From NCBI GenBank assembly GCA_048526005.1, contig DBFVEH010000021.1, positions 581,647 through 645,646 on the forward strand: DNA of 64,000 bases, read 5' to 3'. Made by a program: the position numbers and the translations under genes. The notes beneath the pieces are model-generated. The model searched no databases. It was not told the DNA's origin and worked only from the letters and a program-made list of their open reading frames with translations. Below are positions 1 through 64,000 of the stretch, in pieces. The stretch comes from Eubacteriales bacterium (GTDB lineage: Bacteria > Bacillota > Clostridia > Oscillospirales > CAG-272). The first letter of the stretch is position 1; each line of letters opens with the position of its first letter.

Positions 1-255
1 GAGATCCCCGCCGAAAACGGAGATATTCCAGCATCCCTCGGACAGCACGGGCATCGCCGCCGCGGCGATCGCATCGTTCTCCAAAACGACGTGATACGCC
101 GTATCTCCATTCTGAAAGACGGCTGTTTTGACAATTCCCTCCCATTCCGGCGTAAAGGTAAATTCACAGCCGAGGAAATTGCGGCTTCCGGCGACGACAT
201 ACGCATGGTCCGTCCTCGTGATATGCTGTCTGTTCACATGAAATTTGATGTTCAT
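1..255 (-). CDS. Hypothetical protein, truncated by the window edge (possibly prophage structural context)
   Basis: Minus-strand ATG at 253-255 preceded by AGGAGG (complement of 260-265). The frame stays open to position 1 (MNIKFHVNRQHITRTDHAYVVAGSRNFLGCEFTFTPEWEG...). It is absent from the ORF track because no stop lies inside the window. Confidence 0.4.
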   Translation of the reverse strand, partial: MNIKFHVNRQHITRTDHAYVVAGSRNFLGCEFTFTPEWEGIVKTAVFQNGDTAYHVVLENDAIAAAAMPVLSEGCWNISVFGGDL

Positions 256-408
256 AAAGCCTCCTTTGCCGCGGAAATAAAATCGAGCATATGCAATCGC
301 ACGTTCGATCATTTCCGCCGCTTATTCATTTAATTGTTTGAAACATATGTTTCTGATTTATTATAGACTTTTGACAAAGTGAAATACAATGAAAAAAAGT
401 GAAACACT

Positions 409-789
409 TCATCCCGAAGTATATATTTTTTCAAAATCGAGCAGCGCCATATCATGTATGTAATGGGCGTTGCGCTCGCTCATACCGCCGCAGCTATCCG
501 CGATTCTCGCCCAAGTATCGCACAGGATATATCTTCTGCGGAGAACGGCGCGTGCTACCGGATCCTCCATTTTATCGATCATCCTTGTCGCATCCAGCTT
601 TTTCTTCGTCAAAGACTGAATCAGAAGCTCCAGTTCCTGTTCTCTCGCCGATATGTCCTCCGAATCGGAGTTCTCCGCCAAGCCATCGGCACGCCAATAC
701 GCCAGCTCCGCTGTTTTCTCTCCGATCTCGGTGGCGTATTTCAGCAAATCCTCGAGAAACCGTTTCCCTTTCAACTGCTCCTTGTTCAT
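409..789 (-). CDS. Sigma-70 region-4-like / DUF1492-like phage-type transcriptional regulator
   Basis: ORF track 409..870. The likely true start is ATG 787-789 (MNKEQLKGKRF) behind GGAAGGAG. The C-terminal RRRYILCDTWARIADSCGGMSERNAHYIHDMALLDFEKI looks like a sigma-factor-type HTH (recalled similarity). Confidence 0.5.
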   Translation of the reverse strand: MNKEQLKGKRFLEDLLKYATEIGEKTAELAYWRADGLAENSDSEDISAREQELELLIQSLTKKKLDATRMIDKMEDPVARAVLRRRYILCDTWARIADSCGGMSERNAHYIHDMALLDFEKIYTSG

Positions 790-955
790 CTTGATTCTCC
801 TTCCTTTTACCCATGATTCCATTGGTTCTTTGGTTTTTTGTTTAGAACATCTGTTTACAAATTTTAACATGTCAAAACTGTTTTGTCAATACATAAACGG
901 AAAATTATTACATTTTTCCCATTCCGTTTTTCAGATAAACAAAAAACAGGATAAA

Positions 956-986
956 CAAAAAACGCCGCGCATAGCGCGGCGTTTTT
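956..986. terminator. Bidirectional rho-independent terminator hairpin
   Basis: The sequence aaaaacgccgcgc-ata-gcgcggcgttttt forms a 9-bp GC stem flanked by an A-run and a T-run, lying between two minus-strand genes. Confidence 0.6.
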
Positions 987-1010
987 GTTTATCTTATCGG
1001 ATGCCGTCCG

Positions 1011-1859
1011 TCATGCGGCAGCTTCCTTTTTGGATACAAAATACACGGCAAAGAATCCGGCAAGCACCGTAAGGATACAAACCGGGATATTCCAACCCGT
1101 CGGCACACCCGGGAACAGCTCCGGCAAGGAGCCGAGAATAAATCCGAAAATAAGAAGATAAGTTCCCATCGGATGACGCTTCATCGCCTTTTCCAAAATG
1201 CTGGTAGTCAGAAAAATACCGGCCACCGTTCCAAGCACAAGCGGGATAAAGGATAAAAGCTTTACAATATCGAAGCTGCTGACCGCCGTGGTGATCGGTT
1301 CATAAAGGCCGAGCACAAGCAGGATCTGCGAAACGCTGATCCCCGGCAGAACCAGCGCCACCGCGACGACAAGGCCGCCCGCAAGCTGAATAAGGATCCC
1401 AAGCAGCACGGAAAGAAAGCCTTCTCCGCCGATTTCAAATATCCCGTTCGGAATCATGGCGATGAGCAGCGCCGCCGCGATTCCGATGATGGGATAAAGA
1501 AAAACGGAAACCGAAACGCGCTTCACGCCGGCGGAACGAAAGATCAGCGGCGCGCCTCCGGCAACGGCGCCAAGGAAAAAGTAGCGCGTCGGCACTGCGC
1601 ACAGTTCATTTTCCAGCAGAAAGGTGATGAGCTTTGCAAACAGGAAAAGTCCCACAACGGCGCCTAACAGAAATTTGATAAGAAACAGAAGGCTTTCGCG
1701 GCGCCGCTGTTTATCCTTGAAGATTCCGTTTACGGAAGCGATCAGTCTGTCATAAAGACCGAGAATCATCGCCATCGATCCGCCGGAAACGCCGGGCACC
1801 GTCATAGTGCCGCCGATCCACGCGCCTCCGGCGATCGTATATAAGGTGTCTTTTTTCAT
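1011..1859 (-). CDS. DUF368-family polytopic membrane protein (polyprenyl-phosphate transporter family)
   Basis: VPGVSGGSMAMILGLYDRLI motif and many TM segments. The start is moved to ATG 1857-1859 (MKKDTLY), which has an AAAGGAA SD; the track start at 1880 has none. Confidence 0.75.
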   Translation of the reverse strand: MKKDTLYTIAGGAWIGGTMTVPGVSGGSMAMILGLYDRLIASVNGIFKDKQRRRESLLFLIKFLLGAVVGLFLFAKLITFLLENELCAVPTRYFFLGAVAGGAPLIFRSAGVKRVSVSVFLYPIIGIAAALLIAMIPNGIFEIGGEGFLSVLLGILIQLAGGLVVAVALVLPGISVSQILLVLGLYEPITTAVSSFDIVKLLSFIPLVLGTVAGIFLTTSILEKAMKRHPMGTYLLIFGFILGSLPELFPGVPTGWNIPVCILTVLAGFFAVYFVSKKEAAA

Positions 1860-1989
1860 AAATTCATTCCTTTGATTCATGTAATTATCATGATTCTATT
1901 ATAATGATAAGTTTTCAAAAAAATTACGAATTTTGCGGAAAAACAAAAGCTTCCTCGTCAATTTTTCAGAGCAGAGGAAGCTTTGAGAG

Positions 1990-2484
1990 TCATTCACGTG
2001 TGCAAAGAGAAACCGCGCAGCCGGCGATAAAGACGGCGGCGGACACAAAAAGCAGAGGCAGCGCCCACGCCGTCAGGTCGTGTACATAGGACGCGCTCAT
2101 CACATAGTTGATCGATTCCTCGGTCGCAGCCTGAGAATCGGCAATCCGCAGAGACTCCAAATGAGACGCGACCTTGGAAAGATACGGCATCAGCACACCG
2201 AAGAATATCATCCCATATACCGGAAGAGCGCCTGTTTTCGCACCGGCCTTCATCCGAGAAATGAGAATCAGGGAAAAAGCCAGCATCAGCACAAGGCAAA
2301 CCGCAGCAAAAATCACATCGTCATAGGGAAAATAAAACGTAGTCTGCACACCAAGCGGCGCGTTTTGCACAGAGGATTTCAGCCATTTCTGAAAGCATGT
2401 CATCAGCGCCAAAATAAGAAGATATACGCCGTTTACAATCAGAGCCGCAGTCAGCAGCTTAACCGAAGCTTTTTTCTTATTCAT
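1990..2484 (-). CDS. Hypothetical integral membrane protein
   Basis: 164-aa ORF with 4-5 hydrophobic segments, packed 2 nt downstream of glyQS on the same strand. Confidence 0.5.
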   Translation of the reverse strand: MNKKKASVKLLTAALIVNGVYLLILALMTCFQKWLKSSVQNAPLGVQTTFYFPYDDVIFAAVCLVLMLAFSLILISRMKAGAKTGALPVYGMIFFGVLMPYLSKVASHLESLRIADSQAATEESINYVMSASYVHDLTAWALPLLFVSAAVFIAGCAVSLCTRE

Positions 2485-2486
2485 CG

Positions 2487-3878
2487 TTAAAACTCCATTT
2501 TGTTTTCGATATAGGAGACAAGCTCCTCGGTGCGGATTCTCTCCTGCTCCATCGTGTCGCGGTCGCGGACTGTCACACAGCCGTCGTTTTCGGAGTCGAA
2601 ATCATAGGTGATGCAGAACGGCGTGCCGATCTCGTCCTCGCGGCGATAGCGCTTGCCGATGGAGCCGGACTCATCGAAATCCACCGTGAAATGCTTGGAA
2701 AGCGTATCGTGAATCGCCCATGCCTTTTCACTGAGCTTCTTGGAAAGCGGAAGCACCGCCGCCTTGACCGGCGCCAGCGCCGGATGCAGATGCAGCACGG
2801 TGCGCACATCGCCTTCCCCGATCGTTTCCTCGTCATAAGCGTCCACAAGGAACGCAAGCGCGACGCGGTCTGCGCCGAGAGACGGCTCGATGACATACGG
2901 AATGTATTTCTCGCCTGTCACATCGTCGAAATATTCCATCGATTCGCCGCTGTGATTCTGATGCTGCGTCAGGTCGTAATCCGTGCGGTCGGCGATGCCC
3001 CAAAGCTCGCCCCAGCCGAACGGGAACAGATACTCAAAGTCCGTCGTTGCCTTGGAATAGAAGCAAAGCTCCTCGGGACTGTGATCGCGGAGTCTCAAAC
3101 AGTCGCGGTTCATGCCGAGCGAATAAAGAAACTCGGCGCAATAGTTTTTCCAGTATGCGAACCAGTCGAGATCGGTACCGGGACGGCAGAAAAATTCAAG
3201 CTCCATCTGCTCAAACTCGCGGATGCGGAAGATAAAGTTGCCGGGCGTGATCTCATTGCGGAACGATTTGCCGATCTGCGCGATGCCGAACGGCATCTTG
3301 CGTCTGGTCGTCCTCGCCACATTCTTGAAGTTCACGAAAATGCCCTGCGCCGTTTCGGGACGCAGATACAGCTCGCTTGTGGAATCCTCCGTCACGCCCT
3401 GAAACGTCTTGAACATCAGATTGAACTGGCGGATATCCGTAAAATCATGGCTGCCGCAGTTCGGACAGGCGATCTCATGCTCCTTGATATAGGAGGTGAG
3501 CTGTTCATTCGTCCAGCCGCCGGGATTGTCGGAAAGCCCATGCTCCGCGGCATAATCCTCGATGAGTTTGTCGGCGCGGTGGCGCGTCTTGCACGCCTTG
3601 CAGTCCATGAGCGGGTCGGCAAAGCCTTTGAGATGACCGGAGGCCACCCATGTCTCCTTGTTCATCAGAATCGCGCAGTCGAGCCCGACGTTATACTTGG
3701 ACTCCTGAACGAACTTTTTCCACCATGCTTTTTTGATATTGTTTTTATATTCCACGCCGAGCGGACCGTAATCCCAGCTGTTAGCAAGGCCGCCGTATAT
3801 TTCCGAGCCCGGATAGACAAAGCCGCGGTTCTTGCAGAGCGCGACGATTTTTTCCATGGTCTTTTTTGAATTGTCCAT
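2487..3878 (-). CDS. glyQS: Glycine--tRNA ligase (homodimeric class II type)
   Basis: 463 aa. The N-terminus [34 protein letters not shown] and the rest match the GlyQS family end to end. Confidence 0.97.
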
Positions 3879-3896
3879 ATGCTGTTCCTCTTTATC

Positions 3897-4328
3897 TTAC
3901 GAATTTTTTCTGTTCCGATCCATATATCCCTGCAAGATCAGCTCCGCCGCAAGCGAATCGACGACCTCACGGCGGTTTTTCGCCCGCACGCCGCTTTCTG
4001 CAAGGATTTTATGCGCGGACATGGTGGTCAGCCGTTCGTCATAAAAATCGATCGGGATATCCGAAAGCTCGGAAATGAGCCGCGCAAGCTCCGTGACCTT
4101 CTCCACTTTTTCCCCGCAGGTGCCGTTCATATTGACCGGCTTGCCGATGACGATCCGCTCCGTTCCCTCTTTTTCTGCGACCCGGACGATTTCCGCCGCG
4201 GTTTTCTCCATATGATAGCTCTTGATATTCCCTATACCGACGGCGTAAAGCCCGAGCGCGTCGGAGCGCGCAAGTCCCGTGCGCGCCTCGCCGTAATCGA
4301 CGCCGAGCAGCTTTATCACCTTATCCAT
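3897..4328 (-). CDS. ruvX: Holliday junction resolvase-like RuvX/YqgF
   Basis: 143 aa with LLGVDYGEARTGLARSD at the N-terminus, typical of the YqgF family. Confidence 0.9.
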   Translation of the reverse strand: MDKVIKLLGVDYGEARTGLARSDALGLYAVGIGNIKSYHMEKTAAEIVRVAEKEGTERIVIGKPVNMNGTCGEKVEKVTELARLISELSDIPIDFYDERLTTMSAHKILAESGVRAKNRREVVDSLAAELILQGYMDRNRKNS

Positions 4329-4336
4329 CGCGCGCT

Positions 4337-5464
4337 TTATCCTTTATAGAGGTCGATGCCGTTTTCCACGGCATAGGCCTCAAGCTCCGCCTTGGCCGGA
4401 ATCTTTTCCAAATTGCCGAATTTCGAGCGCGTCATAAGGCTCACGATCAGCGCAAACCGGCAGGCGCGGACGATGTTTTTGCTCTCCAAATATTCCGCGG
4501 CGAGCGCTCCCGTAAACGTAGGATTCATCTTTTTTCCCGCGCTTCTGTCCACCGATTTCAGCTGGACGGGCGCCGTCACCGTCTCATAATACTTGCCGTC
4601 ATAGATGAAAGCGGTATCGTCTCCCTGCTGCACGACATAATATTTCGATTTGATCTTTTGGGAAAGCGCGACGAGCGAACGCAGCGCCTTATCCGTCGTA
4701 TTCGGGAAAAAGCCCGTCAGCGAATAAAGCATATCGTCGGAAATCACAAGGATCTTGAGATTTTTTATCTTTTCGAGCGGAAATTTCGCGGTAAACGGCG
4801 TATACCGCATGACAAGATCGATCTCGCGCTCCTCCGCCCTCTGCACCGCGTAATAAGCAAGGCTCTCCTCATAGCGGTAGGGCGCCACACGCGGCATTTC
4901 CGGCATGTCGGACAGCTCCGCGCCCTCTTTTTTCTCAGCTTTATTACCGGAGTCCGACTTATCTTCCTTTTCAGAGGATGGCTTTTCATCGTTCTCGATC
5001 GGAGCACTCATCTCCATCATCGCGACGTGTTCCTGCGTCCCCAGCTCCTCCGGCGGGACGAGAAACATATCCGGCATCGTGATGAAAGCGTCGTCGATCT
5101 CCTCTTTTGTAAAACGTGCCGATGCGCCCTTCGAGAGATACGTCTCATGGGTCTCAAAATCGCTGAAAAGCGTGACGCTCATGCCGGTCTGCGCGGACTT
5201 GTCCTTTTTCATCAGGTCATTGCGGATGCCGCAGCCCTTATAATATTCATAGAGGCGCTTTCCGTTGGTATCGTCGCCGAATTTGGTGCCGAAAACGCAT
5301 TCCCCGCCGAGCTTCGCCACGGTGATCGCCGTGATGGCGGCCTCTCCAAAGGGGTGAAAACGGTATTCGCTTCCGGCGGTCGTTTCGTTATCCCTTGTTC
5401 TGGGATCAATCTTCATCTGCAAATTCATGTAGCTTCCGCCTATAATCAGAATCTTTCGTTTCAT
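4337..5464 (-). CDS. PfkB (ribokinase-like) family protein, probably catalytically degenerate
   Basis: PfkB N-terminal pattern (ILIIGGSYMNLQ, GEAAITAITVAKLGGECVFGTKFGDDTNG). The C-terminal DTxGAGD motif is replaced by VDRSAGKKMNPTFTGAL, and there is an acidic/Lys-rich insert (ENDEKPSSEKEDKSDSGNKAEKKEG). Confidence 0.7.
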   Translation of the reverse strand: MKRKILIIGGSYMNLQMKIDPRTRDNETTAGSEYRFHPFGEAAITAITVAKLGGECVFGTKFGDDTNGKRLYEYYKGCGIRNDLMKKDKSAQTGMSVTLFSDFETHETYLSKGASARFTKEEIDDAFITMPDMFLVPPEELGTQEHVAMMEMSAPIENDEKPSSEKEDKSDSGNKAEKKEGAELSDMPEMPRVAPYRYEESLAYYAVQRAEEREIDLVMRYTPFTAKFPLEKIKNLKILVISDDMLYSLTGFFPNTTDKALRSLVALSQKIKSKYYVVQQGDDTAFIYDGKYYETVTAPVQLKSVDRSAGKKMNPTFTGALAAEYLESKNIVRACRFALIVSLMTRSKFGNLEKIPAKAELEAYAVENGIDLYKG

Positions 5465-5630
5465 GGCAACACGCCCCTTGTTACAAATTTATCATGGTTT
5501 CATTATACAACAAAAAAACGGATTTGTAAATAAGAAATACGGATTTGTCTCACCGACGCCGAAATTCCGAAATTTCGGACGTTTTTTCCCTGAAAAAAGG
5601 CAACCGAGGCCGAAACCGACGCCGTGCGCA

Positions 5631-6239
5631 TCATAAAAATCTGATCTGTCGATATCCCCTTGACATGAGATAGTCGCGGATGTTGACGCGCAGCAGCTCC
5701 CCATCCTTTTTTGAGATATTCGCGCGGCGGGGATATTCCCAGTTATCCTGCATGAGCACCTCAATGACGCCCTCACCGGACTCCTGATCCTCTCCGTCCG
5801 TTTCGACAAAAAAGGAAACACCATGCTCGCCGAGCCTGCAATAGAGCACATCATCCTGTAACAGAACTTCCCCATCTTTCAGCTTCCGATAGATGGCTTT
5901 GTCCCTGCGGCGTCCCTCCTTCATTTCCTCACGGAAGGCGCGGATATAGTCCCACAAGCTCATTTCCACCGAAAGCTCTCCGTTCGGAAAAGGCTCGGGC
6001 GGGCAGTTATCGTTGCCGCGCTTCGGCAGCCTCCCGCCGAATACCGTCCGTCTCAAAAGAGCAAGCGCCATATTTTTTACGGGTTTTCCCGTCATTCCGG
6101 CAAGATAAGGCTCGCCCATGCCGTCAAAATAACAGCGCCCGACGGAAAAATCCGCGACGCAGGCGAGGTGACAGCTCTCATGATAGGTATGCTGCCTGCG
6201 CAAAATCGCAGGAATCTCCTCTGCTACCCGATCCGCCAA
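5631..6239 (-). CDS. Hypothetical protein
   Basis: 202-aa ORF with coding-like composition and no recognisable motif. Confidence 0.45.
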   Translation of the reverse strand: MADRVAEEIPAILRRQHTYHESCHLACVADFSVGRCYFDGMGEPYLAGMTGKPVKNMALALLRRTVFGGRLPKRGNDNCPPEPFPNGELSVEMSLWDYIRAFREEMKEGRRRDKAIYRKLKDGEVLLQDDVLYCRLGEHGVSFFVETDGEDQESGEGVIEVLMQDNWEYPRRANISKKDGELLRVNIRDYLMSRGYRQIRFL

Positions 6240-6625
6240 TATGATGACAACCCCTGCCGCCGCGACGGGCGCTTTTCTTTGCCGTTTGTCAAAAGGCTTT
6301 CTTCCCCGCGGCGGCGGATCCGACGCAGAAGCTTCCGCTCCGCGCTTTGACGGTCGAGTCCATCCCGGTCAAATTCCATCCACAATCGGTCTTTTTTCCA
6401 TAATCGAATCGTAGACAGTGTGATATCCGTGGTGATGAAAAAAGGAAAATTCCGAATCAAATAGAAAACAGAAAAGATTCCCAAAAGAATCCAAATTACG
6501 ACGAAAATACCATCATAACCGCCGGAAAAAAGAGGGCCGAAAAACGGGAAAACAAACAACATCAGCGCCGGCGAATAGATGAGAAAGGCACAAAGCCAAG
6601 TATGTTTCAGCTTCGGGAATTTCAT
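6224..6625 (-). CDS. Hypothetical membrane protein
   Basis: 133-aa ORF with three hydrophobic segments at the N-terminus. It overlaps the downstream ORF by 16 nt. Confidence 0.4.
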   Translation of the reverse strand: MKFPKLKHTWLCAFLIYSPALMLFVFPFFGPLFSGGYDGIFVVIWILLGIFSVFYLIRNFPFFITTDITLSTIRLWKKDRLWMEFDRDGLDRQSAERKLLRRIRRRGEESLLTNGKEKRPSRRQGLSSYWRIG

Positions 6626-6642
6626 CGCGGCAGCCTCTTATT

Positions 6643-7077
6643 TCACTTTCCCGTGCTGCCGAATCCGCCCGCGCCGCGTTCGGTATCGTCGAGCGCGTCC
6701 GCAGGCTCAAACTCTACGGCGAGATACGGCATGACGACAAGCTGCGCGATCCGCTCCCCGGGCACGACCGTGCGCGGCACGGAGGAATCGTTGTGCAGCA
6801 CCACCATATATTCGCCGCGGTAATCGGAATCCGCCACGCCGACACAGTTGGCGGGACGCAGTCCCTCCTTCGCCGCAAGACCGCTGCGGGCGAAGATCGC
6901 GCCGAAATATCCGTCCGGCACGGCGATGGCAAGTCCCGTCCCGATCTTTGCGGAGCCGCCGGGCGCGATGACAACGTCGCCGTCAAGACAGGCGTAAAGA
7001 TCATAACCCGCCGCCGCCGCAGAGCCGCGCGTCGGAAACACGGCGTTTTCCCTTAATTTTTTGACCGGAAGCTTCAT
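6643..7077 (-). CDS. dut: dUTP diphosphatase
   Basis: 144 aa with AAGYDLYA, GIFARSGLA, VGVADSDYRGE and C-terminal RGAGGFGSTG motifs of trimeric dUTPases. Confidence 0.95.
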   Translation of the reverse strand: MKLPVKKLRENAVFPTRGSAAAAGYDLYACLDGDVVIAPGGSAKIGTGLAIAVPDGYFGAIFARSGLAAKEGLRPANCVGVADSDYRGEYMVVLHNDSSVPRTVVPGERIAQLVVMPYLAVEFEPADALDDTERGAGGFGSTGK

Positions 7078-7155
7078 ATGAAAATCTCCTCTCTATGCTT
7101 TTATGCGGCCAAGGCCGAATCGAAATCCGCAAAATCGCTTGAACCGGTTTGCCTT

Positions 7156-8748
7156 TCAGTTCCTGCTGAATTCCGAGAGCACAAGCCCCGGATTTTTTTC
7201 GAGCGCCCAGCGGATGTTCCATTCGCTCGTGAAAATGAGCAGGTTTTTCCCGCGGAAATCCTGCACCCACTTGGTATCGGAGGTGATATTGAGAGAGGCG
7301 GGAGAAAGTCCCTCGTTTTCGATCCAGCGGATATGCTGATAGGAAAGATTGGAACGGCGCACGTCTACGCCGTATTCGTTTTTCAGCCGGTATTCGAGCA
7401 CCTCGAATTGCAGAACGCCGACCACACCGACGATGACACGCTCCATGCCGCCGCCCGGCTCAAAGAAAATCTGGATCGCGCCCTCTTGGGCGATCTGATT
7501 CATGCCCTTGACGAACTGCTTGCGCTTCATCGTGTCCACCTGCTCGACCGTCGCGAAATGCTCCGGCGCGAACGTTGGGATCCCCTCGTAGGCGATCTTC
7601 ATTTTTGGCGCGCATACCGTGTCCCCGATCGAAAAGATGCCCGGATCGAACACGCCGATGATGTCGCCGGCATAAGCCTCGTCCACGATCTCGCGCTCCT
7701 GCGCCATGAGCTGCTGCGGCTGGGAAAGCTTGATGTTCTTTCCCTCCTGCACGTGATAATATTCCGCGCCGCGCTCGAATTTGCCCGAACAGATGCGCAT
7801 AAAGGCGAGCCTGTCGCGGTGCGCCTTGTTCATGTTCGCCTGAATTTTGAATACAAACGCCGAAAAGGAGCCGCATAACGGATCGACGACCGAGTCGCCG
7901 GCACGCCGCGGCAAAGGCGGTGTCGTCATTCTGAGAAAGCTTTCAAGGAAAGGCTCCACGCCGAAATTCGTCAGCGCCGAACCGAAAAACACGGGACTGA
8001 GCTTCCCCGCCCGCACCTTTTCGAGATCAAAATCGAAGCTTGCCGCGTCAAGCAGCTCCACCTGCTCGCAAAGCTCGCGCCGGCGCTCCTCTCCGATGAT
8101 GTCGTCGAGCTTCGCCGTATCGGTGATGTCACACTCGATCGATTCGAGCTTCGTCTGACCGCGGTTCTTCGCATTGAACACGAGAATCCGGCGCCTTTCC
8201 CGGTCGAAAACGCCGCGGAACGACTGCCCGCAGCCGATCGGCCAGTTCATCGGATAGGTCCCGATGCCGAATTCCTTTTCCAGCTCGTCGACAAGGTCGA
8301 ACGGATCGCGCGCCTCGCGGTCGAGCTTGTTGATAAACGTGAAAATCGGAATGCCGCGCATCGCACAGACCTTGAAAAGCTTGCGCGTCTGCGGCTCGAT
8401 GCCCTTTGCCGCATCGATAACCATGACGGCGCTGTCAGCCGCCATCAGCGTGCGGTAGGTGTCCTCCGAGAAATCCTGATGTCCCGGCGTGTCGAGGATG
8501 TTGATGCAGTAGCCCTCATACTGAAACTGCATGACGGAGGAGGTGATCGAAATTCCTCTCTGCTTTTCAAGCTCCATCCAGTCGGAAACGGCGTGTCTGT
8601 CCGCAGCCTTGCCCTTGACGGCGCCCGCCTGCAAAATCGCGCCGCCGTAAAGGAGCAGCTTCTCCGTCAGCGTCGTCTTGCCGGCGTCCGGGTGCGAGAT
8701 GATCGCAAAGGTGCGGCGTCTCTCGATCTCTTTTTCAAAATTTTCCAA
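7156..8748 (-). CDS. prfC: Peptide chain release factor 3
   Basis: 530 aa with RRTFAIISHPDAGKTTLTEKLL, a DTPGHQDF GTPase core and RF3-type domains. Confidence 0.95.
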   Translation of the reverse strand: MENFEKEIERRRTFAIISHPDAGKTTLTEKLLLYGGAILQAGAVKGKAADRHAVSDWMELEKQRGISITSSVMQFQYEGYCINILDTPGHQDFSEDTYRTLMAADSAVMVIDAAKGIEPQTRKLFKVCAMRGIPIFTFINKLDREARDPFDLVDELEKEFGIGTYPMNWPIGCGQSFRGVFDRERRRILVFNAKNRGQTKLESIECDITDTAKLDDIIGEERRRELCEQVELLDAASFDFDLEKVRAGKLSPVFFGSALTNFGVEPFLESFLRMTTPPLPRRAGDSVVDPLCGSFSAFVFKIQANMNKAHRDRLAFMRICSGKFERGAEYYHVQEGKNIKLSQPQQLMAQEREIVDEAYAGDIIGVFDPGIFSIGDTVCAPKMKIAYEGIPTFAPEHFATVEQVDTMKRKQFVKGMNQIAQEGAIQIFFEPGGGMERVIVGVVGVLQFEVLEYRLKNEYGVDVRRSNLSYQHIRWIENEGLSPASLNITSDTKWVQDFRGKNLLIFTSEWNIRWALEKNPGLVLSEFSRN

Positions 8749-8775
8749 GTGCTCTCTTCCCCTTTATAATCGGTT

Positions 8776-9420
8776 TTATCCAAGATCTTCTTTCAAATAT
8801 CGCAGGAAATCCGCCGGCGTCCGGCAGATGACGTCCGCTCCCGCAGCGACCGTCGCCTCCGCGTCGGTCGAGGGCGCCCACAGCGCCGAAGCGGTCAAAA
8901 GCCCCGCCTCGCGGGAATAGGTCACGTCGCTCGGCGCGTCGCCGATATAGATCGCCTCGTCGGGACGGATGCCGAACTTGTCGATGACAAGGCTTATCGC
9001 CTCTTTTTTGCGCGAGCCGACGGGCGAGCCGTATTCTACGGCGTCGAAGGCCGCCTCCATACCGAACTGGCGGAGCGTCACATCGCAGCTCGTCTTGTTT
9101 TTTCCTGTGACAAGCGCAGTTCTCACATTTTTCTCCGCCAAAAAATCAAATATTTCACGGATCCCGTCGAACGGTGCGGCACACATCTCCGGCAGATAGC
9201 GTTCATACAGCACATCATAGGAGGCAGCCGCCCTATCATATCGGTCTCCAAGCATATTCACGATGATGCCCTTTTCGTTCGGACCGAGCGCCTCCATAAA
9301 ATCCTCGTCGGAGACCGCATGTCCGACGATCGGCTCCACCGCCTCGTGAAGCGCGCGGATCATCAGCGGAAACGAATCGCAGAGCGTCCCGTCCATATCA
9401 AAAATCACTGCTTTCAGCAT
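8776..9420 (-). CDS. HAD-superfamily hydrolase (phosphoglycolate phosphatase-like)
   Basis: 214 aa with the N-terminal DMDGTL nucleophile motif, VTGK and YIGDAPSD motifs. Confidence 0.8.
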   Translation of the reverse strand: MLKAVIFDMDGTLCDSFPLMIRALHEAVEPIVGHAVSDEDFMEALGPNEKGIIVNMLGDRYDRAAASYDVLYERYLPEMCAAPFDGIREIFDFLAEKNVRTALVTGKNKTSCDVTLRQFGMEAAFDAVEYGSPVGSRKKEAISLVIDKFGIRPDEAIYIGDAPSDVTYSREAGLLTASALWAPSTDAEATVAAGADVICRTPADFLRYLKEDLG

Positions 9421-9444
9421 ATCATAAAATTCCTTCCCGATACA

Positions 9445-10842
9445 TTATACCGTCTTTTTGAAATAAAGATAAGTCTCGTCCTCACTTACCTTCCGCATCA
9501 CGGCGGAAAGCATCTTTTTCGACGGCAGATTTTCACGGTAGCATTTGCCGCGCACCTCATACATGCCGATCCCGTACAGCGCATAATCGCACGCCGCGGC
9601 ATAGGCCTCCGTCGCATAGCCGTGTCCCTCATACTCCGGCAGGAGCCGGATGCCGAGCTCCGCGCCGCCGCGAAAATCGAAATTGTACAGAATCAGCTCC
9701 CCGATGAACGTCCCCGCAAGCCGAACGGCAAAATTCATCGCCGTGCTGCTGCCGAAATCCTTTTTTTGGTCGAGATAAAAATAGTCCTCATCGGGATTTT
9801 CGCAGTCACGCCTGTAATCATAGCCCCAGTAGCGGTTCCGCTTGTCATCGAGACACAGCCGGTTATAAACGGGGATATCCTCCTCCGTGATGGCGTCGAG
9901 CGTCAGGCGTTCCGTCTCGATCACCGGGATCTTTTCCACATGATAAAGCTCGTTTTTCACCTTCACATAATATTTTTCAAGAATTTCGATCGGCTGATAC
10001 TGCATTTTGGAGGTGCGAAGCCCGTGATCGCCGGAATCGTCCTCGCGGTTGATGTATTTCACATCGCCCGCAAACCTGCGCGCAAACTCCTGCACCATCG
10101 CGGGATAAATCCCCTCGTATTCCGGCAGGGCCTTTTCAATATGGTCGACAAGCGTCTCTCCGCACTTCTCGGCAAGACAGAAGGAAATGAGCGCCCCGTC
10201 CTTTATAAATCCGCCGCACCGGAACATCGGGGAGCCGACATACCGCAGCATCTGCCACGCGCGCTCCAATTCGTTTTTCGCGCCGTGCGAGGTTTTGTGA
10301 AATTCCTCCGTGAACCGCTCGCGGAACGCATGGATGAGCGCCGCATCCGCCCCGGTAAGCTCACGGAAGACCGCGTCGGGATAGCTCGCGTGAAATTTTC
10401 TCACATGATTGCGCTGGCCGGCATAGCGTTTTCCCGCAAAATTCACAAAATCGGAGGCCGTATACAGATAATCGTTGAAGTTGCGGAACGTCCTTGTTTC
10501 AACGGTCGGATAGCGTTCCAGTATCTCATGGACATATTCGCGCGGCACCGCGGAAAACTCAAACGGCAGAAAATTCTCCGCGCAGAACGCCGCCATATCC
10601 GCAAATGCGCCGTCAAGGCTCGCGTTTTCCTCCACCGGAAACGGGAAATCGAACGCATACCGTCCGCGCACTTTGCCGCGCACGACAAAGCAGCCGTGGG
10701 ATATCGTATATTCCGAACCCAGCATATAGCTCCACATCAGCTTGAGTCCGAGCGAATAATCGCTGAGCTTATAGGGACAGAGGGCGTAATAGCTCCTGAC
10801 GGTCTCTGCGCTTTTTTCATTGATCGGTGTAAATGTAAGCAT
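9445..10842 (-). CDS. DUF2156-like domain fused to a GNAT (RimJ/RimL-like) N-acetyltransferase domain
   Basis: 465 aa. The N-terminal two thirds resemble the DUF2156 acyltransferase-like fold. The C-terminal part (LTLDAITEEDIPVYNRL...HGYATEAYAAACDYAL) looks GNAT. Confidence 0.6.
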   Translation of the reverse strand: MLTFTPINEKSAETVRSYYALCPYKLSDYSLGLKLMWSYMLGSEYTISHGCFVVRGKVRGRYAFDFPFPVEENASLDGAFADMAAFCAENFLPFEFSAVPREYVHEILERYPTVETRTFRNFNDYLYTASDFVNFAGKRYAGQRNHVRKFHASYPDAVFRELTGADAALIHAFRERFTEEFHKTSHGAKNELERAWQMLRYVGSPMFRCGGFIKDGALISFCLAEKCGETLVDHIEKALPEYEGIYPAMVQEFARRFAGDVKYINREDDSGDHGLRTSKMQYQPIEILEKYYVKVKNELYHVEKIPVIETERLTLDAITEEDIPVYNRLCLDDKRNRYWGYDYRRDCENPDEDYFYLDQKKDFGSSTAMNFAVRLAGTFIGELILYNFDFRGGAELGIRLLPEYEGHGYATEAYAAACDYALYGIGMYEVRGKCYRENLPSKKMLSAVMRKVSEDETYLYFKKTV

Positions 10843-11128
10843 AATCTTTTCCTACGAATCTATTGAAAACATTCTTATTTAGTATATCACCATTCTTTTG
10901 CTTTTTCAACCATATTTTTCAAGAAAACCTCCATTCTTTCCTCCGAAACCAAAAAATTGAAGAAAGAAAAAGCCGGCAGCGAAACTCCCGTAACAAAAAA
11001 AAGATATCAGCGCCAAAGCAAAACCGGCCTCGCTCATAAAACGAAGCCGGTCATGATTCCATTTTTTCCTTCTGCCGTCTCATGGATTCGCTGTGATATC
11101 CGTATCGAGGCGTTTCGGCGGATTCTTT

Positions 11129-12535
11129 TTACTGCTTTTCTTCGTCCCGCACGATTTTTCTGCCCATCAGCACTCCCATGACGGACGCCATCATAAGACC
11201 TCTCGTCCAGCCGCTGGAATCCCCGAGGCAGTGAAGCCCCGAAACGCTCGTTTCCAGCTCCTCGTTCATCTTGACGCGGTTGCTGTAAAATTTCAGCTCT
11301 GGCGAATAAAGCAGCGTTTCCGTCGAGGCAAAGCCCGGCACGACATGATCCATCGCCTGAATGAAATTGATGATGTTCATCATCGCGCGGTACGGCATCG
11401 CGGCCGTGATGTCGCCCGCCACCGCGTCCGGAAGCGTCGGGCGCAGGTTGGATTGGGAAAGCTCCTTCTGCCACGTGCGCTTGCCGTCGAGAATGTCGCC
11501 GAAGCGCTGGACGAGGATATGTCCCGCACCGAGCATATTGGTCAGCTCCCCGACCTTCTGCGCGTATTTGATCGGCTGATTGAACGGCACATTGAAGTTG
11601 TGCGAGCAAAGAATCGCAAGATTCGTGTTGTTGGATTTCAGCTCTTTATAGGAATGTCCGTTGACGACGGCGAGATCGTTGTCATAATTCTCCTGACTGA
11701 CAAAGCCGCCGGGATTCTGGCAGAAGGTGCGCACCTTGTTTTTGAACGGCTTCGGATATCCGATCAGCTTCGATTCATACAGCACCGCATTGATCTCTTC
11801 CATGATCTCGTTGCGCACCTCGACGCGCACGCCGATATCGACCGTGCCCGGCACGTGATCAATATTGTGATCCGTGCAGGTCTTTTCGAGCCATTCCGCG
11901 CCGCGGCGTCCCGTCGCCACAATGGTTCGCGACGAAAAGATTTCAAGAGATTCTTTTCCGTTTGTGATCTGCACGCCGAGACATTTGCCGTCCTCGATAA
12001 TGATATCCGTGCACTCATAGCCGAAAAGGATATCGACGCCATGGCTCAAAAGATACTGCTCGATGGAATAATAGAGCTCCTGCGCCTTTTCTGTTCCGAG
12101 ATGGCGGATAGGACAGTCCACAAGCTTGAGTCCCGCCTGGATCGCGCGCTTGCGGATGTCTTTTTTCGCCTCATTGTCGGAGACGCCCTCCACATGCTCG
12201 TCCGCGCCGAATTCAAGATAGATTTTATCCGTATAATCGATCGTGCTTTGCACGACGTCCTCTCCGACAAGAGTCGGCAGGTCGCCGCCGACCTCATAGC
12301 TGAGCGACAGCTTGCCGTCCGAAAACGCGCCCGCGCCGGAAAAGCCCGTCGTGATATGGCAATACGGCTTGCAGCTCACGCACCGCTTGGTTTTTTCCTT
12401 CGGACAGTGACGATTCTCAATCGCGTTCCCCTTCTCGACGATCGTGATTTTCTGCCGGCTTCCTCCCCTGATCATTTCAATCGCGGTAAAAATCCCCGCG
12501 GGGCCTGCGCCGATGATGACAACATCCGTTTTCAT
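11129..12535 (-). CDS. FAD-dependent oxidoreductase (COG2509-like)
   Basis: The start is moved to ATG 12533-12535 (MKTDVVIIGAGPAGIF dinucleotide-binding motif) behind GGGAGGG. It overlaps the stop of the upstream gene by ATGA. Confidence 0.8.
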   Translation of the reverse strand: MKTDVVIIGAGPAGIFTAIEMIRGGSRQKITIVEKGNAIENRHCPKEKTKRCVSCKPYCHITTGFSGAGAFSDGKLSLSYEVGGDLPTLVGEDVVQSTIDYTDKIYLEFGADEHVEGVSDNEAKKDIRKRAIQAGLKLVDCPIRHLGTEKAQELYYSIEQYLLSHGVDILFGYECTDIIIEDGKCLGVQITNGKESLEIFSSRTIVATGRRGAEWLEKTCTDHNIDHVPGTVDIGVRVEVRNEIMEEINAVLYESKLIGYPKPFKNKVRTFCQNPGGFVSQENYDNDLAVVNGHSYKELKSNNTNLAILCSHNFNVPFNQPIKYAQKVGELTNMLGAGHILVQRFGDILDGKRTWQKELSQSNLRPTLPDAVAGDITAAMPYRAMMNIINFIQAMDHVVPGFASTETLLYSPELKFYSNRVKMNEELETSVSGLHCLGDSSGWTRGLMMASVMGVLMGRKIVRDEEKQ

Positions 12536-13791
12536 GTTTCCCTCCCGTATCCGTTTTCGCTCGCATCGACGCTGTCCGCGTCTTTGCCCGTATGTTTCCA
12601 ATAGTCCTCAAAGCCGTCGTAATTTCTGCCGCCCATCCGGCAGTAAAATTCCCTTTTTTCCATCCGATAAAGGTTTTCGCTCATGTAGATCTGCGCCTCG
12701 GCCTCCGGCGCGATGCTGGAATACACCGCGGCGCCCTGCGGCGCGTCTGCAAACACATTGCGAAAAATCCGCAGCTCACCATCCTGCGTCGCTTTCTCGA
12801 TCCGCCAAATAAAAATATGGTGTCCCATCGGCTCCGGATAAATCTCGGAATTACGCGGGACTGTCGCGCCAAGCGAAGAAAACCCGCAGCCCGCATTTTC
12901 GCAGAGATTCAGGGAAAACTCCGTATCGACCGGCAGCCGGTCGCGGCATTCGTATGCCGCCATTCCGTAGCGGGAAAACAGATTGCGCGAAATCCGCACA
13001 TGCCGTGCCGGCAGGCAGTCCACGCCGCCCTGATGCGTCACACAGGAATCGTAAATCTCATCAAAAATACAATTTTCGACGCTTGTGTCCTCGCAGATAT
13101 TCCAAAATTCCACGGCGTTTCCGAAGCGGATCTGCCGCTCCGCGCTCCACACGCAGCCGCCGATAAAACGAAACCGGCAGCCGAAAAGCTCCGTCCGGAT
13201 TCCCTTGCCGGATACGCCGTGAACGCCGCTCATCTCAAATGAAAGATTCTCGATGCGGATATCGTGTCTCGCGTCCGCGAGATTGCGACCGCCGAACACA
13301 GCGCATTCGATCCGCCCATAGGCGTCCGCGGGATTTTTCTCCGACCACAGATAAAGTCCGCCCGTGCAAGGCAGCTTTTTAGAGGAAAATCCATAGCATT
13401 CGTCGAAGAAATCCCCCTGCCCCGAAAGCTCGCCGGGGCTCCATCGAAGCGTCCCGCAGGAGATGCCTCCGTCAAAAATAAAATTGCACGCTTCCGTCTC
13501 GGGACGGTTGACACAGCGCCAAATGTTCGGGCTTGCCATCTCCCAATTCCCGGCTCCGCCGAGATCGACGGAGCCGAGAAAGCGCGGCGCTTCTCCCTCG
13601 CCGTATGCCCCATAGACGACGGGATTTCCCTTTTCGCCGGACACCGTTTCCAGCCGCTCGCGCATCACCGTGCCGCGCCGGAACAGTACTTTGTCCCCCG
13701 GTCGGAGCTCCAGATCGCGGTAATCCGGCCGCGGGAAATCGGGGGAGAGGCCGTCTCCCCTTCCGTTTTCCCGATCGATGTAATAAATCAT
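12532..13791 (-). CDS. Right-handed parallel beta-helix repeat protein (pectate-lyase-fold, function unknown)
   Basis: Repeated short beta-helix-like turns (IRIENLSF, GVHGVSGKG, FRFIGGCVW, NAVEFWN, VENCIF). The likely start is MIYYIDR at 13791, which has a GGAAAGGA SD. Confidence 0.55.
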   Translation of the reverse strand: MIYYIDRENGRGDGLSPDFPRPDYRDLELRPGDKVLFRRGTVMRERLETVSGEKGNPVVYGAYGEGEAPRFLGSVDLGGAGNWEMASPNIWRCVNRPETEACNFIFDGGISCGTLRWSPGELSGQGDFFDECYGFSSKKLPCTGGLYLWSEKNPADAYGRIECAVFGGRNLADARHDIRIENLSFEMSGVHGVSGKGIRTELFGCRFRFIGGCVWSAERQIRFGNAVEFWNICEDTSVENCIFDEIYDSCVTHQGGVDCLPARHVRISRNLFSRYGMAAYECRDRLPVDTEFSLNLCENAGCGFSSLGATVPRNSEIYPEPMGHHIFIWRIEKATQDGELRIFRNVFADAPQGAAVYSSIAPEAEAQIYMSENLYRMEKREFYCRMGGRNYDGFEDYWKHTGKDADSVDASENGYGRET

Positions 13792-13865
13792 ACGCCCATT
13801 CCTTTCCTGTGACGGCAACCGAAAAGCTCACGTGCCGATCATTCGGCATGCAGGGATCTTACGCG

Positions 13866-14354
13866 CTATTGTTTTTTCTCCGTGTAATAACGATAATACT
13901 GCGGAACGCCGTTCCACGATTTTCCGTCCCATTCAAAAAACAGCTCGGAAACGCCGCCGTCCAAAAACAGCGGCAGATAGAGGTCGAAATTCGGGGAAAG
14001 CCTCCTCGACGCGCGAAGCGCGTCCGCGCTCATCCAAAAGACGCTGCCCTCGGACGTGCCGCCCGAAACCGTTCCGGTAAAATCGCATGTCCGGTAAAGG
14101 AGCTCGATATACCGCCTGTTCCCGTTTTTCTCCGCCCAGTGGACGGCGCCGCACGGAATAAGATTGCAGACAGAAAGCCCCGTCTCCTCAAAGACCTCGC
14201 GTGCGGCGGAGGCGGCAAAGCTCTCGCCCGGCTCGACATGGCCGCCGGGGAACGTCAGCCCCGGCCAGTCGCTCTTGATCCTGTCGAGCACAAGGACGCG
14301 TCCCTCCCCGTCGCACACCATCGTCATGTTGTAAAAGCTCGCGGGGGATTCCAT
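13866..14354 (-). CDS. NUDIX hydrolase
   Basis: Nudix box GGHVEPGESFAASAAREVFEETGL. The start overlaps the thrS stop (TGATG). Confidence 0.85.
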   Translation of the reverse strand: MESPASFYNMTMVCDGEGRVLVLDRIKSDWPGLTFPGGHVEPGESFAASAAREVFEETGLSVCNLIPCGAVHWAEKNGNRRYIELLYRTCDFTGTVSGGTSEGSVFWMSADALRASRRLSPNFDLYLPLFLDGGVSELFFEWDGKSWNGVPQYYRYYTEKKQ

Positions 14355-16120
14355 CAGCTCTTTCTCGCGCGGATTTCCTGCGCTACCGTTCCGGCGAACT
14401 CGTCGAGCTTCATATTGCCCATCACCTTTCCGTCGCGCGTGCGCACGGAAACGGTTCCCGCTTCGATCTCCTTATCGCCGAGCACAAGCATATACGGGAT
14501 TTTTTCCAGCTGCGCCGCGCGGATCTTATAATTCGCGCTCTCGCTGCGGTCGTCGAGCTCCGCACGGATCTTCTGTTCTTTCAGGGCGGACGTGACCTTT
14601 TCCGCGTATTCGTTCGCGCGGTCGGTGATCGTGATGACCTTCACCTGCACCGGAGAAAGCCATGTCGGGAACCTGCCGGCGTAATGCTCGGTCAGAATGC
14701 CGATGAAGCGCTCGATCGAGCCGAATACGACGCGGTGTATCATGATCGGCCGGCGTTTCTGCCCGTCCGCCGCCATATATTCCGCCTCAAAGCGCATCGG
14801 AAGCTGGAAGTCGAGCTGAATGGTGCCGCACTGCCATGTGCGGCCAAGCGAATCCTCGAGATGGAAGTCGATCTTCGGTCCGTAGAACGCGCCGTCGCCT
14901 TCGTTGATCACATAGGGAAGCTTCATCTCGTCCAATGCGCTGCGAAGTCCGCTTGTGGCCATTTCCCAATCCTCGAGCGAGCCGAGATGATCCTCCGGCA
15001 TGGTCGAGAGCTCTACATGATATTTGAAGCCGAACAGCCCATACACCTCGTCGATGAGACGCACGACGCCTTTGATCTGCTCCGGGATCTGTTCCTCCGT
15101 CATAAAGATGTGCGCATCATCCTGCGTGAAGCAGCGCACGCGCATAAGACCGTGCAAAGCGCCGGATTTCTCATGTCTGTGGACAAGGCCGAGCTCGCCC
15201 ACCTTCATCGGAAGATCGCGGTAGGAGCGCGGCTCCATCTTATAGACGAGCATGCCGCCCGGACAGTTCATAGGCTTGATACAGAAAGTCTCCTCGTCGA
15301 TGGTCGTCGTATAGATGTTGTCCTTGTAATGATCCCAGTGACCGGAGGTCTCCCAAAGCGAGCGGCTCAGCATCATCGGCGTGCTGATCTCCATATATCC
15401 CTCGCGGGTATGGATTTCCCGCCAGTAATCGATGAGCGTATTCTTGAGGATCATGCCCTTCGGCAGGAAAAACGGAAAGCCGGGACCCTCGTCCATGATG
15501 GTAAAAAGTCCGAGCTCGCGGCCGAGCTTGCGGTGATCGCGCTTTTTCGCCTCCTCGATGCGTTCGAGATACTGTTCGAGGTCCTCTTTTTTGGAAAACG
15601 CCGTACCGTAAATGCGCACCAGCATCTTGTTCTTTTCATTGCCGCGCCAGTACGCACCGGCGACGGAGGTGAGCTTCACCGCCTTGACCGCGGAGGTATA
15701 CGTGACGTGAGGGCCTGCGCAGAGATCGGTAAACTCCCCCTGACGGAAGAAGCTCAGCTCCGCGTCCTCCGGCAGGTCGCGGATCAGTTCAACCTTGTAC
15801 GGCTCTCCCTTTTCCTCCATAAAGGCGATCGCCTCCTCGCGCGGAAGCGTATAGCGTTCTAATTTCAAATTTTCCTTGATGATTTTTTTCATCTCCGCTT
15901 CAATCGCGGCAAGGTCATCCTCGGAGAACGGCGTTTCTCTGTCGAAATCATAATAAAAGCCGTCCTTGATCGAGGGACCGATAGCGAGCTTCGTTTCGGG
16001 ATACAGGCGCTTGACCGCCTGTGCGAGAATATGCGACGCCGTGTGGCGCAGCGAATTTCTGCCAAGCTCCTCCTCAAAGGTGGATTCGACGATTTTGCCG
16101 TCATGATCGATGATTTTCAT
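14354..16120 (-). CDS. thrS: Threonine--tRNA ligase (short form lacking most of the N-terminal TGS domain)
   Basis: 588 aa. It begins about 20 residues before the editing-domain RHTASHILAQAVKRLYP motif, and the class II catalytic and anticodon-binding regions are present. Confidence 0.95.
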   Translation of the reverse strand: MKIIDHDGKIVESTFEEELGRNSLRHTASHILAQAVKRLYPETKLAIGPSIKDGFYYDFDRETPFSEDDLAAIEAEMKKIIKENLKLERYTLPREEAIAFMEEKGEPYKVELIRDLPEDAELSFFRQGEFTDLCAGPHVTYTSAVKAVKLTSVAGAYWRGNEKNKMLVRIYGTAFSKKEDLEQYLERIEEAKKRDHRKLGRELGLFTIMDEGPGFPFFLPKGMILKNTLIDYWREIHTREGYMEISTPMMLSRSLWETSGHWDHYKDNIYTTTIDEETFCIKPMNCPGGMLVYKMEPRSYRDLPMKVGELGLVHRHEKSGALHGLMRVRCFTQDDAHIFMTEEQIPEQIKGVVRLIDEVYGLFGFKYHVELSTMPEDHLGSLEDWEMATSGLRSALDEMKLPYVINEGDGAFYGPKIDFHLEDSLGRTWQCGTIQLDFQLPMRFEAEYMAADGQKRRPIMIHRVVFGSIERFIGILTEHYAGRFPTWLSPVQVKVITITDRANEYAEKVTSALKEQKIRAELDDRSESANYKIRAAQLEKIPYMLVLGDKEIEAGTVSVRTRDGKVMGNMKLDEFAGTVAQEIRARKS

Positions 16121-16149
16121 AATGTGATTCCTTTCTCCGCCAAAAGGCG

Positions 16150-16438
16150 GCGCCCATACAAAAAATAAAAAACCTCAAACCGGAAATTTCCGGTTTGAGG
16201 TGCCAAAGACACGGTTCCACTCAACGTTTCACTCTGCATCCGCATGTATGCGGACTTCCGCGGTAACGGACGGCGCCGGCGCGCCATTTCCTGCGCGCAG
16301 CCGCATGGCGGTATTCCTCACAGCCTCCCGAACGCGCTTTCAGCCGCGGCGCATCTCTCTGAACGGGATTTCTGCGGGAACATGTCCATGTTGTGCTTTT
16401 CCTACAAGGATCAGTTTACACCTGAAATTTTATTTTGT
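16150..16438 (-). promoter_or_regulatory. Promoter plus T-box leader (Thr) with intrinsic terminator upstream of thrS
   Basis: On the minus strand: TTGACA-17 nt-TAAACT, a stem I AGAGAG element, GAAUACCG (candidate ACC Thr specifier), and a T-box-like GUUGAGUGGAACCGUG. The terminator is CCUCAAACCGGAAAUUUCCGGUUUGAGG followed by a U-run (16173-16200). Confidence 0.8.
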
Positions 16439-16474
16439 CAAGCCTCTTTTTAGGATTCCCGCATTTTCATGGCG

Positions 16475-16990
16475 TCAATCGCCGGACAGTCCCCAATCGA
16501 TCTCCTCCATCCATGTCCCGCAGCTGAGCTTTTCCGCAAGGAGCGCAGCCTCCGCCGCCGTACCGGCGGGCGCGCAGATATAGGCGTTTCCTCCCGCATG
16601 GCTTTCTCCGTAAAGAAGAATCAGAAGCGAGCCGGAGCCGTCCATACGGATGCGGCCGAGAAATTCATCCCGCACGCCCTCTTCGTCAACGCACATATAA
16701 TCGAGGAAGCCGCAGCCGTTTTGCAGCAAAATATCGTTGGTATACGCTTCATCAAACGTAATCTCGTAGCCTTCGACGGAAATGCGCCCGCGAAAGCGAT
16801 ACGGCCTGAAAAAGCGGTAAGAAAGCACGCCGTCCACGCGAACCTCGACCGTTCCCTCCTCCGACGCCGCGCGGTAGCCCGTCATTGTAATGTCAAGCGT
16901 CTGCTTCCGGCAGGAAAAAAATATCGCAAAAAGGCTCGACAGGCAGAATACGCAGATCAAAACAATCCAAACATGTCTTTTCAGCCGCAT
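16475..16990 (-). CDS. Hypothetical membrane-anchored protein
   Basis: The likely start is MRLKRHVWIVLICVFCLSSLFAIFF (ATG 16988-16990, AAAGGAG SD). It has a single N-terminal TM segment. Confidence 0.45.
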   Translation of the reverse strand: MRLKRHVWIVLICVFCLSSLFAIFFSCRKQTLDITMTGYRAASEEGTVEVRVDGVLSYRFFRPYRFRGRISVEGYEITFDEAYTNDILLQNGCGFLDYMCVDEEGVRDEFLGRIRMDGSGSLLILLYGESHAGGNAYICAPAGTAAEAALLAEKLSCGTWMEEIDWGLSGD

Positions 16991-17221
16991 AATAAGCTCC
17001 TTTGCTCTCTCCAAGAGCCTTCACAATTTCAAGTTTTTATTATTATAAAGTATTTTTTCAACAATTACAACAGTATTTTGCATTTTTCCGATAATTTTAT
17101 TGATAGTCATGAACAAGGATTGACAAAATTCAAAATTTAGGATATGATAGAAATAAAGAACACCGGTAAAATCGACGTCGTTATAAACCTTTGTCGGTCT
17201 TATCACCTTTGGGAGAAGCCT

Positions 17222-18067
17222 ATGATAATACTGAAAAACGGACAACTCACCATCAAAATCAAGCCATACGGCGCGGAGCTTGCCGGCATTTCCGACAACA
17301 AAACCGGACGCGAATATCTTTGGCAGGGCGAACCGTCCATATGGAGCGGACAATCCCCCATTCTCTTTCCGATCGTCGGACGGCTTTGTTCGGACAGCTT
17401 CACCTACCGGGATAAAAAATACTATCTTCCCAAGCACGGCTTTGCGCGCAAAAGCCAGTTCGAGATCCTGATGGCCTCCGACGAAAGGGCGTCGTTCCGC
17501 CTTGAAGCAAGCGAGGAGACCCGCCGGGTATATCCGTTCGACTTCGCTCTGACGGTGGAATATGCGCTCAAAGACAAAACGCTGTCCGTCTCCAACGCGG
17601 TAAAAAATTTGGGGAACGACGAAATGTATTTTTCCCTCGGCGCCCATCCCGCCTTCAATATCGAAATCGGAGACTTTGTCAAGTTCTCGGATTATGAATC
17701 GTTCACGACGCTTCTCTTCAACGAATCCGGCCTCATGTCCGGAGAAAAAGCGCTCGCCAAGCGCCGTAAAAGCATTGAAATCACCGAGCATAGCTTCGAT
17801 GGGGACGCGCTGTTTTTCCCGAATCTCGCCAGCACCTCGGCAAAGCTCGTCTCAAAAAGCGGACGCGAGCTTTTGAAGATGGATTTCGGCAAGGTTCCGT
17901 TCGTCGGACTTTGGGCAAAGCCCGGCGCGCCGTTCGTCTGCATCGAGCCGTGGTATGGCATCTGCGATTCTCCCGATGTCTCCGGCAAAATCGAAGAAAA
18001 GCCGTATATCAACCGTCTCGCAGCAGGCGAGGAATTTCGATTTGAATATTCGATCACCGTCTTATAA
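17222..18067 (+). CDS. Aldose 1-epimerase (galactose mutarotase-like) family protein
   Basis: MIILKNGQLTIKIKPYGAELAGI...LWQGEPSIWSGQSPILFPIVGRL...HGFAR pattern of the family. The start is at 17222 behind GGGAGA. Confidence 0.8.
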   Translation: MIILKNGQLTIKIKPYGAELAGISDNKTGREYLWQGEPSIWSGQSPILFPIVGRLCSDSFTYRDKKYYLPKHGFARKSQFEILMASDERASFRLEASEETRRVYPFDFALTVEYALKDKTLSVSNAVKNLGNDEMYFSLGAHPAFNIEIGDFVKFSDYESFTTLLFNESGLMSGEKALAKRRKSIEITEHSFDGDALFFPNLASTSAKLVSKSGRELLKMDFGKVPFVGLWAKPGAPFVCIEPWYGICDSPDVSGKIEEKPYINRLAAGEEFRFEYSITVL

Positions 18068-18133
18068 AACGAAAAAACAGCCGTTCTGCGGCTGCTTTTC
18101 ATTTGAAATCAAATTTTTCATGGAGATTATTTT

Positions 18134-18676
18134 ATGAATCAAATGATTATAGACGCTCTGAAAACCGCCGACGCCATCGGCTTTGAAAAAGCTGCACCGC
18201 TCGCGCGGGACGCGCTCATTTTCCGCGAGGAGGTGCGCGCCATGTGCCGTGCCGACCGTTGCCGCAGCTACGGCAGAACATGGTCGTGCCCACCCGGCTG
18301 CGGCACGCTTGACGAGATACGCGAAAAAGTCTCCGCCTACACGGGCGGGATCCTTGTCGAAACGATTGGAGAGATGGAAGACGAATTTGATTTTGAGTCC
18401 ATAGAACGCGCCGCCGCCCTCCATAAAAAGCGTTTTGAAGCGCTCACTGCGGCCCTGCGCGGCGACGGACGCGATATTCTCCCCATGGGCGCCGGACGCT
18501 GCACCGTTTGCAGGAACTGCACCTATCCCGACGCGCCGTGCCGCTTCCCCGAACGCGCCGCGCCCTCGATGGAGGCGGCGGGACTGCTCGTTTCCGATGT
18601 CTGTGAAAAATGCGGCATCCCCTATTACAACGGCAAAAACACAACCACCTTTATCAGCTGTGTTCTCCTGCGGTGA
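18134..18676 (+). CDS. DUF2284-type predicted metal-binding protein
   Basis: Cys-rich pattern CRADRCRSYGRTWSCPPGCG ... CTVCRNCTYPDAPCRFPE typical of DUF2284. Confidence 0.7.
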   Translation: MNQMIIDALKTADAIGFEKAAPLARDALIFREEVRAMCRADRCRSYGRTWSCPPGCGTLDEIREKVSAYTGGILVETIGEMEDEFDFESIERAAALHKKRFEALTAALRGDGRDILPMGAGRCTVCRNCTYPDAPCRFPERAAPSMEAAGLLVSDVCEKCGIPYYNGKNTTTFISCVLLR

Positions 18677-18773
18677 AATATCGGTACGCGCACATTTTTT
18701 CCGCGCACTCCTTGCATTTGACGATGGGTTGTGATAGAATGATGGAAAATATTCGAGAGAAGGATTCTGCCAT

Positions 18774-19253
18774 ATGATTATCAGAAGAGCGACCGCAGCG
18801 GATATCGAAGGGATCGACCGCCTGCTGCGTCAGGTCCTTGACGTTCATCACCGCGGACGGCCGGACCTGTTTCGGGCGGACGCAAAAAAATACACGGACG
18901 AGGAGCTCTGCGCCATCCTCGCCGACGATGAAAAGCCCGTTTTCACAGCGGTGGACGACGCCGGCTTTGTGCTCGGATATGCGTTCTGCGTCATGATCCG
19001 GCGCATGAACGACAACATTCTGACCGATATCAAGACGCTGTATATCGACGACCTGTGCGTGGACGAGACGGCGCGCGGACAGCACATCGGAAAGCGTCTT
19101 TATGAGCACGTCCTCGCCTTTGCAAAGGACGCCGGCTGCTACAACGTCACGCTGAACGTGTGGACGTGCAACAAGGACGCCATGAAATTTTATGAGAAAT
19201 GCGGTCTTACGCCGCAAAAGATCGGACTCGAAAAAATTCTTTCACCGACGTGA
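18774..19253 (+). CDS. GNAT family N-acetyltransferase
   Basis: 159 aa with RGQHIGKRLYEHVLAFAK (acetyl-CoA binding Q/RxxGxG/A-like motif). Confidence 0.8.
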   Translation: MIIRRATAADIEGIDRLLRQVLDVHHRGRPDLFRADAKKYTDEELCAILADDEKPVFTAVDDAGFVLGYAFCVMIRRMNDNILTDIKTLYIDDLCVDETARGQHIGKRLYEHVLAFAKDAGCYNVTLNVWTCNKDAMKFYEKCGLTPQKIGLEKILSPT

Positions 19254-19272
19254 AACGGAGGCTTTACCGAAC

Positions 19273-20352
19273 ATGAAAATGACCGATTATGCGAAAGCGG
19301 AAGCGGAGCGCGTCATAAAAAGACTGCCGGTCGCGGCGCCCGGCGACGTGCGGTTCGCGTTCGCTCCCGACCTGCATTATAAACCCAATGAGGAGATGGA
19401 GGCCGCCGTCACCAATCTTGTCGGCGCGGTAAATGAGATAACCCGTGCGCAGGCGCTCGAATTTCTCTGCCTCGGCGGAGACAACGTGGGAAATTATCCG
19501 CCGTCGAAGGACGAGCACGTCGTCATGATGCGCGATCTTGCGGCACGGTTTTCGCTCTGCGAGATCCCGTGGCTCTGTCTGAAAGGCAATCATGACGACA
19601 ACTCCATCCACGGCGCCGTGAACGGCACGCATATCTGCCGTCCCGAAACGGTCGTTCCCGACAGCGTGCAATATGAAATCCTTTCCTCCCATGCCGAGAG
19701 CTATCCGAATTATCATCCCGCCGGAAAAAATCTTCTCTACGGCTACTTAGACGCCCCGGATACCCGTTTTATCCTGCTCAACAGCAGCGACGTTCCCTCT
19801 ATCATAGAAGAGGACGGAACGATGAGGTACAACGCTCAATGGGACAACGCCTACGGCGGCGCACAGCTTTCATGGCTCGCAGGCACCGCGCTTCATAACG
19901 CGCCGGAGCATGTGATCTTTCTGGAACATGTCCCGTTCGACGGCATCCGGCATAATGAAAGCGTCCGCATCGGCGAGGATGCGCTCGACCGCATCACAAA
20001 AGCCTTTGTCCGCGGAGAAGCGCTTCATATTTCCTCGGAAAATCCCGATTTTCCCTATGACATCCGCGCCGATTTTTCCGGCGCCGTCCACCGCGTTCCC
20101 GCAAGAATCGCCGGACACTGCCACTACGACGCCGTGACCTATGACAAGGCGGGCTTTCTCAGCATTACGACCATGCCCGCCGGACGGAAAATCTCCGGCG
20201 TCTATCCCGACGACGCGGGCATTCTTTACGAACGCGAGCCGTATTCCGCCAAGGAAACCGCGATGGATATCTTCACGTTCAGTCCGTCGCGGAAAATGAT
20301 CTTCGCCACCCGCTACGGCTCCGGCGTCGACCGGAAATTCCCGCTTTTATGA
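19273..20352 (+). CDS. Metallophosphoesterase family protein
   Basis: The start ATG 19273 lies behind GGAGG. GGDNVGN and LKGNHDDN metal-binding motifs are present. Confidence 0.7.
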   Translation: MKMTDYAKAEAERVIKRLPVAAPGDVRFAFAPDLHYKPNEEMEAAVTNLVGAVNEITRAQALEFLCLGGDNVGNYPPSKDEHVVMMRDLAARFSLCEIPWLCLKGNHDDNSIHGAVNGTHICRPETVVPDSVQYEILSSHAESYPNYHPAGKNLLYGYLDAPDTRFILLNSSDVPSIIEEDGTMRYNAQWDNAYGGAQLSWLAGTALHNAPEHVIFLEHVPFDGIRHNESVRIGEDALDRITKAFVRGEALHISSENPDFPYDIRADFSGAVHRVPARIAGHCHYDAVTYDKAGFLSITTMPAGRKISGVYPDDAGILYEREPYSAKETAMDIFTFSPSRKMIFATRYGSGVDRKFPLL

Positions 20353-20359
20353 ACAGAGC

Positions 20360-20490
20360 TTGACATACCGCGCCTTTTCTGCTATACTGTGAAAAAATCG
20401 ATATCACGCTTCCTTTGCCACCGGGTAAAGGAAAGAGAGTGTCCGCCGCGTTCCGTTAGGTCATAGAAGGAACCGGGCGGACATTTTTTC
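20360..20490 (+). promoter_or_regulatory. Consensus-like promoter plus structured, terminated leader upstream of the MATE gene
   Basis: TTGACA (20360-20365), 17 nt, then TATACT (20383-20388). An 8-bp hairpin cctttgcc-ACCG-ggtaaagg follows. A long hairpin gtccgcc...ggcggac (20441-20482) with a T6 run ends 10 nt before the ATG. Confidence 0.5.
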
Positions 20491-20499
20491 GGAGAAAAT

Positions 20500-21819
20500 A
20501 TGAACGCATCCCAAAAATTTGCCAAATATGTGACCTCCAGCGTCCTCGGCATGCTCGGACTTTCCTGCTATATTCTCGCGGACACCTATTTCGTCTCCGC
20601 CGGCGTCGGCGGTCTGGGGCTCGCCGCCCTGAATATCGCCATTCCCATATTCAGCCTTATCAGCGGAACGGGACTCATGGCCGGCATCGGCGCCGCCAGC
20701 CGCTTTACCGCGCTCCGTGCCGCCAAGGATAAGAACGCCGAAAATATCTTTACCAATATTTGTGCGTTCGGCATGGCGGCAGGCGTCCTCATCACACTGT
20801 TCGGGTTTGCCTTTTCGGAGGAAATCTGCCTCCTGCTCGGCGCGGATGCGGAAATCCTCGCCTATACCGACGAATATCTGAAAACCCTGATGTGTACCTC
20901 CTTACTTTTCATCATGAACAACATTCTCACCGCCTTCGTCCGCAACGACGGGAATCCGCGGCTCTCCATGGCGGCGATGCTCCTCGGCAGCTTTGCCAAT
21001 ATCTTTCTCGACTATCTCTTCATCTTCCCGCTGGGGCTCGGCATGTTCGGCGCGGCGGCTGCCACCGCCTCGGCGCCGCTTGTCAGCATGCTGATCCTTT
21101 CCCTGCATTTCCTCAAAAAATCGAACACCTTCCGGCTTATAAAATGCCGGATCTCTCCGCGCGCCATCGCCGCCTGCCTTTCCATGGGGACGTTCTCTCT
21201 CATCACGGAGCTTTCCTCCGGTGTCGTCATGGTCTTTTTCAACCGCTCCGTATTCTCGCTTGCAGGCAATACCGGCGTCGCAGCTTATGGAATCATCGCC
21301 AACATCGCGCTTGTCGCCGTCTCGATTTTCACGGGCATTTCTCAGGGAATCCAGCCTCTTGTAAGCGTTTCCGCCGCCGAAAAAAACAAGCCGGAGCTGT
21401 CGAAAATCCTGCGGCTTTCCTGCGCGCTTTCCCTTGCCGTCGCCGGCCTGCTTTTTGCCGCGGCTTTTCTCTTCCGCGAGCCGATGGTCGCGCTCTTCAA
21501 CAAGGAAAGCGATGCCGAAATGGCCGCGCTCGCTTGCCGGGGACTCGTGCTCTATTTCACGGGATTTTTTGCCGCCGGCCTCAACATCATCGCGGCCGCC
21601 TTCTACGCGGCCTGCACCAAAACCAAAGAGAGCTTTCTCATCTCCATGATGCGCGGCGTGATCCTCATCCTCCCCGCAGTCCTCATTCTCCCACGCGCCG
21701 CCGGAACCGACGGGATTTGGCTCTCGTTCGGCACGGCGGAAGCTCTCACGCTTGTCTTTTCCGCCGTCACCATCGTCCGCTATTTCAGAAAATTTGCAAA
21801 ATCGGCAAAAAGTTCTTGA
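20500..21819 (+). CDS. MATE family efflux transporter
   Basis: 439 aa, 12-TM-like, with the typical MATE N-terminus (LGMLGLSCYILADTYFVS). Confidence 0.9.
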   Translation: MNASQKFAKYVTSSVLGMLGLSCYILADTYFVSAGVGGLGLAALNIAIPIFSLISGTGLMAGIGAASRFTALRAAKDKNAENIFTNICAFGMAAGVLITLFGFAFSEEICLLLGADAEILAYTDEYLKTLMCTSLLFIMNNILTAFVRNDGNPRLSMAAMLLGSFANIFLDYLFIFPLGLGMFGAAAATASAPLVSMLILSLHFLKKSNTFRLIKCRISPRAIAACLSMGTFSLITELSSGVVMVFFNRSVFSLAGNTGVAAYGIIANIALVAVSIFTGISQGIQPLVSVSAAEKNKPELSKILRLSCALSLAVAGLLFAAAFLFREPMVALFNKESDAEMAALACRGLVLYFTGFFAAGLNIIAAAFYAACTKTKESFLISMMRGVILILPAVLILPRAAGTDGIWLSFGTAEALTLVFSAVTIVRYFRKFAKSAKSS

Positions 21820-22110
21820 CATATACAAAATTATAGAATAGAATAAAGTGTAAATATAAAATCCTGAAAGGCGTTGACGAAGAGAGTAGCGCTTCCAAGC
21901 GGTCAAAGCGAGCCGGAGACGGTGAAAGTCCGGCATCATTGCGGGAAGCGGCGAAAATCACTTCCGAGCCTCGGCGGCGAACGGAATTTTTCCCATTAGC
22001 CTCCGACGGCGGCTCCCCGTCACGGAGCGGCATATGTCTGTATGTTTGATAGGTGGTAAAGCGGAGCGGAAATCTTCGTCCTACGAATACGGACGAAGAT
22101 TTTTTATTTT
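21816..22110 (+). promoter_or_regulatory. Promoter plus T-box leader (Ile) with intrinsic terminator upstream of ileS
   Basis: TTGACA (21816-21821), 17 nt, then TAGAAT (21839-21844). Stem I elements AGAGAGU and GGUGAAAG, GAAAAUCAC (candidate AUC Ile specifier), and a T-box AGGUGGUAAAGCGG (22051-22064). The terminator is aaatcttcgtcc...ggacgaagattttttatttt (22071-22110). Confidence 0.8.
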
Positions 22111-22137
22111 GGAAATTCAGCATGAGGAGGCCATTTC

Positions 22138-25100
22138 ATGTACGAAAAAGTATCGGCAAATCTGAATTTTGTCGAAAGAGAAAAGAAAATCGAAGCCTTT
22201 TGGCGGGAAAACAAAATCTTTGAAAAAAGCATAGAGGACAGGCGGGACTGCAAAAACTATACGTTCTACGACGGTCCGCCGACCGCCAACGGCAAGCCGC
22301 ATATCGGACATGTCCTCACCCGCGTCATCAAGGACATGATCCCCCGCTACCGCACGATGAAGGGCTATAAGGTCGACCGAAAGGCCGGCTGGGATACCCA
22401 CGGACTGCCGGTCGAGCTGGAAGTCGAAAAAAAGCTCGGGCTCGACGGCAAGGAGCAGATCGAGCAATACGGAATCGCCCCTTTCATCGCGGAATGCAAG
22501 GAGAGCGTTTGGAAATACAAGGGCATGTGGGAAAAATTCTCCGGCACCGTCGGCTTTTGGGCGGATATGGAGCATCCTTATGTGACCTATGAAAACGATT
22601 ATATCGAATCCGAATGGTGGGCGCTCAAACAGATCTACGACAAGGGACTGCTCTACAAGGGCTTCCAAATCGTTCCCTACTGCCCGCGCTGCGGTACGCC
22701 GCTCGCCACGCACGAGGTCGCGCAGGGCTATAAGACCGTCAAGGAGCGCTCCGCCGTCGTCCGCTTCAAGGCAAAGGGCGAGGACGCTTACTTTCTCGCA
22801 TGGACGACCACGCCGTGGACGCTGCCCTCCAACGTCGCGCTCACCGTCAATCCCGACGAGGTTTACTGCAAGGTAAAGGCCGCGGACGGCTATACGTATT
22901 ATATGGCGAAAGCGCTGCTCGACACCGTGCTCGGAAGGCTCGCAAAGGATGGCGCGCCCGCCTACGAGATTCTGGAATCGATGACGGGCAAGGAGCTTGA
23001 ATACCGCGAATACGAGCCGCTCTTCGCCTGCACCGGCGAATTTGTCGCGAAAACCGGCAAAAAAGCGCATTTTCTCACCTGCGCGAACTATGTTACGATG
23101 ACCGACGGCACCGGCATCGTCCACACGGCGCCCGCTTTCGGTGCGGACGACTTAAAGACCGGACGCCGGTACGACCTGCCGTTCGTCCAGTTCGTGGACG
23201 GAAAAGGCGATATGACGGAAAACACGCCTTATGCCGGAAAATTCGTCAAGGAGGCAGACCCGCTGATCCTGCATGATCTCAAAGAGGAGGGACTTCTCTT
23301 CGACGCGCCGAACTTCGAACATGAATATCCGTTCTGCTGGCGCTGCGACACGCCGCTCATCTATTACGCGCGCGATTCGTGGTTCATCGAAATGACCAAG
23401 GTGCGCGAGAATCTCATCCAAAACAACAACACGATCAACTGGATTCCGGAATCCATCGGCAAAGGACGCTTCGGCGACTGGCTTGAGAACGTGCAGGACT
23501 GGGGCATCTCCCGCAACCGCTACTGGGGCACGCCGCTCAACATTTGGGAATGCGAATGCGGACACCGCCATGCCGTCGGCTCCATCGCCGAGCTGCGCGA
23601 GATGTCGGACAGCTGCCCCGAGGATATCGAGCTGCACCGTCCCTTCATCGACGCCGTCACCATCAAATGCCCGCACTGCGGCGGCGAAATGCACCGCGTG
23701 AAGGAGGTCATCGACTGCTGGTTCGATTCCGGCTCCATGCCGTTTGCCCAGTGGCACTATCCGTTTGAAAACCAAGAGGTCTTTGAGGAGCATTTCCCGG
23801 CGGATTTCATTTCCGAGGCGGTCGATCAGACGCGCGGCTGGTTCTATTCCCTGCTCGCCATCTCGACGCTTATTTTCGATAAGGCTCCGTATAAAAACGT
23901 CATCGTGCTGGGGCTCGTTCAGGATGAAAACGGCCAGAAAATGTCCAAATCCAAGGGCAATGCCGTCGATCCGTTCGACGCGCTGGAAACCTACGGCGCG
24001 GACGCCATCCGCTGGTATTTCTACTCCAACAGCGCGCCGTGGCTCCCGAACCGCTTCCACGGAGGCGCGGTCGTCGAAGGACAGCGCAAATTCATGGGTA
24101 CGCTTTGGAACACGTATGCGTTCTTCGTGCTCTACGCCAATATCGACGGCTTCGACGCGACCAAGTATACGCTGGATTATGACAAGCTATCCGTCATGGA
24201 TAAATGGCTCCTGTCGAGACTGAATACCGTCGTCGCAGCGGTCGATAAAAATCTTGAAAGCTATGAGATCCTGCAATCCACCAAGCTTTTGCAGGACTTC
24301 GTGGACGATCTTTCCAACTGGTACGTCCGCCGCTCCCGTGAACGCTTCTGGGTATCCGGCATGCCGCAGGACAAGATAAACGCCTATATGACGCTCTATA
24401 CGACGCTCGTCACATTCTGCAAGCTCGCAGCGCCGATGATCCCGTTCATGACGGAGGACATCTACCGCAATCTCGTTTGCAGCATCGACAAGGACGCGCC
24501 GGAATCCGTCCATCTCTGCGATTATCCGACTGTCAATGAGGCGATGATCGACCGAGAGCTGGAAGCGCGCATGGGCGAGGTTCTCGACGTCGTCGTGCTC
24601 GGACGCGCATGCCGCAATGCCGCAAACATCAAAAACCGTCAGCCGATCGCCGCGATGTATGTCAAGGCGGAGCTTCCTCTGCCGGACTATTTCACCGAAA
24701 TCATCGCAGATGAGCTGAATGTCAAGGAGGTCCGCTATACGGACGATGTGAGCGCGTTCACCTCCTACTCGTTCAAGCCGCAGATGCGCACCGTCGGACC
24801 GAAATACGGCAAGCACCTCGGCAAAATCCGCGAGCTTCTGCCGAAGCTCGACGGCAACGCCGCGATGGCGGAGCTGAACGCGGCCGGCGTGATTCGTCTC
24901 GACCTCGGCGATATCACGGCGGAGCTGTCCCGCGACGATCTGCTCATCGATTCCGCGCAGATGCCCGGCTTTGAAGCCCTTTCCGACAAGGGCATCACCG
25001 TCGTGCTCGACACCAATCTCACGCCGGAGCTCATCGAGGAAGGCAATGTCCGCGAGATCATCTCGAAGATTCAGACGATGCGTAAAGACGCGGGCTTCGA

Positions 25101-25287
25101 GGTGCTCGATCATATCCGCGTTTTCGCCGCCGGGAACGACGCGCTGCGCGCCGTCATGGAGCGCAACGCGGACGACATCAAGGGCAAAACGCTGTGCGAT
25201 GCTTTTCTCTTCGACAAGACCTGTGCCTCCTCCAAGGAATGGAGCATCGGCGACGAAAAGCTGACGCTCGGCGTGGAAAAGATATAA
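22138..25287 (+). CDS. ileS: Isoleucine--tRNA ligase, long (type 2-like) form
   Basis: 1049 aa with the HIGH motif (PHIGHVLT), KMSKS (KMSKSKGN) and a CP1 editing domain. The length and C-terminus resemble type 2 IleRS rather than the roughly 920-aa type 1. Confidence 0.97.
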   Translation: MYEKVSANLNFVEREKKIEAFWRENKIFEKSIEDRRDCKNYTFYDGPPTANGKPHIGHVLTRVIKDMIPRYRTMKGYKVDRKAGWDTHGLPVELEVEKKLGLDGKEQIEQYGIAPFIAECKESVWKYKGMWEKFSGTVGFWADMEHPYVTYENDYIESEWWALKQIYDKGLLYKGFQIVPYCPRCGTPLATHEVAQGYKTVKERSAVVRFKAKGEDAYFLAWTTTPWTLPSNVALTVNPDEVYCKVKAADGYTYYMAKALLDTVLGRLAKDGAPAYEILESMTGKELEYREYEPLFACTGEFVAKTGKKAHFLTCANYVTMTDGTGIVHTAPAFGADDLKTGRRYDLPFVQFVDGKGDMTENTPYAGKFVKEADPLILHDLKEEGLLFDAPNFEHEYPFCWRCDTPLIYYARDSWFIEMTKVRENLIQNNNTINWIPESIGKGRFGDWLENVQDWGISRNRYWGTPLNIWECECGHRHAVGSIAELREMSDSCPEDIELHRPFIDAVTIKCPHCGGEMHRVKEVIDCWFDSGSMPFAQWHYPFENQEVFEEHFPADFISEAVDQTRGWFYSLLAISTLIFDKAPYKNVIVLGLVQDENGQKMSKSKGNAVDPFDALETYGADAIRWYFYSNSAPWLPNRFHGGAVVEGQRKFMGTLWNTYAFFVLYANIDGFDATKYTLDYDKLSVMDKWLLSRLNTVVAAVDKNLESYEILQSTKLLQDFVDDLSNWYVRRSRERFWVSGMPQDKINAYMTLYTTLVTFCKLAAPMIPFMTEDIYRNLVCSIDKDAPESVHLCDYPTVNEAMIDRELEARMGEVLDVVVLGRACRNAANIKNRQPIAAMYVKAELPLPDYFTEIIADELNVKEVRYTDDVSAFTSYSFKPQMRTVGPKYGKHLGKIRELLPKLDGNAAMAELNAAGVIRLDLGDITAELSRDDLLIDSAQMPGFEALSDKGITVVLDTNLTPELIEEGNVREIISKIQTMRKDAGFEVLDHIRVFAAGNDALRAVMERNADDIKGKTLCDAFLFDKTCASSKEWSIGDEKLTLGVEKI

Positions 25288-25300
25288 AATATGGACAATC

Positions 25301-25339
25301 AACCAAAGCCCGAGGCAAAAGCCTCGGGCTTTGGTTTTA
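25301..25339 (+). terminator. Rho-independent terminator of ileS
   Basis: The sequence aaccaaagcccgaggc-aaaa-gcctcgggctttggtttt forms a 16-bp stem. Confidence 0.8.
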
Positions 25340-25425
25340 GGAGAAATCCACATGGCACATATGGAGGTTAGATATGAGCCTTGGAGGATTACCGCTGGGT
25401 CGAACGCTTCCAGTTGTGTATGTTT

Positions 25426-25689
25426 TCACTTGGAAGGCGTCTTGATGAAGGGCTTTGCATCGGAAACGTTTCCGTCGGAAAGCCGTCTGCCGGATGTATT
25501 TTCTTCCCCGGCTTTGTCGGCCGCGCCGTCGGAGGCTTCCACGGCGGCATCTTCCTGCGCAAGCAGATCAAACGTATATTTCGCGCCGAGCTTAAAGGCA
25601 CGGACAAAGGTTTGATTTTGAAGGTGAACCTTGCAGTTTCCATGCAAGGTTTTGAGCCTTGATAACATTCTTTTCTGCTTATCCGTCAA
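25426..25689 (-). CDS. Hypothetical small protein (mobile-element-like)
   Basis: 87-aa ORF (TTG start in the track, internal ATG at M8). QKRMLSRLKTLHGNCKVHLQNQTFVRAFKLGAKYTFDLL resembles small helical proteins common on clostridial phages/ICEs. Support is weak. Confidence 0.3.
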   Translation of the reverse strand: MTDKQKRMLSRLKTLHGNCKVHLQNQTFVRAFKLGAKYTFDLLAQEDAAVEASDGAADKAGEENTSGRRLSDGNVSDAKPFIKTPSK

Positions 25690-25787
25690 TGTCTCTTCCA
25701 GCTTTGCCGCCGGGTCCGAGTAATCGGTCGAAGTAGGGTGCCTCGTACACCTGAAACGGAAATTCTTGAGGGTGCCAGCCCTCTTGA

Positions 25788-26042
25788 ATCCGGCGGTTTT
25801 TCTGCAAATACGGTTATTCCGAACGATATATCGGAAAAATGTTCAAAAGGCTCACCGGACTTTCTTTTTCCGAATATATGCTGAATTTGCGCATCAGCAA
25901 AGCAAAAACACTGCTCCGGCTCTCCGACGCTTCCGTCACCGTCATCGCCGAGGAAACAGGCTTCTACGATGTCTGCCATTTCATACGCAGCTTCAAAAAG
26001 GCTACGGGATCATCGCCAAGCGAATTTCGCAGACAAAAATAA
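25788..26042 (+). pseudogene. AraC-family regulator remnant (C-terminal HTH only)
   Basis: The open frame from 25788 reads ...YGYSERYIGKMFKRLTGLSFSEYMLNLRISKAKTLLRLSDASVTVIAEETGFYDVCHFIRSFKKATGSSPSEFRRQK, which is only the DNA-binding domain. A TGA lies immediately upstream and no sensor domain is found in any frame. Confidence 0.6.
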
Positions 26043-26173
26043 AATCGATAAACAGTATCCAAGCTCCAAGGTTCAATATTTTTGCTTTTTGCGCAAATTT
26101 CATCTTGACATCCTGTCAAATTTATGCTATCATATTAACCGCGGTTCGGTGATAGCATCGTTTCCGCTTCGAT

Positions 26174-26250
26174 GAAGGCGTAGCTCAGCTGGTTAGAGTA
26201 TCTGCTTGACATGCAGGGGGTCGGTGGTTCAAATCCACTCGTCTTCACCA
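26174..26250 (+). tRNA. tRNA-Val (anticodon GAC), CCA encoded
   Basis: Folded by hand. The acceptor stem is GAAGGCG/CGTCTTC, the anticodon stem TCTGC/GCAGG with loop TTGACAT, the T-arm GGTGGTTCAAATCCACT, and a 3' ACCA. Confidence 0.9.
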
Positions 26251-26287
26251 ATAAAAGCACTCCGTTTCAAGAGTGCTTTTATCATAC

Positions 26288-26363
<76 letters not shown>

Positions 26364-26368
26364 TATGG

Positions 26369-26412
26369 AAAACCGCAATATACCGTTGATAACGGTATAT
26401 TGCGGTTTTTCT
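26369..26412 (+). terminator. Terminator after the tRNA pair
   Basis: The sequence aaaaccgcaatataccgtt-gat-aacggtatattgcggttttt forms a 17-bp stem plus a T-run. Low-GC DNA starts immediately after it. Confidence 0.75.
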
Positions 26413-26636
26413 TTTATAACATACCGCTTGGAACGCGAGAAGCCATATATTTTTGTATCCTATAACTCTACAAAAAATATTTTTCTGTTCTTATTTTTTT
26501 CGCTAATATTCGACTTTTTTTTTAAATATCATATGATAAAATATTTATATAATTAATAATTAGGAGGTGATTCCATTGTGCTATTTGTAATATAAATTTA
26601 GCTTATAATATATCAACATGAAAGGTAAAACAAATA

Positions 26637-28655
26637 ATGAAAAAGAATATATTAAAAAAAATATTATCAATTTTATTTGCAATATCCCTTTGCGTTCAAC
26701 TTACATCTTTTGGATTTGCGCATAACATAGAGCACAATATCACAAAAATGACCCCCGAATTACAGGCAATTATAGCATCCACAACATCTGATGAAAAAAT
26801 TCCAATTTTAATTGACATAAAACAAATTAGTGAAAAAGCTATAAGAGAAAACATGATCAAAGCTGGTTGGGATTATGATGTCTTCTATGATGAAAATTTA
26901 TTTGCAGAAAAAATGATTCCCCAAATACAATCTCTTGCAACAGACAAATTAGAACCATCTACCAACAACATTAGTACCACTGTGTCCTTAGAAAATCAAA
27001 ATGATTTTCAAGAAGCAATGCTTGATATTGAGTACCAAGTAAGAAAAGATTTTAAAATCGCTAGACAAGATACAATAAAAGTTTTACAAACTTCCTTCAA
27101 TGAAAAATTTATTCAACAAAATCAAATCCCTTCAGAAGACATCATTTATATTAGTCAATACGTTTCGTATATTATACTGAATGCAAATATTTCTACAATC
27201 AACAAATTAAATCGAAACTCCAACGTAAGAAAAATCAGTTATTTAGATCCAGAAAATGGTCCTAAACCTGCAATGTCTATCAGTTCGAGCTCTAATCAAG
27301 CCAAAATGAATATGTTAAACTCATCGTATGATTGCAGTGGAATTACAATCGGCATTTTGGAAACGATAGATACAGAAAATTTATCCGGCAATGCGTATAG
27401 ATCAGGTTTAGATACTTCATCTCCCCATATTACATCTCAAACTAAAATTTATCAGTTTTATAATGCTTTAGATAATAGCTCTAATCGTATAGGACCAAGC
27501 AGCCATACAACTGCAATTGCTTCTATTATTGCAGGTGCGCCAGTGACAATAAATGGAACAACTTACCGCGGTGTTACACAAAACGCAACTGTATATGTTG
27601 CTGTTTGCAATGGTCTCAATACAACGGTTGGTTATAACTTTCTTTCACAATTAGAACTGTTGATTCAGGCCCATTCAGATGTCATTAATATAAGCATGGG
27701 GTGGTCTACACAAAACACCTATCAATCCATCCAAGATGAAATTATTGATAAATATAGTATCTTGGGAACACTCTTTGTCATTGCTGCCGGTAATAATGAC
27801 AAAGCTCCGTCCAGTCGAATTATTAGCCCAGCACATTCATATAATTCAATTGCCGTAGCAAATGCATCACTTATTGGAACTACTTCTTCCTATACCATCA
27901 ATAATACAAGTTGTTACAATCAAGATGTAGCTCCCTATCAAACCAATAAACCAGATATCGCTGCTGCCGGAACAAGCATTCAAGTTCCAACATCCAACAC
28001 CACAATATCATCCAACACAGGAACAAGCTTTGCCGCGCCATTCGTTACAGGAGCCGCAGCACGAATCATCAAGTTAATGCCGGAAACCTTGCAAAATCCC
28101 ACTCTTGTCAAAACAATTCTTTTAGCATCTGCTAATTCTGCCAAAATTAGCGGTGACACTTACTGTACATCAGATAGAACGAGCACCGGAACACCTCTCG
28201 CATTAAAACAAAAAAGCGGTGCCGGACTCCTTGATTTGGACAAAGCAGTAGAAATTCTATCAAACAACCAGTATTCTTCTCAAAAAGTTGAAATCACACA
28301 GCCGACAGAATATACCAATATCGCGACTTTCACTCCTGGCAACGGGCATCATGCAAAAGTCACTTTGTGCTTCAATATTATCGGAACTGCTTGGCGAAAA
28401 TTAGATCAAACAACATGGACTTTTCCTGATCCCTTTTATAATTTAAATATTGATTTGCGCGTTATCAATAACCGTACTGGTCAAGTGATAGCTTCCTCTG
28501 AATCCTTATATAACAATGTAGAAATTGTCGAGTTTGACACTACTTCTGATAGCTATACTATACAATATAAGGTCACAACATATGATTTGGAGGAAGATCA
28601 AGATTTCCTAATTGAATACCGCCATACTATCTCCTGTGCATGGCAGTGGAGATAA
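26637..28655 (+). CDS. Secreted S8 (subtilisin-like) serine peptidase
   Basis: 672 aa with a signal peptide (MKKNILKKILSILFAISLCVQLTSFGFA). Triad candidates are TIDTE (Asp), SSHTTAIASIIAG (His) and GTSFAAPFVTGAAARI (Ser), with oxyanion NISMG. The gene is very AT-rich compared with its neighbours. Confidence 0.85.
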   Translation: MKKNILKKILSILFAISLCVQLTSFGFAHNIEHNITKMTPELQAIIASTTSDEKIPILIDIKQISEKAIRENMIKAGWDYDVFYDENLFAEKMIPQIQSLATDKLEPSTNNISTTVSLENQNDFQEAMLDIEYQVRKDFKIARQDTIKVLQTSFNEKFIQQNQIPSEDIIYISQYVSYIILNANISTINKLNRNSNVRKISYLDPENGPKPAMSISSSSNQAKMNMLNSSYDCSGITIGILETIDTENLSGNAYRSGLDTSSPHITSQTKIYQFYNALDNSSNRIGPSSHTTAIASIIAGAPVTINGTTYRGVTQNATVYVAVCNGLNTTVGYNFLSQLELLIQAHSDVINISMGWSTQNTYQSIQDEIIDKYSILGTLFVIAAGNNDKAPSSRIISPAHSYNSIAVANASLIGTTSSYTINNTSCYNQDVAPYQTNKPDIAAAGTSIQVPTSNTTISSNTGTSFAAPFVTGAAARIIKLMPETLQNPTLVKTILLASANSAKISGDTYCTSDRTSTGTPLALKQKSGAGLLDLDKAVEILSNNQYSSQKVEITQPTEYTNIATFTPGNGHHAKVTLCFNIIGTAWRKLDQTTWTFPDPFYNLNIDLRVINNRTGQVIASSESLYNNVEIVEFDTTSDSYTIQYKVTTYDLEEDQDFLIEYRHTISCAWQWR

Positions 28656-28680
28656 TTATGAAATACGAAAGGAGATTTAC

Positions 28681-29523
28681 ATGAAAAAAATCGTTTTTCT
28701 TCTCGCAGCCGTCCTTTCCCTCTCCATTTTCGCCTCCTCCTGTGCCGATAACGTCACGGAAACAACGACCGGAATTGAGCAAACCACCGAATCAACGGCA
28801 GAATCCTCGACGGAGGCGCCAGTCGTCCCTCCTATCAGCGATCCATGGAAAGCCGCCGTATGGAGCAAGGAACCGTGGTGGGAAAACACCCGGCTGCTCG
28901 TCGACAATGTGAACGCCGTAAGCTATGGGGCGCTTGTCATTTCCGAGGATATACAAAAGCAGGAAGGCGACACGCTCCTCGCCGTAGAAGCGGTCGTGAG
29001 AAAGGAAGGCGGTATAACGCTCGAAGAGCAGATGGCATTTATCTCGTCTTTCGGATTTGAAATGATTTCCTATCCGAAATACGACTACACGAAATTCTGC
29101 GTTTTTCTCTCCACGAAAGAACAGCTTATGCGCATTTCCTTTTCGGAGGAATACACGGTCGGCGTCAAGCTTGCCTTTGCCGCAGAGGGCTTTTACAACG
29201 AAGTCAACGAAAGCTCGCAAGCCGCTCTCGCAAAAGCGTTTCCAGACGGTCAAGAGGAAATTTACGGAATCATGATAAGCGTCAAAGCTCCGGAAGGAAC
29301 ACCTTATCCAAGCGCAGAGGGATGGGAAGCGCTATGGGAAAGCGCACGCGCGAAGCATCCTATTCCGCTGCGTTCGGACGGAAATCCTGACAGTGGGCCT
29401 ACTCTTGAAGCAGATGTGACGCCTGAGCAGCTATTCAAAATGCTTGCTTCCGACGAATTTTTTGACGATTGCAGAATAGACCTCATTACACAAGGAAGCA
29501 TAAAAGCTGAAACCTTTCAGTAA
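28681..29523 (+). CDS. Hypothetical lipoprotein
   Basis: The start at 28681 (AAAGGAG SD) gives MKKIVFLLAAVLSLSIFASSC with a lipobox. Host-like GC. Confidence 0.6.
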   Translation: MKKIVFLLAAVLSLSIFASSCADNVTETTTGIEQTTESTAESSTEAPVVPPISDPWKAAVWSKEPWWENTRLLVDNVNAVSYGALVISEDIQKQEGDTLLAVEAVVRKEGGITLEEQMAFISSFGFEMISYPKYDYTKFCVFLSTKEQLMRISFSEEYTVGVKLAFAAEGFYNEVNESSQAALAKAFPDGQEEIYGIMISVKAPEGTPYPSAEGWEALWESARAKHPIPLRSDGNPDSGPTLEADVTPEQLFKMLASDEFFDDCRIDLITQGSIKAETFQ

Positions 29524-29555
29524 AAGAAAGGGAGAGCGCCGCTCTCCCTTTCTTT
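29523..29555. terminator. Bidirectional terminator between convergent genes
   Basis: aaagaaagggagagcgccgctctccctttcttt is a perfect long palindrome between the lipoprotein gene (+) and mutY (-). Confidence 0.75.
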
Positions 29556-29602
29556 ATGCCCTGCCATGGCCACCGCCACAAAATCCCGTCTGTCCCGCGC
29601 TT

Positions 29603-30691
29603 TTATGCCTCGGCATCCCGCACCATCACGTCGACATAAGCGCGAAAGGCCGTCGGAATCGCATAACGCGAAAGAATCGTCTCCGCACGCTCCCATGTCA
29701 GAGTCCCCGCCATATCCACACACTCCGCAAGATATCCCGTCATATGCCATTCCACATGCGTAAAAATATGGACGGCGTCCCCGCACGGCTCACAGGAAAG
29801 CATTTCCATGCCAAGCTCACGAACATAATTTGCCGCGTCGGAGGCGCTCATGTGCCCTGTGACATTTGGAAATTCCCAAAGACCGGCGAGCAGTCCGCGC
29901 TCCTGCCTGCGGCGTATGGCGTATTTTCCACGGCAGGAAAGCAGCAGCACCGTGCGCTCCTCTGTTCGCCTTGCTTTCTTAGGACTTTTTACCGGAAGCA
30001 CCTCCGTCCGTCCGGAAATCCTCGCTTCGCACATCTCCCGAAGCGGACAGGCGCCGCATTTCGGAGCCCCGTTTGGAATACACACATTTTCCCCCAGCTC
30101 CATAATCGCCTGCGTGAGATTCCCTGCGTCGCGTCCCGACGGATAGATTTCCCGCAGCGCTTCCGCCACCCGTTTTTTTGTCGCAGGGGCGGCGATATCG
30201 TCCGCACATCCGGTAAAGCGCATAACGGTGCGCAGGACGTTTCCGTCGACGGCAGGCTCCGGCCTGCCGAACGCGATCGAAGCGATGGCTCCCGCCGTAT
30301 AATCCCCGATGCCGGGAAGCGTTCGCAGCGCCTCCGCCGTATCCGGAAGGCGACCGCCGTAATCCTCCATCAGAATACGCGCCGCTTTTTTCAGATTCCG
30401 CGCACGGCTGTAATAGCCAAGTCCTTCCCACAGCTTCATGAGAGCATCGTCGGGCACCTCGGCAAGCGCGGAAACGGACGGAAACTCACAGATAAAGCGT
30501 TCATAATACGGAATGACCGCCGTGGTGCGCGTCTGTTGAAGCATAATTTCCGAGAGCCATACGTGATACGGCGTCGCCTCCGTTCTCCACGGCAGATCCT
30601 TCTTATTTTTTTCATACCATATGAGCAGCGGAGCCACCATTCGCTCCAATTCGCCGCGACGCTCCATCCCGTCACCTCTTCCCTTTTCCAT
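29603..30691 (-). CDS. mutY: A/G-specific adenine DNA glycosylase
   Basis: LPWRTEATPYHVWLSEIMLQQTRTTAV, the HhH-GPD PGIGDYTAGAIASIAF, a 4-Cys cluster (CIPNGAPKCGACPLREMC) and a C-terminal NUDIX-like domain. The start could instead be the internal ATG at 30667. Confidence 0.9.
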   Translation of the reverse strand: MEKGRGDGMERRGELERMVAPLLIWYEKNKKDLPWRTEATPYHVWLSEIMLQQTRTTAVIPYYERFICEFPSVSALAEVPDDALMKLWEGLGYYSRARNLKKAARILMEDYGGRLPDTAEALRTLPGIGDYTAGAIASIAFGRPEPAVDGNVLRTVMRFTGCADDIAAPATKKRVAEALREIYPSGRDAGNLTQAIMELGENVCIPNGAPKCGACPLREMCEARISGRTEVLPVKSPKKARRTEERTVLLLSCRGKYAIRRRQERGLLAGLWEFPNVTGHMSASDAANYVRELGMEMLSCEPCGDAVHIFTHVEWHMTGYLAECVDMAGTLTWERAETILSRYAIPTAFRAYVDVMVRDAEA

Positions 30692-31332
30692 AATTGATCC
30701 GATGTCCGTATCCCACTCCGATATGACCTCAGCAGCTCTTCGGAATATAGGAGGCCGATACAGAGATCATCTAACAGCCATTTTCATTTTGATCATCATG
30801 CGAAACCATGATCTCTGTTCCTCTTTTCACCTCTTATTTTGAGAAACAAGAATGACGGCTTTCAAATCCTCTGTCACATCAATCACGATTTGATTCCCTT
30901 TCGTGCCGACCGTTTTTCTCATACGGCGAGGAAATAAACAGCTTATCCTGCGTATCATTCCTCTTATGAGGATAAAATTCCAATCCGTTTCCCGTGAAAA
31001 ACAGCAAGCCGCCCAAAAGGCCGAGAGAACGCCCTTGAAAGCTCGCTGCATCAAATGTCCCGCCAAAATCCCTATGACCGCGCCGAACAAACGCTGTCGT
31101 GAGCAGATCCGTTTCGGCATATCCTATCGTACTCTCCGTTTTCCAATGAAAATATTATAGCATAAAAGTCATCCCTTGTAAAGAACGGCATAGAGCCTAT
31201 CGATTTAAGACAAAAAAACGGCCGAACGCATGAAAATATAAAAAAACAACCGAAAGACTACGTCGGAATTTACAAATTATTTTCTTATTTATGTTCATTT
31301 TTCACAATTTACAAATTTTTCCGCTTCGATTC

Positions 31333-31524
31333 TTGACAGATTTATCCAAATATGGTATATTGGATTTATAAAAGCAGCCGTATAAGAAATCCGCCCGACA
31401 ATGATATGCCCAAGCGCCAATGCCGAGTATTTCTTGAATTGCAAAGCGCGGTTCATTTGGCGAAGATAAAGCGATGCGCATAAGAATTTAGGGCTTACAT
31501 ACCTGTCTTCTTATGCGCTGTTTT
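31333..31524 (+). promoter_or_regulatory. Promoter followed by a roughly 155-nt terminated leader or small RNA
   Basis: TTGACA (31333-31338), 17 nt, then TGgTATATT (-10 at 31356-31361). The hairpin gcgcataagaa...ttcttatgcgc (31476-31518) with tgtttt follows. Confidence 0.45.
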
Positions 31525-31733
31525 ATAGATCTTAGTATGATAGGAGGACTGTCGGTATGAAAGCAGTCAGCGGTCACGGTATTTTCGGCAATATGGCGAT
31601 CCCCCTTCTCTTTCGGCTGTGCGGGCATATAGGAAAGAAATTCCCTATATGCAAAGCGAAGTCATAAAAATCCGCCGCAGAAACCGGCGGGAAACCCAAA
31701 CACAGGACAAAATAAAAATGGGAGGAATCAAAA

Positions 31734-32900
31734 ATGACACAAAGAAAATGTACAAAAACGAATTTCGTAAAAATCATCTCCACCGCCATCGCTCTTGTCA
31801 TGCTTTTTGCCAATGTGACTCAGCTCACAATCGGAGCATCCGGCATCACGGCCGCGGAAAACAGCACCGCGGTCAGCAGAAATCTCCTAAATGTGTTTTC
31901 AGCCAAAATGAGCAGCATCCAAAAGGAAAACCAAGCTCTGTCAATCGCGAGGATCCTTCCCGTCAAGGATTTTTCCGGAGAGGATTATTTGGTGATAGAG
32001 GGCAGTCCGACAGGCTATATGATCTATCATCCCGAATCCGGTGTTTTTGTCGAATCATCGCCGAGTGCGCCTTCTCCCTATGCGGGACTCTCGGGCAATA
32101 CCCTATATTACGGAGGGCCGACGGAATACTATATTGAGGAAGACGGTATTTTCTATCATACCGTCATCGATGAAATCATAGACAATTCGGTCGATGTCCA
32201 GAGAATGAATCTGACATCTGCGAATATGACTGCGGAACTAAACCAAAACAAAAGCATCGTTACACTGGATTATGTAATCAACAGCAACACGACCGCATAT
32301 GCAACCATGGTTCAGGCAAATACGACCTCAGTGCAGAGCGGTCTGACGCAAGCGCAAGTGGACTGGTTCAAAAACCTCAGCAGCTGCGGCTATTTCAGCG
32401 TGGGCGACGGCTGCTGCGGATTCGTCGGACTAAACATACTTTACGCCTTTTTTGATAAATTTGTAGACGATAAGTATATGGACGACCAATATTGGACCAA
32501 TGCTTCCAAAACGCAGCTCAAAAACAACGACAGCTCCTTCACAAAGTATTTATATGACTTGGATCCCAAGGACACCACCACCTCCATACATATCCATTCC
32601 GTCTCCAAGCAGTATCTGAGTCTCAAGGGCATCACGGACATCGATCACACGGACAGATATTGGGGTTTCTTCACAAAAAGCACGATCCGCGGAATCCTTG
32701 ACAACGGTTATCCGGTGGAGCTTTTCGGCAGCTTGGCGGATCCGCCCAATTATTCCGGCACCGGAAAGAAATCCGGACATGCCGTTGTAGCATACCAATA
32801 TTCCGGCGATGATTTCATCTGTCATTACGGCTGGAACGGCTATGCGGAAGTGACGATCGTCGGAACACTCGGAAGCATTTACGCGATGGAGGTCGAATAA
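31734..32900 (+). CDS. Secreted papain-fold cysteine peptidase-like protein (C39-like/C47-like; tentative)
   Basis: GGAGG SD and an N-terminal TM/signal segment (FVKIISTAIALVMLFANV). The candidate nucleophile is DGCCGFVGLNILYAF and the candidate His is SGHAVVAYQYSGDDFICHYGWNG. Assignment is by motif resemblance only. Confidence 0.45.
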   Translation: MTQRKCTKTNFVKIISTAIALVMLFANVTQLTIGASGITAAENSTAVSRNLLNVFSAKMSSIQKENQALSIARILPVKDFSGEDYLVIEGSPTGYMIYHPESGVFVESSPSAPSPYAGLSGNTLYYGGPTEYYIEEDGIFYHTVIDEIIDNSVDVQRMNLTSANMTAELNQNKSIVTLDYVINSNTTAYATMVQANTTSVQSGLTQAQVDWFKNLSSCGYFSVGDGCCGFVGLNILYAFFDKFVDDKYMDDQYWTNASKTQLKNNDSSFTKYLYDLDPKDTTTSIHIHSVSKQYLSLKGITDIDHTDRYWGFFTKSTIRGILDNGYPVELFGSLADPPNYSGTGKKSGHAVVAYQYSGDDFICHYGWNGYAEVTIVGTLGSIYAMEVE

Positions 32901-32904
32901 ACCC

Positions 32905-33657
32905 GTGAGATCTCAAAAAATCGGGATAAGCTTCTTTTGTTTTGCCGCAGCTTTGCTACTTCTTCTGTTCTCTTTTGCAGGGTGCAGCGGAAACAGAGCT
33001 GTCGACAGCATCACGGCCATCGCTCTTTTCAGCAAAGAAAAGCTGACCCTGCCCATCCGGGCGGACAATGCTTCGGTCGGCGGCTTGGAGGGAAACGGCG
33101 ATCTCACATTCGAGACGGAGCTGACGCTCGATGAGCTATATGACGCCATCTCAAAAATTCCGGAAATCAGCGCATCAAAATATGAGCGCGCAATTTGGAT
33201 CAAAAGGACAAGCGGGGGCGGTTATACCGATTATTATTGCCTTGCCGAGCATGAAAGCCAGTATGTATTCAGCGGTATGCGAGGCGTTCTGATAACCGAT
33301 ATAGACGGAAACGGCAATCAAACAAAATCCGCGCTTCTGCTGCCAGTGCATCTCATCACGGACCCGTTGATACTGGAAGGGGCCACACCGTATTACACGT
33401 TATACATCGATGTCGAATACAAAACGAGCGGCGGCCTTGACGAATATTTACAATTCTACGACGAATGCGGCTGGTACAAGACGGAAACGCTGGAAAACGA
33501 AATCATCCTGTCTGGCTATCAGGACAAAGACGACATGGTCATCCAGCCAGCCTTCGACAATCCCAGCGCAAACGGCGCCCTAGAGATCGATTCCCTCTAT
33601 CGGATACGATTCCGTGAAAAAGACGGCAAATGTTATTTTTCCATCTCTGTGAAGTAA
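32905..33657 (+). CDS. Hypothetical lipoprotein, co-operonic with the peptidase-like gene
   Basis: GTG start 4 nt after the upstream stop. Lipobox LLLLLFSFAGC. The terminator hairpin aagagctgctgc-caat-agcagcagctctt follows. Confidence 0.6.
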   Translation: MRSQKIGISFFCFAAALLLLLFSFAGCSGNRAVDSITAIALFSKEKLTLPIRADNASVGGLEGNGDLTFETELTLDELYDAISKIPEISASKYERAIWIKRTSGGGYTDYYCLAEHESQYVFSGMRGVLITDIDGNGNQTKSALLLPVHLITDPLILEGATPYYTLYIDVEYKTSGGLDEYLQFYDECGWYKTETLENEIILSGYQDKDDMVIQPAFDNPSANGALEIDSLYRIRFREKDGKCYFSISVK

Positions 33658-33770
33658 AGAAAACCGTTTTAAGAGCTGCTGCCAATAGCAGCAGCTCTTA
33701 TATCCATTCGCGGAATATGAATGGATCTCCTCCGACGAAGCATACTAAATATGAAAAAGGAGGGGATTGT

Positions 33771-33911
33771 ATGTCCAAGGAAAACACAGCAAAGCCAAAG
33801 CAAGGAAAGCCGTCTGAAAAAAATAAAAAGCCCGTAGCGCCCGGCGATATCAAGGGAAAAATCGAAATTCCCGATACGCGCGAACGCAGAGACGGACCGG
33901 GCGGCAACTGA
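33771..33911 (+). CDS. Small basic hypothetical protein (46 aa)
   Basis: Strong SD AAAAAGGAGGGG, then ATG 33771: MSKENTAKPKQGKPSEKNKKPVAPGDIKGKIEIPDTRERRDGPGGN. The hairpin accgccgt...acggcggtttttt follows. Confidence 0.5.
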   Translation: MSKENTAKPKQGKPSEKNKKPVAPGDIKGKIEIPDTRERRDGPGGN

Positions 33912-34003
33912 TGCGGGAACCGCCGTAGAAATCCGATGACTTGGACATCCACGGCGGTTTTTTATGCAAGGACGACAGATTTCACACCGCAGCCGCCCGA
34001 AAT

Positions 34004-35586
34004 TTACAAAAGCGGAGCGGCAGCAAGAAATCCAATCCAATCAGATCGTAAAAGGAGCCTGCTTCTGAACAGCCTGATTAGGCCGACAGAGGCATGCTCC
34101 TTTTCATATGGTGCAGCGAGTGCATTAAAATCCGAACCTATGCCAGCCGATTCGAGCTCAGCAAAGGTCATAGTTTTTGAACAGTCTTTGTAATTACAAC
34201 CGAAATATATACGCCCGTCATTATAAAGGATGATCGTATTTATAAAAGTATCTGTCAAACGGCGGCGATGTTCAAGTCTATTTGTGTTGAGCTTGCGTAA
34301 CCAGTCAAACCAAAATATATTTTGGTCTTTTGTCAAGGTCGGTTTTGCCTGCCATTTCTTCTTTCATGATCTGCACCGAAAGCTCACTCTTCTGACGCTC
34401 TAAATCTTCCATTCTCTGCTTCGTTGACGGAGTAAGTATTCCTTGCTGAATTGCATTGAGCAGATTATCAATACTTCTCTGCGTTTCTGCATACTGCTTT
34501 TTGAGTAACGGAAGCGTGGTATTTTCTACACACTGCATTTCCATTACTTTATCAGCTAGCATTTCAATCAGTTCATCATCAAATATAATTCTGCGAATAT
34601 AATCAATAACGAGATTTTCTATCCATTCTTTTCTGACTGTTTTCTTGTCACAGCCTTTATGATTCTTAACACTTACGCATTTATAATATCAATGCACTTT
34701 ATTTTTTTGACGGCTTGTTCCACTTTCACCAACCATATAGCATTGGCACTTACCGCATAACAATTTGGTAGTAAGCAGATATTCGTCTTCGGCTTTATGC
34801 TTAGCAGGAGCTTTTTTATTTGCTGCCATACGCTCCTGCACTCGCTCGAATAATTCTTGTGGGACAATAGCAGGAATACCGTCCGGTTGAACAATATCAC
34901 GATATTTGAATTCACCAATATATTTGCGGTTGTACAGCATACGGGTAACGCTGTTTATGCTGATTTTGCCGCCTCCTTTGGTACGAACACCTTTTAGATT
35001 CATTTCATCCGTGATCTCACGCATAGAGGCACCATCTGCATAATGCTTAAAAGCATCGAGAACAGCAGGTGCTGTGATTGGATCAATCTGAAAATACTGA
35101 TTAGAGCCAATCGTATAACCGATTGGAAGTGTATCGCCGTTATACTTGCATTTCAGTGCATTTTCAGTCAGTCCTCTTACAACCTTTTCGGACAGCTCTG
35201 CAGAGTAATATTCCGCCATACCTTCAAGCATAGATTCGAGCAAAACGCCTTCTGCACTGTCGGAAATCAACTCTGTTGCAGATACGACTTTTACGCCGTT
35301 CTTACGGAAAATGGATTTACAATGCGCCGAGTCATATCGGTTACGTGCAAAACGGTCAAGTTTCCATACAATGACAATATTAAACATACCGCTGGAACTT
35401 TCCTTGATCATCCGTTGAAAATCAGGGCGATTATCCGTCTTTGCGGATAGCGCACGGTCAATGTATGTACCGATAATCTGAATATCATTCTTTTCCACAA
35501 ACGCTTTGCACTCACGCAATTGTCCTCCTATAGATTCTTCTCAATTGATTATCACTGGAATACCTGGCGTAGATGACACCTTTCAA
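34004..35586 (-). pseudogene. Large serine recombinase, disrupted (at least 3 lesions)
   Basis: The pieces are in order. The N-terminus (TTG)KGVIYARYSSDNQ (35586 downwards) falls out of frame near 35541-35550. A 276-aa core follows (EESIGGQLRECKAF...VVWKLDRFARN...CGKCQCYMVGESG). An in-frame TGA lies at 34689-34691 (KVH*YYKC). The coiled-coil piece spans 34305-34562. A frameshift near 34330-34345 leads into the C-terminal piece (FINTIILYNDGRIYFGCNYKD). Confidence 0.85.
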
Positions 35587-35772
35587 TTTTCTGCTTCACT
35601 ACCTTTCGTTATAGAATCGTTTTACAGGGAGTATTGGTGAGTTCCCTAATAAGGAACTGCTACATCCGACAATACTTGCACATGCAAATATGTTGCTTAT
35701 GAATGCAGTTCCACTATTGAGTTTATTATAGCACATTTTGCTTTGATTGTACAGCATTTTATGCAGAAATTT

Positions 35773-35850
35773 CAAATTATTGTTGATTTACTCAAATTGT
35801 TGTTGAAATATGTTTTGATTTGTAGTATAATATAGTTATATAATTATATA
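35773..35850 (+). promoter_or_regulatory. Promoter with direct repeats and a palindromic operator candidate upstream of the Xre gene
   Basis: CAAATTATTGTTGA (35773-35786) and CAAATTGTTGTTGA (35793-35806) lie 20 bp apart. -35 TTGAAA (35803-35808), 17 nt, then TATAAT (35826-35831). The perfect 14-bp palindrome TATATAATTATATA (35837-35850) lies before the GGAGGA SD. Confidence 0.45.
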
Positions 35851-35873
35851 ATTATACCCTGGAGGAAGATAGC

Positions 35874-36083
35874 ATGCCTCGCTCATACAATAGGCTGTTT
35901 AAACTGATGATTGATAAGAATATAAATAAAACGCAATTGCGTGATAGTGCAGGAATCACTTCAAATGCAATGGCAAAAATCTCAAAGAATGAACCGGTAT
36001 CAATTGAAGTACTTGAAAAGATTTGCGGTGTATTGCAATGTAATATCGAGGATGTAGTAGAGGTGTTTCCCGATGCCGAATGA
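35874..36083 (+). CDS. XRE-family helix-turn-helix transcriptional regulator
   Basis: 69 aa: YNRLFKLMIDKNINKTQLRDSAGITSNAMAKISKNEPVSIEVLEKICGVLQCNIEDVVE, a classic short Cro/C1-type HTH. Confidence 0.8.
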   Translation: MPRSYNRLFKLMIDKNINKTQLRDSAGITSNAMAKISKNEPVSIEVLEKICGVLQCNIEDVVEVFPDAE

Positions 36084-36156
36084 GCGTGCGTCGGCATCCC
36101 ACTTAATCTGACAATAATTTTAATGATGAGGTAATAGTGTATCGGAGGATTTGAAT

Positions 36157-37731
36157 ATGGCAAGAGCAGCTGCTAAACCAAAAAAAGAAATCACAATGGA
36201 AGAAGCACTGTGGAAAAGTGCGGACAAGCTTCGTGGCTCTGTTGAACCTGCGGAGTATAAGCATGTTGTCCTCAGCTTATTCTTCCTTAAATTTGCAAGC
36301 GATAAATTTGAAGCACAAAGAAAAGCAATTTCAGAGAAATACGGCGAGAAATTTGTAGACAACATCGCATTTTATACCAAGGATAATGTTTTCTTCCTGC
36401 CCGAAGAAAGCCGTTGGTCTTACATAATGGAAAACGCAAAGCAGGACGATATTGCCCTAAAAATTGATACTGCCCTTTATACGATTGAAAAAACAAATCC
36501 GGCGCTCAAAGGCGCTTTGCCGGACAACTACTAGTCCCGCTTACATATCGACACGGCAAAGCTGGCGTCTTTGCTGGATGAAATAAACAGCATTAACACA
36601 GATGATGAAGAAAACGACATTATCGGGCGTGTGTATGAATACTTTTTGAGCAAATTTGCGCTTGCCGAAGGTAAAGGCAAGGGCGAGTTCTACACACCGA
36701 AATGTATTGTCAATCTGATTGCCGAAATGCTGGAGCCTTACGACGGTATTCTTTACGATCCCTGCTGCGGCTCAGGCGGTATGTTTGTGCAGTCAATCAA
36801 GTTTGTTGAAGCACACAGCGGCAATAAGAAAAAAGTATCTATCTACGGTCAGGAATATACCAACACAACATTCAAACTGGCAAAGATGAACTTAGCCATT
36901 CGTGGTATATCTGCAAACCTCGGTGAGATGGCTGCAAACACTTTTACCAATGACCAGCACAAAGACTTGAAAGCCGATTTTATTATGGCAAATCCGCCTT
37001 TTAACCAAAAGGAATGGCGTGCTGCCAACGAGTTGACCAGCGATCCCCGATGGAATGGTTATGACGTACCGCCTACCAACAATGCAAACTATGGTTGGAT
37101 ATTGAATATTGTTTCCAAGCTTTCGCAGAATGGTGTTGCTGGATTCCTGCTGGCAAACGGTGCTCTTTCTGATGATGGCACAGAATTGAAAATCCGTAGA
37201 AAGCTTATTGAAAACAATCTTGTTGAGGCGATTATCATTCTGCCGAGAAACTTGTTCTATACCACCGACATCAGCGTAACACTTTGGATTTTGAATAAAA
37301 ACAAGAAAGCTCGTATTGTAGAACAGAATGGGCAGTTAAAGTGCTACCGCAATAGAGAGAAAGAAATTCTCTTTATGGATCTGCGGCAGATGGGTAGTCC
37401 ATATGAAAAGAAATATGTAGAGCTGACTGATGAAGAAAGAGCAAAGGTTACTGCGGTTTATCACAACTGGCAACAGGAAGACTACGAGGAAACCTATCAG
37501 AATGTGCCGGAATTTTGCTATTCCGCGTCCTTTGACGAGGTAAAAGAAAAAGGCTTCACCCTTGTGCCGAGTCGTTACATCGAGTTTGTCAACCGTGATG
37601 AGAACATCGACTTCGATACAAAAATGAAAACACTTCAAACAGAGCTGAAAGAGCTTTTGATTCAAGAGGAGAAGTCAAAAGCGAATTTGCTTGCGGTGTT
37701 TAAGGAGCTTGGATATGAAATCGAATTATAA
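36157..37731 (+). pseudogene. hsdM: Type I restriction-modification methyltransferase subunit HsdM, interrupted by an in-frame TAG
   Basis: GGAGGA SD and ATG 36157. The HsdM_N domain (LWKSADKLRGSVEPAEYKHVVLSLFFLKFASDKF) comes first. TAG at 36532-36534 lies in the same frame (…LPDNY*SRLHIDTAKLASLLDEI). The catalytic domain follows (GEFYTPKCIV, YDPCCGSGGMFV, ANPPFN). Confidence 0.85.
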
Positions 37732-38821
37732 AACTATTGGCGAATTAGTTGAAAGAATAGACCAACGAAATACAGAGGGTTCTATTACCAACCTAATCGG
37801 TGTTAGTATAGACAAGAAATTCATATCTTCAGTTGCTAATGTTATCGGAACAGACCTTACTAAATACAAGGTTATTGAAAAGTTCGATTTTGCAGTTAGT
37901 CTTATGCAGGTGAGCCGAGATGAAAAAATCCCCGTTGCTTGTCAAAAAGAGTTCGACAAAGCAATTATGTCTCCCGCATATCCAATTTTCAGAGTAAAAG
38001 ATACAAGTATCATTTTGCCTGAGTATTTAGAAATGTGGTTTATGCGACCTGAGTTCGACCGTGAAGCATCATTTATTGCAGTTGGTGGTGTTCGTGGCAG
38101 TATGCCATGGGAAGATTTTGCAAGAATAGAGGTTTGTGTCCCGCCTATCGAGGAACAGCAAAAAATAGTAAAAGCCTATCAGACCATTACGAAACGGATC
38201 GAATTGAAGAAGAAGATAAATGATAATTTAGAAGCACAAGCACAAGCGATGTTGCAAAGAAATATCAAAGAAAACAGTAAAAAATCAAAGGTTAATGACC
38301 TCATAACCCTGTATGATTTTCTGCGTCGTCCAATATCAGGGCTGGCTCGAGGTGGAATGGAAAGGAACTATCCATACTATGGAGCGGCAGCTTTAATGGA
38401 TTATGTAGATAACTATATATTCGAGGGAATTTATGGGCTGATTGGTGAAGACGGGACAGTTATGGATGAAGACGGCTACCCTACGATGCAATATGTGTGG
38501 GGTAAATTTTGGGTGAATAACCATGCCCACATCTTTCAGGGTAAGAACGGATATTCAACCGAGATCATATATCTTCTTTTAAAAAATACCGTTGTCCAAA
38601 ACACCGTGACAGGCGCTGTTCAGCTAAAGATAGCCCAAAAGAACCTTCGGAATCTGTCTGTCTTAGTGCCAACTGATGAAAACTTACGGGAAATTGATGC
38701 AGTGGTTCAGACATTTTTTAAGTACATTCGAGAAAACTGTGATGAGGTTGCACAGCTCAATAGATTGAATACTGTCATCCTATCAAAAATGGCTGAATAC
38801 GACGCTGAATTATCATTATAA
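37715..38821 (+). CDS. hsdS: Type I restriction-modification specificity subunit HsdS
   Basis: AAGGAG SD with ATG 37715 overlapping hsdM by 17 nt. It has two TRD-like halves separated by a helical spacer (EEQQKIVKAYQTITKRIELKKKINDNLEAQAQAM), with a second conserved helix at the C-terminus. Confidence 0.85.
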   Translation: MKSNYKTIGELVERIDQRNTEGSITNLIGVSIDKKFISSVANVIGTDLTKYKVIEKFDFAVSLMQVSRDEKIPVACQKEFDKAIMSPAYPIFRVKDTSIILPEYLEMWFMRPEFDREASFIAVGGVRGSMPWEDFARIEVCVPPIEEQQKIVKAYQTITKRIELKKKINDNLEAQAQAMLQRNIKENSKKSKVNDLITLYDFLRRPISGLARGGMERNYPYYGAAALMDYVDNYIFEGIYGLIGEDGTVMDEDGYPTMQYVWGKFWVNNHAHIFQGKNGYSTEIIYLLLKNTVVQNTVTGAVQLKIAQKNLRNLSVLVPTDENLREIDAVVQTFFKYIRENCDEVAQLNRLNTVILSKMAEYDAELSL

Positions 38822-38845
38822 ATAAACAGAAAGGAAGTTAAAATT

Positions 38846-39522
38846 ATGGCTATTCAGCTAACTCTTGGACAAGTAAAGGCTATTATCAAAAAAAGCGAAT
38901 ACTCAATTATAAGTGAAACTCGTGCTGGGAACAACTTGGGAATTGTATTAAAACTTTCAAATGGATGCAATATAAACTGTTGGGATAAAGGCACAGTAAA
39001 CTGTCAAGGAAAAAACGTAGACGAGATAAATAAAATATTGTCAGAGCTTTACAAACACAAACAACAAGTAATAAAAAGGTCTTTGTTGTGTATGGGCACG
39101 ATAGTAATGCTAAGACGCAGCTTGAGGCTATGCTCAGAAGATGGGATTTAGAACCTTTAATTTTAGATCAACTTGTTTCTTCAGGTCAAACTATCATAGA
39201 AAAATTAGAAGAATATACAAGCCAAGTAAATTTTGGTATTGTTTTAGCTACACCTGATGATATTGGTTATCCAAAGAATGATGAGTCAAAAAAGCAATAC
39301 AGAGCTCGCCAAAATGTCGTTTTAGAACTGGGAATGTTATTATCAAGGATTGGACGAGAAAAAGTTGCAATTTTACTTTCGCAGGCAGAGGATATGGAAA
39401 AGCCATCCGATATTGATGGATTGATATATATTCCATTTAAAGATAACATCGAAGAAACTAAATTGTCTTTAGCAAAAGAGATGCAAAACAATGGCTATGA
39501 ATTAGATATAGCTAAATTGTAA
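38846..39522 (+). CDS. RNase-HIII-N-terminal-like (TBP-like) domain fused to a Cap12/PycTIR-type TIR-like domain; requires a frame change at an A5 run (possible pseudogene)
   Basis: Track ORFs 38846..39151 and 39088..39522 overlap in different frames. One extra A in AAAAA (39073-39077) would give ...HKQQVIKKVFVVYGHDSNAK... (225 aa). The N-terminal NGCNINCWDKGTVNCQGKN resembles B. subtilis RNase HIII GCTITAYQSGKVLFQGKN. The C-terminal part matches the COG4271 TIR-like pattern (VFVVYGHD, ATPDDIG, RARQNVVLELG, PSDIDGLIYIPF). Confidence 0.7.
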
Positions 39523-39715
39523 GAAGTCTGAGGTAACCACATAACCAACTTTAACGAACACACAATATAACTATCCATCCTGGAGCTGCTTACGGATGAA
39601 CAATATACCTATCTGACAGGAGAGAAAATGCACAAAGAATACATAAATTTTCTTACTTATAATATTTAATTTTCATTTTAATGCTTTGAAATTATTATGT
39701 GACTGAGGTGATGAG

Positions 39716-40876
39716 ATGGATAAACAAGAACAGGAAATCAAATCAGTAGATGTAGATTTGCTTGATGAATACTGTAGCAGATTAGCAGATGAAAAAATTT
39801 GTATTACAGACGACTATGAATTTGCGAAAACGATTGATTCTGTCATAGAAGGTGACGCGTATTTAAGCAGAGCTCAAATTGAAAAAAGTGTCATTAAATC
39901 GGGAGTACAAAAATATTTTTGTTACTACCCGTTAACATCCAATCAGAAAATTGTTTTTGCAAATGATTTAACAGATTTTCTAAAAGTAATTTTGGAAGAA
40001 GATAGCGATATAAAATTCAAGCAATTTTACCGTGGACATGGGAACTGGATATTTGATATGATACCAGGAATATACAGAAAGCAGAACCGGAATATTTTGC
40101 AATGTGAGTCTCAGTATATTCATGAAATGATTGCTTCATACCCCAACTTTTTCAGTGAATGTAAAACGGCACTTGATTATTTAGTAGTATTACAGCATTA
40201 CTCATTTCCTACGAGATTGTTAGATTTTACAGAAAATCCTCTTGTTGCATTATATATGGCATGCGCAAGTGAAAAAAGTGATTTTGCAGATGTCATAAGA
40301 ATAAATGTGGAACCAACTGGTTTTAAATACTATGACAGCGATTCTATTTCATTGCTTGCAAATATGGCTTTTGCAGATGATAAATTTGATGTTAGCGATT
40401 ATTCCTTTATAGATTATTATCATTCATATGAGGATGACAAAGTAGATAGGGCATATAAGGAACATTACAATACTCTGATAAAACAATTTAATGATAGAGA
40501 TGATATCACAAGATTTTTGCACCTGGTACGGGGTGAAAAACCTTATTTTAAGGCGAAAATAAAACCGGAACATTTTGACAACGCTATTTTATGGGTAAAA
40601 GCCAAGCAAGACTTTCAAAGAATTGTTAATCAAAGCGGGATTTTCGCTGTTTTCGGAATCAATCGAAATAAGCAGAATATGATAGAGTTTCCTTATCAAA
40701 AATATAATATGCTGCATATTTTAATCCCGCCGGAGTATAAAGAAAAGATTTTGCATGAATTAGATAAAATACATATCAATCAAGCAACCTTGTATTGTGA
40801 TATGGATCGAATTACGTCCTTTCATATAGAAAAATTCCGAAAAGAAAGTAAGAGAGGAGACAAGAAAAATGTTTAA
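39716..40876 (+). CDS. FRG domain-containing protein
   Basis: 386 aa with a GAGGTG SD. FRG-domain signature: FYRGHGNWIFDMIPGIYR, VVLQHYSFPTRLLDFTENPLVALYMAC, QRIVNQSGIFAVFG. The stop overlaps the hsdR start. Confidence 0.8.
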   Translation: MDKQEQEIKSVDVDLLDEYCSRLADEKICITDDYEFAKTIDSVIEGDAYLSRAQIEKSVIKSGVQKYFCYYPLTSNQKIVFANDLTDFLKVILEEDSDIKFKQFYRGHGNWIFDMIPGIYRKQNRNILQCESQYIHEMIASYPNFFSECKTALDYLVVLQHYSFPTRLLDFTENPLVALYMACASEKSDFADVIRINVEPTGFKYYDSDSISLLANMAFADDKFDVSDYSFIDYYHSYEDDKVDRAYKEHYNTLIKQFNDRDDITRFLHLVRGEKPYFKAKIKPEHFDNAILWVKAKQDFQRIVNQSGIFAVFGINRNKQNMIEFPYQKYNMLHILIPPEYKEKILHELDKIHINQATLYCDMDRITSFHIEKFRKESKRGDKKNV

Positions 40877-43800
40877 TGAGCATTCATTAGAATTGTCCGT
40901 TATGGAGTTATTCCAAAGTGAGGGATATACCTTTCTCAGCGGCGAGCAAATACATAGAGAACGCTCAGAGGTTTTACTTGCCGATGACCTCCGACAGTAT
41001 TTGTATAAACGCTACGCAAAGGACGGCATTACCACCGGTGAGGTGGACAGCATTCTGCTTATGCTGCGAAATGTCTCCGGTACGATTTATGAGGCAAACA
41101 AAGCAGTTTATAAGCTCCTTTGCGACGGCTTCATCTTAAACCGTGAGGATAGAACACAGAAAGACCTGTATATTGAGCTGATTGACTTTGACACTCCTGA
41201 AAACAATAGTTTTAAGGCGGTCAATCAGTTTGAAATCGAAGGCGTAGGCGGTCAGCTTCGTATTCCCGACGGGATAGTGTTTGTCAATGGTATTCCCGTT
41301 GTGGTGATGGAGTTTAAGAGTGCCGTGAAAGAAAACACAACCATCATAGATGCATACAAACAGTTGACTGTCCGTTACCGCCGAGATATTCCCGAACTGT
41401 TCAAATATAATGCTTTTGTTGTAATCAGCGATGGGGCAAACAATAAATATGGCTCCTTCTTCAGTCCGTATGATTTCTTCTATGCGTGGAGAAAAATCGA
41501 CTCAGACGATAAGGAATTAGACGGGATCAATTCTCTTGTTACAATGGTAAAAGGTCTTTTCAGAAAAGAGCGCTTACTTGCTGTAATAAAAGACTTTATC
41601 TATTTCCCTGATAATTCAGACAAAGATTTGAAAATTGTCTGCCGCTATCCGCAGTTTTTCGCCGCAAACAAACTGTTTGAAAACATCAAACTGCATATGC
41701 GCCCCAAGGGAGACGGAAAGGGAGGAACATATTTCGGTGCTACCGGCTGTGGTAAAAGTTACACTATGCTTTTTCTCACCCGTATGCTGATGAAAAGCAA
41801 GTCCTTTCACAGCCCCACCATTTTAATTATCACCGATAGAACAGACCTTAACGATCAGCTTTCCAAGCAATTCATCGCTTCTAAAAAGTTTATCGGGGAT
41901 GAAACGGTTATCAGCATTGAATCCCGTGAAAAGTTACGGGAAGAACTGCAAGGCAGAGAAAGCGGGGGCGTATATTTAACAACCATTCAGAAATTCACAG
42001 AAGATTTGCAGCTTTTGACCGACAGAGCAAATGTCATCTGTATCTCCGACGAAGCGCATAGAAGTCAGATCAATCTTGAGCAAAAGGTAAAAATAACTGA
42101 GGCTGGCGTGGAGCGCAAATACGGCTTTGCTAAGTATCTACATAATTCTTTGCCCAATGCAACTTATGTAGGCTTTACCGGGACGCCAGTAGACGGAACA
42201 ATAGAAGTATTCGGCGGCGTGGTGGACGCCTATACGATGACAGAATCCGTCCGGGACGGTATCACGGTCAATCTTGTTTATGACGGTCGGGCGGCAAGAG
42301 TCACGCTGGACAACGAAAAAATCAAGCAAATCGAACAATACTATGCGAAATGTGAACGAGAAGGCGCCAACGAACATCAAATTGAAGAAAGTCAAAAAGC
42401 AATCGCCAACATGGAGATCATCATCGGCGATCCCGACAGACTGCATGCCGTTGCCGAGGATTTTATAAATCACTATGAAACTCGTGTTGCAGAAGGCGCT
42501 ACGGTTGCGGGCAAAGCAATGTTTGTATGCATGAACAGAGGTATCGCATATGACCTTTATAAAATCATTGTAGAACTGCGTCCAGAATGGGCAGTTAAGA
42601 AAATCGCAGATGATGGGATAGTTCTAACCGAGCAGGATAAAAAAGAGTTAAAGCCTATCGAAAAAATCAAGATGGTAATGACCCGCAATAAGGACGATGA
42701 AAAAAAACTCTATGATATGCTCGGAACGAAGGACGACCGCAAGGAACTGGACAGACAGTTTAAGAATGTTAAGTCCAATTTCAAAATTGCGATTGTCGTA
42801 GATATGTGGCTGACAGGCTTCGATGTGCCGGAGCTTGATACCATTTACATAGACAAGCCGATTCAGCAGCATACGCTGATACAGACCATTTCCCGTGTCA
42901 ACCGTGTGTGTGAGGGTAAGGACAAGGGACTGATCGTTGACTATATCGGTATCAAAAAGAATATGAACACAGCTCTTAAAAAATATACTAACTTTGAGAG
43001 TGATGAATTTGAAGGAATAGAACAGTCGGTAACGATTGTGAAAGACCAGTTAGAGATATTGGGACAAATGTTCCATAACTTCAACAGCCGAGATTTCTTC
43101 GACGGTTCTCCGACAGAGCAGCTTGCTTGTCTTAACAGAGCTACTGAATATGTGCAGCTTTCAGAAGAACTTGAAATCCGTTTTATGGCGGCTGTTAAAC
43201 GGATGAAACAGGCGTTTAATTTATGCAGCTCCAGCGATAAATTCAGCGATGAGGACAAGGACTATATCCATTTTTACTGTGCTGTGCGCTCAATATTATT
43301 CAAGCTGACAAAGGGGGACGCTCCCGATATTTCTCAGATGAACGCAAGAGTGCGTGAAATGCTGGAAGGAGCTATCCAATCTGACGGGATCGAGGAGCTT
43401 TTTGAAGCGGGCAAGCATATTTCGGTCGATATTTTCAGCGATGAATATATGGATAAAATCAATGCAATACAGCTTCCGAATACGAAGATAAAGATTTTAC
43501 AGCGGCTTCTTTCACAGGCGATCGACGAGCTCAAGAAGGTCAATAAGATCATGGGCATAGAGTTTGCTGACAGGTTAAAGCGAGTTGTTGATGAATACAA
43601 TAATCGTCGCAGAGATGAAGCATACGCCAATGAGGTTCTTGACGATATTGCTGAACAGCTTGCACAGCTTTTATCCGAACTTAAAACAGAAAAAAACTCT
43701 TTTGAGAAAATGGGTATCGATTATGAGGAAAAAGCGTTTTATGATATTCTGAAAGCTGTTGCAAAGAAATTTGAGTTTGACTACCCCGATGATAAAATGA

Positions 43801-44000
43801 TTGAGCTTTCCAAACGGATTAAAGGCGTCGTGGACGATAAGGCTCGATATACGGACTGGTCTACTCGTGAAGATATTAAAGCCAATTTACAGGTTGATCT
43901 GATCCTTCTGCTTGATAAGTTTGACTATCCTCCGGTTACAATTGATGATGTTTACAAAGAAGTATTGGAACAGGCGGAGAACTTCAAAAAGTATGCGTAA
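40869..44000 (+). CDS. hsdR: Type I restriction endonuclease subunit HsdR
   Basis: 1043 aa, intact. It has an HsdR N-terminal nuclease region, a helicase motif I (GATGCGKSYTM) and the DEAH box (ISDEAHRSQ), with a long helical C-terminus. Confidence 0.95.
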   Translation: MFNEHSLELSVMELFQSEGYTFLSGEQIHRERSEVLLADDLRQYLYKRYAKDGITTGEVDSILLMLRNVSGTIYEANKAVYKLLCDGFILNREDRTQKDLYIELIDFDTPENNSFKAVNQFEIEGVGGQLRIPDGIVFVNGIPVVVMEFKSAVKENTTIIDAYKQLTVRYRRDIPELFKYNAFVVISDGANNKYGSFFSPYDFFYAWRKIDSDDKELDGINSLVTMVKGLFRKERLLAVIKDFIYFPDNSDKDLKIVCRYPQFFAANKLFENIKLHMRPKGDGKGGTYFGATGCGKSYTMLFLTRMLMKSKSFHSPTILIITDRTDLNDQLSKQFIASKKFIGDETVISIESREKLREELQGRESGGVYLTTIQKFTEDLQLLTDRANVICISDEAHRSQINLEQKVKITEAGVERKYGFAKYLHNSLPNATYVGFTGTPVDGTIEVFGGVVDAYTMTESVRDGITVNLVYDGRAARVTLDNEKIKQIEQYYAKCEREGANEHQIEESQKAIANMEIIIGDPDRLHAVAEDFINHYETRVAEGATVAGKAMFVCMNRGIAYDLYKIIVELRPEWAVKKIADDGIVLTEQDKKELKPIEKIKMVMTRNKDDEKKLYDMLGTKDDRKELDRQFKNVKSNFKIAIVVDMWLTGFDVPELDTIYIDKPIQQHTLIQTISRVNRVCEGKDKGLIVDYIGIKKNMNTALKKYTNFESDEFEGIEQSVTIVKDQLEILGQMFHNFNSRDFFDGSPTEQLACLNRATEYVQLSEELEIRFMAAVKRMKQAFNLCSSSDKFSDEDKDYIHFYCAVRSILFKLTKGDAPDISQMNARVREMLEGAIQSDGIEELFEAGKHISVDIFSDEYMDKINAIQLPNTKIKILQRLLSQAIDELKKVNKIMGIEFADRLKRVVDEYNNRRRDEAYANEVLDDIAEQLAQLLSELKTEKNSFEKMGIDYEEKAFYDILKAVAKKFEFDYPDDKMIELSKRIKGVVDDKARYTDWSTREDIKANLQVDLILLLDKFDYPPVTIDDVYKEVLEQAENFKKYA

Positions 44001-44065
44001 AATACAGCATTACCTTCACAAGTACCTCTTAATTTTACAGCTTCGCGGTATTTCAAATAACAGCC

Positions 44066-44094
44066 TTGACAAAACTTTCAATCTCCGGTATAAT
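44066..44094 (+). promoter_or_regulatory. Perfect-consensus sigma-70-type promoter downstream of hsdR
   Basis: TTGACA (44066-44071), 17 nt, then TATAAT (44089-44094). It faces the inverted-repeat region and the mob genes. Confidence 0.5.
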
Positions 44095-44547
44095 AATAAA
44101 ACAACCAAATAAAACATACATAAGTCTTATTGCAGAATATAGCCGAGAACAATTGGCTTGACAGCATAGGGCTTATTTTTATCCCCTCTTGATGGTGTGT
44201 ACCTTGACAAACGCATAAAGAAAAATGTAATCCCTGCACGGATACTGTCAAGGCATACCCATACAGTTTTCACGCAGGGATTTTTACATATCAGTTGAAA
44301 GGAGTTAACGAAAACATGATTGCGTCAATATTCTATCTCGTAGGGATAGGCAAGCATATTGTTTGTATAGACGTCGACCTACCGGCCGCCGCATACAAAC
44401 AGCTTGTCGGGGGTGAACCCCGAACTCAAAAGGAAACGCACAGGGAAAATAAAATGCAGCGGATGAACACCGCTGGTGCGAGTTGTCAGCGGTGATACAC
44501 CGTCCGCAGAAAGAGAGGACAAAACTAAAACCGACAACAAAACAAAA

Positions 44548-44841
44548 ATGATTGCCATGCGTTTTCGTGAGAGCGATTACACGGCAATCAAAAGAAAAGC
44601 TGAAAAAGCAAATATGAACTTCACTGAGTTTGTAACGGCAGCGGCGATGAACAAATCCATTACTATCATAAACGGCTTAGAGGATGTGCTGAAAGAGCAG
44701 AAAGCAATCGGCAGAAATCTCAATCAGTTGACAACTCTCTGCAATATGGGCAAGATTGTCTGTCCCGACTTGCGGGAACTGAAAGAACAATATGCCGATA
44801 TGCTGACCGCGCTTAATGAGATTATCGGGAGGTGTGGATAA
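44548..44841 (+). CDS. MobC-family relaxosome accessory protein
   Basis: MIAMRFRESDYTAIKRKAEKANMNFTEFV (RHH-like) plus the MobC signature IGRNLNQLTTLCNMG. The start is uncertain (track ORF begins at 44476). Confidence 0.7.
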   Translation: MIAMRFRESDYTAIKRKAEKANMNFTEFVTAAAMNKSITIINGLEDVLKEQKAIGRNLNQLTTLCNMGKIVCPDLRELKEQYADMLTALNEIIGRCG

Positions 44842-46191
44842 TAGCAACCTTTACAGCAATCTCAGAAAAGACACAGCCCGCCACAGCTATGAAGCGAGTG
44901 CTTGATTATGTGATGCAAGATAAGAAAACTGTAATTGATAGCATTAAACTTGTCAGCGGTCAGAACTGTGTTCCTGAATCATCATACCAAGAGTTTATGC
45001 AACCAAGCTTTGATACGGTAAAGCGACAGGTGTGTTCTTCAAACAGTATGTGCAATCCTTTAAACCGGATTGCGGTGCTACGCCGGAGCAGATACACCAA
45101 ATCGGATTGGAAACGGCAAAAGCCTTTGACGGATTCGAGGTTGTTGTGGCAACGCACATTGACCGCGACCACTGGCATAATCATTTCGTTGTCAACTCGG
45201 TAAACTGTGAAACCGAATATAAAATTCAGATCAATGAAAAAGACTTGGAAGAACTATGGCAACGGTCAGATGAAATCTGTCAGCAGTTCGGTTTGCAAGT
45301 ATTGCAGCCATATCAAAAACCTAAACAACGGTCTTTAAATCAGCGAGAGTACCGTGCTGCATTACGCGGTAACAGCAAAAAGCTGAAAATTAGCAACGCC
45401 ATAGATTATGCGGTAGCAATGAGCCGAAACAAAAAGCAGTTCATCGAGCAGTTACAGAAACTCGGATACGGTGTGAAATGGATAGATCATGATAAATATA
45501 TCACCTATACAACACCGGACGGTCAGCGGTTTCGGGACAACCGCTTGCTCGATGACAAATATTTAAAAACTAATATGGAGGAATTATTTGCTTATGAATA
45601 TGGAGCAGTTAAAACAGATCAATCAAATACAAACGATAACCGAGCAGATGGTAGACGCTTTGACAGAACCGATACAGCCGATATACTTGATGTTGAAACC
45701 CGAACAGTACAATCTGTTGGCACAGCACATTTCACAGACTGGAAACGCCATTGTGCGAAAGACGGATTTGATATCCGAGTTGCCAACGCATCAGGATTTG
45801 AACAATCTAACGGTGCAGACGCTCAGACCGTATTTAGCAGAGATGCGAAAGATAACGGCAGACAAGCTGGACTCAATAGAGTATTCCACCAAGGACAAAT
45901 TATCGAAGCAGACGGAATCCTTGAAAGAGCAACTACACAAGGGGAGATCAAGCGTATGATGAACGAGCTGAAAGCCAAGGATCTGACGCCATGGAAACTC
46001 AAACTGAAATGGGCGGCGGTTGGAGCGATATTGCCGTCAATAGCCTGTATCTTGCAGCTGATCTTGCGATGATCGGAGGTATGGACAATGAGAAATCCAA
46101 GCCAAAATATGTCCATGAACGAAAGCACGGGCAGAAGAAAAAACAAACTCAAGACAGCCAAAACGATGGCGGTATGCAAATGAATATGTAA
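44832..46191 (+). pseudogene. MobA/VirD2-family relaxase, disrupted (frameshifts and in-frame TGA)
   Basis: The N-terminal piece (frame of 44832, ...SSYQEF) shifts at about 44997. TGA at 45011-45013 lies in the frame carrying ATKL*YGKATGVFFKQYVQSFKPD...VVATHIDRDHWHNHFVVNSVN (HxDxxHxH relaxase motif). The natural-looking sequence then moves to other frames at about 45590 and about 45990 (C-terminal ...HERKHGQKKKQTQDSQNDGGMQMNM). Confidence 0.75.
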
Positions 46192-46236
46192 GGAGGAATG
46201 ACCCGACAACAGTTAAAATAATAGCCGTGTTGCCTT

Positions 46237-46407
46237 ATGGCAGCAAGCAAATGGAAGATACCGAAACACGAATTGGAAACGCTGGCAAGATGTTTCTTGC
46301 CGGATATACAAGACTTTTTCGAGAGCCAGGAAGGCAGAAAGGAATACGAGGCATGGAAGGAGGAACAGGACAAAATAAAGGCACAGAGAGCCGATAAAAC
46401 GGCTTAA
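46237..46407 (+). CDS. Small conserved-looking mobile-element protein (56 aa)
   Basis: MAASKWKIPKHELETLARCFLPDIQDFFESQEGRKEYEAWKEEQDKIKAQRADKTA resembles small proteins at the ends of clostridial mobilizable elements. An upstream SD-linked ATG (46198) runs into TAA TAG in the same frame, so the gene may be damaged. Confidence 0.4.
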   Translation: MAASKWKIPKHELETLARCFLPDIQDFFESQEGRKEYEAWKEEQDKIKAQRADKTA

Positions 46408-46493
46408 AACGCAAGCAAGGCAGGGAGTGAAAACTCTCTGCCTTGTGGCATTTATACCTTGCTATTGAAATTAGGATAGTCGAAGAAAACAAT

Positions 46494-46533
46494 AAATCCG
46501 AACCCATCTCCAACAAGGACAAGGTTCGGATTT
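46494..46533 (-). terminator. Terminator of the tRNA-Leu pair
   Basis: aaatccgaacc (46494-46504) pairs with ggttcggattt (46523-46533). On the minus strand it is followed by ATTGTTTTCTTC. The left arm coincides with the right-hand direct repeat of the element. Confidence 0.6.
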
Positions 46534-46541
46534 ATACTGTT

Positions 46542-46628
46542 TGGTGCGGATAACAGGACTTGAACCTGCATGAACTTGCATTCACTAGAACCTGAATCTA
46601 GCGCGTCTGCCAATTCCGCCATATCCGC
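46542..46628 (-). tRNA. tRNA-Leu (anticodon CAG), CCA encoded
   Basis: The reverse complement is GCGGATATGGCGGAATTGGCAGACGCGCTAGATTCAGGTTCTAGTGAATGCAAGTTCATGCAGGTTCAAGTCCTGTTATCCGCACCA. It has a long variable arm and the anticodon loop TTCAGGT. Confidence 0.9.
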
Positions 46629-46668
46629 TTGCCGGGAATAAAACAGCCACTGAAAATCAGTGGCTGAA

Positions 46669-46755
46669 TGGTGCGAGAAACGGGACTTGAACCCGTATGG
46701 TAAAACCACACGCCCCTCAAACGTGCGCGTCTGCCAGTTCCGCCACTCTCGCATA
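46669..46755 (-). tRNA. tRNA-Leu (anticodon GAG), CCA encoded
   Basis: The reverse complement is GCGAGAGTGGCGGAACTGGCAGACGCGCACGTTTGAGGGGCGTGTGGTTTTACCATACGGGTTCAAGTCCCGTTTCTCGCACCA. It has a long variable arm and the anticodon loop TTGAGGG. Confidence 0.9.
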
Positions 46756-46918
46756 ACTTTCTGCGACGCCCATTATTATACCCGATTTTTCCGGAAATGT
46801 CAATACCTAAATCAGAGTTTTTTGCAAATTTCGGATCATTATTTTTTTATGTGGATTTTTATCCAAGGTTATGTTATAATGATAAAAATCATAAACCACG
46901 CCAAGAGGAGGCTTTGAT

Positions 46919-48259
46919 ATGCCGCTTGCTTCAATCAATATCGAAATATTCGTGTCATATCTCAGAAGCTTCATCACCATAACCGGAAACACCCTGCTCG
47001 TCCTTTCCTTTACGGAGTCCAAACGCTCCAAAAGCGTCAGCGCATTTTACATTATCATGGGCTTTTTGATTTCTCTCATCATTGCCACGCTGATGTTCAG
47101 ACCGTCCGACGAAATGGAATTCGTCTCCTCTACCATGGTGCTGTGCTGCATGATCGTTTCCTCCACGCTGATTTTTTACACGAAAGACGGCTTCTTTCAG
47201 ACGGTGCTGAATATTTTTACACAGATCAATATTTACTTTATCATATCCTATTTCGCCTATACGCTCACAGAAGCCTTCTTCCTCGACAACGTTTGGGCGG
47301 AAATCTATATCCGAATCACACTGTATGCGGTCACCTTATGCGTCTCTTATACTTATCTCCGAAAGCCGTACCGGCAATACATAAAATATCTGCATAAGGG
47401 ATGGGTCAACCTCGCCGTCATGGCTTGCGGCTTTTCCATCCTTTTCACCTTTGTCTTTTTGATTCCGGTCCCCTTTTACGAAAGAGAGCCGTATAACAAT
47501 TATATCTGCATTTCCGCTATTATCCTGATGCTCTGTGTCTATGCGATGTCGATATTGAGCTTCGATCAAGCCATGAAAAACGTAAACAGGGAAATCCTGC
47601 TTGGCAGACGCGAGCAGCAGCTCCATTATTTGGAGGGACAGCTTGTCACGCATAAGGAAAGCGATGCCATGGTCAAAAAGCTGCGCCATGACCTCCGTCA
47701 CCATGACGCCGTGCTTCTGAAAATGCTGGAGGACGGAAAAACCGAGCAGGCAAAGGCGTTTCTCGCCGAACACAGCACAAAAATCGAGAAGATCCGCGAT
47801 ATGCTATACTGCCGGAACACGGTCGTCAATTCGGTTTTATCGACATACGCCAGCGTAGCCATGGAGAAGGGCTATCGCGTCAATATCATCGCCAACATCC
47901 CTGAGGATATCAGGATCGAATCCGTGGATCTCGCCGGACTTCTTGCCAACATCATCGAAAATGCCATCGAGGCCTGCGGCAAAGTAAAGGAAGGCACGCC
48001 CTTTATCGACATGCAGTGCGATTATGAACAAGAAACGCTTCGCATCACCCTCCGAAATTCCTGTACAAAAGCGCCGGATTTTATCGGAGGTTTGCCGCGG
48101 ACCACCAAGCCGGGCGGCGGAATCGGACTGCAATCCGTCATGTCGATCGTGAACGAATACGACGGACTTGCCAAATTTGAATACCAAGACGGCGTCTTTA
48201 TCTCAAAAATCATGATACGGGAAGCAGAAGCTCCCGTATCTTCCGAAAGCGCTTCCTAA
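46919..48259 (+). CDS. AgrC/ComD-like (HPK10, GHKL) membrane sensor histidine kinase, orphan
   Basis: GAGGAGG SD and about 6 TM segments. The phosphoacceptor region is KKLRHDLRHHDAVLL. The ATPase region includes LLANIIENAIEAC...GGGIGLQSVMSIVNEYDG. No response regulator is adjacent. Confidence 0.8.
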   Translation: MPLASINIEIFVSYLRSFITITGNTLLVLSFTESKRSKSVSAFYIIMGFLISLIIATLMFRPSDEMEFVSSTMVLCCMIVSSTLIFYTKDGFFQTVLNIFTQINIYFIISYFAYTLTEAFFLDNVWAEIYIRITLYAVTLCVSYTYLRKPYRQYIKYLHKGWVNLAVMACGFSILFTFVFLIPVPFYEREPYNNYICISAIILMLCVYAMSILSFDQAMKNVNREILLGRREQQLHYLEGQLVTHKESDAMVKKLRHDLRHHDAVLLKMLEDGKTEQAKAFLAEHSTKIEKIRDMLYCRNTVVNSVLSTYASVAMEKGYRVNIIANIPEDIRIESVDLAGLLANIIENAIEACGKVKEGTPFIDMQCDYEQETLRITLRNSCTKAPDFIGGLPRTTKPGGGIGLQSVMSIVNEYDGLAKFEYQDGVFISKIMIREAEAPVSSESAS

Positions 48260-48379
48260 TAAAACAGAACTACTAAAATCTGTTACGGAAAGCATCTTCC
48301 CGACGTCTCCGTATTAACCGAAAAAAAGAGCAAGACGGCACACAGCGATCTTATCGCATGTGTGCCGTCCTCCTTTCTA

Positions 48380-49303
48380 TCAGGAAATCGGCGCTTCGTC
48401 TTTCATTTCCTTTTTGGAAGAAGAAAGAATCTTCACATCGTCCTTTACATAGGAGCGAATCATCTGATGCTCGCCTTGGAATTTTACCTTTACAATGCCG
48501 GAAAGCGGATTGATCTCGCAGACAGTCCCCCGTCCGTCCGGCGTATCGACAAAACTGTCAAGCTTCGGCAGCTTTTTCAGCTCTTCCTCATATACCTCGT
48601 GCTCATAGCGCAGACAGCACATCAGTCTGCCGCACGCGCCGGAAATTTTCTGAGAATTGAGAGACAGATTCTGCTCCTTGGCCATCTTGATCGAAACCTG
48701 CGCGAAATCGTCGAGAAATTTTTTGCAGCAGAACGGCCTGCCGCAGACGCCAAGCCCGCCGATGAGCTTCGTCTCGTCACGGATGCCGATCTGGCGAAGC
48801 TCGATCCGTGTGCGGAATACCGACGCAAGACTCTTTACAAGCTCCCTGAAATCGACGCGCCCGTCCGCGGTAAAATAGAAAAGCAGCTTGCTGTTGTCAA
48901 AGGTATACTCCACGTCCACAAGCTTCATTTCAAGCTTATGCTCCGCGATCTTCTGGGCGCATATTTTGGCAGCCTCTTTCTCCTTGCGCTTGTTTTCCTC
49001 GTAAACGCGGTCGTCCTCCTGCGTCGCGCGGCGCAGGACCGGACGCAGCGGCAGGACCACTTCCTTTTCCGTTACGGTTTTGTTGCCGACGGCCACCGTG
49101 CCGTATTCAATCCCGCGCGATGTCTCCACGATCGCATGGTCCCCTTCGGAAAAGCTCATGTCCCCCGGCGCAAAATAATAGATTTTGCCGGTCGTCTTGA
49201 ACCTGACGCCGACAATATCATAGGTTATATTCTCCGAGGCGGCCTCGTCCATGCCGTCTCTGTTCATTTCGTCTTTCATATTGATTGAAACCTCGCCTTT
49301 CAT
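48380..49303 (-). CDS. ricT: PSP1-domain protein RicT/YaaT
   Basis: YFTADGRVDFRELVKSLASVFRTRIELRQIGIRDETKLIGGLGVCGRPFCC...CGRLMCCLRYE. The exact start is uncertain. Confidence 0.9.
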   Translation of the reverse strand: MKGEVSINMKDEMNRDGMDEAASENITYDIVGVRFKTTGKIYYFAPGDMSFSEGDHAIVETSRGIEYGTVAVGNKTVTEKEVVLPLRPVLRRATQEDDRVYEENKRKEKEAAKICAQKIAEHKLEMKLVDVEYTFDNSKLLFYFTADGRVDFRELVKSLASVFRTRIELRQIGIRDETKLIGGLGVCGRPFCCKKFLDDFAQVSIKMAKEQNLSLNSQKISGACGRLMCCLRYEHEVYEEELKKLPKLDSFVDTPDGRGTVCEINPLSGIVKVKFQGEHQMIRSYVKDDVKILSSSKKEMKDEAPIS

Positions 49304-49349
49304 CCTGATTCACATAAGCGCATATGCGGGATCAGGAAATTCTTCCCTA

Positions 49350-50366
49350 TCAAACCGCTTTCCAAAGCGCCATAGCCAAAACGGCCGCGGCAAGGGAAAG
49401 ATTCGGATTAAACCGCAGATCTCCTTTGACCGAGTTTACGGCGTCGAACGATTTTACAATCGAGCCGGTGGCAAACGTCATCGCGTATCGCCGCACCTCA
49501 TCCTCCGTAAAGAAATCCGGCGGCGCTTCCTCCGTGCACCTTGCACGCGCAATGTCCCCATAGGCGGAAAGAAGATGTCCGGTCAGGGCCTCCAGAGCCT
49601 CCCGCGTTTGAGCAAAATCGCAAATACGCTTCAAAAATTCATAGTAAGAAACGCCTCTGCCTTTCATAGCCTGTCCCTCGACCGCCAGCTTTGCCGCCGA
49701 ATATGCCGCAAATTCGGATTCGCCGTTTTCCAAAATTCTGCGGAGCCTTCCGATCGCACCGTTCGCCATCCGAACCGCAAAATTGAGCTTTTCCGCGTCG
49801 TCGGCGCAGGATAACTTCACACGCCGCGCGTAATCTGCGAGGGCGTGCTCGTCAAATACCTGAAGCGAAACCTTTTGCGCCCGCGAGCGCACGGTCGTGA
49901 GCAGAGAGAGCGTGTTCTCACACAGCAGAAAAAGATAAACATTCCGCGGCGGCTCCTCGACGATCTTCAAAAGAGCATTCTGCGCTTGCGGCGTGATGCG
50001 GTCCGCCTCGTCAAAGATATAGAACTGGAAGCCAAGCTCGGAGGGCGCAAGATACACGGAAGCCGTGAAATCGCGCACGGCTTCCACTCCGATCGTTTTT
50101 TTGCCGTCCTCTCCCCGTGAAAGGATCCGAACATCGGGCGAAAGCCCTTCGAGAATGCGGCGGCATTGTTTGTCCCGCTCCTCCGAAGCATCGTCCGCGG
50201 CTGCAAGCGCCGCCGCAATGCGGAGCGCAAACGTCTTTTTTCCCCCGCCGGACGGCGCCTCGAGGATATACGCATGGGAAAGCCTTCCCTCTCGGATCAA
50301 AGCCTCAAAAAACGATTTTTGCCGCTCGTTGCCGAAAATATCGCCGAAAAAATCCATCAGTAGCAA
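49350..50366 (-). CDS. holB: DNA polymerase III subunit delta prime
   Basis: LSHAYILEAPSGGGKKTFALRIAAAL, IFDEADRITPQAQNALLKIVEEPP, and synteny with ricT and darA. Confidence 0.85.
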   Translation of the reverse strand: MLLMDFFGDIFGNERQKSFFEALIREGRLSHAYILEAPSGGGKKTFALRIAAALAAADDASEERDKQCRRILEGLSPDVRILSRGEDGKKTIGVEAVRDFTASVYLAPSELGFQFYIFDEADRITPQAQNALLKIVEEPPRNVYLFLLCENTLSLLTTVRSRAQKVSLQVFDEHALADYARRVKLSCADDAEKLNFAVRMANGAIGRLRRILENGESEFAAYSAAKLAVEGQAMKGRGVSYYEFLKRICDFAQTREALEALTGHLLSAYGDIARARCTEEAPPDFFTEDEVRRYAMTFATGSIVKSFDAVNSVKGDLRFNPNLSLAAAVLAMALWKAV

Positions 50367-50683
50367 TAAAATTTCTCAACATCGATGATGAAAACGGTAG
50401 CGCCGCCCACGCTCACATCGGTATTGGAGGAGCCGAGCGCGCCGGCCGTTCCAAGCGGCATGGCGGTCGGAATGTTTTTGACTCTCTTCTTGCTGTGAGC
50501 GCGGATAATCTCAAGCGCGCGCTCCACTCTCTCGTCCTCCGTCCCGACAAAAAAAGTCGAGTTCCCGTTGAGCAGAAAACCGCCCGTAGATGAAATTTTC
50601 GTGATATGATATCCTTCCGCCGTAAGACCGGTATTGACAAAATGGGCGTCGTCGTTGTTGACGATAGCGATGATAAGCTTCAT
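50357..50683 (-). CDS. darA: PII-like cyclic-di-AMP receptor DarA (YaaQ)
   Basis: 108 aa, aligning by eye along its whole length with B. subtilis DarA (MKLI.A.V...D......L......VTK...TGGFL..GN.TF..G.ED.RV..AL..I......GGATVF). Confidence 0.85.
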   Translation of the reverse strand: MKLIIAIVNNDDAHFVNTGLTAEGYHITKISSTGGFLLNGNSTFFVGTEDERVERALEIIRAHSKKRVKNIPTAMPLGTAGALGSSNTDVSVGGATVFIIDVEKFYCY

Positions 50684-50836
50684 AAACGATCCTCCTTCGC
50701 CGATATGCTTCCTATTTTTATTTTATTATAACAAAGATACCGGCTTTTGTCAACGAAAAGTCCCCGACGGGCAAAAACTTTCCGAGAAAAGAAAAAGGTT
50801 CCGGCGCACAGAAATGTACGCCGGAGCTTTGCTTTT

Positions 50837-51205
50837 TTATTTCTTCGGATGGCTCCTGAATATCAGCGCAAACAGATAGCCGAATACGATCGCGGCCGCG
50901 ATTCCGGCTGCAGTCCCGGTAAGGCCGCCTGTCAATGCGCCGATGAGTCCCTTTTCGTTCACCGCTCTTTTAACACCCATGGCCAGCGAATATCCGAAAC
51001 CGGTAAGAGGCGTCATCGCGCCGCAGCCGGCAAATTCGACGAGAGGTCCGTAAAGCCCTACTGCCGTCAGAATCACGCCTGCACTGACATAGACGACCAA
51101 AATTCTCGCCGGCGTCAGTCCGGTCTTGTCGATCAAAATTTGAGCGACGACACAGAAAAGTCCTCCAATGACAAAGGCTTTCAGCAAATCGATCCATAAT
51201 TCCAT
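50837..51205 (-). CDS. spoVAE: Stage V sporulation protein AE (SpoVAEB-type)
   Basis: 122-aa membrane protein (FVIGGLFCVVAQILIDKTGLTPARILV...) downstream of spoVAC/AD. Confidence 0.85.
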   Translation of the reverse strand: MELWIDLLKAFVIGGLFCVVAQILIDKTGLTPARILVVYVSAGVILTAVGLYGPLVEFAGCGAMTPLTGFGYSLAMGVKRAVNEKGLIGALTGGLTGTAAGIAAAIVFGYLFALIFRSHPKK

Positions 51206-51209
51206 GCCG

Positions 51210-52208
51210 TTATCCCCTTTCCGCTGAAATCCGCACGAGATGCGCGATCCCCGGTATGGTGCAGCCCTGCTTCAGACTGTCCGTACTCATCAGCGCGCCG
51301 GTCGCGATATACAGCACGTTTTTGAGCTCGCCCTTTTGAAAGCGTCTCATGATATGTCCGCAGACGACGGAGGCGCTGCATCCGCAGCCGGAGCCGCCGC
51401 AATGCACATCCTGCGAATCGCGTCCGTAAAGCATAAGCCCGCAGTCGTTATATACGTTTTGAACGTCATATCCGGCACTCTTCATAAATTCCACGGTGAT
51501 GGCATGACCTTCAAGCCCAAGGTCGCCCGTCACGATCAAATCGAAATCGTCCGGACGACGGCCGGTATCCTTAAAATATTTCGTCATCGTATCGATGGCT
51601 GCCGGCGCCATAGCGGCGCCCATGTTGTTGGCGTCGTTGATCCCCTTATCGACAATCGTACCCGGCAGCACCTCCGTGATATACGGTCCCGCACCCGTAT
51701 TCGACAGGATCACGGCGCCCGCGGCCGTAGCCGTCCACTGTGAGGTCGGCGTGCGCTGTCCGCCGTATTCAAGCGGAAATCGAAACTGCCGTTCCGCCGA
51801 GCAGAAGTGAGACGAGCTGATGGCGGCGCACTTATCAAAATAACCGGCATTGATCATAAGAGAAGCCAGCATGGTTCCCTCGGCAAAGGTGGAGCAGGCG
51901 CCGTAAAGCCCGAAATACGGCTTTTCAAAGCTGAGAAGTCCGTATGCGGAGCCTGTACACTGATTGAGCAAATCCCCGGCGAAAATCGCCTTGATCGCAT
52001 CGGGAGAAAGCTTCGCCTTGGCAAGCGCGGTGTTGAGCGCAAGCCGCTGCATCTCGCTCTCCGATTTTTCCCACGTGTCCATACCGAAGGTATTGTCCTC
52101 ATCGTGAAGATCGAAATCGTCGCCGAGCGGGCCGTCATGCTCTTTTTTCCCGACAACGGCGGCGTAGCCGATAACGGACGGCGCGCGCTCCAGCTTGATT
52201 ACATTCAT
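51210..52208 (-). CDS. spoVAD: Stage V sporulation protein AD
   Basis: The true start is MNVIKLERAPSVIGYAAVVGKKEHDGPLG (ATG 52206-52208, ATGA overlap with spoVAC). Thiolase-like fold pattern. The 432-aa track ORF is an upstream extension. Confidence 0.9.
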   Translation of the reverse strand: MNVIKLERAPSVIGYAAVVGKKEHDGPLGDDFDLHDEDNTFGMDTWEKSESEMQRLALNTALAKAKLSPDAIKAIFAGDLLNQCTGSAYGLLSFEKPYFGLYGACSTFAEGTMLASLMINAGYFDKCAAISSSHFCSAERQFRFPLEYGGQRTPTSQWTATAAGAVILSNTGAGPYITEVLPGTIVDKGINDANNMGAAMAPAAIDTMTKYFKDTGRRPDDFDLIVTGDLGLEGHAITVEFMKSAGYDVQNVYNDCGLMLYGRDSQDVHCGGSGCGCSASVVCGHIMRRFQKGELKNVLYIATGALMSTDSLKQGCTIPGIAHLVRISAERG

Positions 52209-52651
52209 ACAAATAACCCCCATATCCAATAGATGACGCCGTACAGCACCGACGTCAGAACGCCGTATACGATAACGGGTCCGGCGATGGTAAACATCTT
52301 CGCTCCGACGCCCATGACAAAGCCCTCGCTCTTGTCGTCGATGGCAGGCGCTGCCATCGCGTTGGCAAAGCCGGTAATCGGAACCAGCGTACCGGCGCCG
52401 GCAAATCGCGCAATATCGTCGAAAACGCCGATCCCCGTCAAAAACGATGCCAAAAACACCAAAGTGACCGGCACAAGGCTTTTCACGGTATCCTCCGGAA
52501 GCTTCCAAAACAGATACAAATGATAAAGCCCCTCCGCAAACGAGCAGATCAGTCCTCCTACCAAAAAAGCACAGATACAGTCCTTGAAAATCGGAGACTT
52601 CGCCATATGTTTTTTCGCATATTTTTTATAAGATTTTGAATCCGTATTCAT
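52205..52651 (-). CDS. spoVAC: Stage V sporulation protein AC
   Basis: The start is MNTDSKSYKKY (ATG 52649-52651, GGAGG SD). FLVGGLICSFAEGL...TGFANAMAAPAIDDKSEGFVMGVGAKMF is typical of SpoVAC. Confidence 0.9.
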   Translation of the reverse strand: MNTDSKSYKKYAKKHMAKSPIFKDCICAFLVGGLICSFAEGLYHLYLFWKLPEDTVKSLVPVTLVFLASFLTGIGVFDDIARFAGAGTLVPITGFANAMAAPAIDDKSEGFVMGVGAKMFTIAGPVIVYGVLTSVLYGVIYWIWGLFV

Positions 52652-52929
52652 GATCAAACCTCCTAAGGCCGCAGCGTGCGGCAAATTCCAGCAAAAGCGG
52701 CAAGCAAAAATTACACTCCCCGCCATGTCAAAAGGAATAAAAATCTTTCTGTGAAATATTCTCCCACATACGGCGGAATTTATTTATGGAACATTTTTCG
52801 AAAATTCCGAAAAAAGGATTTGACATTTGCCTAAAATGTGCTACAATAAAGAGAAAGTAGAGTGTTTGATGACAGCTACATACACTTACTCAAATTATAA
52901 ATTTTCGCTGTCGAGAATAGGAGAAGATT

Positions 52930-53103
52930 ATGCCTTATGTAATTGACGCCGAAAAATGTATCGGATGCGGTGCCTGTGCCGACGGATGTCCTGTCAGCGC
53001 GATTTCCGAGAAAGACGGAAAATACGTGATCAACCCCGAAGAGTGCGTTGATTGCGGCGCATGTGCGGGAACATGTCCTGTCGAAGCTCCCGAGCAGCAG
53101 TAA
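52930..53103 (+). CDS. 2x[4Fe-4S] ferredoxin (57 aa)
   Basis: Not in the track (under 60 aa). MPYVIDAEKCIGCGACADGCPVSAISEKDGKYVINPEECVDCGACAGTCPVEAPEQQ has two CxxCxxCxxxCP motifs and a GGAGAA SD. Confidence 0.85.
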   Translation: MPYVIDAEKCIGCGACADGCPVSAISEKDGKYVINPEECVDCGACAGTCPVEAPEQQ

Positions 53104-53170
53104 AAAGCATTTCCGCATGCGGCGGAGCTCCCGCCGCATGACGGCTTCCGCCGCATATTACCGCAAAAAA

Positions 53171-53201
53171 CGCAGGTTCGTTATCGAACCTGTGATTTTT
53201 T
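53171..53201 (+). terminator. Terminator after the ferredoxin gene
   Basis: The sequence cgcaggttcg-ttat-cgaacctgtg is followed by attttttt. Confidence 0.7.
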
Positions 53202-53258
53202 ATGAAAATCGATTATTTTTTGGGAAATCATTCATTTTTATCCTCAAAATGTGGTATA

Positions 53259-53429
53259 ATAATCCCATAAATGCGAAAGCATTTATGTTGAGTTAAATTA
53301 GAAACACGGTAAAGCTCAAAATGGATATAGATTGCTGCAAATTTTATGCGATAATCCCATAAATGCGAAAGCATTTATGTTAAACTAAATCAGAGATACA
53401 GCAAGACTCAAAATGGGTATCGATCGCTG
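53259..53429 (+). repeat. Tandem imperfect direct repeat (2 x about 79 bp, period 92 bp), each with a 9-bp stem/GAAA-loop hairpin and its own -10-like element
   Basis: Unit 1 is 53259-53337 and unit 2 is 53351-53429, with 66/79 positions identical by hand alignment and the first 31 nt identical. The hairpins CATAAATGC-GAAA-GCATTTATG lie at 53266-53287 and 53358-53379. TGgTATAAT precedes unit 1 and TGcGATAAT precedes unit 2. Confidence 0.7.
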
Positions 53430-53527
53430 TCTGTTCTCACTACATAATCCAACAATTTGCAAAACCATTCAAAAATATAAAAATCATACAAGCCGTTCGA
53501 TCAGCGGCGAGAGGAGCTCCCCAATCC

Positions 53528-54742
53528 ATGATACAGAACGCAATTCTTCCGGTCCTGCTCGGTGCAGACCTCAACTGCTACAGCGTAGCCCGCGCCTTTC
53601 ATGAAGCCTATGGCGTAAAATCCCATGCCTTCGGCCGATACGTCCTCGGTGCCACGCAGCACAGCAAAATCATCGATTTCACCGTCATTGAAGAATTGTG
53701 CGAACCCAAAATTCTTTTGGAAACGCTCATAAAATTTGCCGAAAAAAATCCCGGAAAAAAGCTGCTGCTCTTCGGCTGTACCGACGCATATGCCGACCTT
53801 ATCATCGAAAACCGAGAAGCGCTTTCCCCATACTATTTTTGTCCGTGCCCCGACGGAAAGCTCGCAAAAACGCTGATTTCCAAGGACGCCTTTTACGAGA
53901 TGTGCGACAAATACGGAATCGATTATCCGAAAACCGTCGTTCTTCGGACGGTTTCCGACATGGAAAAGCTCGCCGCGCTTCCTTTCGCCTATCCTATTAT
54001 CATCAAGCCGGCAAGCTCGATCCGGTACTGGCAGCATCCGTTCGACGGCATGAAAAAGGTCTATAAAGCGGATAACCCAAAAGAGGCGGAAAGCATCATA
54101 AAGCAAATCTTTTCCTCCGGCTACGACGACGCGGTTATCGTGCAGGATTTCATCCCGGGCGATGATTCCGGCATGTATGTCCTCACCGCTTATTCCGACC
54201 GGAACGCAAAAGTAAAAATGATGTGTCTCGGACATGTCCTTTTGGAAGAACACACGCCGAAAGGACTTGGCAATCATGCCGCGATCCTGACGGAATATCA
54301 GGCTGAGCTCATGGAAAAAATGAAAGCTTTCCTTGAAAGCACCGGCTATCAGGGCTTTTCCAATTTCGACATCAAATTCGATCCAAGAGATGGGAAATTC
54401 AAGGTATTTGAGATCAATCTCAGGCAGGGACGCAGCAATTATTACGTGACACACGCAGGCGCAAACATCGCGCGCTATCCCGTAGGCGATTTGGACGGTA
54501 CGCTTCCCGCCGATACGGATATCGTCAAAGAACCCGCCTTTTGGCATACCGTTCCCAAAAAAATCATATATTCTTATATCCGGGACAAAAACACGCGGAA
54601 ATCCGTAAATAAGCTCGTAAAGAATGGAAAATCCGGCACTTCCCTGTGGTATCGCTATGACCTGCGGGCAAATCCGATGCGGCTTGCTTACGTCGCCATT
54701 CACAATTTTCGGTATTTCAAAAAATACAAACGATATCCGTAA
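53528..54742 (+). CDS. ATP-grasp carboxylate-amine ligase (COG3919-like), candidate D-aspartate ligase
   Basis: 404 aa with an ATP-grasp core (YPIIIKPASS..., VIVQDFIPGDD, FEINLRQGRSNYY). The call as D-Asp ligase rests on context (aspartate racemase and murE immediately downstream). Confidence 0.65.
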   Translation: MIQNAILPVLLGADLNCYSVARAFHEAYGVKSHAFGRYVLGATQHSKIIDFTVIEELCEPKILLETLIKFAEKNPGKKLLLFGCTDAYADLIIENREALSPYYFCPCPDGKLAKTLISKDAFYEMCDKYGIDYPKTVVLRTVSDMEKLAALPFAYPIIIKPASSIRYWQHPFDGMKKVYKADNPKEAESIIKQIFSSGYDDAVIVQDFIPGDDSGMYVLTAYSDRNAKVKMMCLGHVLLEEHTPKGLGNHAAILTEYQAELMEKMKAFLESTGYQGFSNFDIKFDPRDGKFKVFEINLRQGRSNYYVTHAGANIARYPVGDLDGTLPADTDIVKEPAFWHTVPKKIIYSYIRDKNTRKSVNKLVKNGKSGTSLWYRYDLRANPMRLAYVAIHNFRYFKKYKRYP

Positions 54743-54820
54743 TATACCCGGCTATTATCCCACAGCACCGGATAAAGCTTCACTGAGATCAGGCGCCGCC
54801 ATGCGCCGCGGAGGTGTCAT

Positions 54821-55561
54821 ATGGCAAAAACACTCGGCATATTGGGAGGACTCGGTCCCGCCGCAAGCGTATATTTCTATCAGATGATCACCGAGCATAC
54901 CTTTGCTCTGCGGGATCAGGACCACCTCGACATCGTTCTCATCAGCGGCGCGGGAATCCCTGACCGAAGCGACTTCATTTTGGGAAAAAGCGGTCAGTCT
55001 CCGCTCCCCCTCATGAAAGAGGACGTTTTGAAGCTCGCCCGTGCGGGCGCCGACCTTATCGCGATCCCCTGCAATACGGCGCATTATTTTTTCGACGAAC
55101 TGGAAAAAATCTCTCCGGTCCCCGTTCTGAATATCGTAAAGGAAACGGTAAAGCTTGCAAAAGAGGCGGGCATACATAAGCTCGGCATCTTGGCGACAAC
55201 CGGCACCGTCGTCGCCGGCGCCTATCAGCGGGCTTGCTCGGATATCGGCATCGACTACCTTCTCCCGTTCGACGAGTCTCAAGAAGTTTTGATGAACATA
55301 ATTTATCAATCGATCAAAACCGCTAACACTCCGGACACTGATAAATTTCTTGAGATCGTGACGGAGCTGTATGCCGGCGGATGCGACGCCGTCGTGCTCG
55401 GCTGCACGGAGCTGTCCCTCATCCCGCAGACGGCGGCATTCGAGTCGTATCGCTTTATCGATTCCCTGCTGGTCCTTGCGAGAAAATCGATACTCGAATG
55501 CGGAAAAATCCCCTGCGGCTTTCCGGATATCTATACATATATGGACAAAGCCTTCGTGTAG
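54821..55561 (+). CDS. Aspartate racemase (Asp/Glu racemase family)
   Basis: LGILGGLGPAAS, with two catalytic-Cys motifs, IPCNTAHYF and LGCTELSLI. Confidence 0.85.
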   Translation: MAKTLGILGGLGPAASVYFYQMITEHTFALRDQDHLDIVLISGAGIPDRSDFILGKSGQSPLPLMKEDVLKLARAGADLIAIPCNTAHYFFDELEKISPVPVLNIVKETVKLAKEAGIHKLGILATTGTVVAGAYQRACSDIGIDYLLPFDESQEVLMNIIYQSIKTANTPDTDKFLEIVTELYAGGCDAVVLGCTELSLIPQTAAFESYRFIDSLLVLARKSILECGKIPCGFPDIYTYMDKAFV

Positions 55562-55615
55562 AAAAACCCGATATCACGTAAAACCCTCAACTGCCGATGA
55601 AAGGCCGGTCTCCTC

Positions 55616-57118
55616 ATGATGAAGCTCACCGATTTGATTCAGAATATAGACTATACCGTATATCCCGAGAATGCGGCGCTTCACGCGCTTTCCGTTTCGG
55701 ATATCGCATACAACTCAAAAAAAGCCGGAACGGACATTCTTTTTGTATGTCTTGCCGGCGCCGCGGCGGATGGCCATGATTTTGCCGCAGATGCTTATGC
55801 GCGCGGTTCAAGGATTTTCGTCTGTGAAAAAAAGCTCCCGCTTCCGCAGGACGCCGTACAGCTGATAACGGAAAACACGCGGCGTGCGCTGGCTTCTCTT
55901 TCCGCCGCGCTGTTCCGTCACCCCGAAAGGAAGCTGCGTATCATCGGCGTCACCGGAACAAAGGGTAAATCCACGATCTGCGAAATGGCGCGCCACATCC
56001 TGACCAAAAACGGGATCCGCGCCGCTTCCGTCGGAACGGTCGGCGTCCGCATCGACGATACGCTCACGCCCACCGGCAATACGACCCCCGAGAGCTATGA
56101 GCTTTATCGGATCTTTTCCGAAATGGTCGACCGCGGCATCGAATATGCCGTCATCGAGGTTTCCTCCCAGGGAATCAAGCTCGACCGCATCTTCGGAATC
56201 CCGTTTTTCGCAGCGGTCATGACCAATCTTTCCGAGGATCATATCGGCCTGCATGAACATCCCGATTTTGAAGATTACAAGCGGTGCAAAATGGCGCTTT
56301 TCCACCGCTGTGAGGTCGGTATTTTCAACGCCGACGATACATATTTTGAAGAATTTGCAGAGCAGGCGCCATGCCGCAAAATCACGTATTCCCTCACGTC
56401 GGAAAGCGGGGAGGCGGACTTCACTGCTCATTCGATCGCGCCCGTTCTCACGCCTGACGGCGGATTCGGCGTTTCCTATACCGTCCGCCATGGAGTCGAG
56501 CGCGCCGATGCCGTTCTGCCGTTTCCCGGCGCTTTTTCCGTATCCAATGCGCTTGCCGCAATCGCCATAGGCGAGCTTGCCGGAATCCCGCTTCAAAGCT
56601 CAGCCGCGGCGCTGCGCGACGTTGCCGTAAACGGCCGATTTGAAATCGTAAAAACGCCGCTTCCCGCCGTCATCTTCGTCATCGATTATGCGCACAACGG
56701 AGAAAGCCTTACCGCGGCGCTCGCTACGCTGCGCGCTTACAAGCCGCGCCGGCTTGTCTGTCTTTTCGGTTCGGTCGGCGGACGTACTGAAATCCGCCGG
56801 CGTGAGCTTGGGATCGCCGCCTCGGAGCATGCCGATTTTTCTATTCTGACAAGCGACAATCCCGACGCGGAATCGCCTCGGGATATCATCCGCGACATTG
56901 AAAGGCATATGACCGGCGCCTCCTATATCGTCATCCCCGACCGCAGAGAGGCGATCGAATACGCGGTTAGAAACGCCAAGGAGGGGGATGTAGTACTTCT
57001 TGCCGGCAAAGGACACGAAACCTATCAGCTCATAAACGGCAAAAAATATCCCTTTTCGGAACGGGATATCCTTATGGAAGCCGCAGCCCGCCTGAAAGGC
57101 TCGGTCGGCGTCCCGTAA
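55616..57118 (+). CDS. murE: UDP-N-acetylmuramoyl-L-alanyl-D-glutamate--diamino acid ligase MurE (non-DAP-type motif)
   Basis: IGVTGTKGKSTI P-loop and Mur ligase middle and C-terminal domains. The position of the DAP-recognition DNPR motif reads DNPD (56855-56866). Confidence 0.9.
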   Translation: MMKLTDLIQNIDYTVYPENAALHALSVSDIAYNSKKAGTDILFVCLAGAAADGHDFAADAYARGSRIFVCEKKLPLPQDAVQLITENTRRALASLSAALFRHPERKLRIIGVTGTKGKSTICEMARHILTKNGIRAASVGTVGVRIDDTLTPTGNTTPESYELYRIFSEMVDRGIEYAVIEVSSQGIKLDRIFGIPFFAAVMTNLSEDHIGLHEHPDFEDYKRCKMALFHRCEVGIFNADDTYFEEFAEQAPCRKITYSLTSESGEADFTAHSIAPVLTPDGGFGVSYTVRHGVERADAVLPFPGAFSVSNALAAIAIGELAGIPLQSSAAALRDVAVNGRFEIVKTPLPAVIFVIDYAHNGESLTAALATLRAYKPRRLVCLFGSVGGRTEIRRRELGIAASEHADFSILTSDNPDAESPRDIIRDIERHMTGASYIVIPDRREAIEYAVRNAKEGDVVLLAGKGHETYQLINGKKYPFSERDILMEAAARLKGSVGVP

Positions 57119-57133
57119 TTTTATAAAAAGCAA

Positions 57134-57164
57134 AAAAGCTGCCGACTTCTGTCGGCAGCTTTTT
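57134..57164 (+). terminator. Terminator after murE
   Basis: The sequence aaaagctgccgac-ttct-gtcggcagctttt. Confidence 0.8.
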
Positions 57165-57373
57165 CATGGAAGCTGGACACGAATTTCCCGATTTTTCTTG
57201 CATATCCATCCATTTTTGACAATTACAGTGCAATCTAATATTGACAAAAAGAAAAAATATGATATACTGTAATGGCATATTTTTGAATAATATGAAAAAA
57301 GTCTGTAAACAATTCGGCATATCCCTCTTCAAAAAATGCAAAATCATGTCGAAAGGAATATTTTTTCAACATT

Positions 57374-58294
57374 ATGAGTTGGTTTCTTCTTTCCATTATC
57401 ACTCTCATCTTTTGGAGCGGATCGGATCTGTTTTCCAAGATCGGATGCCGCGACGGCAAGGATAAATACTCTCATCTGAAAATGATCACGGCCGTCGGAC
57501 TTATCATGGGAATCCATGCTCTCTATGAAATTTTCGCGCAGGATACCGTCATCAATTTCGATATCATTCTGCATTATCTGCCGGTCTCCCTGCTCTATAT
57601 TCTCTCCATGGCGCTCGGATATGTCGGACTGCGCTACATCGAGCTTTCCGTTTCCTCGCCGATCTGCAATTCCTCCGGCGCTTTGGCTGCGATCGCCTCC
57701 ATCATCTTTTTCGGAACGGAGGGCATGGGCGCACCTCATTACATCGCGCTCATTCTGGTATGCGCCGGCGTCGTCGGACTCGGCTTCGTCGAGGCGCACG
57801 AGGACGAGGAGCTGCGCGCAGAACGCCAGAAGATCTCCAATTTTAAATATGCAAAGTCATGGAAGGCGCTGTGCCTCCCGATCGCGTATTGTATTCTCGA
57901 TGCAGCGGGCACCTTTGCGGACAGCATCGCGCTGGAAACCCTCGAGGAGGATTCGGCGAATGTCGCCTATGAGCTGACGTTCCTCGCGGCGGGCGCCGTA
58001 TGCTTTGTCTTTGTGCTCATTGGAATGATCCGCAAGAAAACCTCCTTTATTCCGAAAGCCGACGGCGCAAAGCTGATCGGCGGAATCTGCGAAACGATCG
58101 GACAATCCACCTACATATTCGCCATTGCCGACCGGGAGCATTTTGCCATGTCGGCGGCCATTATCTCCGCCTACTGCGCAGCTTCCGTCATCTGGAGCCG
58201 CATCTTCTTGAAGGAAAAGCTCTCCTATAAGCACTATATCGCCATCACGATAACTGTCATCGGCATCGTCGTCATGGGCATCCTCGATATGTAA
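57374..58294 (+). CDS. EamA/DMT-superfamily transporter
   Basis: 306 aa with 10 TM-like segments in two EamA-like halves. The upstream promoter is TTGACA-16 nt-TATACT (about 57243-57270). Confidence 0.75.
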   Translation: MSWFLLSIITLIFWSGSDLFSKIGCRDGKDKYSHLKMITAVGLIMGIHALYEIFAQDTVINFDIILHYLPVSLLYILSMALGYVGLRYIELSVSSPICNSSGALAAIASIIFFGTEGMGAPHYIALILVCAGVVGLGFVEAHEDEELRAERQKISNFKYAKSWKALCLPIAYCILDAAGTFADSIALETLEEDSANVAYELTFLAAGAVCFVFVLIGMIRKKTSFIPKADGAKLIGGICETIGQSTYIFAIADREHFAMSAAIISAYCAASVIWSRIFLKEKLSYKHYIAITITVIGIVVMGILDM

Positions 58295-58405
58295 CATAAA
58301 AAATAAAATCCCCCGCAGGCTTGTCGTCGGGGGATTTTTGTCGGCATTCTGACCGAAAGGACACCATATCCGTTATAAAAGCTACAACAAGCAACAGAAA
58401 AGAAA

Positions 58406-58436
58406 AATCCCGGCCGGAAGGCCGGGATTTTTCTTT
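58406..58436. terminator. Terminator hairpin between convergent genes
   Basis: The sequence aaaaatcccggcc-ggaa-ggccgggatttttctttttt. A second hairpin, aatcccccg...cgggggatt, lies at 58309-58338. Confidence 0.75.
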
Positions 58437-58437
58437 T

Positions 58438-59682
58438 TTACAGACTTCTCATCCATTCGTCGATGATATTATTGCCCCAAAACAGTCCCGATTCGGTAAA
58501 CGCGACGCATCCGTCCGTCACCGTTATCAGTCCATCCTCCTGGAATCGGTCAAGAGACTCTTTCCACAGCGAAAAAAGATCCCTGCCAAGCCTCTCCGAC
58601 CATACGGCAAGCTCCGCCCGTCCCTTTTGCAGCTCGTAAATCAAGGCGTCCAAGAGCCGATACATCGGCTGAACGAGCCGTCCCGCTCTGCTGATGCGCA
58701 CCGTTTCCGATAAAATGGGAACCTTTGCCGAATTATGATAGAGATAGTTTTCGATATTCCCGCCGGCGCCGTGTCCCAGCGCGATGCAGCTTCCTCCCGT
58801 ATGCCGGATATTCATATAATCGTAGCGGTCGATGCCGTCTCTGACAAGCTTTGTCAGCTCAAGCGGTCGGAAGCCGTCCACGGCAAGCGTATGCAGAATC
58901 GTTTGGAACATCTCGTATTCATATCCGGTGTCGGACAGCAGCGCACGCTCCTTTTCGCCAAGCTTATGGTAGATAGGTGTTTTCTCATGGAGGATCAGCG
59001 GATAAAATGACAGCCCTGCAATCCCAAGCGAGCGGATAACGGCAAGATCCGCTTCAAGCCGCTGCATCGTCTGCCCGGGATAGTGATAGATGAGATCGAT
59101 GCTCGTATTGGCAATGCCGGACTCGATCGCCCGTCTTACGCTGTGCGCCGCATGCTCACCGCTGCCGCGTCTGCCGAGAAGCGTTCTTCCCTCGTCGTCA
59201 AAGGTCTGAATGCCGATCGAAAGGCGGTTGACACCGCCTTTCTTGAGTACCTCCAGCATCTCCGCGGTCAGCTCCGTTGCGGAGGATTCCACGCTGATCT
59301 CCGCCTCCGGTGCGATATCGAAGCAAGTCCGAAGCTCAGTCAGAACAGCATCCATCTGCTCCGGCAGGAGCGCCGTCGGCGTTCCGCCGCCGAAGTTCAC
59401 AGCATCGATCGGCGCCCGCATATAGGGATATTCGCAGATGCGGTGCATCTCCTCGATCAGATACCGGTGATAGTCGCGCCGGCGAAGCTCGTCCGGACGG
59501 TGGAACGGACAAAAGCTGCATATCTTATTGCAGAACGGCACGTGAAGATAGATCACCCGCCGACTCGCAGCAGACTCGTTCAACATCCTCTCGACATAGG
59601 ACAAAACGGATTCGGCCGACGTATATTTTTTCTTCAATTCTCCCGACGCATCGTGATGAGATTTATATCGGAAGGTATACAT
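58438..59682 (-). CDS. HemN-like radical SAM enzyme, candidate anaerobic heme-degrading methyltransferase (ChuW/HutW-like)
   Basis: The radical SAM motif VPFCNKICSFCPF follows an N-terminal extension of about 50 aa, and a HemN-like core is present (GGGTPTAL, SIGIQTFD). The gene is last in an operon with heme/iron-type ABC importer genes and a flavodoxin. Confidence 0.6.
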   Translation of the reverse strand: MYTFRYKSHHDASGELKKKYTSAESVLSYVERMLNESAASRRVIYLHVPFCNKICSFCPFHRPDELRRRDYHRYLIEEMHRICEYPYMRAPIDAVNFGGGTPTALLPEQMDAVLTELRTCFDIAPEAEISVESSATELTAEMLEVLKKGGVNRLSIGIQTFDDEGRTLLGRRGSGEHAAHSVRRAIESGIANTSIDLIYHYPGQTMQRLEADLAVIRSLGIAGLSFYPLILHEKTPIYHKLGEKERALLSDTGYEYEMFQTILHTLAVDGFRPLELTKLVRDGIDRYDYMNIRHTGGSCIALGHGAGGNIENYLYHNSAKVPILSETVRISRAGRLVQPMYRLLDALIYELQKGRAELAVWSERLGRDLFSLWKESLDRFQEDGLITVTDGCVAFTESGLFWGNNIIDEWMRSL

Positions 59683-59685
59683 CGC

Positions 59686-60855
59686 TCAGTTTTCTTCTTG
59701 GAAAGAAAATGTCGTATCCGGATAAAGGATCGCCGCAAGCTTCTGATATGCCTCGGCAAAGCGGCTGTTCGGCTTGTTGTGGAAGAGCGATTTCTCCAAA
59801 TAGTATACTTTGCCCTCCTGGACAGCTTTCAAGGACTGCCATACGGGATTGCTTCCATAGATGCTTTCCACCGATGCTCTCGCTTCATCCTCGCTGGCAT
59901 GGCACTGCACCACGATGATATCCGGATTGGCGAGAAAAACGGTCTCGAGATTGATCTCCAGCCGCTCCGCCGAAGTCGTGTTCTCCCACGTATCCACAAT
60001 GTTGATCGCGTTCATTTCAGTCAGCATACCGCCGACAACCGTGCCGGAAGTGTTCGCCTGAAGGCTTTCGGCTCCGTTGTAAAACATGCTGAACACGGTC
60101 GGATTGTTTTCGGTCGGGCATTCCATCAATACGTCGACAACGTCGTCCAGCGCCTTCATGGCGACGCTGTCCCAAAGCTCCGGATTACCGGTGATGTTGC
60201 AGAACACCTTGAACCATTTCAGATAATCCGAGAAATCGTTATAGCTCATTGCGATAACCGGAATATTCGCGGCAGCCGCCGGCGACTGGATGGTGGAATA
60301 GCCGCTCATCGCCGTTGAGCAGATGATAAGATCGGGCTGCAAGGCGATAATGGTTTCCACATCCCACTTTTTGCCGGAGGAAGAGGTCGCGACCGTCACG
60401 ACGCCCTCGTCCTGCGTGATATCTCTGCCGATATATTCTTTATAAAGCGTGACGGAGGAATCGCCGCCGATACAGCCGGCTACCGTGCCGCCCGCCTCAT
60501 ACCAAAGCGTCGTGAAGCTTGCGTAGAGATTGACGGTTTTGCCCGGATTTTTCGGAACCGTGATCGTACTGCCGTCTACGGAAGATGCGTCGGTGAACGT
60601 GACAGCGTCATCCGTAACGATCACTTTGTCGGCCTCAGCGAGGAATTCCGCTTTCAGACGTTCTCTTTTTTCCTTCAATGCGACCTCATCGTCACCGGTA
60701 GAAGGCGCTGTCGTATCCTCAGGCGGTGTCACCTGAGCCGTCGTGCCGCTGCTGCTGGTCGTGTCTTCCGGCTCATCGGTTTGGCCGCAGCCCGCAAGGA
60801 CGGCAATCCCCGCCAGCATGCAGATGCACAGAATAAAAGAAATGATTTTTTTCAT
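59686..60855 (-). CDS. ABC transporter substrate-binding lipoprotein (iron-siderophore/heme/B12 type)
   Basis: The true start is MKKIISFILCICMLAGIAVLAGC (lipobox), with ATG 60853-60855 overlapping the ATPase stop (ATGA). Periplasmic-binding-protein type 2 pattern. Confidence 0.85.
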   Translation of the reverse strand: MKKIISFILCICMLAGIAVLAGCGQTDEPEDTTSSSGTTAQVTPPEDTTAPSTGDDEVALKEKRERLKAEFLAEADKVIVTDDAVTFTDASSVDGSTITVPKNPGKTVNLYASFTTLWYEAGGTVAGCIGGDSSVTLYKEYIGRDITQDEGVVTVATSSSGKKWDVETIIALQPDLIICSTAMSGYSTIQSPAAAANIPVIAMSYNDFSDYLKWFKVFCNITGNPELWDSVAMKALDDVVDVLMECPTENNPTVFSMFYNGAESLQANTSGTVVGGMLTEMNAINIVDTWENTTSAERLEINLETVFLANPDIIVVQCHASEDEARASVESIYGSNPVWQSLKAVQEGKVYYLEKSLFHNKPNSRFAEAYQKLAAILYPDTTFSFQEEN

Positions 60856-61652
60856 GTTGTTTCTCCTTTGTGAAATGTTGTTTTCATCGGTATAAACCAG
60901 GGACATCCATGGGAGGTGTCCTCAAATACCCTCGCCTCAATTTCAAAAATATCCTCTAAATTTTTTTCGGTCAGCACCTCGGCAGGCGTGCCGCCGACAT
61001 AAAGGTTCCCATTTTTGATCGCATACAGAAAATCGGAATACCGCGCCGCAAGGTTCAAATCGTGCAGCACCATGACGATCGTGATGCCGAGTTCCCGATT
61101 CAGCTTGCGGACAAGCTCCAAAACCTCAACCTGATAGCTGATGTCGAGATACGTCGTCGGTTCGTCCAAAATCAAAATCTCCGGCTCCTGGCAAATCGAC
61201 ATCGCGATCCATGCGCGCTGCCGTTCACCTCCGGAAAGCGTCGCAAGCGCCTGATTTTGCAGATCGACAAGCCCTGTCATCTCCAAAGCCCCGTCGATCA
61301 CCGCGGCATCCGCCGCCGTAAGTCCGCGTCCGAATTTTGAATACGGATACCGCCCATACGATACAAGCGTGCGCACATCGATATCCGGCGGCGACGTATG
61401 CACCTGCGCAAGATACGCGATCTTTTGGGCGAGCAGCTTCGGCGCGTAGCGCTTCAGCTCTCCGTTCTCATATATGGCGTCGCCGGATTTCGGCGTCACC
61501 GCCTTGGACACCGTTTTGAGAAGGCTCGATTTGCCGCAGCCGTTCTGACCGATGATGGTGACGACCTTTCCCTTTGGGATTTCCAAATTTAGATTTTCCA
61601 ATACCGTTTTTTTGCCGAAACGGATAGTAATGTTCCGAAAACCGAAATACAT
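60852..61652 (-). CDS. ABC transporter ATP-binding protein (FecE/HmuV-like)
   Basis: Walker A GQNGCGKSSLLK, signature LSGGERQRAWIA, Walker B ILILDEPT. Confidence 0.9.
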   Translation of the reverse strand: MYFGFRNITIRFGKKTVLENLNLEIPKGKVVTIIGQNGCGKSSLLKTVSKAVTPKSGDAIYENGELKRYAPKLLAQKIAYLAQVHTSPPDIDVRTLVSYGRYPYSKFGRGLTAADAAVIDGALEMTGLVDLQNQALATLSGGERQRAWIAMSICQEPEILILDEPTTYLDISYQVEVLELVRKLNRELGITIVMVLHDLNLAARYSDFLYAIKNGNLYVGGTPAEVLTEKNLEDIFEIEARVFEDTSHGCPWFIPMKTTFHKGETT

Positions 61653-61656
61653 GCAC

Positions 61657-62679
61657 TCACCCCCCGTCCTTTTGCCTTGTACGGAGCAAATAGAGGAAAA
61701 ACGGCGCTCCGATAAAGGAAAGAATGATGCTGACCGGAACCTCTCCGGGCGGCAGGATCACACGGCCAATCGTATCGCAGACCGTAACGAGCGTGAAACC
61801 GAGCAGCGTCGATGCCGGAAACAGATATTTGTAATCCGAGCCGACCAGCATTCTTGCGATATGCGGCACGATAAGTCCGACAAAGCTGATGAGTCCCGCC
61901 ACCGAGATGGCGGCGCCTGCAAGCAAGGAGGAAACCGCGATCAGAAAGAAACGGAACCGCTCCGTGCGAAGCCCCAAAGAGTTCGCCGTTTCGTCTCCGA
62001 GCATCAGAATATTCATTTTGGAAGGAAGGAAAAGACACACGAACATACCGCACAGCGCATACGGAAGCACCATCCGGAAGCTGTCCCAGCCGCAGCCGTT
62101 GAGACCGCCGACAAGGAAGCCGGAGGCATTGCCAAGCGACTCGGCGAAAAAGGTTTTGATGATGTCGTTGAACGCGCTGAACAACGCCGACACCGCCATG
62201 CCCGACAGGATCATTTTGACGGGGCTCACGCCCTTTTGATAGGCGAGCGCGTAAATGAGCATCGTCGTCACAAACGCGCCGATAATAGAGCCGATCGGCA
62301 AAAGATAGGAATACGCGGGAAACGCCACAAGCGTCAGATATCCGATGAAGCTTGCGCCGCCCGTCACACCGATGGTGGACGGCGATGCCATCGTATTGCG
62401 CATGACGCCCTGTAAGATACAGCCGGAAAGCGAAAGGCAGATCCCGACCAGTCCCCCCACCAGCACGCGCGGAAAACGCAGATTCCAAATGAGCAGCCGC
62501 GCGGTGCTGTCGTCGTTGATCCAAAGCGCTCGCCACACCTCGGCGATCGAAAATTTCACCGAGCCGATCCCTACGCAAATAAGAACAGAGAGCACGCTCG
62601 TCACCGCGAAAATGAGAATCACCAGCAGCTTTCCGAAATACGGCTTATGCTTTCCCGTTTGTTTGGATTGTGCCGTCAT
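61657..62679 (-). CDS. FecCD-family ABC transporter permease (HmuU-like)
   Basis: 340 aa with RFPRVLVGGLVGICLSLSGCILQGVMRN and C-terminal IIGAPFFLYLL, typical of FecCD permeases. Confidence 0.9.
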   Translation of the reverse strand: MTAQSKQTGKHKPYFGKLLVILIFAVTSVLSVLICVGIGSVKFSIAEVWRALWINDDSTARLLIWNLRFPRVLVGGLVGICLSLSGCILQGVMRNTMASPSTIGVTGGASFIGYLTLVAFPAYSYLLPIGSIIGAFVTTMLIYALAYQKGVSPVKMILSGMAVSALFSAFNDIIKTFFAESLGNASGFLVGGLNGCGWDSFRMVLPYALCGMFVCLFLPSKMNILMLGDETANSLGLRTERFRFFLIAVSSLLAGAAISVAGLISFVGLIVPHIARMLVGSDYKYLFPASTLLGFTLVTVCDTIGRVILPPGEVPVSIILSFIGAPFFLYLLRTRQKDGG

Positions 62680-63191
62680 AGATTTTCGAGAAAGCTCCTT
62701 ACCGCCTCCGCCGCATCCGCGAGATCCTTTTCGTCCGGATGACCGAGGGAAAGCTTCTGTCTTTCAAACCGCTCCATCGAAAGATGCCCTTTCTCGCCCT
62801 CCGGAATTTTCAGGCGCTGCGCCGTCCGGTTCAGATCGATGCTTCCCTGACACAGAAAATGACCGAGCAGCCTGTTGTTCTCGGAGGCAAGCGCGCAGAC
62901 GCGCTCCGTGACATCGGCAGCGTGCTTGGTGTCGCGCGCTACGCCGAGCGTTCCGATGACGATGAGATTCTTGCCTTTCATTCTGCCGATAAGCTCGATC
63001 GTGTCGTCGTCGGCCGTACCGTGATTGCACCAATAGGACAGCACGAACGTATCGAAGCGCTCGATCACCTCATCGGTTATGTATCGGATGTTGTACGGTC
63101 CCACATGCTCCGGCACCACCGGCGCCACCGCCTCGGCAAGCTTAAAGGCGTTGCCGGTTATCGTCGAAAATATAATCGGAATTTTTTTCAT
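62676..63191 (-). CDS. Flavodoxin-family protein
   Basis: The N-terminal IIFSTITGNAFKLAEAV is an FMN-phosphate-binding loop. 171 aa, first gene of the transporter operon, with an ATGA overlap with the permease start. Confidence 0.7.
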   Translation of the reverse strand: MKKIPIIFSTITGNAFKLAEAVAPVVPEHVGPYNIRYITDEVIERFDTFVLSYWCNHGTADDDTIELIGRMKGKNLIVIGTLGVARDTKHAADVTERVCALASENNRLLGHFLCQGSIDLNRTAQRLKIPEGEKGHLSMERFERQKLSLGHPDEKDLADAAEAVRSFLENL

Positions 63192-63278
63192 AGTTTCTCC
63201 TTTTCATTTCTTGGACGGAAAGCCGCCCAAAGCCGTTTAATCGATACGGATACTGCGTCGCATCAAAATCCGCATGGT

Positions 63279-64000
63279 TCATCCCAGTGCCACGTCGAGG
63301 ACCATCATCACAAGGAAGCCCGCCATCACGCCGAGCGTTCCGACATGCGAATGCTCGCCGAGATGCGCCTCCGGGATCAGCTCCTCCACCACCACATACA
63401 GCATAGCGCCGGCCGCAAAGGACAAAAGCCACGGCATCAAGGGCTGCACCCCGCCGGCGATCAAGACCACTGCGACGCCGAAAACAAGCTCGACAAGTCC
63501 GGAAAGGCTTCCCCATAAAAACGCCTTGACGGCGGAAAAGCCCTCCTCACGCAACGGCAGGGATACCGCAGCTCCCTCCGGGAAATTTTGGATCCCGATG
63601 CCGAGCGCCAGCGCCGCCGCGGCGGAAAGCGCCGAGGCATCGTAGGAATGCTGCGCCGCAAGGGCAAAGGAAAGTCCCACCGCCATTCCTTCGGGAATGT
63701 TATGCAGCGTCACCGCGAGCACAAGAAGCGTAGTACGCTTCCACGAGGAGCGCAGTCCCTCCGGACGTTTCCGATCCAAATGCAGATGCGGCAGCAGCAG
63801 GTCCAGCAGCATCAGAAAACCGACGCCGAGAACAAAGCCTCCCGCCGCAGGGATCCAGCCGACTCCCCCCGCCGCCTCCGTCTCTTCGATCGCCGGAATC
63901 AAAAGACTCCAAACGGAGGCCGCGATCATGACGCCGGCGGCAAAGCCGAGGAAAATGCGCTGAACAGACAGCTTCATCGATTTCCGGAACAAGAACACCA
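63279..64000 (-). CDS. ZIP-family metal (zinc) transporter, 5' end outside the window
   Basis: LGFAAGVMIAASVWSLLIPA, LAVTLHNIPEGMAVGLSF and HSHVGTLGVMAGFLVMMVLDVAL motifs. The frame is open to the window edge. Confidence 0.8.
   Translation of the reverse strand, partial: VFLFRKSMKLSVQRIFLGFAAGVMIAASVWSLLIPAIEETEAAGGVGWIPAAGGFVLGVGFLMLLDLLLPHLHLDRKRPEGLRSSWKRTTLLVLAVTLHNIPEGMAVGLSFALAAQHSYDASALSAAAALALGIGIQNFPEGAAVSLPLREEGFSAVKAFLWGSLSGLVELVFGVAVVLIAGGVQPLMPWLLSFAAGAMLYVVVEELIPEAHLGEHSHVGTLGVMAGFLVMMVLDVALG

Follow-up and report, generated by a model that had tools for sequence, protein, structure and literature searches.

The type I operon

The window, that is, the whole stretch of 64,000 nt analysed here, contains a type I restriction-modification (R-M) operon in which two further genes, called A and B here, lie between hsdS and hsdR. 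According to the ORF list of the window, hsdM, hsdS, gene A, gene B and hsdR are all encoded on the + strand. The features of the locus are as follows.

35874-36083, + strand: HTH gene of the Cro/C1 type (HTH_26), 69 aa, an ORF at the head of the operon
36157-37731, + strand: hsdM, type I methyltransferase, with an in-frame TAG at 36532-36534
37715-38821, + strand: hsdS, specificity subunit, 368 aa, intact (Pfam Methylase_S, PADLOC Specificity_I)
38846-39522, + strand: gene A, PDC-S35 pseudogene with a 1-nt deletion (PF10137, PADLOC)
about 39541-39642, + strand: decayed hsdR 5' stub (alignment to the A-stop/hsdR-start region of locus L003 and to HsdR N-termini)
39643-39668, no strand: junction where the remnant of the A-type operon meets the B-type cassette, with no homology to either parent type
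39716-40876, + strand: gene B, PDC-S15/FRG-domain protein, 386 aa, intact (PF08867, PADLOC)
40869-44000, + strand: hsdR, type I restriction subunit, 1043 aa, intact (Pfam, PADLOC)

hsdS overlaps hsdM by 17 nt, gene A follows hsdS after a gap of 24 nt, and the ATG of hsdR sits 8 nt within gene B. The ORF check bears out the preliminary description of this locus in strand, gene order, the coordinates of hsdS, gene B and hsdR, the overlaps, and the gaps of 24 and 193 nt. HsdR carries the Pfam domains HSDR_N, SWI2_SNF2, T1R_D3-like and T1RH-like_C and scores 1209 bits against the PADLOC model REase_I. Among related sequences, a protein 100% identical to HsdR is encoded on 61 contigs, and a protein identical to HsdS is found in 187 collection blocks.

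The HTH gene has an identical copy in contigs L169/L170, where it is annotated as PF13443, and a small HTH gene of the same kind also lies 5' of hsdM in related operons. It is a likely regulator of the operon and resembles C proteins and RptR in position. A promoter scan placed promoter-like sites at 35803-35844, upstream of the HTH gene. Inside the cassette, the scan for promoters and terminators gave nothing above the shuffled expectation, and from hsdS to hsdR it showed no terminator on the + strand.

The lesion in hsdM is a change of a Tyr codon from TAT to TAG that is private to the window copy. The sibling contigs L169-L172 have TAT at this site and encode an intact HsdM of 524 aa, and the TAG is the sole mismatch between the window and these contigs over 21,107 bases. 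Restriction by a type I enzyme requires the HsdR2M2S1 complex (PMC12255303, PMC11411939); because of this requirement and the nonsense mutation in hsdM, the type I enzyme of the window copy is probably inactive. The in-frame TAG was absent from the preliminary description. The operon is carried on a decaying mobilisable element, in which the serine recombinase is broken and NikA and a relaxase are present.

Gene A, gene B and the gap between them

Gene A, given earlier as 38846-39522, is split into two ORFs, the first at 38846-39151 and the second, in the -1 frame, ending at 39522. The N-terminal domain, an alpha/beta domain of ~66 aa, is encoded at 38846-39043, and the linker and the PF10137 TIR-like domain are encoded in the -1 frame at 39049-39519. 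Alignment to intact relatives, which are 223-225 aa long, places the lesion, a 1-nt deletion, at ~39046/39047 in the inter-domain linker, and the same deletion is present in six separately assembled sibling contigs (L001 and L169-L173) from different samples. A placement of the deletion in the A5 run at 39073-39077 was rejected, because intact relatives read the same AGTAATAAAAAGGTC in frame. A sequencing error was also rejected as the cause of the frameshift, since no homopolymer lies at the site and the deletion is identical in the six assemblies. Gene A of the window lineage is a pseudogene.

A full-length product could still arise if ribosomes slipped by -1 at A_AAA_AGG (39073-39079), and we regard this as extremely unlikely. 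Both frames of gene A are open over 39034-39151, within which the motif falls; both halves of the gene are open, with dN/dS of 0.03-0.16 against intact relatives; and the frameshifted allele is widespread, given the identical HsdS in 187 blocks and the frameshift in six of six siblings. However, AAAAAGG is read in frame by the intact relatives and is therefore no derived feature, and it does not match the canonical X_XXY_YYZ heptamer. In addition, low dN/dS is expected of a young pseudogene with a long pre-lesion branch, and the family has independently broken copies elsewhere (L106 and L165).

The Pfam search upheld the TIR-like and FRG assignments proposed earlier for the two proteins. The C-terminus of gene A matches PF10137 (CAP12-PCTIR_TIR) with an E-value of 2.7e-37 and 127.8 bits (cut-off 24.7). 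Its catalytic-type Glu lies within RQNVVLELG, a motif that is invariant across 22 relatives and is aligned with RDNVVFEFG of Cap12. In both structure and sequence searches, the top matches of the TIR domain were Cap12/TIR-STING, PycTIR, AbTir, SARM1 and the SPARTA TIR, with the Glu aligned. For the N-terminal domain, profile comparison with the PDB returned only spurious DARPin and SUI1 matches, and Pfam gave one weak match to DUF3378 (E 0.073, in 1 of 14 members). In the Foldseek list, obtained with a predicted model of gene A whose pLDDT is only 67, RNase H3 came no higher than ranks 13 and 37, and its rmsd was poor. We tentatively propose that this may be a TBP-like/RNase HIII-N-like nucleic-acid-binding domain.

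Gene B matches PF08867 (FRG) with an E-value of 7.3e-18 and 65.7 bits (cut-off 25), and all 33 of its aligned relatives match FRG. Its dN/dS is ~0.11 against the relatives in L002 and L009; gene B is under purifying selection, and this value indicates that it is functional. FRG proteins have been predicted to be effectors of the ART superfamily, that is, NADases or NAD+-using enzymes (PMC9503650), but the fold and profile searches made here did not reproduce this prediction. The AF2 model of gene B has a pLDDT of 87, and its best Foldseek match in the PDB has an E-value of 0.24, with no ART in the top 50 of a search that very divergent cores can escape. Meanwhile, the gene B profile had no match in the PDB, gene B had none in BFVD, and a permissive Pfam scan of 33 FRG family members detected no match to ART or RES. 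The FRG protein thus has a confident predicted fold without a solved structural relative.

The gap of 193 nt between genes A and B is AT-rich as previously stated (GC 0.32), but it is no plain spacer, since it contains the hsdR stub at ~39541-39642. The stub reads NFNEHTI*LSILELLTDEQYTYLTGEKMHKEY; its start codon is gone and an internal stop is present. Homology of the window to loci that carry A only stops at ~39639-39642; from 39669 on, the window is homologous to the B-type locus L002. The stub is a recombination scar, left where an A-hsdR operon became fused to a B-hsdR cassette. The fusion would have joined an hsdS-A-hsdR operon, ~35 codons into its hsdR, to the B-hsdR cassette, with the 5' stub of the first hsdR left between the two genes.

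Genomic neighbourhoods of the two families

The preliminary description had presented A and B as a gene pair forming a candidate undescribed module, and had itself named the neighbourhoods of their homologues and a match to a named entry as the points on which this proposal would turn. We surveyed 80 genomic and 4 viral-contig loci of the A family, together with 80 genomic and 18 viral-contig loci of the FRG family. An A-type and an FRG gene are adjacent in none of these 182 loci (0/80 A and 0/80 FRG genomic loci; 0/4 and 0/18 viral). A TIR-like gene occurs in one of the 98 FRG loci (1/80 genomic, 0/18 viral), and an FRG gene in nine of the 84 A loci (9/80 genomic, 0/4 viral), never adjacent to A. 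The closest relatives of gene A (87-89% identity) stand in the order hsdS-A-hsdR with the FRG gene absent, which is also the usual context of PDC-S35, with no further cargo; those of gene B (81-86%) stand as hsdS-B-hsdR or hsdS-DUF4238-B-hsdR with the TIR gene absent. The idea of a pair therefore does not hold: A and B are never neighbours in related loci, their nearest relatives are separate, a scar lies between them, and B is intact while A is broken. These comparisons show that the two genes are independent of one another.

The alternative that A and B form a cooperative, NAD+-based two-gene system, decayed in the window, is very unlikely. In such a system, for example, the TIR protein would make a signal derived from ADPR, with the FRG/ART-like protein as the effector, and the literature does tie both domains to NAD+/ADPR chemistry. 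Co-residence of A and FRG in one operon, at 9 of 80 A loci and across ~4-5 FRG clades, would be in keeping with cooperation, although the chance level could be gauged from no more than two HsdR-selected lineages, sampled in many shufflon states and too few for statistics. At L033, moreover, outside R-M, a distant TIR-like gene and an FRG gene are separated by ~500 nt. However, the FRG genes of the nine co-resident loci belong to other clades, 28-35% identical to B, and either have an integrase and hsdS shufflon between them and A or lie across hsdR from it. The lack of adjacency in all 182 loci, the absence of a TIR-like neighbour from 79 of 80 genomic FRG loci and from all 18 viral ones, and the absence of FRG from most A loci all weigh against cooperation, as do the retention of B under purifying selection beside a dead A and the listing of both genes in PADLOC as single-gene candidates.

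Close relatives of A lie in type I operons at 32 of the 33 loci with flanks of at least 3 kb on both sides, an embedding that would also be expected if A depended functionally on the R-M enzyme. Both families commonly occur away from R-M, on plasmids beside TA systems, RES and DUF4238 genes, which speaks for their autonomy. Meanwhile, the same slot of sister operons is occupied by DUF4365, a 174-aa protein, DUF4238, or an integrase with hsdS shufflons.

The hsdS-hsdR slot and known defence systems

Both families are already present in PADLOC-DB as single genes, PDC-S35 and PDC-S15, by an embedding logic identical to the one put forward for this locus, so the proposal of an undescribed module does not stand, and A plus B is not a new two-gene system. 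Repaired gene A matches the PDC-S35 model PDLC05006 with an E-value of 5.6e-96 over aa 6-225 (model positions 2-231 of 231) and PDLC05003 with 2.9e-67. Gene A was queried against PADLOC and NCBIfam in repaired form, of which ~11 linker residues were later corrected, with the domains unaffected. It shares with PDC-S35 the architecture (a short N-terminal domain followed by PF10137) and the embedding in type I R-M; it differs in that the window copy is frameshifted and lacks an intact coding sequence. Gene B matches the PDC-S15 model PDLC04933 with an E-value of 2.2e-74 over aa 83-376, and its extra N-terminal alpha/beta region of ~80 aa lies outside this best model; its site directly 5' of hsdR is found in several other FRG clades. 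PDC-S35, like PDC-S15, is a candidate family. The PDC candidates were defined in the preprint by Payne et al. (bioRxiv 10.1101/2024.01.29.577857) on the principle of "guilt-by-embedding", from genes nested in type I R-M, BREX and DISARM loci, and HECs rather than PDC-S15 or PDC-S35 were tested there; PDC-S15, PDC-S35, FRG and PF10137 were not found among the supplements searched. Our literature search found no experimental anti-phage or enzymatic report on either family, and the papers that mention PDC-S15 were genome surveys only.

Gene A shares the Pfam TIR family PF10137 with Cap12 of CBASS and PycTIR of Pycsar, which are its best PDB matches with the Glu aligned; experiments have established that TIR domains of the PF10137 family serve these two systems as NADase defence effectors (7un8, 9lmq, 8jsj). 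In contrast to Cap12 and PycTIR, gene A lacks STING, SAVED and cNMP-binding sensor domains. It scores 38.8 bits against the NCBIfam Cap12 equivalog (cut-off 450), in the TIR part only, and the PycTIR model likewise matches the TIR part only (E 2.3e-14, aa 87-211). PADLOC detected no CD-NTase or CBASS component among the operon genes and neighbours and no pyrimidine cyclase in the island, and no gene scanned at 31.7-48.3 kb matched a ThsA or ThsB model. The earlier statement that CD-NTase, cyclase, SAVED and ThsA partners are absent is in line with these scans, which recognised no other PADLOC partner in the island. Membership in CBASS, Pycsar or Thoeris was rejected, because the partner genes are absent and gene A lacks the sensor domains. 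With CD-NTase and cyclase genes absent from the island, activation of gene A cannot hinge on a neighbour that makes a cyclic nucleotide.

PrrC of EcoprrI, DarTG2 of the RRDM island and TgvAB of VPI-2, all studied experimentally, are sited, like A and B, between hsdS and hsdR, and they too place inside a type I operon a second defence with a different mechanism; RRDM also has a small upstream regulator, as does the window operon. DarTG2 and TgvAB are published as independent systems in this slot. PrrC, DarTG and TgvAB have no sequence relationship to A or B; moreover, unlike these loci, the window stacks two separate single-gene cargos, one of them dead, and nothing in it points to a physical or regulatory link of A or B with the Hsd proteins.

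By the PrrC precedent, A and/or B might be guards that the Hsd complex holds inactive and that are released when a phage attacks the complex with anti-restriction proteins; we consider this unlikely. Such dependence would explain both the embedding of close A relatives at 32 of 33 loci and the FRG clades that overlap the hsdR start. Close A relatives lie mostly 4-75 nt 5' of hsdR, FRG genes of several clades stop at or overlap the start of hsdR (B by 8 nt), and PrrC is likewise nearly always embedded. However, A-type proteins at 47-56% identity (L214, L215) and plasmid TIR-like genes are found outside R-M, and a type I operon is detectable at only 11 of 47 long-flank FRG loci. The sample of close A relatives is narrow (68-89% identity, one HsdR family), and their embedding may be inherited. 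In addition, the hsdR stub shows that position results from recombination within the conserved 5' end of hsdR. TgvAB, embedded in the same way, still protects without the restriction activity of HsdR, if more weakly than the whole cluster. The specific form in which PDC-S35 TIR proteins, and possibly hsdR-coupled FRG proteins, act as type I-dependent, PrrC-like guards and set off NAD+ depletion once R-M is attacked is distinctly unlikely.

The embedded genes might instead be selfish cargo, such as toxin-like addiction or stabilisation genes of the mobilisable island, that hitch-hikes in a recombination hotspot and has no anti-phage role. This is highly improbable. The decaying, mobilisable host element described above and the plasmid relatives among TA modules and IS elements would suit it, as would the lack of experimental defence data for both families in the literature searched; the established role of PF10137 TIRs as NADase effectors in CBASS and Pycsar argues against it.

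We consider it probable that the hsdS-hsdR interval is a cargo slot holding two independent single-gene defence candidates that recombination set side by side. It is sound to regard the two genes as candidates for defence or abortive infection that sit inside a type I R-M operon. Under the cargo-slot reading, intact relatives of gene A would most likely be self-contained abortive-infection NADases, in which the N-terminal domain may recognise some sign of infection, perhaps a nucleic acid, and promote TIR assembly and NAD+ depletion. The 1-nt deletion in the linker has inactivated gene A in the window lineage. Gene B, translationally coupled to hsdR, would most likely be a second effector that acts alone.

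An apt annotation of the locus is a type I R-M operon with PDC-S35 (pseudogene) and PDC-S15, and no new TIR plus FRG system, in which the hsdR 5' stub is a clear record of cargo stacking in the hsdS-hsdR hotspot. The window gives no special ground to prioritise PDC-S35 or PDC-S15; both families are abundant, with thousands of homologues and hundreds of plasmids, and are reasonable targets for defence screens. The PDC-S35 subfamily is found nearly always in type I operons of gut Firmicutes and is repeatedly broken there, which fits a costly abortive-infection effector.

Operon layout and catalogued families

The preliminary description placed a TIR-like gene (gene A) and an FRG-domain gene (gene B) between hsdS and hsdR of a type I restriction-modification (R-M) operon. 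This observation is largely accurate, as the ORF map and the sequence agree on gene order, strand, overlaps and gap sizes.

Layout of the operon in the window (ORF map and sequence)
ends at 37731, + strand, hsdM
37715-38821, + strand, hsdS, 17-nt overlap with hsdM
24 nt, + strand, gap from hsdS to gene A, which starts at 38846
193 nt, + strand, gap from gene A to gene B, GC 0.32
39716-40876, + strand, gene B, 386 aa
40869-44000, + strand, hsdR, 8-nt overlap with gene B

Both domain calls are supported by Pfam, with PF10137 (CAP12-PCTIR_TIR) covering the C-terminal part of gene A (E 2.7e-37) and PF08867 (FRG) matching gene B (E 7.3e-18), and the set of type I subunits encoded around the A/B cassette is complete. 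The GC content of the cassette (0.32-0.33) is below both that of hsdM and hsdR (0.42) and that of the whole window (0.50). However, gene A is not the single ORF it had been taken for, since its coding sequence is split across two frames in the ORF map.

The pair had also been put forward as a candidate undescribed system, but the two genes are separate entries in PADLOC-DB v2. Gene A with its frameshift corrected aligns nearly end to end with the PDC-S35 model PDLC05006 (E 5.6e-96), and gene B is PDC-S15 by model PDLC04933 (E 2.2e-74). The CBASS and Pycsar TIR models in this database give weak matches confined to the TIR portion of gene A, and gene A reaches 38.8 bits against the NCBIfam Cap12 equivalog, whose cut-off is 450. 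PDC-S denotes a single-gene phage defence candidate. The 145 PDCs, now in PADLOC, were obtained by "guilt-by-embedding", their sources being genes that lie inside BREX, DISARM and type I R-M loci, and testing was limited to the Hma-embedded candidates (Payne et al., bioRxiv 10.1101/2024.01.29.577857). Defence by embedding is therefore an already published rationale, and genes A and B are two entries of that list. The literature describes the hsdS-hsdR interval as a hotspot of recombination involving defence genes, with DarTG2 (PMC12255303), TgvAB (PMC11411939) and PrrC as examples that have been tested. FRG has been predicted to belong to the ADP-ribosyltransferase superfamily, possibly as an NADase (PMC9503650); our literature search found no experimental work on the PDC-S35 or PDC-S15 (FRG) families.

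Independent cargo genes and an hsdR remnant

The size and low GC content of the gap between A and B were as described, but the gap is not featureless: it holds a remnant of the hsdR 5' end. By BLAST, homology between the window and loci carrying A alone does not end with gene A but extends to about 39639, and the stretch past the A stop is the hsdR start in those loci. The gap translates as NFNEHTI*LSILELLTDEQYTYLTGEKMHKEY, to be compared with the intact HsdR N-termini MANFNEHALEMSIMELFKDEGYTYVSGDQIHRER (A-only locus L003) and MFNEHSLELSVMELFQSEGYTFLSGEQIHRER (window); this hsdR copy has lost its ATG and contains one internal stop. Homology to the B-type locus L002 starts at 39669, 47 nt upstream of gene B. 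These two limits show that an ancestral hsdS-A-hsdR operon was fused to a B-hsdR cassette, with the fusion point about 35 codons into hsdR. Judged from the sequence, the adjacency of A and B is an accident of cassette stacking, with the scar as direct evidence.

Relatives of gene A at 87-89% identity show the order hsdS-A-hsdR, 4-75 nt 5' of hsdR and without an FRG gene (L003-L008, L089-L091), and relatives of gene B at 81-86% identity show hsdS-B-hsdR (L009) or hsdS-DUF4238-B-hsdR (L002) without a TIR gene. Loci were then surveyed with HMMs made for this analysis, genes within 300 nt being counted as adjacent. A and FRG genes were adjacent in 0/80 A-family loci from metagenomes, 0/80 FRG loci (one genome per species), and 0/18 FRG and 0/4 A loci on viral contigs. 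FRG genes occurred in nine of the 80 A-family loci, as a raw count; they are just 28-35% identical to gene B, and either an integrase and an hsdS shufflon lie between them and A, or they lie past hsdR. In the one FRG locus of 80 with a TIR-like gene (L033), the TIR-like protein has another N-terminal domain, some 500 nt separate its gene from the FRG gene, and no R-M operon surrounds them. On viral contigs, neither family was found with the other, and the arrangements hsdS-FRG-hsdR (2/18) and hsdS-A-hsdR (2/4) were present. A cooperative TIR+FRG system is very improbable. The reading as an undescribed gene pair is not supported, given catalogued single genes that are never adjacent in the surveyed loci and an hsdR scar between them; on sequence grounds, we conclude that A and B are independent genes from a common cargo pool.

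Hsd genes accompany 71 of the 80 A-family loci (type I context in 32/33 with both flanks of at least 3 kb), with hsdS directly upstream in 45/66 and hsdR directly downstream in 31/66. Among the 80 FRG loci, Hsd genes were detectable in 14 (11/47 with long flanks), hsdS being directly upstream in 7/70 and hsdR directly downstream in 6/75. TIR-like and FRG genes also occur in plasmid records (1,149 and 278, respectively), where they neighbour TA modules, RES, DUF4238 and IS elements, and in sister operons selected by HsdR the slot holds DUF4365 or a 174-aa protein instead. A PrrC-like guard, in which A and/or B would be tied to the Hsd complex, would suit the frequent type I context of A and sits poorly with the FRG and plasmid contexts; we consider it unlikely. 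DUF4238 recurs beside both families, following a TIR-like gene on Klebsiella plasmid pKPN-a41 (IncR, 4368-6631), with a RES NAD+ phosphorylase close by, and preceding FRG within the type I slot of L002 (6998-9127); it may be a further member of the same pool.

Inactivating mutations and mobile surroundings

There are 187 indexed collection blocks with an identical HsdS, and six sibling contigs (L001 and L169-L173, the latter in five distinct contexts) are 99.96-99.995% identical to the window and share its split gene A. When aligned with intact relatives, gene A lacks one nucleotide of the inter-domain linker, at about 39046/39047 (TCAGAG^CTTTAC). The A5 run of gene A was ruled out as the site, being also present in intact relatives, and sequencing error or phase variation is unlikely because the site is not homopolymeric. 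Both halves have low dN/dS against intact relatives (0.03-0.16), which indicates a young pseudogene; gene B is intact (dN/dS 0.11). Gene A is independently split in two further loci (L106, L165), and L096 has two intact PDC-S35 copies (82-765, 3055-3738) in one operon with hsdS shufflon modules between them. Such repeated duplication and inactivation would fit a costly effector.

In a further departure from the preliminary description, the hsdM gene of the window carries an in-frame TAG at 36532-36534 (TAT to TAG, Tyr128 stop), and the sibling hsdM is intact (524 aa). This substitution is the sole difference from L169 and L170 (21,107 bases compared) and from L171 (12,989 bases), and by this comparison is a private knockout of the window. 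Since restriction requires the HsdR2M2S1 complex (PMC12255303, PMC11411939), both methylation and restriction have probably been lost in this strain.

Left of the operon lies an apparently fragmented serine recombinase (34004-35519, - strand; a 276-aa Resolvase/Recombinase ORF with 85-aa and 110-aa pieces downstream), and to its right a NikA-like gene (44476-44841) and a relaxase gene (45032-46072), the latter being itself broken up in the siblings L169, L171 and L173; taken together, these genes point to an integrated mobilisable element in decay. Two tRNA-Leu genes (46542-46628 and 46669-46752, - strand) mark the right edge of the island, and at 26.2 kb (26174-26363) there is a tRNA-Val/tRNA-Ala pair. 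Homology to L171 begins at 35833 and homology to L172 breaks off at precisely 46628, where one tRNA-Leu ends, delimiting an R-M/mobilisation segment of about 10.8 kb whose flanks differ among genomes. Many operons of this HsdR family (L174-L189, L003, L095 and others) have a tyrosine recombinase together with partial hsdS genes in inverted orientation, which make up a specificity shufflon that is phase-variable, and contigs with identical HsdR differ solely in shufflon state. Small cargo directly follows the primary hsdS (DUF4365, a 174-aa protein, a 266-aa protein or PDC-S35). Cargo gathers downstream of hsdR too: among L181-L189, one sister lineage has a McrBC-like pair (AAA_5/McrB_lid and McrBC) directly after hsdR, and in another hsdR precedes YjbR and an IMS-family polymerase. 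At the operon head, a 69-aa HTH_26 protein (35874-36083; weak PADLOC match to PDC-M69A, E 3e-4) is kept 5' of hsdM across the family, and by analogy with RptR or C proteins it may be a dedicated regulator.

Predicted structures and function

The AF2 model of P0004, an intact relative of gene A (pLDDT 67), resembles TIR-STING/Cap12 (7un8, 9lmq), AbTir, PdTIR, SARM1 and SPARTA TIR. Profile search finds Cap12 and PycTIR, aligning RQNVVLELG with RDNVVFEFG, and the glutamate, the GHD motif and the TPDD motif are invariant among relatives. At the N-terminus, the first ~66 residues fold into an alpha-beta4-alpha unit (pLDDT 76-88) with an invariant NGC..CWD.G...QGK; RNase H3 structures at low rank and a weak DUF3378 match in one member hint at a candidate TBP-like nucleic-acid-binding sensor. 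The gene B model (AlphaFold, m14eaa3674ae3, 39716-40876) is confident (pLDDT 87, pTM 0.85), and Foldseek finds nothing significant for it in PDB or BFVD. This abundant family appears to have a structurally uncharacterised fold; its profiles match neither solved structures nor the ART or RES Pfam families. Among the residues that never vary are R106-G107 (the FRG motif), Q160-H161, R167, D170, D207-S208-D209, K295 and R302.

Between hsdS and hsdR, no terminator-like sites were found on the + strand and promoter-like sites did not exceed shuffled expectation; gene B and hsdR would share one transcript with coupled translation. Intact PDC-S35 proteins are most likely self-contained abortive-infection NADases, in which an infection cue, sensed by the N-domain, would set off TIR assembly, as in other bacterial TIR effectors. 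To judge from its sequence, gene A is dead in this lineage, and gene B most likely works alone. Overall, the locus offers an ordinary example of something already known; its recombination scar is clear, and two of its genes carry inactivating mutations.
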